DNA of 64,000 nt from Chrysomallon squamiferum (GCA_012295275.1 CM022665.1:34844001-34908000); one strand, 5' to 3'; positions 1-64,000 are shown, counted from the first letter of the stretch. The notes: generated by a model not told the origin, from the sequence alone. Translations and numbers: made by a program.

Positions 1-846
1 TATTTATTAATTATTGTTATTATTATTATTTATTTATTTATTTATTTATTCATTCATTTATTTATTTAGTTATTTATTATTATTATTATTTTTTAATTAA
101 TGTACATTTCGGAACACTTTTTTATGTTTTCTTATTTATTTTATTATTATTGTTACTATTTGCAAAGGTTTCCTGTTAAAGTGTGTTATTTTCCTGGGCT
201 TTTTGTTTGTTTGTTTGTGGTTTTTATTTAAATCGTATTAAAAACGTCATAACGTTCTTAGATTTCATCATAAAGGTATAGGTACAACAGTAAAGTTAAT
301 TTCAAGATCTTTCCATTGATATCAACAAAATTTGAATCGCTTCACTTTATAATATTTTGTCCCATACCTATATACAGAATATATCATGGTAAAGTAGCTA
401 TTTTATATATGACAAAGAACACAATTTTTATTTTTATTATTATTATTATTAAAGATTGATTTATCTTTAGCTTGAGAACACAGGATATTTTTATTCCATA
501 GTGTTGATAAGTATTTCTTCATAAAAGTGCTTGTAAATATTATTTTACCTTCTCGAAGTAAAAACCAGGATTATTAAGAAATAAAGCTAACAATAGCTCT
601 GTTTGCTTTTGTTTGGATTTTTTTCATTTGTTTTAGTTTTTGTTCTTTATTTTGTCAGTGAACTAGCAAGTCACAGTTTTTCAGATTTTAGTTTTTAATT
701 TATTAGGATAAGTGTTTTCGCTTTTTTTTCAAAACACAAACCGTAACCGAAAAAATAAATAAATAAATATATAGTTAAATAAATTAATGAAATATCTATC
801 TTGAATGTTATAATCGGTAGCTAACTGTTAAAAAATTTCTAATTAG

Positions 847-1030
847 GCTGCTTGGGTCATTGCCTGGATCTTACACTCGTTTCTTCTTAGATAATAAAAA
901 ACGTGAGTGCACTGCTTTCAGGTATGGTGTTTGCGGTGGGAACACCAATAACTTACTGACAAAAAAAGGCTGTATGGATGTGTGTTTTTATCCAGCATCT
1001 CATCAATATCCACATCAAACTAAAGAATAA
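847..1030 (+). pseudogene. Degenerate Kunitz/BPTI-domain exon (probable pseudogene)
   Basis: 866-1030 translates GSYTRFFLDNKKRECTAFRYGVCGGNTNNLLTKKGCMDVCFYP...*, matching the Kunitz pattern RF-x-C-x-F-x-YGGC-x-GN-x-NNF-x-C-x3-C with substitutions (YGVC, NNL). The N-terminal part after the acceptor (ttag|, 845-846) reads C-L-G-H-C in a different frame, with too few residues between the first two Cys. This indicates a frameshift plus deletion. Confidence 0.7.
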
Positions 1031-1668
1031 GTATGACGATAGGTTGTTAAAAACAAGGACCAACGAACTGTACTTTCATGTAAGACAACTTCTGCTTGCT
1101 GTGTTTTAAAATTCGTATCTCGAAATAAAGATCATCGTTATTATTAATATTATAATATAAATTAATTTTAATTTCAGATGACAATTTTTTTTTTTTTTTA
1201 ATGTTTTAAAATGTTTATCTTAAAATAAAGATCGTTGTTGTTATTAATAATGTAATAAAATTAACTTTAATAATACATAACATACCTTCTGAATTTTAAA
1301 TTTTTTTAAATGACTATCTTTAAATGAGGATCGTTGTTGTTACTGAAACTGAAATAGTATTATAATTAAGATTAGTAATAAAAGTACAGCTGTAATTATA
1401 GTTGACGTACATGAAGTAGTAGTAGTAATAGTAACGGTCGCGGTAGTAATAGTGGTAGAAATATTTTATTTTGTCTTGGAAATTGTAACCACTGCAGTGA
1501 TGGAATCTCCTCTTTTCTTAAATATATTGTTCACCATTTAATATACATTCTGTACGAAATATATGGTTACTGAACGTTGAGACAAAATTACTTTTCTTAC
1601 TACAATATATTTTACTTTTAAACGGTATGTTTAAATTTTACAATCCGGTATTTTGTAAAAACATTAGT

Positions 1669-2275
1669 TCATCCTATGGCCTTCAGAGGGGAGCAAACCT
1701 TAATGCATTCTTCAAATGTTTTGAAATTATTTGAGTTACCATCGCAACCACCGTAGATAAACTGCTCGCATTTCATTAAATAGACATCCCAGTAGAACCT
1801 GCGAAACAAACCTTTGCATGGTCCTGAATCATGCTTTTGGCTGCATACTGCAAAGACCAAATAAATAAATCAATAAAAATAATTAAGTAAACACATAAAT
1901 AAGCTATGTTATTTAAATCGGAAAACGATAATGCAAATACTACTACAACAACTACTACTACTAATAATAATAATAAAATAATAATAATTTGTTGTTTTTA
2001 AAAAAAACATTTTCTCCAAACATAGCTATTTTATTTGCTATCAGTTTAATTATGTAGGGAATTTACAAGTGAAATTAAAATGTATTTATTAATTTTTAAT
2101 TTTGTGTTATTTTATTTATTTATTTATTTATTTATTTTTATAATCCTACTGCTACTCTTATTACAACTACTACTACCACCACCAGTGCTAAAACTACTGT
2201 TTAATTTTATTTTTACAATTTATAACATTACCTTCCACGTTTTATGAGAATGAGCAGAAGAATCAATAAAAACAT
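1669..2275 (-). CDS. Secreted single Kunitz/BPTI-type serine protease inhibitor (2 exons; reading-frame discrepancy between exons)
   Basis: Exon 1847..1669 (acceptor tttgcag) encodes a complete 6-Cys Kunitz domain CSQKHDSGPCKGLFRRFYWDVYLMKCEQFIYGGCDGNSNNFKTFEECIKVC with P1 Lys. Candidate signal-peptide exon 2275..2232 (MFLLILLLILIK..., donor AAG|gtaatg). As written the exon phases differ by 1 nt (see findings). Confidence 0.8.
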
Positions 2276-3013
2276 TTCCTCTCACAGTATTTTTGTTCCA
2301 TCTGTTGGTCTTTACAGTAAAAGTGTTGTGTGTTCTTTCCCAGGCAAAAAAACCCTCCCACTGATAATAATGTGTACCAGTGTCCGATAGAAAGCTATCA
2401 AATGACTTATATTTTAGGATACACTGATAATATTTGAAGACATACCAACTTGAACATCTTGGACATTTTCATTATTTTAGACTGCTAGACCGTAATTCTG
2501 TCAGAAATGATGTTAATTGCATTGAACTATACGATCTTTTCCTTTTCTTCTTCTTCTCCCAACCCTAAACATCGAAAATCAGACAGTATTACGCGTTGCG
2601 TCATCCGAGACAGAACAAATACGCTTCAATTTGTATTCACTCAGCTGCAAATACCCTCTACAGACCTAATGTAACTATCAAACAAAGTATTTGCAGACAG
2701 ACCAAACGTAACTTCAACAATAAAGATTTTATTTCCTGGTTTCAGGAGCTTTTCGTGGATATTACTGGTAAAACAATTCATTATATGTCAACATTAAAGA
2801 ATGAAAAAAAGAAAGAAAAAAGATCTATAACGAAATTTAATATTCTTAGAGTACTTCCTGACACAGACTCACAAATGTACAGCACAAAAGGAAATATCAT
2901 AATTAAATTCCGATAGAGGTTTTTTTTTTTAAATGATGATAGAAAAATGTTAGTCAAATAATTCTGAATGTACACCTTTCTTCTTACATTAAGGAATGAA
3001 AATGATTTCAAAG

Positions 3014-3016
<3 letters not shown>

Positions 3017-3104
<88 letters not shown>
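3017..3104. repeat. (GA)n microsatellite
   Basis: Direct inspection; a second (GA)n run lies at ~3429-3497. Confidence 0.95.
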
Positions 3105-3105
<1 letters not shown>

Positions 3106-3106
<1 letters not shown>

Positions 3107-3405
3107 ATGGCCGTAACTACATTGAGGCAAATGAGGCAAATGCCTCATACCGAAATTGGCGATATATATATATATTTTTTTTTATTTTTTTTAATTTATT
3201 TTATATAAAGATTCTATTTGAAAAATGTAAAATATAAATCTCAATTCCAGTAGAAATGATATCCACTGAATGAATTCGTGTATGTCTACGATTACAGTCT
3301 GAAGTCTACCGACATCGTTGCGATGAAAGACATAACTGACTTCAAAGACATCAGACATCAAACAGGTTTTTGCATCATTTCAAAAAGAGTCTTGTTACGG
3401 CCATG
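3106..3405. mobile_element. MITE with 12-bp terminal inverted repeats (hAT-like ends)
   Basis: CATGGCCGTAAC at 3106 and GTTACGGCCATG ending 3405 form a perfect TIR pair. The element sits between GA/GT microsatellites; no clear TSD. Confidence 0.6.
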
Positions 3406-3427
3406 TTTGTGTGTGTGTGTGTGTGTC

Positions 3428-3500
<73 letters not shown>

Positions 3501-4977
3501 AATGTTTATGAACGATATTATGATATATACGAAGCCGAACAATGCACAAAGCCGAAACGATGATCAAAATAATGTTTTCTGTTTCCAAATATAGTTTGTA
3601 TCACACATAACATACAAATAAGAAAATGATCAAAGTGGAAAAATTAATTTACAAGTGCTTTTTATACATTCTCGTAAAATGTAACATACCTCGTTATCTT
3701 TGAATCATTTTTTTCCCCCAGTGACGTGCCGCCATTTGTTACAGACTTTACAAATAATATAAGTGTACTGTCAAAGCTCTCTTTCTACATAATATATATA
3801 TAAAAAAACAACTAAATTATCATTTAATCAAGAAGGACCAAAACGTGCAACATCGTGAATGCAATTTTGTTTTGTTTATTTTTATATTTTGTTTTTTTTT
3901 CATTTTTTATTTCTTCATAATTTTCGTTGTGATTAAATCACATATAAAAAATATATCAAAAATTTTTCAAAAAGAAAAAGTAAAAGAGAGAGAAAGGACT
4001 TCTGACAAATGGGAAACCCCCTTTTGAGCATCATCAAAAACCTGAAAGGTTTCTACGCGCCGTGAATTGATAATCTCAACAATCCTGACAATAAATCCAC
4101 ACAAGATCGATATTATTTACAAGAAATTTTATTTCATCTGAATGTAGTACACCGTTGACAGGAAATCAACAGTTAACTGCTACGTCTGTATTTGAATTCG
4201 ATCGGGTCATTACGTTTATTTTTATTTATTTTTTATTTATTTTTTTAATCAATAAAATTGATAATAATGTATTTATTTATTTATTATTATTATTATTATT
4301 ATTTTTTTTTTTTTTCCCCGTCTACGATGCTTGATGTTTGTATAATAAAGGAATCATTCAGAAATTTCGAAATGAAAGTAGGGAAAGGTGGGGTTGGCAG
4401 AAAGGTCTTACAGAGAGTGGGTGGGTCGAAAGGGTTCGTTGAAATTATATTTATATGCTAAATTTACTTAAAATATATATATTTTTTTAAATTTAATTTC
4501 TTTTATCTTATTGATTCAAATTTAATTTCTGACTGTATTCAATGAGTTTGTCACGTGAGTAATCGATGTTTTCCTGTACAAAGAAACAAAGGGGTTTCAT
4601 TAGTACAATAGCTAACACAGAGAAACGAGTTAGAAAATACGTTATGGATCATCTTCTACGATATGCTGTCTTTATAAATGGAAAAAAAACCCTCTAAAAC
4701 ATTAAGGCAAATACTATCATAAATATATTTTATTTCAGCTTCTTATAATCCGAAATTATTACTATTAAAGCAGAATAAACTAAAGACGTCTTGCAAGTAC
4801 CTAAAAAAACATAAATGTCTCTTATTATAATACATATTTCACACCAAACAGAATAATAGCTACAAAAATGTTATATTTGTTTTCACAAAAGATTTTATTT
4901 ATTCCATATTATAATATCCTTTACTATGCTGCCTGGGCTTTAAAAAGAAATTAATAATTCACAATATTCATATTTTG

Positions 4978-5025
<48 letters not shown>

Positions 5026-5465
5026 TACTGGATCTTATTACATACCTTTCTAGGATTGTTCAAAACATGAAAATAATGTTGCACTATTATTGGATTTAAC
5101 ATTATTTAAACTGTAAATAAATAAATGAATCATATTTAATTTCGCTAAAATCTTTTTCTTTCCTTCCTTTTTTATATCGTCTATTTATTTATATATTTAT
5201 TTATTTATTTTTAAAAATCAAGGCAGAATTGTTCACTCCGAAACACAATTTAAGTAGTAACACAAACTGTTGTTCGACTGAAATATTTCTTTTCAGTCGT
5301 GATTTGCCGTTATATTATATATTTGTACACTATCTTCACCACAGAAAAATAAAACAGAAGAAGAATGATGTAACGAAGGTGATGATGAACTACAACAAGA
5401 AAGGAAAAAAATGAGAAAGAAGCGATAGAAGAAGAGATAAAATATTAATCTCACACTATAAATCA

Positions 5466-5813
5466 TTATCCTACGGGATTGACATATACTGGGGGAATAG
5501 GTGGTACATTAGTAGCTATATCAGATGCTTTTGCAAATCTTTCTTGATGCACAGCCCGGTATCCTTCAGTTCTGCTACTGTATTTATCCCAAAGACGACA
5601 CAAAACCGTACTGTTGATGTCTGCAAACTCGGCCATCACACAAGTTAAGTCGCTGACGCAGTCTCTGGCGCAAGTGAGGATGCTGTCGACTTCTATGCCA
5701 GCAATGACTGTATTTGGCGTCTGCGATGGAGACTCCACAGTAAATTGAGCTGTTACAGAACCTTCTGGAATGGCGAAGGGTAAAAACACTAGGAACATAA
5801 CCCAGTAAATCAT
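5466..5813 (-). CDS. Small secreted PAN/Apple-like domain protein (115 aa, single coding exon)
   Basis: MIYWVMFLVFLPFAIPEG hydrophobic signal, then S-x-L-x-CARDC-x2-D-x2-C-x4-F...C-x-L, the 4-Cys PAN core pattern, and a Pro-rich tail. A splice acceptor (ttattacag) at 5871-5870 suggests a 5' UTR intron; the longer ORF start at 5933 is probably intronic. Confidence 0.65.
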   Translation of the reverse strand: MIYWVMFLVFLPFAIPEGSVTAQFTVESPSQTPNTVIAGIEVDSILTCARDCVSDLTCVMAEFADINSTVLCRLWDKYSSRTEGYRAVHQERFAKASDIATNVPPIPPVYVNPVG

Positions 5814-6222
5814 GGTTGCTCTACCAGGTGCAGTACGATCACCGTTTGATTTTTTTTTGTTCTTCTGATCTGTAATAAAATAAATTTGACATGGTGTTAA
5901 TCGAATTACAATGTCAGGGATAGCAAATACCATTTCCTTTTATCGTTGGCTATTTGTAATTCTTTTTCGCCTTCATCCTTGCTCTCTGTTTTAGTTACTC
6001 TCATTTTTCTCTTACTCTCTTTCTTTCTTTAAACTCTGTTTCCATCTATTTTTTCCCCTGTCGCTCTTTCATTATCTTTCATACTTCTTCTTTGTCCGTA
6101 TCTATCACCGATCTCTTTATCTCTCTCTTATTCGTTTTTCCTTTCTGTCTGATTCTCTCCTTCTCACTGACCCTCTTAGTCTCACACAACTATCCATCAT
6201 CATTTTGTTTCTTTTCTTATTT

Positions 6223-6348
<126 letters not shown>

Positions 6349-7660
6349 CTGTCTCTGTGTATTTTTGCTTCTTTCAAGAACCAAATAATCTCAGAAACAA
6401 ATTAATTTCTATAACGGAAACAAAATTCGTAGTTTTTCAAGTTTACGGGTATATATTATATTATTTTCAAACGTAAATACACAGATATTTATAGAACTAT
6501 AAACTGCAAAATTTATTTTTAAGTCAGTCTATTAGAAATAAACGTTTCCAAAATCATTGTCCCAATCACTGTTTTAAAAGACTGTTAAAGTGTATATATA
6601 GCAGTGTAAATAAATAATCGTCAAAAAACTTCTTTACAATTACTAAGTGTTATTTTATCTGGCTAAAACAGTCGTTCACATTGTTAGTTACAAACTATGA
6701 TCATAAAATAATAGATATTAATACTGTTACAAAGCATATAAATACCATCATTTTATCCCTACACAACTGTGATCGTGACATCAACACACACGTGGCGGGC
6801 GTAACATATAGGGAATAACTAGTTACTGTCTTACCATATTCAGCTTTATCCTGCGAAGGAAAGAATGACCCAATTCAGCGAAGCTATGTCAATCTGAACT
6901 GGACCATGCAAAAACTAAATGAAATCAATTGTTTTATTTCTCACCGCTTTCGAGTTTAATAGATTCAGGCATATTGATTTCGTTATCACTATACATCAAA
7001 ACAAAATAGTTCTTAAATAACAACGATTTATTATTATTATTATTATTATTATTTATTTATTTATTTTTTAATGAAAATTGTTTTCAAAGTGGCCTTTTTA
7101 AGATCCGAACGTTTGTAAATAATAAATAATTTATCGAAATACTCTTCCCTCCCCAAAAATGTCTCTTGCCACCACGTACAGTGACTGCAGGATATATATA
7201 GGAAAAACATATTTGGAAATATGGCGGAATATATATAGAACTTTCTTCGTATCACAAAAAATACATTTTATAATAATATTTAATAGATAGTTTCCATTTT
7301 TTTTTTTTTTTTTGTTGTTGTTGTTGTTGTTTGTTTGCCTTTTGGGGGGAGGGGTTGTTGCTGTTGTTTTGTTTGTTGGTCTTTATTTATTATTGATAAT
7401 AATTTTTAAAAAAGAAGTAGAGAAACAAAACTGTTACTATCATATAAAATTTTGCAGTAATATCTAAAAATTAAAAATATAAATGTGCAGACAGCTGGTT
7501 TTATATATAATATAAAACTTTACGAATGCATACACAAACATATGCAAATAACATACAGGCATATAAAAGCACTCTTCAGAGATCTCTATTTCTATCTATT
7601 TATCTCTCCTCACTCCTTCAAACATCGTATTCCTGAATTTCCGGTAGTTTACATAGTTTA

Positions 7661-7868
7661 CGTGTTTTTAAATAAGAAAAATGTATTTATAAATGACAAA
7701 TATTGTATAAAAAAACAAAATAAAAGAGAATGTAAAGAAATAAATTGTTTTTGTAAGTGTATTTATCTTGGAGATCAGACAAATTATTTTAACGTCTTTG
7801 GCTGGAGTTACAGCCTTTATCGACTCCATCAGCTTCAGTATGGTACATATCGTAGAAGTACTATGCTC
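7661..7868 (-). mobile_element. Fragment of Tigger/pogo-like DNA transposon (paralogous to 57359-57566)
   Basis: ~208 bp nearly identical to part of the element in the MTA intron (gtgtttttaaataagaaaaatg...gtagaagtactatgctc), which encodes a CENP-B-type HTH. Confidence 0.8.
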
Positions 7869-9488
7869 ATTCTGTATTATTTTTTTTTACTATCAGTATC
7901 ATTATCATCATTATAATCATCATCATTCCTAGACGTTGCAAATCACATAATTATATTTAACTTTAAACCAAATATAAAGTCAATTACAGTAAATTTAAAA
8001 GAAAATAATCACACATTCATTTAAAAACGTTTTAAGAAAAAAAAATTGAGAAATAAAAACAATTACCTGTGATTTGTTCTTAAACTCTTCGAATTTATTA
8101 AAGGTTTTTTCTTTCTTTTTCACTTTTTTGTTGTTGGTGTTGTTTATATATATTTTTTTTTAATCCTAACTCTTCAGACTTTGACCCGCCAGTAATGACT
8201 GTTGTATGAAAAGTAGATTACAGCTTATGCTAAGAAGGTCAGTCTTGACACTGATTAGAAGTGCAATCTGAAATATTTGCACATGATAAACATCGGTGAG
8301 TGACGGGGATATTGATATTCTATATTCTGTTTATAGGTACAGAGCTTGTGGGTCCAGTATGAGAAGTAGTTTTGTGTTGGAGGATAGGATTTAATGATAA
8401 GAAGTTTATCGCTTAGGAAATCCACAAGTTTGAACGTACTTTATGGATGAATTTGTAAAATGTTGAATTTCTGAATGGACATAAACACCAATGAAATTTG
8501 TCTGTGTGGTATTCATTAAATGATATAAAATTTAAAAGATATTTATAATTAATAAATGGCACATATATTATATATTATGTAAAAATATTCTATTTCATAT
8601 TTTATATATACTGTTCATCATTACTATTGTTGTTTTCCTGTTTTATCACCAGCACAGTTATCATCATTATTGTGAATTATTTCTTTATTACACTATGACG
8701 AATAATAAAAGCAATAAAAACATAAACAAAAAATCAGTAACAGCAATAATGTTTTCTTAAACTGTGTGTGTCTGTGTGTGTCTGCATTAAGAACAAGTAT
8801 TTAAAACAGATTTAATAACTGGAACGGAAATTCAATTTACTTACTAATTTATATACTTGTTTACCTGTCTAAAACAACAACAAGAATAAAATAATAATAA
8901 TAGTAATTGTTTGTGCGTTCGTGCGTGCGTGTTGTTTAAAACAACCGAGATGATGTATTAAATGAAAAATGAAAAATTATTTTCAATTTTTTTTTCTTCT
9001 ACAACCATGCGAAGAAATCACAAACTTTAAAAAGAAAAATTAGTAATGATAATAATGGTAATAACAATAATGATGAGGAAGATGACAACTGCGTATAAAC
9101 GCAAAACAAGCAAATACAGTTTATAATAATAAAATAAATAAATAATATATTTATTTTTTATCAGTATTATCTTGGCACAGTGAAATTGGAAAAAGTGGTA
9201 ACTGATTCTTATATTCTTCTTTTTCTTCTTCTTCTTCTTATTATTATTTTCACAATGTAATACTTTTCTCAAAGTTTTCTGACTCTTTTTCGTGCACGAA
9301 CAAACAGTTGCTACGTTAGACGTAGTAAATAAAACTGATTAAAATTATTATTTTTTGATATATGTAGTTTGATATTTTCTTGTGGGCTGGACGATCATTT
9401 TTAATATTGAATGTCGTGGTAATATCAAAATGTAAACAGCATATACGTTATCGAATTTCAACCCACAAACTGTTGAATACATTTTACA

Positions 9489-9536
<48 letters not shown>

Positions 9537-10019
9537 AAAATGCAGGCATTATTGGAAATACAAATTAAAATTCTGTGACTGAGACAAATTTTCAAGAGTA
9601 ACTATAAATCTATTATAATACAGGCCATGATAATGAATGCTTTTCTTGCCAAGATTTAATATATTGATTGTCATTGGACGATATTCGACCTATTTCCACC
9701 AATAATACAGTCCGTCATAATCAAGATTTGCTAGCCATACTTTGATATATTGATTGCCACAGGCTGATGTTCGCTGGTAGATCCTTCAATCGCCGTATAG
9801 CTGTGACAAGAAAATGCTCTTTCGCTGTATCGATCCAAGGTTAGATATGATGCTTCTTATGGCTGCGTTTTATTAAGCTGGTTTCCAAATAACAATATAC
9901 ATTTTAATTTTAACTGTGGCTTTGATACATATACAGTTTGTGGTTTGTGTGTGTGCATGCGTGTTGTTCAAAACAACTGAGATGATATATGTTTTTTCCC
10001 GACGCTATTTTATATAGTT

Positions 10020-10272
10020 CGAGCGCACGTGCGTTGTCCTCACCAGACCGGAACTACTCTTTCAAGCCGCGTGGCGTTCATTCACTCGCCGCATTGTTTA
10101 CGTGTCGAGTCGCCACAGTCGTGTATCGTCAGTTTTCTTTATGTTTTTAATTTTAAAATGTTCATGACTAATTATTAACGTATTTAGATGCCTTGGTACC
10201 AGAAAAACGTGAAATCCAGAAATCCGGAATGCCTCAGGCCCCAAGGAGTCCGGATAATTGGTCCGGTACCTG
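10020..10272. mobile_element. One-ended Tc1/mariner-pogo-like MITE fragment
   Basis: Right end ...TCCGGATAATTGGTCCGGTACCTG|TA (reverse complement TA|CAGGTACCGGACCAATTATCCGGA) resembles Tigger/pogo-type TIRs with a TA target. CpG-rich interior; left TIR not found. Confidence 0.45.
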
Positions 10273-10515
10273 TACAGTTTATCTGATACTCAGTTAAATA
10301 ATTGAAAGAAAAATTCCATAATTTTCAATGAATTTACTTTATTTAATGAAAACAAATATAAGTACAAAACGAATGTTTTCTTACTACTGTTTATTTGTTA
10401 TAAATCACGTAATTCAAATTATTAGTATCATTGATACAAAGTGGCGATAAAATCCTCAGCACCACACAGTCAGACTGAAGTTACTTCTTATCTGAAATAA
10501 TAATAATAATAATAA

Positions 10516-10546
<31 letters not shown>

Positions 10547-11177
10547 AATGATTATAATAAACACTATGCATTATGATGCTGATAATGGTGATGTGGGTAC
10601 TGCTGCTGCTGATGACCACAGTGGTTGTAAAATGATAAAGATGATTATACATTTTTATAGACGAAAAGTGAACAGGCAAATATTTGGGAGAAAACTAAAG
10701 GCTTCATTAATCTAAAATATAATAGTCACAAGTAAATTACTGGACGGGATAACAAATTGGTTGTAATATATATGAATGGGTGGATGGACGTATGTATGTA
10801 GGCATGTATGCATGCAATAGCTTTAAACAAGAAAGTCTACTTTAAATGATTTTAAAATGATATTGAGGAATTGCTAAAATTAACGATCAAATACTAATAA
10901 CTGACAGCAGAAAACAATAATAAAGAATATGTAAAGGATATTTTAAATTTTATTTTGCTTTTCATGATAATTATTTTATTATTTTATTAGGTGCTTATGG
11001 AATATGGTCTGCTGTTGTAAAGAAAAGCAAAATTATTTTGTTTATATACAGATCCATCACAATACCTTCATAATAAATAATTAAAAAATGTAGTTAATAA
11101 AAGTAGCTTACAATTAATATTATGTACAAAAGAAATAGAAAACCTACCAACTGTTTTCTTATCAATGAAGCAGTCTC

Positions 11178-14100
11178 CTACTCGACAAGAGATTGAGAAG
11201 ATGAGAACGAGTCGAGTTTGTCTCGCTTGTCGTCATCCAAAGACTGAGAAGATGAGAACGAGTCGAGTTTGTCTCGCTTGTCGTCATCCAGAAACTGAGA
11301 AGACGAGAACGAGTCACTGATTTCTCTCTTGTCGTCATCCAGAGACTGAGAAGAGGAGAACGAGTCGAGTTTGTCCCTCTTGTCGTCGTCCAGAGATTGA
11401 GAAGATGAGAAAGAGTCGAGTTTATCTCGCTTGTCGTCATCCAAAGACTGAGAAGATGAGAACGAGTCGAGTTTGTCTCGCTTGTCGTCATCCAGAGACT
11501 GAGAAGACGAAAACGAATCAAGTTTGTCTCGTTTGTCGTCATCCAAAGACTGAGAAGATGAGAACGAGTCAAGTTTGTCTCGCTTGTCGTCATCCAAAGA
11601 CTGAGAAGATGAGAACGAATCAAGTTTGTCTCGCTTGTCGTCATCCAAAGACTGAGAAGATGAGAACGAGTCCAGTTTGTCTCGCTTGTCGTCCTCCAAA
11701 GACTGAGAAGATGAGAACGAGTCCAGTTTGTCTCGCTTGTCGTCATCCAAAGACTGAGAAGATGAGAACGAGTCGAGTTTGTCCCTCTTGTCGTCGTCCA
11801 GAGATTGAGAAGATGAGAAAGAGTCGAGTTTGTCTCGCTTGTCGTCATCCAGAGACTGAGAAGATGAGAACGAGTCACTGATTTCTCTCTTGTCGTCATC
11901 CAGAGACTGAGAAGATGAGAACGAGTCAAGTTTGTCTCGCTTGTCATCATCCAGAGACTGAGAAGATGAGAACGAGTCGAGTTTGTCCCTCTTGTCGTCG
12001 TCCAGAGATTGAGAAGATGAGAAAGAGTCGAGTTTGTCTCGCTTGTCGTCATCCAGAGACTGAGAAGACGAAAACGAGTCAAGTTTGTCTCGCTTGTCGT
12101 CATCCAAAGACTGAGAAGATGAGAACGAGTCCAGTTTGTCTCGCTTGTCGTCATCCAAAGACTGAGAAGATGAGAACGAGTCAAGTTTGTCTCGCTTGTC
12201 GTCATCCAAAGACTGAGAAGATGAGAACGAATCAAGTTTGTCTCGCTTGTCGTCATCCAAAGACTGAGAAGATGAGAACGAGTCAAGTTTGTCTCGCTTG
12301 TCGTCATCCAAAGACTGAGAAGATGAGAACGAGTCAAGTTTGTCTCGCTTGTCGTCATCCAAAGACTGAGAAGATGAGAACGAGTCGAGTTTGTCCCTCT
12401 TGTCGTCGTCCAGAGATTGAGAAGATGAGAAAGAGTCGAGTTTGTCTCGCTTGTCGTCATCCAGAGACTGAGAAGATGAGAAAGAGTCGAGTTTGTCCCT
12501 CTTGTCGTCATCCAGAGACTGAGAAGACGAAAACGAGTCAAGTTTGTCTCGCTTGTCGTCATCCAGAGACTGAGAAGATGAGAAAGAGTCGAGTTTGTCC
12601 CTCTTGTCGTCGTCCAGAGATTGAGAAGATGAGAAAGAGTCGAGTTTGTCTCGCTTGTCGTCATCCAGAGACTGAGAAGATGAGAAAGAGTCGAGTTTGT
12701 CCCTCTTGTCGTCATCCAGAGACTGAGAAGACGAAAACGAGTCAAGTTTGTCTCGCTTGTCGTCATCCAAAGACTGAGAAGACGAGAACGAGTCACTGAT
12801 TTCTCTCTTGTCATCATCTAGAGACTGAGAAGATGAGAACGAGTCACTGATTTCTCTCTTGTCGTCATCCAGAGACTGAGAAGATGAGAACGAGTCAAGT
12901 TTGTCTCGCTTGTCATCATCCAGAGACTGAGAAGATGAGAACGAGTCGAGTTTGTCCCTCTTGTCGTCGTCCAGAGATTGAGAAGATGAGAAAGAGTCGA
13001 GTTTATCTCGCTTGTCGTCATCCAAAGACTGAGAAGATGAGAACGAGTCACTGATTTCTCGCTTGTCATCATCCAGAGACTGAGAAGATGAGAACGAGTC
13101 AAGTTTGTCCCTCTTGTCATCATCCAGAGACTGAGAAGATGAGAACGAGTCGAGTTTGTCCCTCTTGTCGTCGTCCAGAGATTGAGAAGATGAGAAAGAA
13201 TCGAGTTTGTCTCGCTTGTCGTCATCCAGAGACTGAGAAGACGAAAACGAGTCAAGTTTGTCTCGCTTGTCGTCATCCAAAGACTGAGAAGATGAGAACG
13301 AGTCAAGTTTGTCTCGCTTGTCGTCATCCAAAGACTGAGAAGATGAGAACGAGTCAAGTTTGTCTCGCTTGTCGTCATCCAAAGACTGAGAAGATGAGAA
13401 CGAGTCGAGTTTGTCTCGCTTGTCGTCATCCAAAGACTGAGAAGACGAGAACGAGTCACTGATTTCTCTCTTGTCATCATCTAGAGACTGAGAAGATGAG
13501 AACGAGTCACTGATTTCTCTCTTGTCGTCATCCAGAGACTGAGAAGATGAGAACGAGTCAAGTTTGTCTCGCTTGTCATCATCCAGAGACTGAGAAGATG
13601 AGAACGAGTCGAGTTTGTCCCTCTTGTCGTCGTCCAGAGATTGAGAAGATAAGAAAGAATCGAGTTTATCTCGCTTGTCGTCATCCAAAGACTGAGAAGA
13701 TGAGAACGAGTCAAGTTTGTCTCGCTTGTCGTCATCCAAAGAATGAGAAGACGAGAACGAGTCACTGATTTCTCGCTTGTCATCATCCAGAGACTGAGAA
13801 GATGAGAACGAGTCAAGTTTGTCCCTCTTGTCATCATCCAGAGACTGAGAAGATGAGAACGAGTCGAGTTTGTCCCTCTTGTCGTCGTCCAGAGATTGAG
13901 AAGATGAGAAAGAGTCCAGTTTGTCTCGCTTGTCGTCATCCAGAGACTGAGAAGACGAAAACGAGTCAAGTTTGTCTCGCTTGTCGTCATCCAGAGACTG
14001 AGAAGACGAAAACGAGTCCAGTTTGTCTCGCTTGTCGTCATCCAAAGACTGAGAAGACGAGAACGAGTCACTGATTTCTCTCTTGTCATCATCTAGAGAC

Positions 14101-14695
14101 TGAGAAGATGAGAACGAGTCACTGATTTCTCTCTTGTCGTCATCCAGAGACTGAGAAGATGAGAACGAGTCAAGTTTGTCTCGCTTGTCATCATCCAGAG
14201 ACTGAGAAGATGAGAACGAGTCGAGTTTGTCCCTCTTGTCGTCGTCCAGAGATTGAGAAGATGAGAACGAGTCGAGTTTGTCTCGCTTGTGGTCATCCAA
14301 AGACTGAGAAGATGAAATGAAGTAGAGTTTGTCTCGCTTGTTGTCGTCTGGTAAACAGATTCATTGTTGTAAACAGAAACAAAATGAATTAATAATATTT
14401 TTGACAAGTAACAGTGAATACGTGTTTAAAGAAAATCATAGGATTCTGACAAAAAATTAATTTAGAAATTACTTTCAAATTTTCTTAAATTATCTCAGCA
14501 AAACATATTGGCAATTTATTCAGATTCTTCTCTAAAAAGACTAACTGTTTGAAAAGAAATTGTTTTTTACATACCAGAAAGAGGGACATTTTCGTACGTT
14601 TCTTCCCTCTTCTGCATCATAAAACCATTGTTAAGCGATTTTCCGAATGCAAAACCAACAAGGGCAAATCCTAAGGTTAGTAGTAGAAAGTTCAT
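11178..14695 (-). CDS. Secreted tandem-repeat polyprotein/prohormone-like precursor (~1096 aa) with ~62 KR-delimited acidic Ser-rich peptides
   Basis: Exon 1 14695..14575 encodes MNFLLLTLGFALVGFAFG (signal) KSLNNGFMMQ-KR-EETYENVPLS, with donor G|gtatgt. Exon 2 14347..11178 (acceptor tttaccag) continues in frame as DDN-KR-DKLYFISSSQSLDDH-KR into the 1040-aa ORF: 60 full 17-aa units plus a terminal DKLDSFSSSQSLVE*. TATA box upstream; poly(A) signals near 10983. Confidence 0.88.
11181..14345 (-). repeat. Coding 51-bp tandem repeat array (~62 units)
   Basis: Plus-strand unit gagaagatgagaacgagtcgagtttgtctcgcttgtcgtcatccaaagact (51 bp). Two peptide types: ~50 DKL-type and 10 EIS-type. Confidence 0.97.
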
Positions 14696-14740
14696 AGTGC
14701 AGTAACAAGTTCTTTCGTTTTTCGAAGCAATAGCGTATAA

Positions 14741-14777
14741 ACTGTGATTTGTTTTGACAAATGTTATTCCTTTTATA
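14741..14777 (-). promoter_or_regulatory. TATA box and initiator-like element of the repeat-precursor gene
   Basis: Minus-strand CCTATAAAAGG (TATAAAA 14777-14771) lies ~32 nt upstream of ATCACAGT (Inr-like, ~14745) and ~80 nt upstream of the ATG. Confidence 0.65.
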
Positions 14778-15160
14778 GGCAAGCATCCCTTGGCTGAGAA
14801 ATAAGTAGCAAAATATTTTCATATTTCCACTAAGCCGCACTGTGATATCTTTTTATTAACTGACCAACAGCTAGGAGGGCAGCTTGAAATTACTTTATTG
14901 CAATAAATCAGGTACTAGTTAACAGGTGTTACACGACTAAAACAAAATATTCTCGTTTTTGAACATTTTAATTATTTACCGAAGTACCAGTTTTGTTGCT
15001 TAAAATTTCTTTTGAAAATGATGATTGCAAATAAAGGACATACTTCTAAAAGTCTATTTTTAATTAAATAAATTTTGAAAAGGTACATCATATTACAATT
15101 TAATTAACATGCCTCTAAAAAAACATTTAAAAAAAAAAAAAAAGTAATTATAACGAATCT

Positions 15161-15163
<3 letters not shown>

Positions 15164-15239
<76 letters not shown>
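15164..15239. repeat. (AG)n microsatellite
   Basis: Direct inspection. Similar runs: (TC)n 15996-16068, (CT)n 17957-18021, (AG)n 27794-27879, (TAT)n 17118-17182, (AAT)n 4979-5025, (TTA)n 9490-9535. Confidence 0.95.
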
Positions 15240-15243
<4 letters not shown>

Positions 15244-15702
15244 CTTATTTATATCACTAAATTTCATTCAAAAGCCTATGAAATCATTCATCCTCAATCA
15301 TTTCTAATTACACATTATGTCACATATAGTTTTGATTACTAGAGAGACTTTCTTTATCATATTAGACATAATCTAGGAGAATTCGATTAAATATATTAAT
15401 AATGTGCTAAGGATGTGTTTAAATAAAACATTTCTCCCTTCATTTTTCATCTGCGATAAATAATTTAATTTTAAAATACACCAGACATAAACAAATACAC
15501 ATTTGGTCATACCCAAACACATACACACAGTCGTACACGTTAAAAAAAGAAGGGAAAAAATCAGTGAATCGTTTTAATATCATTTTACTGGAAATTTATA
15601 TGCAAATCCATCATTATTTTCTGGCAGTTTGTGTATCAGGATCGCTTCTTATGTCTTTTCCTACCTAGAGGTAATTTGTGCTCCATAATTGATCCTCTAA
15701 AG

Positions 15703-15957
15703 CACTGGTTTTCAACCTTTTTATACCGTGACTCCTTATGAGCAACTCAATATGACTTATGACCCCCTTTAAAAAATTTGATTCAATAATATCTAGGGTT
15801 ACCATATTTTCATCAACAAAAGACAGTACAAAAGGAATCTATATTCAATATGACCTATCTACACGTTTTTATTTATTCCTCCTTCCAAGTCAAGCTGAAA
15901 AAAGCTAAAACATACCCTCCTCAAGAACGATCAAGAAAAAAGGCTTGAAAACCTATG
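15703..15957. mobile_element. hAT (Charlie/Buster-type) MITE
   Basis: Left CACTGGTTTTCAACCTTTTT; right end reverse complement CATAGGTTTTCAAGCCTTTTT. 8-bp flanks ctctaaag / ctgtaaac (6/8) with TA at positions 4-5. Confidence 0.65.
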
Positions 15958-15991
15958 CTGTAAACAATAATTATTACTATATTGTTATGTT

Positions 15992-16071
<80 letters not shown>

Positions 16072-16948
16072 ATGTGTCTCTGTGAAATAATTCTATTGAC
16101 GTTGTAAAATAAATTAAATGATATTTAAACAAAAACACCTAGGGGTTGTTGCTTAATTTATAAAATCCGCGATAAAATGCTAGCATGTGGTTATCTGAGA
16201 TAAAATTTAACTGGCATGTGACAGAAATAAACGAAAACGGTTATCAGATATCCAGTGTTAATCGAAAACATAAATGCAACTGTCTCGAATCCCTGTGTAT
16301 ATATAAGTTTTGTAAACAGATGTTATACGTTAACTCTACTACCAAGCGAATAACGAAGAGACATTTAGAAACTATTGTTACAATGCAGTTGAGAAAATCC
16401 TTATGATTTTATCGCAGTTTGTTTATATTTTAATGAATATGTTTTTTGTTATTATTAATTAATAGTTTAGAAGAAAATAATTCCTAAAATACATCGCCGC
16501 AAAGCTAGATTTAATAGACAAAATAATATTGTAATTAGGTATGTCTATACGTTCATCTGTGTGTGTGTGTGTGTTTTCAATTCCTATATTGTTTCTATTA
16601 TATGACTGACTTTTCCCGATGTTTGATACATAGGTCTAATTATTTAATATTTATAAAGACAAATGATGCAGATTTATTCAGTTTTGTTATTTGTGTTTCT
16701 TTTCTTCCATTTTTATTTTGTTGTTTTTCCTTCTTCCTTTTTTCATTAATGGCAGATATAACTGACAGTCTTTAATTACATTACTGACTGAAACTGACTG
16801 TTAATTAACGTTAATATTTATTTTTCTAAAATCTAGTTGTATCATTGTAATGAAATATAATTTATTGTTTTTCTTGGAAGTAAAACTAAAACATATATTT
16901 ATTTTCTCATTATAATTATAAAAACTCTCAGTAGAAATATCCAATAAT

Positions 16949-16981
<33 letters not shown>

Positions 16982-17116
16982 AATAATAATAATAATAATA
17001 ATAAAGTAAAAGTATTCATTAGTACTTCACTATTTGTTTGAATGACTACAGTTTTGCAGGTCTGTCTAAATCTGTCATGTAAATGTTATCAGCTATTAAA
17101 AAATAAATTACAATGC

Positions 17117-17183
<67 letters not shown>

Positions 17184-17951
17184 TATTTATTTATTTTATT
17201 TTATTTTATTTTATTTTGTTTTATTTATTTATTTGTTTTTTGTGGGGTTTGTTAAAGGAAAAAGGAAAAAGGGAAAATAAAAATAAAAATTAATGCATGA
17301 ACTATTTGCCTGTATTAATTACATTCAAAACTGTAGCTTAATATTTTATTATTGTTTTTGTTATTTGTATTTTCTTTATTTTTTATTATTATTATTTTTT
17401 TATTTTTTTATTTATTATAATTATTTATTTATCTATTCTTTTATTAGGGATGATGAACGAGTGTACTGAAAAAAATATTTGAAAAGATAATTTTCCTTTC
17501 ATTTGAGAAAATTACTAAATAATATCTTAGATATCCTGAGAAGAAATTGTTTCTTTCTTTCTTTTTTTTCTTTTTCTTTTTTTAAATTCTGTTGTGTTTT
17601 CATCGTTATATATTGAACGACATATTTTTTCATGTTTTATTAACGCTGTTGTTATTTGTGTTTGTGTGCGTTCGTGCGTATGTGATGACTAATAAAAAGT
17701 TCAGGAAAGATACCCATGGCTCCTGTCCAGATGATGAGATAACCTTGTTACAGAAACAAGCAGAGAAAAATCAACAACACAACGATCGATAAAAGTGACA
17801 GATTTGTTTTATAAAAATTGTTTGTATTCAGTTGCTGCTGTTTCGTTTTCCTTATTATAACTTTTTAATAACCAACTTCAAAATGAATTAAAAAGCAAAC
17901 ACTGAACAAGGTTTTTTTTATTGTCATCGGTTATTATTATTATTATCATCA

Positions 17952-18024
<73 letters not shown>

Positions 18025-18648
18025 GTAGGTTCGTTATAATTACTTTTTTTTAAATGTATTATTATTATTATTTATTTATTTATTTATTTTTCTCTGTTTC
18101 TCTTTTATTTATTATTATTATTTTTTACTTTTTTTTAGTAGATTCATTATAATTACTTTTTAAAAAATGTATTATTATAGAAAGTAACTGATTGAAAACC
18201 TAGCCACAATCTTTTTCTTTTTTTAAAATGTGTTTAAAAATGTTTCCGTTGGTCTCGTCCCATCTGTTCCATGTGTATTTAGACTAACTCAAATAGTTGC
18301 TTATAAAATATATGTTGATGTGCCGACACACACACACACACTTATTTGTATAATATATTTAAATCAAAACTTAAGAACGTCATATAAATATAAAACTGTT
18401 TATTATGGATAAAAACAGTTAGAGAGCAGAGAGGTCGAACAGTCTCGTTGTCTCCAAAGTTCTAGTAGATTTTTGTCTGAAGATCGATGAAAACCTCTGC
18501 AGTTTCCCGTCCGACACCATTCAAAGAAAACTGGCATGTAAGAATCGGCTCAAACATTCACATAGAATTTTATTTTTGTATATAGGCACATATATTTAAT
18601 TATATATATAATAATAATAATAGAGAGGACCATCCCGTTATACTAATC

Positions 18649-19615
18649 CAGTGATTCTCAAAGAGACGTGGTTAGGTGTGCCCCACGAAATTCTAGGAAG
18701 AAGGTAGATATTTGTGATGATAAAAAAGGGATTATGTTAAAAGCGGAAAGATATCTAGTAAGAAATAGCCTGTTGCCCGGAAGAAGATTTTATACACGTT
18801 GTACACTCGTTCGAAACGAGTTCTGGCTGATGAGCAAGCGCGGTTGCTCAAGGTTGCGCAGTAGTTTACCAGTGACAGTATGAGTGATAGGGTGTGCAAG
18901 TGTGATAAATAGCCAAAGTTTTCTTGTGACACATATTCCTATGACTGTCACAGTCTCTACCCATCTAAAACTTTAATACTTTATGGAATTTTAGCCTATT
19001 GTAATGTTACATTTGTTAAAAGCAAACGATTGATAAAAGTTTTCCCTCACTGCACAATGCACACAATTAAAAATATAGTCTTTGTTTTTTTTTTTTTTTT
19101 TGACATTTTAACAGTCCATTGCTTTGTATTCATATTACAATATTTTTGAAGAAATTGCCAAGACACGTCAGGCTCTTATTTCTCATCAGCACAAAATAGA
19201 TAATGAATAAAGATATATGCTCACACAAGGGCGGTAACTCTAAATAGATCAGTGAACATCTCTCATGCAAGGGCGGTAGCTCTAAATATATATCAGTGAA
19301 CATCTCTCGCATGAGGGCGGTAACTAAATGTATCAGTTAACATCTCTCACAGAAGAAAAAACAAACGGTACAGATCCCAGACGAGAACCGTTTATACGCG
19401 AAATGAGGAAGAATCTGACATAGATGTAGACAGCGAGGATAGACAACCTCAGCAGCATGCTCCGCAACCGATTCAGCCGCAATATCCTTCTTTCAGTTAT
19501 TTCTGTATTTTTTTACATTTTGTATTATATTTCTTAGCATTTTATGTGTAGTGTGCCCGCAATTTTTTGTAAGGCTTCGAGTGTGCCCGGACTTCAAAAA
19601 GTTTGAGAACCACTG
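18649..19615. mobile_element. Non-autonomous hAT (Charlie/Buster-type) DNA transposon, 967 bp
   Basis: TIRs CAGTGATTCTCAAA (18649) and TTTGAGAACCACTG (ends 19615). 8-bp TSD tactaatc / cactaatc (7/8, central TA). Internal ~41-43-bp tandem repeat x3 at ~19220-19350. Confidence 0.85.
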
Positions 19616-21116
19616 CACTAATCAATTAGATGGGGCGAAATCGTGGCGAGTCCTATGCAAATGACGTCACAAGTACATAAACGAGAAAAAAGCGGCGATC
19701 TCGATTTTTTAGAAACTGACTCCATCGTATTTTATTTTGATATTCTAAAAAATAAATATGTAGAACCTCGAAATAATCCTTAAGAATCCTCAAAATCTGT
19801 CCTCATCGGTGAAATAAATTACTTTTTTTTTTTTTTTTTTTTTAAATTTGCTATACATGTACTAGGGTATTGAATGTATATTTACGTAAGGTACGCATAC
19901 ATACATACGATAGTATCGATGTATGTATGTATAATGGCTGTACACGGCCTTTCAAATATCACAACTGACCGAAGTTCACGCTCCATTTTAGTTATATCAG
20001 TGAAAAAGGATCAAGGTTAGAAAATGTGTTTTTGACATGTTTTAAAAACGTGTGGTGCAAACTAAATTACAATATGAACTTTTAAAAAAATGTTTCTCTC
20101 AATTGCAGCTTCAAAACAAAAGCTACAAATACATAAACAAAAACAGCAAAATAAAACAATTTTATTTATGTAGAACAGCAATGTACATATATAAATGTAC
20201 AATAAACATATCATTAATTGGAAAAAAAAAAATTTAGAACAATTTATTTGTTATTCAAATTCCTAATGTATTATTAAAATAAAACTATATTTAAACATGC
20301 ATTCATCCAAATTTACTACAGTAAAAAACGTCCCAGCTTTTAAAAAGGAAGTGGAATTTGTTGTTTCATAGGTGCTTGTATCAAAACTTTATCTTTACAA
20401 TTATATATATATATATATATACACACACACCCAGACACATATTTTTTTTTTTCGATTTGCTTGTTTCTTGAAGTCTTTGATTTCAAAACTATTCAAAATC
20501 ATATTAAAGATATAAAAGCAATTAAAATAACTTTAAGAAATAATAGCGAAATAACAACAAATTCTTTCTTTATAGCTCAGTTATAAATCTGTTACTTTAT
20601 GAAGTCTATTTTTTGTTTTATGTTAAGTTAATTTTGTTATTAAATTAATCTTCATGGAATAGTAATATAGTTTTAAATATAAGTGACTCTGTAAACATTA
20701 ATATAAAATTAAAGTTTTCTATATTAACATTTAATTAAAAAATAACTTTTCTCTTTGCATAAGACCGATTTAAACTAAATTACTAAATATGATTTAGTCC
20801 AATTTAATAAAATATTAAGATAGATCAAAATACTTAATCATTTTTAAAAGTTAATTTGTTTACCAAAAATGTTACAAATGTTCTAGTTGCACTATGATGT
20901 AATACATATTCCAGCAGCATGATATAACGAACATGATAATAATACATTTATAAAATTAGTGTAAAAATTCATTTACTATTTTGCACTCTGTTATTTAACA
21001 AAGTTAATTTATTTTCTCTTCAGTAACTAACAAGATTATATATAAATGTCTAAGAATTTATAACAATCTCAAATATGACTAAATGGATGAACCATGTAAC
21101 TATAACAGTTTCTAGT

Positions 21117-29836
<8,720 letters not shown>

Positions 29837-30157
29837 TTTCGTGGAATCTTAAGCGTGGACTTTCTCTAGGTGATAAAATTTACCCGCCTTTCTACGTCAC
29901 AAATAAAACAAATATTATAAATACTTATTTTTAACATTTTTAATTTAATTTTTTGTCATTATTGTGATCGAAGTAAAAATTATGAAACATGCTGCCATAA
30001 TATTTAATGCAAAATTATAATTTCACTGTATTTACAAAATCTCGTTTTCAGTGATTTCAATTCATGGGCGCAGCCATTAGTTGTTCTGGAACCGTCCGCA
30101 AGCGCATGTTTTGTTATCCGTTGCCATCCACAAAGTGACTGCTAATTAACAATCATC
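29837..30157. promoter_or_regulatory. Bidirectional DTL/CCT4 promoter (321 bp ATG-to-ATG)
   Basis: Head-to-head start codons and local CpG enrichment. E2F-like TTTACCCGCC (29879-29888), CRE-like TACGTCA (29893-29899), HSE-like GTTCTGGAAC (30083-30092), NRF1-like CGCAAGCGCATG (30097-30108). Confidence 0.7.
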
Positions 30158-33100
30158 ATGCCTGACGTATATGCCCAAAAGATATCAGTAAATAGATCCG
30201 AGTACAAAGATAAAGATAAACCAACTCAAATAAGGATTAGCAACATACAAGCCGGCAAAGGTAATAATAGATGTATAGTAATATTCCATTGCATTTGTGT
30301 ACCAACCATTTTTAATGTTCTGAATTTTGTTGCATTGTTTCCTTGCCTGTATTATTTGAATACAGTAATTATTATAGCATATAATTAATAAAGTAAACGT
30401 GTCACTGTGCTAAATCAATCAATTTATTATTTATGTAATAAAGTATAATAGTATTCCTTGAAGGTAAATTCCAGTTCCTACTGGGCTAAGTCGTTGTGCA
30501 GCTAGAATGGATCGAAGTTGTCTAAAATGATTAATTATTAAAATAGTGCATAAACTTATTATCATACATGTTTCTATTTTTTAAATAACATACACGCTTA
30601 CAAAAATGTTAAACCCCAGAAATTTGAAAATAACACATTCGCAACGAGTTTGAAAACCCATTTAAAATGACGCAAAGATCAAGTGAATATCAATATGTTG
30701 AACTTGAATGTTAAGGAAGTAACAATAATTTCAAATCCCATATTAATAGATGCTTATTTTCATCCATTCAAACACTATTTAAGAAGGTAGAGGTTTCTGA
30801 CGAAAAAACTGCCATTTTGTAACCATTTTTTTTCTTGGCAAAACTAAACAATGAAGAAAGAAAGAAAATAATATATATACGCGCACACGCACGCACACAC
30901 ACACACACATTCTTACGGAAAATTTAAGAACAATACATCAACATTATCCATTCTCATTAAGCAGGACATTTGGTCCTCCATGAAACTTTGGCAATCCATT
31001 GCTGAACTGACCATGTTTCAAATGGTTAGTATAACAATTATCTTACTTATCATTGCTTTATAGTAATTTGAAAGACAATAAGATGAAAATCAATTTAATA
31101 TGTCCAGCTATTTTTTATTCTTGTCACATTTTCACATTAAGTTATTCAAGCATGTTGAAATCAAGTAATTTTTAAAAAATCAGTGTAAAGAAAAACTTAG
31201 TCAAATTGAAATATTCAAAATCGAGAATGCTTGTGGATTTCCTGCCTGTGTTTTTATGCTGAAATCCCCCAGAAATTACATAAGCCAGTGAAAAGCAAAC
31301 AGTGCACATCCTCGATGGAGATATGGGTAAATGGAACAGCCAGTTAGTATAAAATGGCTGCTGTGTATGGCAATTATCTGCACATAACTACTTAATAAGA
31401 TTGCATATTTTTCTTGTATTCCATCCTTTAGCATATATGTAATGAATGCAACTAGAAATTAACAAACTATGAGAATATTTCTTTGCCATTCACTGTCTGT
31501 GAACTAGGAGAAATACATTTTTTACTTTTTACAAATCATGTTAATTAACCATTCATACTGGTATTGTCATGTAAATTGTATTTAATCCTCTTCATAGTGA
31601 TGGCCACCAAAACCATAGTTATAATCAAAAACCTTTAAGACTAAAGATAACATTGTTGATATGAAATAGGACTAGCTGTGATTAATAATCTCAGATTTGA
31701 TCATTAGCATCAAAAGATGCACATGGTATAAAACTATTGCCTCAGATAGGCAGACATTATTCTCATTTGAATACATAAATACTTCAGTCATGCACATTTC
31801 TTTGATAATATTTAAGAATGGACTGAATGATAAAAATAACATTTTCAGCTGTGTCAGTCCTTCCTATTTGCACATAAAATGTACAGTGACTTTGCCCAGT
31901 AGGAAATGGAATTTATGCCAATATTGTCCTGCACCTAATAAAGATAAGATATTTTGTTTCTTCTTCAGTAAAAACAATATTTAATATGTCCATTCATATT
32001 TCAACCATTTGTATCATTTGTATTAATGAATTATTGCAAACTGAAATTAAATTTCAATTTCTGTATTAAGAAAATGATATACTTTTACAAATTTAATTAA
32101 TGTTATGATAACTGCATATTGTCAACTAGCAGAGAAAATACTATGTTATTTAACCTTTATCAGTCAATTTATTGTTATATTCATTTTAGGGAAAATAAAT
32201 GTTACACATGCTAGCTTGAAACAGTTTTAAAACTATTTTTGTTTGTAGCTGTTGCTGATGCTATTCGAACAAGTCTAGGTCCAAGGGGCATGGATAAAAT
32301 GGTAAGAAAACATTTTAAAACACATCTTTTATCTTGTATTAACAGATGTCATTAACTGTTTCAAAGTAATCTTCTCTTTTCTCTTTTTGTTGTGTTGAGT
32401 TTCATTAAGCCGGTTAGTTATTACTTGCATAAATTTGAGATTTATCTTTTGTTGTTAACTTATTCTGTTAATTTTGTTTTTCTAGATCCAGGCAGCTAAT
32501 GGTGATGTAACGATCACAAATGATGGAGCAACAATTCTGAAACAGATGCAAGTTCTTCATCCAGCTGCTAAAATGGTGAGCTGAAATTTTATTTTTCATA
32601 TTTTCCTTTATTTAAAAACCCCCCAAAAACAGTAATAAACAAGACATCATCACAAATTAATAGTTAAATATAATTAAATATGGGTAGTTATTTTAAAGAC
32701 AGATAATTGGTACCAGCAGGCAAATTTTTTCTGACTTTAATATTACATAATATGCACAAAAAATGAAAGCACATACTGAAAGCTGTAGCAAAAAGAATGA
32801 AAACACAACAAATTATGACTCTCTTTCCAGCAGTTAAGAAAATATATGCAAATCGGTACAACAGGTATTTGGTTGTTTTTTGGCTAATTAGCAGAAAGGG
32901 CTTCTTTGACCAACTAGTTTGAAAAGTAATTGACAAAAAAGGCTGAAAATCAACAAGAATGATGGGACCAACTTCATAAATCAGCTCAATTTTTTTCAGA
33001 CCTGTATTTGTGTTCACAGTAACATGCTAAACATGCCAAAATTTTCAAAATGACACACAGCAGAATGACTAAAAGTTCAAATAGACACTGTGGTTTCAGT

Positions 33101-36100
33101 TTTTGTCTTATTTGACAAATTCAACCTGTGTTATGAACAAATTATCAAGATCTTTCAAATGACATACTTGAATTTAACATTTGTAATAAAAAACAAAAAC
33201 ATTTCTGCCAATCCCATAAAAAAGAATTACCTTTTCAGTTTATATAGAACAGCACAACTTTATTTACATAAGCAGCTTCAATTTTCACCCTATTAAATAA
33301 TTGGTAGTACTAAGTTAAGATACTGTGATGTGTATATATCATATATATATAAATGTTACTTAAAAGGTCTACAAGCAATTTTGAAAGCAAAATAATTGAC
33401 GGTTTTAAACTGAAGATAGTAATCGACAAAACAATGTTAATTCGTTTATTTCAGAATGCAATTTCGCTACGCACGTGCTATAATTTATGCACTAAAAGTG
33501 GGAGCATTAAAGAAAAACAAAAAGCCAACAAGTTATTAAAAATATAAACAGCATATAAATATAATCATTTTAAACAGCGCCTGACCTTTCTAGCTGTACA
33601 TAAGATCTATGGTGATTTCATTCTGTAAAAAAAACGTAACATAATGGCGATTTCACTACGCACATGTTACTTTCAAACGTGGAGCCACTACATTTTTGGA
33701 CACAACTTTTGATAAAAGCCATGGCCAGTGATGACATGCACACTGTTAGAAAGATTGAACTTTGACCCTCCTAGCTGTGCTAAAAATAACGTTGAAGCCA
33801 TTTTGGCGAAAACAAGCCAGGCGTTTGCAGAGCGATCCTATTTTAGGACTTTTTACTCCACACTGTTAATTGCTGACCATGGGTGCCAAAGTGCATTTAC
33901 CCCACTGCATTTAACATTCTCATACAAAGAACTGATTTAACATACAACAAGAACAACAACACCATTTAAAACAGCACATAAAGATCTTTAGTTACATGTA
34001 TTTGTTTTTTATGGTAGGATTTATAGAAGGGATTTGGGAGTGGAGGAAAATGGGCAAAATCTTAACTTTTAATATATAGGCTAGGCTGCCAGTACCTACA
34101 GATAAAAAAATTCATTATCATCAACTTCTGTAATTATTAACTCTTAATTTCCATTTTATTTACAGCTGGTAGACTTGTCAAAGGCTCAAGATGTAGAGGC
34201 TGGAGATGGAACAACATCTGTTGTAATAATGGCTGGAAGTTTACTTGATGCTTGTACTGGTCTTTTGGCCAAAGGTACATTACAGTTTTATTATTTTACT
34301 GTTAAAAACTGGAATCAGATTAAATCTTAAGAAAGAGCTAAATGGTGAAAATTAAGAATCCTTTTTGTAGTAATTGGCCATAAATAGGTTATTCTCTAAA
34401 ACAGGGGATAATTTTGTGGTATCTGGTCTAAAATTAAAATGTGAAAACTTTTTTTTGTGTGTGTAGTAAGAGCTGAATATTTTTGTTCCCTTTCAATGAG
34501 ATGTTGATGATGGGAACTAGGATGATCACTCCTTAAACATGAACCCCCAAAAAAAAAAACCCAGAACATTTACATGTAGTCATGTTTTGGTGTTCTTTTA
34601 CGTTTTTGCAGATTCTAACAGAATGCTGATAATTAGGTGAACAGCTTCTGAGTTTTGGAACTGGTTATGTTGAAATGTAAAAATCTTACTGGCAGTTTTA
34701 ATGTTTTGCTTCAGTTTAAATAAAAATGAATGTATTGTTTTAGATCAGAATTAATATTTATTTTTCCAGAACATATTTGAGAGAATAAAATGTGTTATTA
34801 CAATGGGAATTAATCTTGATTTTTGGGTTTTTTTATCGCCATAGTAACATGGAAACCAGAGTACTGAAACATAGAACAAATGTCAAAAGCTCGTTTAAAT
34901 AAATGGATTTTGTATGTGTGCAAAGAAGTATAAAAGAACAATCAAAAACTGTAATTGTAAACAACAAAACGCATCAGATCAAATGAATCTGGGGATGAGG
35001 GATAAGCTGTTTCTGCCAACTACTGTTTTTCGGCAATATCTTATTGCAGTGGTGGTTTTGGGGAAAAGATGATGAACAGCTGAAAATACAAAAAGTAAAC
35101 ACGTAACAACAAAATGCTTAACAAAGGCCAATGGTTGGAGGAAGTGAAATAAAATGACCATTTACTGTAAAAAGTGATCAAATGAAAATTCTTGAAACTC
35201 ATCTTGCCTTCATCCAAAACCAGATTAAATGTGACAAAAATGATCATAACATTCAACTAAAATGTGGAATTGTTATTATTGCCAACAGTGAACATGAAAG
35301 GGTGCAAACTGCTCATAACAAATAATATTCTTAGAAAGTAATCCATTTGTTAAATTTGTCACCACTGTAGAAATGTATAAGCATTTCCGCCTCTGAAATA
35401 AATCTTAAAAAATAAATATAAATACCATGTCTAACTATCCTCAATGAACATTATGCAAATGTTTCTTTAAATAATAAAAAGTAAAGTAAATTATGATTTC
35501 AAGGATGAAACATTTATATGGCTTCATCAAAATCACATCTCTATCATAAGAGACACTGATGTTTTGTCTTGCACTCGTTTTAATGAAAAGTAAAATATCC
35601 AGTAAAAAGTAGGTTAATATCTTGTTGGTGTTTTTTTTTTTTTTTTTTTTATAATAATTTTACATCCCAAAACTTGCTTTTATTTTAAAATGTTTAGCTT
35701 CAATGTATTTATCCATTTATTTAAAAATGGTTTCTGAACAAAAATGTTTGACTGAAACCACACCTTAAAATAAATTGTCATTTTCAAATGGGTTCGAGGC
35801 TGATCCCATTCCAGAATAGTACATTATTCTGAAACCTTTCACAAAGACCATAATTAAAAGTAATACAATTTAAACACTATTTACATAAGCATAACAAAAC
35901 AGTATCTTATGTTCAAATGTAGTCGATACTTGGATTACTATCTTCATGCATTTTTATAACATAGAATCAAAAATGGAAACAGTTTAAAAATAGTGTCATT
36001 CGTTTAGAGTGACACTATTTTAATGTAGTTCCAGAAATGAATTGTTACAATGACTGTCATTTGAGAAATTTTACTAATCACCTTTTATTAATGTTTATTA

Positions 36101-39100
36101 ATTTATTTTTTTTTGAACCTTTTATTAATGTTTATTAATTTTTTTTTTTTTTTTTTCAATCACTAACACAAAAATAGATGTGATTTTAATTAAAATCAGC
36201 TGCATATGACAAACATTTTTTAAATCAGGGTGACCCTACAGAGTTCCCAGTTTCAAAGATCAACCCATAATCAATAATATTGCATTTAATTTCTTGGAAT
36301 ATTTCTTGGTAATGTGAAAGATATATAAATTTTCAGGTATCCATCCCACTACAATATCTGAATCTTTTCAAAGAGCAGCAGTGAAAGCTTGTGAGATTTT
36401 AGAAGGCATGATAACACCAGTTGAGCTTTCTGACAGGGAGTCTTTGCTTAAAAGTGCATCTACTGCTTTAAATTCCAAGGTATTATAACTTCTGCTCTTC
36501 TTAAAAGAAAAACATTTAAGAATATATTGTTGATTTAGCATAAAAATAAAATCTAAATTCATATAATAAAATTCTAGTTTAAAGAAATGTAATCTTGACC
36601 TTAATGATCTGATTTTATTAGTGTTAACAAAAAAAAATTATTTGCTGTTTGTACAAAATATGTTTAGTTTATATCTAATACATTTGCAGGTGGTATCTCA
36701 GAATTCAAACATTCTCTCTCCAATTGCTGTGGATGCTGTTATGAAAGTAATTGACCCAGCAACGGCTGATAATGTGGATCTGAAAGATATCAAGATTGTT
36801 AAAAAACTTGGGTAGGTATTATGTAATTTTAATTCCTTTAATTATACAAATTTGAATATGAAGTCTTTACTTATTTTTTAATTATTTTTTTTATACATTT
36901 TCTTTGTTTTGTATTACAGTGGAACAGTTGAAGACACAGAGTTAATAGATGGACTGGTATTCACACAGAAAACATCAGGTGCTGGTGGTCCCAACAAGAT
37001 TGAAAAAGCAAAAATTGGTCTCATACAGTTCTGCATTTCTCCACCAAAAACCGATGTAAGTTTAGTTTGATAGTTTTAAAAATATCTGGATCCACTGCTT
37101 TAAGTAACAATTGTTATGTCCTTTGATGAACCTCTGTATTAAATCAATATATCATTTAAACAGGTTTTAAGAACAATCTTCATATTAATTTTTCCAGTTT
37201 ATTATGTAATTCAAAACTGTGTTGGCCTATATAATTATAACTGTTTTGGGATTGTTTTTGACAGATGGACAATCAAGTGATTGTTTCGGATTACACACAA
37301 ATGGACAGAGTGTTGAAAGAAGAAAGGAATTACATCCTCAATATTGTCAAGCAAATAAAGAAAGCTGGTTGTAATCTTCTGCTCATTCAAAAATCAATTC
37401 TTAGGTAAGGAGACTGATAAATACTTTAATATTTATAGGTATGGTTATTACTTTTATTTTAATTTGAAATGTAAAATATAGGATGAACTTTTATAAATAT
37501 CAAGGTTCGCATGCCTCATTGAAAGCGAGAAAAGTCATAGAATTTGAAATTAAAAATCCCAGTCTGGAAAATCAGAATATCGCATTTACCCAGGTGAACA
37601 AAAAAACATTATTTTAAGATTCTACTTTTCTCGAATTCTGAAGCTGGTTCTGGCTTCAAGTAATGATATGACGGGTATTTGTAAATTTGTTACGCAGTAC
37701 ATTCAGGCATATCGCATGCAACAGAGAATTTATGTACAACTGGAATTTGAACTGGTTTTATGTCATTACATTACATACATAATAAATAAATCTGAGAACC
37801 AGTAAATATATATAATATTCATAATATCTGTGAATACTTAAATGGTCATTGAAGTTCGACTTTCGCCATTTTAGAAATAACATTAGAATTGCAGTCAGGG
37901 ATGCCAGGGTGCACTGATTGTGCAGACAGCTATTTTATTCAAGTGAGGGTTTAATGAAACTCCTTCCATGACCCATTTTCTGTTCACACAACATTCGTGT
38001 AGTGCTAAAAGATAATTTGCTCATCATTGAAAATAAATGCAACTCACTACATCAATAATGTTAGGCACTGTGCAGCGTTCTTTTTGTTTGGTTTTGTTGT
38101 TCAGTCTATACATGCAGTGATGGTGTATCAGTAATAATGGTAATAATAAAATTATGATAAATAAATTTGAAGGAAGAAAAAAACCACCATGATATTCATT
38201 TGGCATGTATTTAAAATTGGACCGTATTCAGTTGTAATTATATCAACATGTATTGATTTCTAAAAAAATTTAGAGGCATTATTTAATATTCTCACCATTG
38301 AATATTCCACCAATTTTTTGTAACTCAAACTGACCTTTGCAGAGTCATGTATCAAACCCTGATTTATTACTCTTGCATATTTAAAATGTTTTTCCATAAC
38401 ACTGAAGTAAATTAATGCAGTTAAGTTACAACGCAAGTTATAAATAAATGTGAAATAACATTGTATCAATAGACTTAAAAAAAACAATCTGAAATTAACA
38501 TTTTCTAAGACTTCAGTTTTCATACAGATGTATTTAGGAACAGGATTCATATATTTGTTGTGCAGTTGGTGAACCTGTGATGTTACTGATTTAAACACAA
38601 ATATATCCATGCATTTACAAATTCATCACTAAAATAAATATATTTGTGGTTTTTGTATTATGTGGTCATGAAATTGATGAGTCGTATAAAATTAACATCC
38701 AAAAGGTGTACAAACATTGATTTATTTATGACTTTTAAATTATTATTATTATTATTTGTATAATATTGGAATGATTCAAATTCTGTCTTCAAAATTAAAC
38801 ATATTACTAGTGAAATGCTAAGATAGATTTCAAAAACTGGTTAATACTAACCATTGAACATTTATGATAGGTTTTGCTTACTGACTTTAAACTGAAAGAT
38901 ATCAGTTTAATTATATATTTTTATGGTAACATTCATTATTTTAGAGATGCTGTTAGTGATCTGGCTCTTCATTTCCTTGCAAAGATGAAAATAATGGTTG
39001 TCAAAGATGTTGAGCGTGATGACATAGAATTTATTAACAAGGTATGGTCCATTTCCTTTATTTCTGTGGAAGAAGCAATGTTGCTTTTAAGAAACAAGTT

Positions 39101-40832
39101 ATATTACTTTATTTCAGATTATCACAGATTATATAGTTAATCACTTGCCTGTTACTAAGATAAAAATTTGAAAACTAATTATTATTTATTTTTTGTTTTG
39201 AAGACTCTTGGCTGCAGACCAATTGCCAGCTTGGATCACTTTTTACCAGAAAACCTTGGCACAGCTGATTTAGCAGAGGAGATACAAACAGGCAACAGCA
39301 AAATTGTGAAGGTAATGATAATGTTTTCATAATTTTATTCTCTAAAGCAATTCAGTAATGGATGTTAATTTTATTCAGTTATCTCCCTTATATTGATAGG
39401 TTTTTGAACCTTTTTGTTTTGAATGTTAACTGTTAAAATGGAATATAAAATACTTTGTGATGATTTAGCAATTAAATAGCTTTTCATAGACTGTCAGGAA
39501 TTAGAACTTCAATTTAAAAAAAAAACAGAAAAAAAAACAAATTGTAACTTTCTGTGAAATACAAGATAATTTTAACAGTACTGAATTATTATTGTATTTA
39601 GATTACTGGAATAGCTCACCAGGGAAAGACTGTAACAGTTCTCATTCGAGGTTCTAATAAACTGGTGTTAGAGGAAGCTGACAGATCTTTGCATGATGCA
39701 CTTTGTGTCATTAGATGTCTAGTCAAGAAAAAGTTAGTATAATTATATTCTTCATCTGTGAAACATTTGTAATTTAACAGTTTAAGGAATTGCAAGACAA
39801 CATTTATTTTACACTGAATCATAAACTGAAAACTGATAAATGAGAATGTATTAAATCTTAATCAATAGAAATTTCAAAGTTCAAATTTTTTTTTTTTAAT
39901 TGCTTGGATTTAAATTGATGTTTATTATACCATTGAAAATAATTTCTTCAGAGCATTAATAGCTGGTGGGGGTGCTCCTGAGATTGAGTTGTCACTGCGT
40001 TTGATGGAGTTTGCCAACACCTTATCAGGGATGGAGCAGTACTGTTTCCGAGCTTTTGCTGAAGCTCTAGAAGTCATTCCATTCACCTTGGCAGAGAACG
40101 CTGGACTCAATCCAATAGCCACTGTGACAGAGTTGAGAAACAGACATGCACAGGGAGAAAAAACTGCAGGAATTAATGTGAGAAAGGTAAGATGTGATCT
40201 AAACTAGTGGTTTTTAAATTATCTTTTATTTTTTTTATTTTTGTTTTAATGATTCATATTATCCCTATTTAACTGTTTATCATTTTCTGTTTTTCAGGGT
40301 GCTATATCCAATATCTTGGAAGAAAATGTTGTACAACCAATGATTGTCTCAACAAGTGCAGTGTCCCTTGCAGCAGAAACTGTTAGGAGTATTTTAAAAA
40401 TTGATGATGTGGTATGTTCATTATGAATCAGTTGCATTGTCAAAGAATAAACAGTACGGTAGCACTCATTGTTTCTGAAATAGTTTAACAATTTCATGTA
40501 GTCATGTTAAATATCTGGAATAAAGCTACCTAGCCTAGTGTTTTATATCAATATTGGGCACATTTGTTCCAAGCCTTCAGCTCATCTGGAAACAGTATCA
40601 CAGCAAAGCTTGAGTGACATGCAAGACTGTGCATAAAACATGATGGTTCCATGTTTAAATGTACTTGTAACACCACTGTTTTCTGGCTCTAAATTCAACT
40701 AAATTAATGGTGATTAAACTTAATTATTGGTTGTTTTTTTTGATTAAATCTGTTATTTGCAAATAATAATTCTTTAAAATGAATGTATATAACATGTTAT
40801 TTTTGTTTTATTTTCAGGTAAATTGTAAATGA
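30158..40832 (+). CDS. CCT4: T-complex protein 1 subunit delta (CCT4/TRiC), 14 coding exons
   Basis: Exons: 30158-30260, 32249-32301, 32486-32575, 34166-34274, 36337-36479, 36690-36811, 36920-37055, 37265-37404, 38945-39041, 39204-39311, 39602-39732, 39952-40186, 40298-40411, 40818-40832. Motifs [109 protein letters not shown] are diagnostic of CCT delta. Confidence 0.97.
37501..38719. mobile_element. Possible degenerate hAT-like element in CCT4 intron 8
   Basis: Left CAAGGTTCGCATGCC...GAAAAGTCATAGAATTT and right end reverse complement CAATGTTTGTACACC resemble hAT termini. TSD not recognisable. Confidence 0.3.
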
Positions 40833-43327
40833 ATCCTTCATTTCATCCATTTTTTCATTGAAGAATGTCAATTGAAGCTGTTCATTTTTGCTTTTGTATT
40901 CAACTTCCGCCATGTTTTTTTCTTTTTTAAAGTAGTTTGTAGCTGATGGTAATGTTGCACTCTATTTCAATAAGTTAGTTTGTATCAAAATTATATTATA
41001 AAGTGCTTTATATACATATGCCAAGACATGAATGTTTTCAACAAAAGACTGAAAGCTAGAACTACTGAATTTGTCCTATGGACTTTTTTGTGATATGTTT
41101 TATTAGCTTCATTTTTGTACCAGAAAGCAAAAACACTGAAATTAAATGTTCCATCAGTTGTTGGTCTTTTGTTTGTTGGCTGTTTACCTGTTGATTGCCC
41201 ATTGTGAAATGTGCAGAAGAAGGAATATAGTAAAACCAGGTGGTTTGGTGGGGGCAGTGTTTGTAAATAATCTATTATGCTTCTTTAATTACTTACTATA
41301 TCTACAATGTTCTGAGAAAATTAGTGGGAAATAGTTATATCACATGATCATGCAGAAAGGGTTTTATTTTTGGCATTTGTGGGGTTTTTTTTTTTTTTTT
41401 TTCTTCGTTGCTTCTGATGATAACCAGTGAGCTAGTTTCTGATATACAAGATATAGCAGGTACAACACTAGTGCTAATTTGGTAAAGATTTAATAAAGGT
41501 TTCCCAAGTGAACTGCTCTTTCATTCAACAAATTTACACTAACTAGTATGGTGTCAATAATTTAAATGCACAGCACTGAGAACAAAGTACCTTAATGAGT
41601 GACTTGATTCAAATGTGTCATCTTAAAACACTGCCCAATTTTTTTATTGCCAACATAAAAATGTACTGTGAGGTAAAACATTTCGGTTCTTTTATTTTCC
41701 CCCCACCCCTCAATGTTACACTGCAGATTGTTTAAAAAGAAGCTAGCATGTGCATCTGGAAACCCTGATACTGAAATAATAATTCGTTGTACACTTTGAG
41801 GCAAAAGATTATTGTCAAAGTATAAACAGTTTAGAATTACATACATATGTTTATGTTGACATCCTTAATTTTATACTTCTTAATATGAATAAACTGAATA
41901 ATTGTATCATGTTTGTTCAACATATAATAATGTATGTGTTTGATGAAGATATGCAAATTCCCCACGCACTATACATCAGAAAATCTCTTCTATGCACCTT
42001 CCAATAGATAAGAAAGCATATGTCATGGTATTTAAAAAACATTCTAAAATAATCATAATTTACATATATATTTTGCGTAAGAACAAAACAAATGTAAATA
42101 AAATCTGCTTTGTCCAGACAAATGTATTAGTCTGTCATAATTATTATGAAACGAATGCCAGGTTTAACTTCTTTGTTTTCAGTTTGACTGGAATCAATTC
42201 AGTTTTTTTTTTTTATATATATATAAAAAAAAAAAAACCCTATATTTCAGAGTCATTTGAACCATCCATGAAAATGTTGAATAATGATAAAATAAGATGT
42301 TATTTGAGGATGTGTGTTTTAGTTTTTCAAATCAAAATATTAAATGCAGAGAAAGAAAAAAGAGTTTAGAATGGACATGATTTAATAATAAAATATGTAC
42401 AATGAATAATAAAATTAGTCTTAACAGAATCTGTAATATTAATATTGATATTTTGAGTACTTCTATACTTTAATTCCTCATGTACAAGCCAATCTTTCTG
42501 ACTGCTTCATCATTGTAACTTGACCACATTAGTAGCTTAAATGTACTTTCCAGTTCTACAACTGTAAATATTTGAGTGTTATTATCAATGCACATTCCAC
42601 CTTAACCAAGTGTAATATGCAGGTCTGAACAGGATCAGGGGTAGGTGTGCTTCAATGGGGCTTCATTAATGATAGTATAAATATGGTCAAAAAAGATCCT
42701 TGAGAAAATATTAATATGTTAATATATATGTATTTAACAATGACTGCAAAACTACTTAATGAGTAGTGTGGAATGGGGTCTATTACCAGTTTTGCACGGG
42801 TATATTTATGGATAATTATTTTCGTAATACATGGATATGATTTATACTATCTTATTTACATAACAATAGAATAAATCGCACATAATTATATTATTTTCGC
42901 AGTAATGTTAACGCTTTAATTAAAACTGTTTCAAGTAATATTAAGACAAGACGCTTTTTTAATATTTAACCTATGTCATTCCACGTCTGGGTGTTCAACC
43001 CACACGCTTTGTATTATACAAACGATTTTATTGGTCGATCGTTACAGCTACAAACACATACAGGGACTATATTTCGCGCAGGGAATAGAGAGATATTTGT
43101 CTCGCGTCACGAGATTCTTAAGATATTCACGCGCCCAACCCGATCTCTCCATCCAAACGTATGAAAGGCGCTCAGGTATTAGAATAGTAATTTTTTTTTT
43201 TTTTTTTTTTTTTTTTTTGATTTGTGGTGTGCTAATTCTGAGCATTTCATTGGCTATTATGTTTGACGTTGTTAGGCACCAAGAGGTCGTACGAATTAAC
43301 ATTTCACAAATAATGTGATTCTCTTAA

Positions 43328-43371
<44 letters not shown>

Positions 43372-43452
43372 AAATTCGTTTCAACCGCACATTCTGTCCT
43401 CAGAGTGACCAATAACCAGTTTCATGTTTTTATGCATAGTTTATGATAAGTC

Positions 43453-43556
43453 GTGACATGTGCCTTGATTTTCTATGGGATGTCATGTAAAAGATCTCTT
43501 GCTGCTAACAGTAATTATTATCTGTATAGTCCTTCATTATATGTAACGACGCCATA
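43453..43556 (+). mobile_element. Degenerate SINE core remnant (Meta-type domain-like)
   Basis: atgtgcc...ctatgggatgtcatgtaaaagatctcttgctgctaa...tatctgtatagtcctt...atgtaacgacgccata resembles the conserved core of mollusc tRNA-derived SINEs as I recall it; not verified by search. Confidence 0.4.
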
Positions 43557-44190
43557 TTATATTTACTGGATACATATGTATTTGAAATAATAATAATAAA
43601 AAAATCCCTCACGTAGATTATCTGGAAATTACAGCCTTTCTAATAAAATTGAAACAGAGCGCCTGTGTATCTAAGTGAGCATAGACTAATATTTAAAGGA
43701 AAGAAAGAAAAGTTTGTTCTTACCATTTTGTTCTAACATACCCAACTAAATGCCAACGATTTAAAAATGTTTCAGAGTTTTATAATTTATGTTCGATATA
43801 TTTTTACATTGTTACAAGTTATGCATATCTGACTACATTCAGTGACGATCTCTATGGCATGTAGATAGTTAATCTTGAATTATGCAACAGAACAGAAATT
43901 TGTATTTGTTGACAACAATACAACCAAAATAAAACTGATAACATAAGAGATAATACCAATGATAATCTGTAGCTTATTCCTTTAATTAAATATGACTGAT
44001 CCTGCCAGGTAAATGATTTATAAATAAACTATGTTTTCTTGATGTAGATACATTTTCACACTGTTTTATGAACATAACTGGATAGCTGGAATCGAGAGGT
44101 GAAGTTTGATATCTTGCATGCCCATATTTTGGTTTGGACCTTTTCTTAAGTATATTTTAGAGTGAAAACCGAGTGTTGCCGAAGGACGAA

Positions 44191-44243
44191 TGACGTCACG
44201 TGTGAAAAGAGGAGGAAGACAGTAGGCAGTCCGAGAAATGGCG
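44191..44243 (+). promoter_or_regulatory. MTA promoter motifs: overlapping CRE/E-box and YY1-like site
   Basis: TGACGTCACGTG (44191-44202) is a perfect CRE plus CACGTG; AAATGGCG at 44236-44243. They lie 130-180 bp upstream of the ATG in a CpG-retaining region. Confidence 0.55.
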
Positions 44244-44373
44244 ACTCCGTGATATGTCGCTTCAGGGGGGTACTGAAGTGGACCTCATATTCTGATGCCC
44301 CATCATTATTTTGTTTATTGTTTCACATGAACTAAAAGGATCGTTAGATTCAATATCTATTGTTTGGATAAAT

Positions 44374-47300
44374 ATGGCGGCAAATATGTACAGAGTTGGA
44401 GGTAAGTAATTTCAGATTATGAGAAGAGCATGTCTGTCCATATGAGTAGCGCGGCATGATACAAATAGAACGCGTTGGCGGTAAAGTAGCAGTTATTACT
44501 GATTTTCTCGTTTCACGATCTGGTATATTGTTTCATTTAATTCTTAATAACATTAAAATATTAATATTTTTCACTTTTATTTATTTTTATTTCACACTTC
44601 CTTTATCGATTGAAAATGGACGATGCCCATACACGCGCAATGTTGTGAATCGGTTGAACTTAATAGATTTTTTTTTTTTAATGTTTGATTTTTAGAAATT
44701 GTGTAGTACATCTGTATTAACAAATTATTGATTTTACGCCTGGCTGGTAACAATAATATAATGTGAAATAGTTTATATCTTAATAGTCTCTTTATTTATG
44801 TTTAATGCATTGGATGTGCCCCTTGAGGGAACTATTTTTTGTCAGTGGCTAATACTTACACCGGTAGATTATCGACAAGCTATACACAAAGACTTTTTTC
44901 GTTCTGTTTTCAGATTACGTCTATTTTGAGACATCATCGACATCTCCGTATCAAATAAGAAGAATCGAAGAACTAAATAAGGTAAATATTAATACTGGTG
45001 TCATTTAATGAAATAATTCTTTTATGGGGCTATGATTTTTATTCTTCTTAAACCCCCTAAGCGGGCCCCCGGCGTCCAACTATTTGCGTATTGTTATTCA
45101 GTGTTAATGCTTATTGAGTGACATGTCAACATCGTTTGCTTCTTTCAGACTCCCAATGGAAATGTGGAAGCAAAAGTCATGTGTTTTTACAGAAGAAGGG
45201 ATATCTCTAGTTCACTCATCATGCTGGCAGACAAACATCAATGTAAGTTTTATTGTATAGTGTTTTGTAATATTTTCTTTATTGTAATTAATCAGTTCCT
45301 AATTATTTAACAATTTTATAATTCATAAATTAAAAACTAAACTCAGATGCAATTTTAATATTGAACATTGTGGGTATAGGAGTTATTTAAAACTATATTG
45401 CTGACTGAGTATGTTGCATAGTAAGTATTGAGGATTTCAGATTCAGTTATTTCTTTTCATTTATATATATATATACAATATTAGATTTATTGATTATCAT
45501 TAAATCTTGGTATTCAGTATTATCTAGTTTGGGTTACATTGTAACTGAGGTTTTTAATTTAAAAATAAGCATTACATGTCATACACAAGTTCCAGTGTTT
45601 AACAAAAATATTTTAATTTGGATGTTGTAATACAGATTTAAATGGTGGCTGTACATTCAGTTAAAGGAATAAATTAAAGGATTTTTTCACATTCCAAATG
45701 GTTTCATGTAATGATATGTCTAAGGCTGCATATAAACACTGCAACATTTGACAGTAATTACTAATTATACAGTTTGTGTGAAATGCCATAAATTCTGTTA
45801 ATTCAGGAAATAAATACATGATTTGTGAACAGTACATTTTAAATGAAATGATAATCAGTACATTTCAGTTTGTGAACATTATCCATAATAAATATATAAA
45901 AAAAGAAAAATTCTTTGATATAAAAATTAATTTAGTATCCTAAGCCATAGTTATGAAATGGGTCAGTTGATGTGCAGTTAAAATAAATAAGAAAAAGCCA
46001 GCATCCAAATTTATTGTAGCACTTGTTTTCTTTTCATAACAGCTGGCTATCAAATCAACAAATATTGTTTAAGTATGTGTTAACAAGCTATTCTAAACTA
46101 ACAAGTTTTATTTTACAATGGCAAATCCAGGAATTCAACACTTGTGTCTTTGTGTACTTTGCATCCTTTAAAGAAATGCCATGATTACTGATAGCTAAGA
46201 CATTTCATTTGGCAAAGACTAGAAAGAAGAAGAAGAAGAGAAAAAACAAATGTTGGGAAATAGTGTATCAATCATTCTAATTGAAGCAACTATCTATTAA
46301 GGCTAGTGCTGTAGTAGTACTAAGCTGGTGCTTACTCATACAAGTTATCTGATTTTCAAATTACAAATAGTTTATTTAAAGGAACGGCAAAATGGATAAT
46401 AGATGAATAGCACCTAACCTAGATCATAACGCTTTTCATCTTTTGACATTTATAATTGTTCCATTAAAAAGAAAAGTTACAATATTTTGTATCTAGTAAT
46501 AAATAAAACCAGTTATGTCACTGTACATGCATTAGTACTGTTGCTGATTTTGATTACCAACAGAAAGATGTCAGTGCTATAGTAAGATCTTAAGCACATT
46601 GATAAACATGTTGTTAGCATTTAATAGATGTTTCTTGCATAAATAATTATAGTTACTGAAATATCTATATATGATTTTTGTCCAAAATTAATTTAAAATG
46701 TTAGTAAATTAATTAATTAGTAAAAAAATTGCTGTATGATTATTTTTACTATTTCTAACCCTGATTTTTGGGCTTAATAAAAAAAAAGGGAGAAAAATTG
46801 ACATTTATATTGGAAAAAAATTAACAAGCAGATGAATAATAATTTAATTTCACTGCCTAGATATTAAAAAAAATTCAGGATTTGTTTTTGTTCATTTTTA
46901 TTTATAAATTTTTGCCAGTACATAGAAGTCATTAGATACTTTTGCAATAGATATAAAGTAGAACATTTTTACATTTGAATGAATGCAGTCAGAAGGTAAG
47001 TTTTGATTTAATGAAAAAAACTTTGACTTGACAGATGATGATGTATTTAAGGAAATGTATTTTGAATTGAAGTAAATTTTAAATAGTTTTGAATCTCACA
47101 GAATGTGTTCTTTTCAACTAACCTTTGATTATTTTTGTTTGTAGCCGAGGCACTTCTTGGCCACAAATTGTTGCACGAAGATGATGCAGATGAAGGTAAA
47201 TAACGTATTTATTGTTACATGTTTACATAATTGATGAAAACAAAATTAATACTATTTATATTCACTGATGTTAAGTGCACTTCATATATAATATTAACAA

Positions 47301-50300
47301 CTTTGTGTTATTAATTATGAAAACTGGAAAAAATTTGACAGTTTATAAATGGTATATGCAGTAATTGTTCCAGATATATCTAGTTATCGTATAGTTCATA
47401 ATTTTTTTTTCTAAAACAGGTATATTAATATGGTTACTAGGGGCTTTTTTATATTTTAAACTGTAATTTAGCATAAAAGTGTATATAGGCAGCATACAGT
47501 GTTTTAATGGTCAGAGTCTTTCAAAAGGACTCAATGTTTTCCTGAAATACTGTTCATATTATTTAATTCTAAAATGTTTGTGAATTGATGCACCATATGT
47601 ACATGTATTGGCTTGAATATTTAAGAATTTATTTCAGGTCATCAACAAGTGATAGGTTATAGATTTTAAAAACATTTGGACATCATTAAAATAAAATCAA
47701 GCTTGTTTAATAAATTTAGTGGCATAATGAAAGCAACACAAAAAAACAAAAAATACTTTTACAATGGTATAAAAATGGGAATGGTTTGCACCTCTGTACA
47801 ATTTGCTTATATTGCTTATTTCAGTAAAACTGGATTTGAATTGTAAATTTATTTGTGTGTTCACTTTTCACACCTCGGGGAAAGGAATAATAACAGCCGG
47901 ATTAAATAAATTGCCACAAAAACTAAGATTTATTAACATTCTATCAAAGTATTTTTTCTTAAAATTTGAAGTATTTTTTCTTAAAATTATTTATAGTGCT
48001 GCATACAGATGTCTGGTCACCCATGCAAATTTTTTATGATAATTAAACTATTTGCAAAATGGTGGAGTCATCTTGTATACACATAAATGTACACAAGTCT
48101 GATAATGTCCAAAGTACATGTAAAACGGATAAGACCTGATGTATATAAATATTAATAAACCAGATTAAATCTGACTTGCATGCAAAACAGACTTCATCTG
48201 ATGGATACTAATTATGCATTGTTTTGGTTCTGCTACATTAGTAATACTGTGGCCTAGATGGTAGGATCAGGTACTAAATAAGCTAGATATTTTCATGTTC
48301 AACATTTGCGTTTGCTGTACAGTGTATGATAATGCCTATCTTCTGATTTCAAACCCCATTTGAAAATCAAGTTTATTAAGCAAGTCATCCAAGCTACCTT
48401 ATTAGGTGTGAATGTGTTGCTAAATAGATTCCATTGAACACATGTGGATTTGTAATCTTCCCATTGACTAACAAAGGTAGTTTATCCAACCATCCATATT
48501 GGCAGCCACCAATAATATTATCCTAACCTTTGTTTTTTACCAGCATGCACCTTTTTCCTAATGAACACTCAAAGTATCTGGCCAAACGTCCATTTTTGTC
48601 AGCTTTGTAAATGTTTTCCTGTTTGAAATATTTATTACTTTTTGAGTTTTCCATCATTCCATTAAGCAATGATAACTAGGTGTAATGATCTGGCCTCACC
48701 CGATATCTGTACTCTTTCTATGCAGAGTTTTTTTTTTCACAAATGGTAGATCCATTCTGCAGAATCATGTCTCCTCATGGATACACTCCTTGGCAAAATA
48801 TTCACCCATCTGCTGAAGCTTCTCATAATTGGTCCTTGGATCAAGAAGAACAGACTTCTGACAAAACCAATGTCACCAGTGTTAGTGTGTGTTTGCTGAC
48901 TTTAAAAGTGGTAGCAGTAGTTTCATGTGGGAATGTTATTCAGCAAATTTGATATAAAATAATAAATGTATCATTATTAGTATATTTACCTGCACATAAT
49001 ATTTTTCATAGCAGAGTTCTGAATGCCCACTGATCAAATAAGTATGACTACTAAATCACCTGCCAAGCAGAGAAATCTCTTTTGAATCTCGGTGATCATG
49101 TAATAAAGACCCAGACATATCCAGTATATACAGTACTATTTTAATGGAAATTCAGTTGAGCTGGACAGGATTTTCACTTCTTTATTTATGCATTTATCCT
49201 TTTTTATATTTTCATAAAGATATTTTAAATATTAAAAAATATTTGTTTTTTAAACAAAACATTCAAACCTATCGCATGCATCCATTTGCTGTTTTGTATA
49301 TTCTTCAATCATTTTTTGCAACTTTCTCCAAGATAACATATTAACCATTGGTGTGTATAGTTGACTTTACTTTTATTGAAAGACAAATTTTGTAACATTA
49401 CTTTAACAGTTCTAAATGTTATTAAAAAAAAAAAAAAAAAATGCTAAGTGTTTTTATTTAATTAAGTTAATTATCATCTTTATGAATTTTAATATTTTTG
49501 CTAGGTGAGTTGTCTTTTGTTTGTTTGAGCCTTGTGACTAGTTTATCAAAGACCGGTGTATTTATAAATAACTTCTTGTGTTTTCTTAACAGCATCGTAC
49601 GCAGAGCTAGCAAAGGGCTTCTTAGATAACTGTACAAGAAAACATGACAGAAACATACATAAAGTTGTTATCAAAAATTTCATTTCTGTTCAGGGTTTGC
49701 ATCAAAGTATTCAGAAATAGACCATTATTGATTTCCTTTGTGTCAAAATGTAATGCCTAAATTTTTTCATCTCTTTTGTTTGGATGCATTTTATATATAA
49801 CTGGTCAAGTAATTTTTATTGTTGTACAAACCTTAGTTCTGATCTAAAACTGAACAGCAGTATCAGAATACATCATTATTGATCTTACTGAAGAAATTTA
49901 CTCTGTTTTTTAATAATATTAACAAGCACAATGAGATTTATCTGTCATATACAGTCTTATTTTCATTAATGTCATTAAATAATAATTCTGTAAGATACAG
50001 AACTATAATAAACTAGCCAAGGGAATTGAGATTGTTTAACATAAGCCTTTGTTGTGATGAAAATAGAAGTTACTAGGTTTTTCCATGGCATGTAGATACT
50101 GTCACAAATAATTTATAACCACAAAAATCAAGGAGACACTGTTTAATAGCTGTAATACTAGTCTTCAGAAACAGTAAAACATCTAGCAAGTAGTTGAAAA
50201 ATCACTTATATCATTTAAAATGTTTGTTCTTGAAGTGTGACACCTGTAGAAAATTACTTAGAAACATTAATTTTAATAAGAAAGAAAATGTATATTGGTT

Positions 50301-53300
50301 TTGAATTCAAACAACAATAATAATAATAGATAGATAGACAGATAAAATAAATAACCTTTACAATTATAAGACAGGAAGTTTTAGCTAAGAATATATTACA
50401 GGATCAGTTCTTCATTGCCAACACTATTTCATTATCCAGCTAGTGCACAGCAATTAGCACATCTAATGCCATAACACAATACCAATTTAAAAAAATTCAT
50501 ATATTTATATAATTATTATGGAAAGGCTTGTATAAAGATCTCATGGTGTTAACTGTTAAAGAGTTGCTATGGAGGTGGTAAAATTTTTATTTTTAATATT
50601 ACTGTATATTACATTTTTTAGATGTCATCATTAACTGTAGGAATTCTTAGGCATGATAAGTCTGTTAATAATTTTAAAATGTTAATATGCAAACTGCATG
50701 AAGATATTTTTGGCAGGGAAAAATCATAATGAATTCAATTTCACTCCTGTCTGAAAATGAATGATAAAAATGGTTAACAAACTGAAGACACAATCAATTT
50801 TGTTAAATGTACATTGCTAAAGACTAACAAGTTCCGTTTATTTTTTTTAATTTTTTTTTAACTATTTATTTTTTCATTTTATTCTTTTGTCATCTCCATA
50901 TGAACCTGCTCTTCCTTTTTCTGTATATTGATTGCATAATACAAATATAATACCCTCTAAGGAACTCTTTTTCCAGAATCATCGCTGTTAGACGAATTTT
51001 GCTCTGATTTTGCTTTGGGTTTGTATAGCTTATATCTTCAGTAATTAATACTCAAACATACTCACTGTGTCACTGACTCTATACTCTTTTGACACAGTTA
51101 CTCAAAACTGTATCATAAAAATACAGCTACATACTTCAAGCAGAGGTTTCTTCAAGAAAAATTTAAATTTTAAAAAAGGAAAAAATCAGAAGAATTGTGG
51201 TGGAATTCAAACTTGATAGTTTTACTTTGTGTTTTAGCTCATTCTGTATAAGTGGCTATTTTAGTTGATTAATTTAAATATTTCACATGTATTTGCTTTA
51301 AACCAAAGTTCACTTAAAACTTACCAACATAGCTGTTTGTGTGTGTGTGTATATATATATATATGTAAAAGTTCATTATCATTCGAATGATACATTTTCT
51401 TTTGGTTTGTATATGACCTTAAAAATAAATCAAATCATGATAATGGAGTAACATCTTTTAAACTGTTGGTATAAATAAATGTTTTTTAATTAGAAGACAT
51501 TTCTTTTCTTTTTTTCTAGTTCTTATTATAAGTACAGAAATAAAACAATACGTACTTAGTAATTTAAAAAACAACAAACAACTAAACTACAAATCCCTTT
51601 AATGTTTTATAGTGCTATTCAGTAAAACATTTAGATAATGTTTCTCTAGAGTACTATGTAAAGAAATAAGTTGTTCAACTGAGAATTGTGTGTCCATATA
51701 TTCATTGACTACTGTGTCTTTTCCATCCTGATCCATTTGTATTAAATGGCTGTTTTCAGGTCAAATCAGAAAGATCTGTTGGTAAAAGCTGTAAAGGTGG
51801 TCTATAAATAGGTGCTGAGCTGCTTCTTGATACTTGCAGCAATTCATTCTTTGAACAATATAAATAAGTGTTTCATAGTTGTTAAATTATGTCATATGTA
51901 CTTGAATTTTATATAATTAGGATCAGTGTATATTGACAGACTAAATGATTTGGGGAAAAACTTGTGTTTATCAAATGTTATATTAGCTGTGCATAATTAA
52001 TCAGTATGAAAAAAACCCCAACCTAATTGGGCCTCTACAAACTGGTTTCAGCCAGTCTTTTCTAGATTGACAAGCTGCACTATGTTTTAGTTGCTGTTTG
52101 ACCCATGACATTAGAATACATGTTTGTATTATTGTGGAAACACCTTTGTTTAGATATAAAGAATATTTGTTGTGGTTAAATTTTGTTTGGGCTAAACTTT
52201 GTATTTTCTTCATTATTTTGTTAGAAGTAACAGAACCCCAAAAAGGCCTACTCATCTAGAACAAAGAAATTTAAAACCTTCATTATGAAATAAAATTAAA
52301 ATAATAATTGTAATAATATGTACTTTGTTTCTACTCAGTTTAATTAAATAAAAGAACAGGCATAGGTGCAAGGCATGTCTTCAGAGAGCATCAGTAACAA
52401 TTACTGTGATTCAGTAGTTAAAATAGTTTTATTTTAAATATATTGTGTTCAAACATTTTTATTACTTGAACACTTTTGAATCAATACAGTAATAGCTAAG
52501 AAAAAAAACAGATCATATGTTGTAGTATGTAATTATAACATTAATGTTAGGAACTGCTCAAAATTCTTTTAATACTTTTTAATATAATAATATGAGGGAA
52601 TATGTCTGCTACATGTATTTTAATTAATTGACTGGTAGTAAGGGATCTTTTATATGAACACAACATAACCTTTGTGTAACTACTAATAAAAAAAAAATGT
52701 TTTTAAGAAAGTAAATAACTAATATATAAATTTATTTATAACAAATTAGAAATGCATTTCTTAGATGTCAGTTTTTAATAAGTTAAGGAATACAGATTGA
52801 TAATGACAAACATTTGAAATGAAAATATAAACCATATTTTTCTGATATGTAGTAGCACATGAAATCTGTAAAAGTGGCAGTAAACAAAATTCAGGTATGT
52901 TTTGAAGGATCTGCTTTTGATAACGAGAACATTATCATTTTTACTTAATCTTACATCTTTTACATGAGTGTTTTTCAGCCATTGCTTAAATTTTTGATTA
53001 CAAAATTTGTGATAAATTCACATATATTTCAATAATACTTTATCTGAATTAAAAATATTCATTTGTTTTATTATTAAACCTGATTTTACAAAAATTAAGT
53101 TCATCGGAAATATTCTTTTAAATCTTTTAGTTCTGATGGTAATATAATTTTTGCAAAGTGAATGCTTACACGGAGTTGAAAATGTATTTGAGTAATACAG
53201 AAAAATCATTTTCTAGAAACGATATGTAAAATAAATCAGAAGTTCTTATAAAGCAATTCTGGATATGATGCAAATTTTCAGTTGATATTTAGGATGTAGC

Positions 53301-56300
53301 ATTTCAGCGTGTAGACATGATTTTAGACCAAGAGATTAATATAAATCAATTCAGTGATGAATACCAAAACAGTACTTAGCAAAAGTGTTACAATTATTTT
53401 TGTCATGTGATGTGCATAAAAATGTTTAAAAATTAAATATCCTATTACTGTAACTTTACAGAGCACAAGTAAAGAGAATATTTTCCCATTGTGAAAAAGT
53501 TTGCCTTTAAAACTGACCGTAAGTGTCAGATCTTGTTGTAAAAGCGGTTTCTTTAACTTTCTATGAAATTTATATGGTCTGTAGCCTTTCCTCATATGTT
53601 TAGGTAGCTATAATTATCATTTAAACATTTTTGTCATTTGAGACACACTTGTACAAAGCTGTCTGATCAGTTACCATGACAACAAACAAAAAATCAATAA
53701 ATGATTCAATACAATTTTGAATCAATTGGTATGTCTTTCTTAATTAATAGTATTGTTTTTAGCTTTATTTATATAATGATATGCTTCCTGGGCAGAATAA
53801 ATTCTGGTATGAAAAACAAAACAAAACTTACAATTTTTATACTGTTAATTTCAAATGGACAGTTTAGACATAACAAAACCAGTTTGATTAATACCAGGTC
53901 TAATATAATATAGTAAAAATAAACTTTTTCTTTTTTTCTTTTTTTTTTCTTTTTCTTTTTTTTATGGTTATAGATAGCAAAAACAGTCCAAATGGTATGT
54001 AACAATTGTGTTGAAATCATTTTTTTTTTTTTCAATATTTATTTAAAGATTTAAAGTACTTATTTGTAAATAATTTTTATGTTTTGATTTTAAACTTTAT
54101 TATAAAATAATAATAAAAAGACCAGAATAATGAAATTGTTGAAATTGTGTGTGTATATGTTTAACATATATATTCATTAATTACAGTTCTTAATAACTTA
54201 AAATATTTTTTTGCCTGCATTTTCATGGCTGACTACTTATTTTCTTTTTTATGAAGAAGTTAACAAAGGTAGAAGCCAGCTGCCATGTGACAAAAGATTT
54301 GTTAAAATACTTGACCTAGCTACTACTCCTGCTCCTCCAGATGTTATGTGAAAACATTCAGTATCAGTGACAATTGCTGAATATTCAGTCCTTTGTCATT
54401 GCATACAACACACATTTTCACTACTAAAGAATTACTTAAACTAAAAATAAACTCCAGTTACAAATGATAATTAATAGACAGAAAAATATCAAATGAGTAA
54501 CAGGAATCATATATAAAACTGAATATAAATTTTTTTTATTAAAAATTCCAGAACATTTTATTTAATTTTTGTTCGTTTTTATTTAATTTTTCAAACAAAG
54601 GCATGAACTTAAATTACTTTTGCTATACTTGAACACTAAAGGATGCATTTGTTTAAAACTAAATTAAAATTATTCTGTAATTCGAAAAAGATGGTGAACT
54701 AATTATGTGTGTGTGTGTTTCTGCCATCTTTTCTTTATACCAGATATCAGTAACTATAATAGATCACATAACACTGTTTATGTTTGATCTGTTTGAGATG
54801 TTTTGATACAAATTTCAAATACTGTTATTATTTATGCCTAACATAAAACCAGGACATGTAATGTAATATGTGATATTTTGATCACTAGGAGTATGGTTGA
54901 TTTTATCCAATTTTAGAAAAAATGAAACTTGAATCTTTAAACGGTAATTTTATTTACAAAAATATTTGTTGAACAGGAAGAAGATATTTTTTCCGTAATA
55001 AAATTTTGAAGAAAAGTGGTAAAAAATTAATATTTATTTTTAATTTCACTTTATATATACATATATGATTAGAAAAAATATAATTCTTTTTTTTACTAAC
55101 ATTTTTGAAGTATTATAATATTTTAACAATTATTTCTTATTTATTTTAGTTTATTTTTTTATTTTTATATATTTTGTTTTTTGTTTTTTTGCCAGTAAAT
55201 GTTTTTCCAATAAATGTTGTGCACAGTCCAGTTAACTTAGAAAATAAAAAGGGTTTTAAAAATTAATTTCAAAAATTAATTTTAAAATTTCTTTTGGTCA
55301 GTCCTCTTAATCATACTAGAATATAAGCTAACAGAAGTTTAAACTTGTACTTGTCTGCGCTACTACTTATTATACCAACAAATAAGTGAAGTAACTTACT
55401 CTTTCAGTTCATTTTATTTTTCAACTTCAGTTTTATATATTCAAAATTAATAATTAAATGTTAATTTACGAATAGAAGAAATTTCATTATTTTTTGGAAT
55501 TAATTGCAAAATTATAAAATTACATTTAGAACCATTGTTTGACTTGTTTAATTTATTAGGCTTTTAAATTTTTTTCCTTCCCCCTCCCTTCTCATATGGA
55601 ATAACATTTACTGTTTACATTTGATGTAATATGAAACACTGAAATAATTTTAAATGGAATTTGGGGGAGGGGAGACAAAAAACAATAATACATTTTAAAA
55701 ACCCACAAAAGTTATTCTTCAAAAACTAAAACATCTCTAAATATTGTATATATGAATATTTTTTTGGTATGTTATTTTCAGTATTCATTATTATCATCCC
55801 CAGTTAACAACATTTGTTGAAATTTTCAGTTGTTTTATTGAGTTGTGTTTTTATGGGGTTTTTTAAAAATAAATTATTAGAACTACCTTGTATTTATATA
55901 TTTGTTGAATATTATCAGTTATTTATGGAACATAAATTACTTTAATTTTGACATTTTAATTTTCAGATCTTCAGAATTTGAAATTAACTAATTAAAATTG
56001 AATGCAGTAAAACCAACTTATAGTAGTTGATAGAGCATTAAGTTGTAACTTAACTAGTAAAAGTTTGGACATTGATAAACAATACTGTTAAAATATCTTA
56101 TGTAAATTTGCACAAATTTAAGTAATGTTATTTACAGTTGGAATGGAAGAGGAAGAGATGTCTCAAGAGACAAAAGCTCCTGAAAAGGAAGAAGGTGAAG
56201 AAAAAGATGATAAAACAGAGAAACCTTCAACAGAAAATATTCCAGACAAACAAAAACACCAGCTAAAGCATAGGGAACTGTTTTTATCACGACAAGTGGA

Positions 56301-59300
56301 AACATTGCCTGCAACACACATACGAGGCAAATGTGTGGTCACCTTACTCAATGAAACAGAATTACTTGTTTCTTATCTGAACAAGGATGTGAGTTGCCAT
56401 TTAATTTTTGAATTTGCAAGCTTGAATTTTTATTTTTAATAAATAGTAATAAAAATTAATTGAGCATAAATTAAAAAGTGAAGTATTTTATTTGACATTT
56501 AATAACATTAGATTTTCAGTAAATTTTTATTTATTTTAAAAAATGTCTTCTACATTTTCAGGACACATTTTTTTACTCACTAGTCTATGACCCTCAGCAA
56601 AAAACACTGCTTGCAGATAAAGGTGAAATCCGAGTTGGCTCAAAATATCAGGCTGAAGTAATTCCGTTATTAAAAGAAGGTAAATATATTTAATATCGAT
56701 CAATGTTTGTAATGATTTAAGTGTATATGTTGTGAAGAGGATTAAAGTTATACCAAGATAGGGGTTTGTAATCTTTACTTCAGTGGTTCAAGAAAAATGT
56801 TAATATTAAATCTCATTGCATGTGTATTTTACCACTAACTTTCAAAGTTAATATATTTTTGGTTTGTTTGCTAAGAAAAAAATGTAAAGATGTTGTATTT
56901 TGATGAACAGAACTTCTACTGCCTATCTGCCAGGTGTCTGTAATGTTACAGTGGATTAACACTGTTTTTGTTGCATGTTTTAACATGTCATCTGATGTAA
57001 CATGTCTTGGCACGTCATTAACACAACAGCAAATTGTCTTCATATTAAATATCTTCATAACAATAATGCCATTCAGACTCAAAATATTTTAATAATCATT
57101 ACAGGTTTATCTTTTTAATAGTTCATACATTGTTTATTAAAAAAAAAAAAAAAATTTTTTTTTTTTTTTTTTTCTTTGACAGAATTGTCATATAGTAGTA
57201 CCTTGTCTTGCAAATTTAATTTGTTCCATGGCCAAGCTCTTATCTCAATGTGCTTGTATATCAAATCAATTTCCCCAACTGAGATTAATTGAAATACCAT
57301 TAATCACTTCCAGACCCCCAAAAACCTCCCTCTTTTTTTTTTTCTTTTTTTTTTTGTAACGTGTTTTTAAATAAGAAAAATGTATTTATAAATGACAAAT
57401 ATTGTATAAAAAAACAATAAAAGAGAATGTAAAGAAATAAATTTGTTTTGTAAAGTGTATTTATCTTGGAGATCAGACAAATTATTTTAACGCCTTTGGT
57501 TGGAGTTATAGCCTTTATCGACTCCTTCAGCTTCAGTATGATACATATTGTAGAAGTACTATGCTCGTACTGCCTTGCCAAGTCAACTACATGAACACCT
57601 CGCTCATGTTTTTCTATGAATTCAAGCTTTAATTCAATGGACATCATCCGCTTCTTCTTCTGGGCACTGTCCTTTGCACTCTCTCTCTTGTGGTCCATGG
57701 TCAGAAAAAAAAATCGACCGGGCGACTGCTCATAACTCGAAAAACTTATAAGTCGAGGTGCCACTGTATTCTTTAATGTATTTATTTTAAAATGCTGTTG
57801 TTATCATTGTATGAAATAAAATGTTTCAGGGGAAGAAGATGAAAGGGAATCAAAAGATTTAGAAGAATTAGTTTGGGAACCAGACAAATTAACAGATAAA
57901 GAAATAGATCAATTTCAAATTATCTCAAGGTAAGAAATTGTATGAAATAAATTGAATGCCTTGGGTATATTTTGGGGGGGGGATAACATTACATAGAATA
58001 TCTGTATAAATGGAAACCATGTCATGACAAAACAACCAGCTTGTATATAATTAATTAAAAATATATGAATTTATTGCATGATGATTAATAGGGTGTAATT
58101 ATCATTACTGCCTAATGTGCTTTTGGAATTAATAGTTCAGCTAAACTTACTTTGGATTTTATTTCAAGATGGGCTGGGCTGAATATCTGTAACTAAACTG
58201 AATATTAGTTGTAAGGAAGCATTAAATACATTTTTAAAAAATATATAAAATATTGACAAATAACAATCTTGGTTTGACATTTCATACTGAATAGCAGTTT
58301 AAATTAATTGTATGAGAAAGAAATTTTTTATTTTTACATTCAGCTTATTCAGTGGTATATATATTATTATAGGTCAGTGGGTACCTTTGCTCGTGCTTTA
58401 GACTGCACAAGCACAGTGCGGCAGCCCAGTCTACATATGAGTGCAGCAGCAGCTTCTAGAGATATTACACTTGTAAGTGTTTATTTCACTATTACTTGCA
58501 TTTGTATGTTAAGAAAAAAATAAATAAAACAAAACTAGCAAAAGTTGATTTCTATTTTATTAAAAATGGTTGACACTTCATACATAATAAAAGACAAGAT
58601 GTTTACCTTTTAACAGTGCTTTGATTTTCTGGATTTATCTCTTACATACCAAAATATCAGTTTTAACTATTTAAATGCATATATACAGCATAATTAAATT
58701 TTATAAAACTATAATAAAGCCATTTTATTATTTATATAAAGTGAATAAAAAGGTCCAGATTTAAAAAAAAAATTAAAAAATTGTATGTACTTTAGAAACT
58801 CTTATTATCAAAATGGATAAAAACACTTACATTAATCACTTTTGTTTTTTCTTACTGTTATTTGTTTTAACTATTTTTCAGTTCCATGCAATGAATACAT
58901 TACATACACACAAGTACAATATAGCAAATGCTGTGTCCAGTCTAGTCCCTGAAGGTGGTCCAGTCCTGTGTCGTGATGAAATGGAGGAATGGTCTGCATC
59001 AGAGGCAAACCTGTTTGAAGAGGCCCTTGATAAATACGGCAAAGACTTCAATGATATTAGACAAGATTTTGTAAGTAGAATAAATGTAGTGATGTCATTA
59101 GAAAGTCAGAGAAAGCTTTATGTTTTTGTACATTTGTAACACGTTAAGAAAAATAAGATCTAAATAAAATCTAAAATGGTTCATTATACATGTTAAAATT
59201 TCACAGACTACTAGGGCTTCTAATAAAACCCAAGCCTAAGAAAATCTTGTGAAATAGATTTTTCTGAGTTTGATATTATACAATTAAAAAATGAACACAG

Positions 59301-62300
59301 TGAAATAAATAACTAAAATATTTCAAACTCTGTACAGTTTGCTTAATTTAACTATATTGATTTCTCTTTATTATTCATAAACACTGATGTGAATTGTTTC
59401 TAATAATTTTTATCTTTGTCTGCACAAAACATGAATGAATGTATACTGCTTTACTTTATTTCAGCTACCTTGGAAATCATTAAAAAGTATTGTTGAATAC
59501 TACTACATGTGGAAAACAACAGACAGATATGTCCAGCAGGTAAAATAATAAAATTGTTGTCTTTATTGGCAAATCTATTGCCATGTATTAATGTTGATTA
59601 TTACATACAGTGAATTCTAAAAGCATGCATTAATGTGTTTTCCACATTTTGCAAATGCAATTCCATTGTTACTAAATCCACGGAGAAGGATGGTTGAACT
59701 CCTAAGATACATTTTTGGTTTCATTCTTTTTGTTAACTTGGGTCTTAATGTTATTACTATTAAATTTTGCTGCGACTTTTCCTCTCTTTATTAATTAATT
59801 TTTTTTTTTTTTAAACTTAAATCACAGATGATTCATTTAGAGAAGATTGCTTATGAAATGATTTTTAAAAAATTTTATTATTATTATTCTACTTATTTTA
59901 TTATTTTTTTTAGAAAAGAATAAAAGCTGCTGAAGCTGAGAGTAAACTGAAACAAGTTTACATTCCTAATTAGTAAGTATAGCAATGTAATGCTAACATT
60001 ATTCCTCTTTTATATAATAATTTTTATGTGAGATTTTTATACAATCAAACAATACAGTTTTAAATTTTGTTTAACAATTGTTTCCAGGAAATAAAACAAA
60101 GTTGTACAATGAAATAATAATTATTATAATTTTTATTTTTGCAGCAACAAACCAAACCCAGCAGCACTGTCCAACAGTATCAATGGTACTGACAACCAAG
60201 TTTCAGGGCGTGCCTGTGAAAGTTGTTACAGTAAGTAATCCATGAATTTTTACCTGCTACTTCAGATCTCATACCTGATACAAAAGGAAATGGACTGAAG
60301 AATTTATTTGAGTGCAGCATTTTTGGATTTTAGTTACTTGATTTAGTTTTACACAGAATATTACAATTTAAAAACAATTTGAGTAATGTTTTTAAGAATG
60401 TTGTTAAGAGGATTTACTGTATCGTATCACTTGGATTCACTTGAGACCAATGACATTTGCCAATATAAACAGTATGCCAGTATAAAAATATTAAAATGGC
60501 ATGAGATTGGAAGACATGTTTGTTATTTATTATGAACATCACTGTTAAATGTCTGTCAAGTGTTGACTCAGAAATAGTCTGTCACTGCTGACTGCATTTT
60601 TTTTTTTTGATATTAGCCAAAATGTTGGTTTCATACAATTGCTCTTAATGGTCACTGTTTTAGAATGGTAGATACTGTAGCTCATGCCATCTTAAATTGC
60701 ATAGGTAAATCTTTATATGTTTTCACAATGAATTTTGATGAAAAAAAACTTCTATAAATTTTAGAATGAAAGTTATTGTTTTTTAGGTTGCTCTACCATT
60801 ACGAATTTCGTTAGACAGTGCAAAATATGCTATATACTTTGGACACTAAATCTGAATGAGTAAATTCACTTGTATGGGATCATTGTTTATTAAACCTTTA
60901 AAAAAGTGTGATTGATTCATGTCATATGGTATATTAATGTGTTAATTGCTGTCATTGTTTAAGAAGTGTCTGAACTTGCAAAATTGTGTGCCAGTTTAGA
61001 AAAGCTCATTTTTCTTTTTTTCCTGGAATCTGAAGTAAACTGCATCCAGATTACTTCCATTCACATTAGATTAACAGTAGCTGGACAGGACTTAGAAATG
61101 GTGCCAGTATACACAGAAATCTGGATTAGTCTAATAGTTCAAAACTTTTTTGTTTAGTTGGGTTTTTTTGTTAAAATAATCTTGAGTGTCAAGTGTTTTT
61201 AATAATTAGCATTTGTACAGTACATAGGTAATCTTATTTTTATTTCTCACAATTTCTTTCAGCGGCACATTCATCACAGTGGTACTCATGGGGCCCAGCA
61301 CATATGCAGTGTCGTCTTTGTGCTGTTTGCTGGACTTACTGGAAAAAGTATGGGGGACTAAAAATGCCAACAAGATTAGGTTTGTTAATTTACATTATTT
61401 TGGAATGGTTATTTTGGAAAGGAAATTGGGTTTATAGTGAAGAAAAAGACCATTCTGTCAGTTTTGCATGCATTGTTGTACATTGAGTGTTGCCTGATAC
61501 CTTTTTTTCTTTCTTGTTTTTTTTTTAAATACACATTTAGTGTCCACTCTTTGTTATTGCCCAAGTATTTTGCACAGCTTTATCGAAGTAGAATAATAAC
61601 TTATTGTCTATAAATATTAATATTCTAAAGAAAGATGGCTGAAATGTATTACTGTATAATTGTTATATAAACACTCAGATGGGTTTTAGAATGTTTTAGT
61701 GACACAAATAATTTGAATGTCTAGTTCACACTATTAAATTGCCGCCTTAATAGAGCTAGTTCATACATAAATAATTGTCAATTTAAAAAATCTGCTTTTG
61801 CAATCTTACCATTCATTATCATTGCCAGTATAATTTTTTGATGTGGTACTGTACATGATTGTATATGGCACACATTTAACTCTTGACTGTAGTTATAAAC
61901 CCATAAAGCAGCCATTTTTCTTATTGGACTCGTAAATTGAATTGTTGTATTCATTTCATATCTACAGATGGAGAGAGACCTGCACCCAATCAAAGACAAG
62001 GTTAGCTCACAGTTTTATAATACATGGTAACAGTATGTCAACTCAACATACATACTTCACTTACACACAATTTTAAATTTGATTATTATTGTTCATTTTG
62101 GGTTTGTTTTTTTAAATGTCTGACATTAAAAATGAAAAGAAACAAAACAAAAGAGGAAACTAAAAACTAAATTAAAAATAAGTATATTACAAAAAATAAA
62201 GACCAAAATGCTATTATTGTTAGATGAGTAAACAAAATTTTATATATTTATATACTTGTACACAACAGCAATCAAATACATTTTTTTTTTTTTTTTTTAG

Positions 62301-62832
62301 AACGTGTGGGCCCAAAAGAGAAGCCAGTCGTAGTCATAGGTGTACAATTTCTGGCTGTGGAAAGGTGAATAATTTAATTTGTCACTATAACTAATCATCA
62401 TATAAATTTTGCATGTTTTCAAATAGGAGTTAATGTAATAGGTCAACTGAACCTGTAGCTTTGTTATTCATTTTACATTATAAATATTATACCAGAGTTC
62501 TTCTAAATTAGCACATGTACAATTATACCTTCTTGACAAAAAATCTAAATGGGTTTGTTTAAACATTTACCTATCTTGCATTATGCTAATGATAACATTT
62601 TTGTAGGATTTCAAGCTGAAGGTGCACCTTGCAAGACACTTGGCAACTGCACATGGGTTAGCCATCAGATCAGGCAGTCCTCGTCCTGTCATGAAAACCC
62701 GTGCTGCATTCTGCCTCGTTACAACACCACTCACCAGAATCTCACGACGTATGTGCAAGGATATTCTCAGGCCCAGGCATGCGGCTCGATGTCCATTTGT
62801 TCCAATAAACATCGCAGCTATCAAACAAGAGT
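44374..62832 (+). CDS. MTA1: Metastasis-associated protein (MTA1/2/3 family, NuRD subunit); BAH-ELM2-SANT-GATA; 3' end beyond window
   Basis: Exons: 44374-44401, 44914-44981, 45149-45242, [47145-47195 cassette], 56138-56388, 56562-56679, 57830-57929, 58373-58472, 58882-59070, 59465-59539, 59914-59972, 60145-60230, 61263-61379, 61968-62000, 62301-62364, 62607-62832. Motifs [108 protein letters not shown]. One 1-nt phase mismatch at 62301-62364. Confidence 0.95.
57300..57766 (-). mobile_element. Tigger/pogo-family DNA transposon 5' fragment in MTA intron
   Basis: TA|CAGTGGCACCTCGACTTA TIR at 57766 (minus). ORF segment [43 protein letters not shown] is a CENP-B/psq-type HTH of Tigger transposases; truncated. 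Confidence 0.85.
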
Positions 62833-64000
62833 GTAAGTTGAAAGGCATCATTTATAATGGGTACGATATGAATGACAGAATCGAAAAAATGGACATGAAC
62901 AATTCAGTCATGGATAAGGTTGATGAAAAATCAGGTTTTGAAGAGAATGGAGACAGTCAAGTCATACACATGGACATAAGAGAATAGTCAGGGAATGGAT
63001 TCAGATGGTCTCTTGACTGGAGATCCATAGTAATGTCCTAAATTGAATTCCATTGTGTTTTGTTTTTTTTGAGACAGAACCACAAGCCATGATTTGGTAC
63101 AATGCATTTTCAGGAATCAAAAGATTAGTTTTATGCATTTTGCCAAATGGTATCTTTTTGATACTTGGTATCTTTGGTCCTCATTGGTTGTTAAAGAGTT
63201 CAGCTCTTTTGTCTTTAAACTTCAGATTTTAATTATGATACAAAAAATATTTTCTGCATCAAGTATTTGCCACTGGTTTTTTATTATTATTATTTTTTTA
63301 ATACATCACTGAAATTAGACTTTTAGATTTTCATGCGTGATAAAATAATGTTTTTCCGAAGCAGAACTTTTTATTTATCATCATTTTCTTTTTAAAAAAG
63401 GCCATTTAAAGACAAATTTTGTTAACAAGTTAAAGTGTCAGTCAGGCTTGGGGCCAATAAATAAGTGTATCATTTATAAATAAAACCCCACCTACCACTG
63501 TTGATACTTTAATTGTTTTAAACTATATACAATTTGTATATCCAAATTTGTATATTCATTTCTGTATGTTTAACTTTTACCTTACATTTTATATATACAT
63601 ACATTAAGTATTCAATCAAACTAGATTATTGAAGCATTACCTAGTATAAAATATTAAGAAATACAGTAGCCAGTTGAAGCACTGATACCATTCAGTGAAG
63701 AAAAATAAAGAATAGGAAGTGATAGAAAGCTGGATGTCTGCAGCTAGAATAGTTAAATTAAAAAGAAAGGTGAACAGTTGTAACATTTGGTTTTAGAGTA
63801 GTATGTTTTTGTGCTTTTATTATTAATTTTGCTTTCATTAGTGAAATATTTTTAACCATGTACCAACAGTCTTCACACTTTGTGTGATGTATTAATGCTG
63901 AAAATGTATAACTTGCTGAAAGTAAGGCTTTACATACAGTAATAGTAATATTTTTATATTACAAGATATTTTTAGATCTGCGATTTGAAATTTGAAAGCA

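Follow-up and report, generated by a model that had tools for sequence, protein, structure and literature searches.

Peptide precursors that release several products commonly combine a signal peptide with peptides flanked by dibasic residues, as outlined in passages of PMC6425005. Copy numbers of up to 50 in cnidarian preprohormones and of up to 28 in Lottia FCAP are given in parts of PMC7523074 and PMC6425005, respectively. These high-copy preprohormones carry many identical copies, dibasic sites and a single signal peptide; they yield short, mostly amidated peptides, which in cnidarians lack acidic residues (passages of PMC7523074 and PMC6425005). In fungi, Kex2-processed repeat proteins (KEPs) are secreted as near-identical repeats separated by KR and cut in the secretory pathway, and abstracts of PMC7329392, PMC9769878 and PMC6339444 describe their functions as mostly unknown. 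Molluscan pedal peptide precursors, represented here by PP1 ('pedal peptide protein' of Plakobranchus ocellatus, P0149) and by the PP2-type references P0171 (Biomphalaria glabrata) and the 'pedal peptide 2 precursor' of Elysia marginata, P0195, encode a signal peptide followed by tandem non-amidated peptides that lie between KR or KK sites with a period of 17-18 residues. A different kind of acidic secreted sequence is represented by the DSS repeats of dentin phosphophoryn, the ASARM motif and the SSSEE clusters of casein. In the shell matrices of abalone, too, there are tandem-repeat proteins, disordered and very acidic (25-36% Asp), according to parts of PMC6003135, which mention aspein and asprich.

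Here we describe a locus in the window, the whole 64,000-nucleotide stretch of Chrysomallon squamiferum DNA analyzed, that is organized along the lines of a multi-copy precursor. The first-pass annotation had assigned it the architecture of a prohormone-convertase-type precursor, and this assignment holds: a signal peptide, an in-frame splice and 63 Lys-Arg sites are present, in a frame kept by selection. The locus resembles the high-copy preprohormones in its many identical copies, dibasic sites and single signal peptide, but unlike theirs its peptides are 15 residues long, lack Gly and are strongly acidic, and its 60-62 copies exceed the maxima stated in the consulted passages of PMC7523074 and PMC6425005. 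The likeness to KEPs lies in the secreted, near-identical, KR-separated repeats; since KEPs belong to another kingdom and have no sequence relation to the locus, this is an analogy only.

All elements of the proposed gene model, namely a TATA promoter and a signal-peptide exon spliced in frame to a 3.17-kb exon, were recovered on the minus strand where they had been placed (Table 1). Exon 1 encodes MNFLLLTLGFALVGFAFG, then KSLNNGFMMQ-KR-EETYENVPLS. Residues 3-17 of MNFLLLTLGFALVGFAFG form a hydrophobic core (mean Kyte-Doolittle value 2.43), and the predicted leader cut is preceded by A-F-G, with small residues at -3 and -1, and followed by a hydrophilic stretch (mean -1.09). The donor (CTG/GTATGT, 14575/14574) and the acceptor (...tttgtttctgtttac...ccag/AC, 14348/14347) make up the sole well-formed pair, and this pair is the in-frame one: translation across the 14575/14347 join confirmed that G + AC yields an Asp codon. 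If left unspliced, the exon 1 frame meets a stop 3 codons beyond the donor, and because an in-frame stop lies closely 5' of the acceptor, this AG is the only pyrimidine-tract acceptor that reaches the array. The spliced coding sequence comprises 3291 nt and encodes 1096 aa. Exon 2 contains no Met, Cys, Gly, Pro or Trp. Lacking Met, its 1060-codon open frame would be translatable only via the spliced signal-peptide exon; lacking Gly, it holds no amidation signal, which agrees with the earlier annotation. An MTA gene that neighbours the locus assigns the window to a gastropod-like mollusc.

Table 1. Features of the repeat-precursor locus, with positions counted from the first letter of the window
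Feature	Position	Strand	Remarks
TATAAAA box	14777-14771	minus	Read from sequence; ATG 82 nt downstream
Possible TCA initiator	~33 nt 3' of TATAAAA box	minus	Putative
ATG start	14695-14693	minus	A at -3
Exon 1, coding part, 121 nt	14695-14575	minus	ATG to first base of Asp codon
Signal-peptide-like leader, 18 residues	14695-14642	minus	Predicted from hydrophobicity
Predicted intron, 227 nt, phase 1	14574-14348	minus	GTATGT...pyrimidine tract...CAG
Exon 2, coding part, 3170 nt including TAG	14347-11178	minus	Translates as DDNKR, then 62 repeat units
Unit 1, degenerate	14283..14333	minus	DKLYFISSSQSLDDH-KR
Units 2-61, 60 full 51-bp units	11223..14282	minus	50 of DKLDSFSSSQSLDDD-KR type and 10 of EISDSFSSSQSLDDD-KR type
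Unit 62, shortened	11178..11222	minus	DKLDSFSSSQSLVE, then TAG
Three AATAAA polyadenylation-like signals	10949-10988	minus	189, 197 and 223 nt 3' of stop; putative function

Tandem Repeats Finder delimits the array at 11188-14345, with a period of 51, 90% matches, 0% indels and 61.9 copies, a copy number that for a 3.2-kb tandem array hinges on the assembly and could be affected by it. Our census agrees with the previous count of 60 full KR-bounded 15-mers, in classes of 50 and 10, accompanied by a degenerate first and a shortened last unit. Among the full units, 48 are exactly DKLDSFSSSQSLDDD-KR (DKL type), eight are exactly EISDSFSSSQSLDDD-KR (EIS type) and the other four are one-residue variants, two of each type. 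Both types share the core DSFSSSQSLDDD. The dibasic sites read K-R in 63 of 63 cases, with no swap between K and R even though CGA, AGA and AGG all serve as the Arg codon, and they delimit the 60 full 15-mers and four end pieces. Behind the signal peptide, Ser makes up 30% and Asp 28% of a composition free of Cys, Gly and Pro, and the net side-chain charge amounts to -4 in the DKL type and -5 in the EIS type. The predicted monoisotopic masses are 1657.6955 Da for DKLDSFSSSQSLDDD and 1630.6482 Da for EISDSFSSSQSLDDD. Higher-order blocks are visible within the array, such as the four-unit block CDEF, which is found three times, and the array has grown by block duplication.

We then asked what the differences between units say about the reading frame. 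The 60 full units comprise 28 distinct nucleotide sequences and only six distinct peptides. While the other five frames contain 12-28 distinct 17-mers and 3-94 stops, a single frame of the six is both open and uniform. Differences among the 50 DKL units fall into 15 synonymous variant types, with 140 occurrences, and two non-synonymous ones, both of them singletons, when 35 synonymous and 118 non-synonymous changes are possible (binomial P = 2e-8). All 13 DKL-class variant types present at least three times are synonymous. Long-standing variation between units is synonymous only, and the frame is under purifying selection. Recent singleton changes (two synonymous, four non-synonymous) look near neutral, which indicates that selection on single copies is weak, and the uniformity of the units may come partly from block duplication.

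Searches for relatives were negative across several collections. A near-length protein search with exon 2 scored 7986 candidates, none at E <= 0.001. Against 1.84 billion representatives, phmmer gave 72 matches at E <= 0.001 and none at <= 1e-30. No Pfam family matched, the highest-scoring ESM Atlas entry, at 0.88, fell short of the lead threshold of 0.9, and a scan of metagenome contigs gave 51 pattern matches, of which none was confirmed. The peptide strings were not found in searchable full texts, a scope that covers articles and not their supplements; KLDSFS occurred only in an unrelated paper on L-selectin. The earlier annotation had recognised no described family in the peptide, and the searches of Pfam, the Atlas, metagenome contigs, two protein collections and the searchable literature agree. 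As no homologue is detectable, we regard the encoded peptides as most reasonably assigned to a new, lineage-restricted family that follows the classical plan of multi-copy precursors. A search of sequencing runs gave no RNA data set with the stretch; the one data set that contains it has the same depth over the intron as over exon 1 and therefore looks like DNA. Contigs from three RNA runs under the same organism label include none on exon 1 or the intron, which is evidence neither for nor against expression.

The explanation that we rank first, and to which we give about even chances, is that the locus is a two-exon gene, intact and maintained by selection, whose secreted repeat-protein product is predicted to be cleaved by convertases at 63 Lys-Arg sites into ~60 acidic, non-amidated 15-mers. 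As far as can be read from the sequence, both traits of the generic class of convertase-processed multi-copy precursors, a signal peptide and dibasic-flanked repeats, appear to be present. The leader would take the protein into the ER and be removed after Gly18. Cleavage after every K-R would fall to a PC1/PC2-like convertase in a regulated secretory cell, and a carboxypeptidase E/D-like enzyme would then remove the K-R. The products would be stored and secreted as free acids: 48 identical DKLDSFSSSQSLDDD, eight identical EISDSFSSSQSLDDD, four single-residue variants and four unique end pieces. The furin consensus is R-x-K/R-R, and with Asp at P4 the sites here are not furin sites.

Such peptides may serve as a neuropeptide- or hormone-like signal or as a bulk anionic secretion. 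The charge of -4 or -5, the five Ser residues, and the lack of an amide and of an aromatic or hydrophobic C-terminus would be unusual in a receptor ligand. One possibility, which we consider less likely than not, is a new gastropod-lineage peptide family, unrelated to known neuropeptides, whose 60 or more anionic, Ser-rich free peptides with the DSFSSSQSLDDD core act as a bulk effector, maybe phosphorylated, and not as receptor ligands, for instance in the regulation of cations or minerals or as a granin-like granule matrix.

Cleavage itself has a competitor. The Ser and Asp contents are also those of acidic matrix proteins, and if the protein stays uncut, K-R could alternatively supply the basic half of a DDD-KR-DK charge pattern. 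We consider it rather doubtful, though still to be weighed seriously, that the locus encodes an uncleaved or partly cleaved, acidic, Ser/Asp-rich secreted matrix protein of shell, scale, mucus, adhesive or egg coat. As part of this proposal, each 17-residue module would be a polyampholyte, with an acidic DDD block, a basic KRDK block and a Ser run for phosphate or sugar, suited to bulk binding of cations or mineral surfaces. The first-pass annotation preferred a similar function, and the present proposal is that idea without obligatory cleavage. The signal peptide, the Asp/Ser-rich composition and the tandem repeats are traits of acidic biomineral proteins that the predicted product appears to have, and a frame free of Cys, Gly and Pro after a signal peptide fits this picture. 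So do the Asp at P4, with which a constitutive furin cut is not expected, and the neutral-looking recent singletons, expected if no one unit matters. The acidic tandem-repeat proteins of the abalone shell matrix offer a precedent, as far as parts of PMC6003135 describe them.

Several observations speak against a matrix protein. K-R is intact at 63 of 63 sites despite the synonymous turnover of Arg codons. Structural repeats are usually less strictly conserved at the peptide level than this array, in which every one of the 13 shared DKL-class variant types is synonymous. Similarity to deposited shell-matrix or other proteins comes down to periodicity, and motif strings gave chance matches only in 12 of 27 supplement files of abalone shell proteomes. 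Aspein, asprich, phosphophoryn, ASARM and the casein motifs share with the locus a signal peptide, extreme Asp and Ser contents, probable disorder and tandem repeats, but there is no sequence similarity to any of them, and the regular K-R punctuation sets the locus apart. Phosphorylation bears on the same question. The secretory-kinase motif is S-x-E/pS, and S-x-E is absent from 59 of the 60 full units, the sole carrier being unit 52 (SLEDD). The consensus unit has S-x-S three times, S-x-D once and S-x-E not at all, and hierarchical phosphorylation at S-x-pS would need a priming site. The more specific proposal of the first-pass annotation, a phosphopeptide that binds Ca or Fe in a biomineral, cuticle, mucus or egg coat, is based on composition and was not supported.

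We further investigated whether the peptides could be strongly diverged members of the pedal-peptide/orcokinin (PP/OK) neuropeptide family, the alternative raised in the first-pass annotation on account of an xLDSx motif. The period of 17 residues and the non-amidated peptide are common to both, and the layout, with many tandem peptides of about 10-20 residues between dibasic sites, is that of P0149 and P0171, two gastropod precursors recovered by the search. In 50 of the 60 full units, all of DKL type, K-L-D-S-F-S directly follows the cleavage site, an N-terminal x-L-D-S-hydrophobic arrangement that recalls R-L-D-S-I-S in the Plakobranchus pedal peptide and that the other 10 units lack. A pattern [FLYIVM]-D-[SGRET]-[ILVFM] within the first three residues arose in only 1.4% of unit shuffles; anywhere in the unit it arose in 5.4%, and it is absent from 10 of 10 EIS-type units. 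The underlying motif, x-[F/L/Y]-D-x-[I/L/V], was derived here from nine gastropod-type precursors and is not a curated model. PP2-type precursors (such as P0196 and P0199, and relatives of an Elysia 'pedal peptide 2 precursor') read RFDRLTSGFV-KK-DDD-KR and end in a DDD-KR spacer identical to the end of the units here. It is possible that a 17-residue unit of the form peptide-KK-DDD-KR lost its internal KK, so that peptide and acidic spacer would be released joined. Passages of PMC5656890 state that no PP/OK receptor had been identified as of 2017.

Set against shuffled controls, however, the resemblance does not stand out. The observed score of the DKL unit was reached by 213 of 2000 shuffles against PP1 and by 213 to 1228 of 2000 against five PP2 units, and that of the EIS unit against PP1 by 1029 of 2000. 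Unrelated proteins with a period of 17 do better: for the spacer of a crustacean xxAWAG-amide precursor the figure was 8 of 2000, and for a Pecten membrane protein it was 0 of 2000. As many as 61 of the 72 phmmer matches are merely proteins with a period of 17 or 34 residues. In nine PP-type reference precursors, 154 of 155 motif-bearing peptides have a hydrophobic end and just one ends in two or more acidic residues, whereas the peptides here end in DDD. The EIS-type units lack the motif and yet are equally conserved, which identifies the constrained part as the core DSFSSSQSLDDD and not xLDSx. The units are also almost perfectly uniform, unlike those of pedal peptide precursors, and about 2-4 times more numerous than the 12-22 motif-bearing peptides of each of the nine references. 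Neither P0149 nor P0171 matches a relevant Pfam model, and none exists for the PP/OK family. BLASTP E-values of 4e-16 (P0149) and 6e-06 (P0171) were given no weight, because such values are inflated when one weak unit match repeats many times. Altogether, with similarity inside the shuffle range and an acidic C-terminus in place of the hydrophobic one, we rejected PP/OK membership as demonstrated and regard a distant relationship as unlikely.

The Pecten membrane protein, uncharacterized LOC117331541 of Pecten maximus (P0125), is the best per-unit sequence match and also comes from a mollusc. It has a 17-residue repeat, EPYTSLSTTTAVSDD-KR, seven times, and resembles the units here in S-[LF]-S-[ST]-[ST]-x-x-[LV]-x-D-D-K-R; phmmer gives 38% identity. 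Its good shuffle score reflects a winner's curse, since the top match was picked from 1.84 billion proteins. In contrast to the locus, its repeats come after a transmembrane segment and a stop-transfer-like stretch, RLRRGRQ; this topology would probably leave them facing the cytoplasm, a compartment in which convertases are not active.

Finally, that the array is an unexpressed or non-functional minisatellite open by chance, or a recently dead gene, is very improbable: there is no transcript evidence and no homologue, and singleton changes are near neutral, but against this stand the synonymous excess in shared variants, the sole open and uniform frame of six, consensus splice sites that tie this frame in the right phase to the signal-peptide exon, the TATA box and AATAAA signals, and a second DNA data set, in which exon 1 and the intron show a single difference over 527 bases.

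Returning to the secretory precursor, the exact masses and the splice junction make the hypothesis directly testable. Whether cut or uncut, the protein is currently missing from protein databases, an example of how repeat genes with a single large exon escape annotation. If left uncut, it would be a new acidic repeat protein of mollusc secretion or biomineral. As a lineage-restricted secretory peptide gene whose array expanded by block duplication without change of the peptide sequence, the locus is a clean example. If the peptides are truly made, it would rank among the highest-copy peptide precursors described and would found a peptide family of unusual chemistry, strongly anionic, Ser-clustered and non-amidated.

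The repeat gene lies on the minus strand and comprises two exons with a spliced coding sequence of 3291 nt (1096 aa). Codons 1-18 encode a leader, MNFLLLTLGFALVGFAFG, with its hydrophobic core at residues 3-17 (mean Kyte-Doolittle 2.43). A-F-G closes the core, and a hydrophilic stretch (mean -1.09) comes next; exon 1 continues as KSLNNGFMMQ-KR-EETYENVPLS. Left unspliced, its frame meets a stop three codons past the donor. Since the array-bearing open frame, read stop to stop, only starts at 14360, the AG at 14348 is the only pyrimidine-tract acceptor able to reach the array, and translation confirmed that its join to the best donor is in phase and in frame. Exon 2 has no Met codon and can therefore be translated solely via the predicted splice. 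Three AATAAA signals follow 189-223 nt beyond the TAG.

Features of the repeat gene and its surroundings
Feature	Position	Strand	Remarks
TATAAAA box	14777-14771	-	read from sequence
ATG	14695	-	82 nt downstream of TATAAAA box; A at -3
Exon 1 coding end	14575	-	CTG bordering donor GTATGT
Intron, 227 nt	ends 14348	-	pyrimidine-rich tract and CAG
Exon 2	14347-11178	-	1060-codon open frame, ends TAG
MTA (metastasis-associated, NuRD subunit) gene exons	58777-59139, 62607-62987	+	Pfam and protein matches
Open frame, hydrophobic leader MIYWVMFLVFLPFAIPEG...	5466-5939	-	PAN_3 E = 0.006, below Pfam cut-off
254-codon open stretch	21554-22318	-	rich in Ser/Pro/Lys; no Pfam match
Seven (AG)n/(CT)n microsatellites	3017-3104, 3429-3497, 6225-6336, 15164-15239, 15997-16068, 17958-18021, 27794-27880
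Open frame, basic, helix-turn-helix-looking stretch	57300-57800	-

The sole public run covering the stretch shows exon 1 and intron at one depth and so looks like DNA. Its 527-base contig piece over exon 1 and the intron differs from the window only at base 14697, two bases 5' of the ATG (A in the run, G in the window, plus strand). Contigs of three RNA runs with a matching organism label include none on exon 1 or the intron, which is uninformative either way.

Outside the array, the window has 23-33% G+C and many (AG)n runs. The seven microsatellites in its 64 kb are perfect or near-perfect, with 32-56 repeats, and one of them precedes the TATA box of the repeat gene by ~390 bp. One MTA exon encodes a SANT/Myb-like stretch and the other the MTA_R1 domain (E = 2e-27). 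The 62607-62987 exon best matches molluscan proteins, from gastropods and cephalopods (Gigantopelta aegis, 97% identical across 63% of the query; Haliotis species, 96%; Octopus, 84%). These matches indicate a molluscan source, in all likelihood a gastropod close to vetigastropods or neomphalines. The frame with the weak PAN/Apple-like match (PAN_3) is on the repeat gene's strand, 5 kb downstream, and may encode another small secreted protein; the Ser/Pro/Lys-rich stretch is probably an exon of a nuclear-type protein. The helix-turn-helix-looking frame, without a Pfam match at E <= 0.01, is reminiscent of the N-terminus of pogo/Tigger-type transposases.

Tandem Repeats Finder places the array at 11188-14345 (period 51, 61.9 copies, 90% matches, no indels). 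Split in silico behind all of its K-R sites, the protein yields 64 pieces: one with the leader, EETYENVPLSDDN, the degenerate unit 1 DKLYFISSSQSLDDH, the full units and a last unit DKLDSFSSSQSLVE. The main DKL-type peptide DKLDSFSSSQSLDDD occurs 48 times and the main EIS-type peptide EISDSFSSSQSLDDD 8 times, alongside four one-residue variants, of which S7L and D13E belong to the DKL type and Q10H and S11F to the EIS type. The first-pass annotation had described a spliced gene with KR-bounded repeats, which holds at the sequence level, and its census of 50 and 10 full units agrees exactly with this split. Each peptide has a net side-chain charge of -4 or -5, and exon 2 residues are 30% Ser and 28% Asp, with zero Gly, Cys, Pro, Trp and Met.

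This gene, its leader, its K-R punctuation and the selection on its peptide frame are established; the steps that follow are predicted. The leader would direct ER entry and be cleaved after Gly18, a PC1/PC2-type convertase would cut after each K-R and a carboxypeptidase would trim the K-R, releasing free-acid 15-mers with computed masses of 1657.70 and 1630.65 Da. The K-R sites depart from the furin consensus, because P4 is Asp. A signal peptide with dibasic-flanked peptides is the textbook proneuropeptide plan in the excerpt of PMC6425005. The predicted number of copies is above the 'up to 50' of cnidarian preprohormones (excerpt of PMC7523074) and the 28 of Lottia FCAP (PMC6425005, same excerpt).

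We consider it about an even bet that the gene encodes a multi-copy precursor that is cleaved into secretory peptides of a new family. For a receptor ligand the peptide would be chemically atypical, and the composition resembles that of acidic matrix proteins, such as those of abalone shell in the excerpt of PMC6003135. An uncleaved acidic matrix protein is a serious but clearly less probable reading. The interpretation in the first-pass annotation is supported in part: the Ca/Fe-binding phosphopeptide that it proposed finds no direct sequence support, since the consensus unit lacks an S-x-E motif, which occurs in 1 of 60 units.

A new family would agree with the earlier view that the peptide belongs to none described. 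A word-indexed protein search found no relative among 7986 scored candidates, no Pfam family matched the repeat protein, the ESM Atlas gave no score of at least 0.9, a metagenome contig scan confirmed 0 of 51 pattern matches, and the peptide strings were not found in the searchable literature. Exhaustive phmmer against 1.84 billion representatives returned 72 matches at E <= 0.001 (12-38% identity, none below 1e-30), 61 of which have 17 or 34 residues as their strongest internal period; the scores of these 61 reflect query periodicity, not homology. A 17-residue unit of peptide, dibasic site, 3-5-residue acidic spacer and KR is common to several neuropeptide precursors that are unrelated (crustacean proteins P0121 and P0127; molluscan-type P0149, P0171 and P0196-P0199), and a repetitive query therefore retrieves them by period alone. 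Such a shared period is a trap in homology searches with repeat proteins.

Two of the 72 matches are gastropod pedal-peptide-type precursors: P0149, a Plakobranchus 'pedal peptide protein' with units RLDSISGNSAFQGFG-KR, and P0171, a Biomphalaria protein that has an Elysia 'pedal peptide 2 precursor' among its relatives and whose group has units such as HLDGIASSLI-KK-DDGE-KR. P0196 and P0199 carry the unit RFDRLTSGFV-KK-DDD-KR. Likenesses to the repeat gene are the 17-residue period, K-L-D-S-F-S beside R-L-D-S-I-S, and a DDD-KR end as in PP2 spacers. The N-terminal motif falls near the N-terminus in just 1.4% of unit shuffles, lending mild support to pedal-peptide/orcokinin (PP/OK) descent. Against this, shuffled units often reach the observed whole-unit alignment scores (of 2000, 213 for DKL against PP1, 213 to 1228 for DKL against five PP2 units, 1029 for EIS against PP1). 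Plainly unrelated phmmer matches score better (crustacean precursor spacer, 8/2000; Pecten membrane protein, 0/2000), which illustrates how selection from a database inflates such scores. The motif is missing from the 10 EIS-type units, which are nonetheless as conserved as the DKL type; this puts the constrained core at DSFSSSQSLDDD. The repeat peptide also ends in D-D-D, whereas 154 of 155 motif-bearing peptides from nine PP-type precursors end hydrophobically. The PP/OK membership offered as an alternative by the first-pass annotation is not demonstrated, and we regard it as unlikely, including descent from a PP2-like unit by internal KK loss.

The array is more than an open minisatellite, and its peptide frame is under selection. 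The 60 full units comprise 28 nucleotide versions that collapse to 6 peptide versions; the five alternative frames give 12-28 distinct 17-mers and 3-94 stops. Of 35 synonymous and 118 non-synonymous changes possible in a DKL-type unit, the 50 copies show 15 synonymous variant types (140 occurrences) against 2 non-synonymous, both singletons (binomial P = 2e-8; 9e-6 if 35% of mutations are synonymous). All 13 DKL-type variant types seen at least three times are synonymous, and K-R is kept at 63/63 sites although the Arg codon is CGA, AGA or AGG. This synonymous excess and the varied, stop-containing alternative frames make a non-functional array very improbable. Among singleton changes (2 synonymous, 4 non-synonymous), no departure from neutrality is detectable. 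Units repeat in blocks: a four-unit CDEF block, for example, is present three times, and peaks in identity occur at spacings of 12-14 units. We infer that a few founder units were under long-term purifying selection and later expanded recently by unequal exchange. Altogether, the putative precursor follows a classical plan; what is new is its lack of homologues, its wholly anionic, non-amidated product and its extreme copy number.
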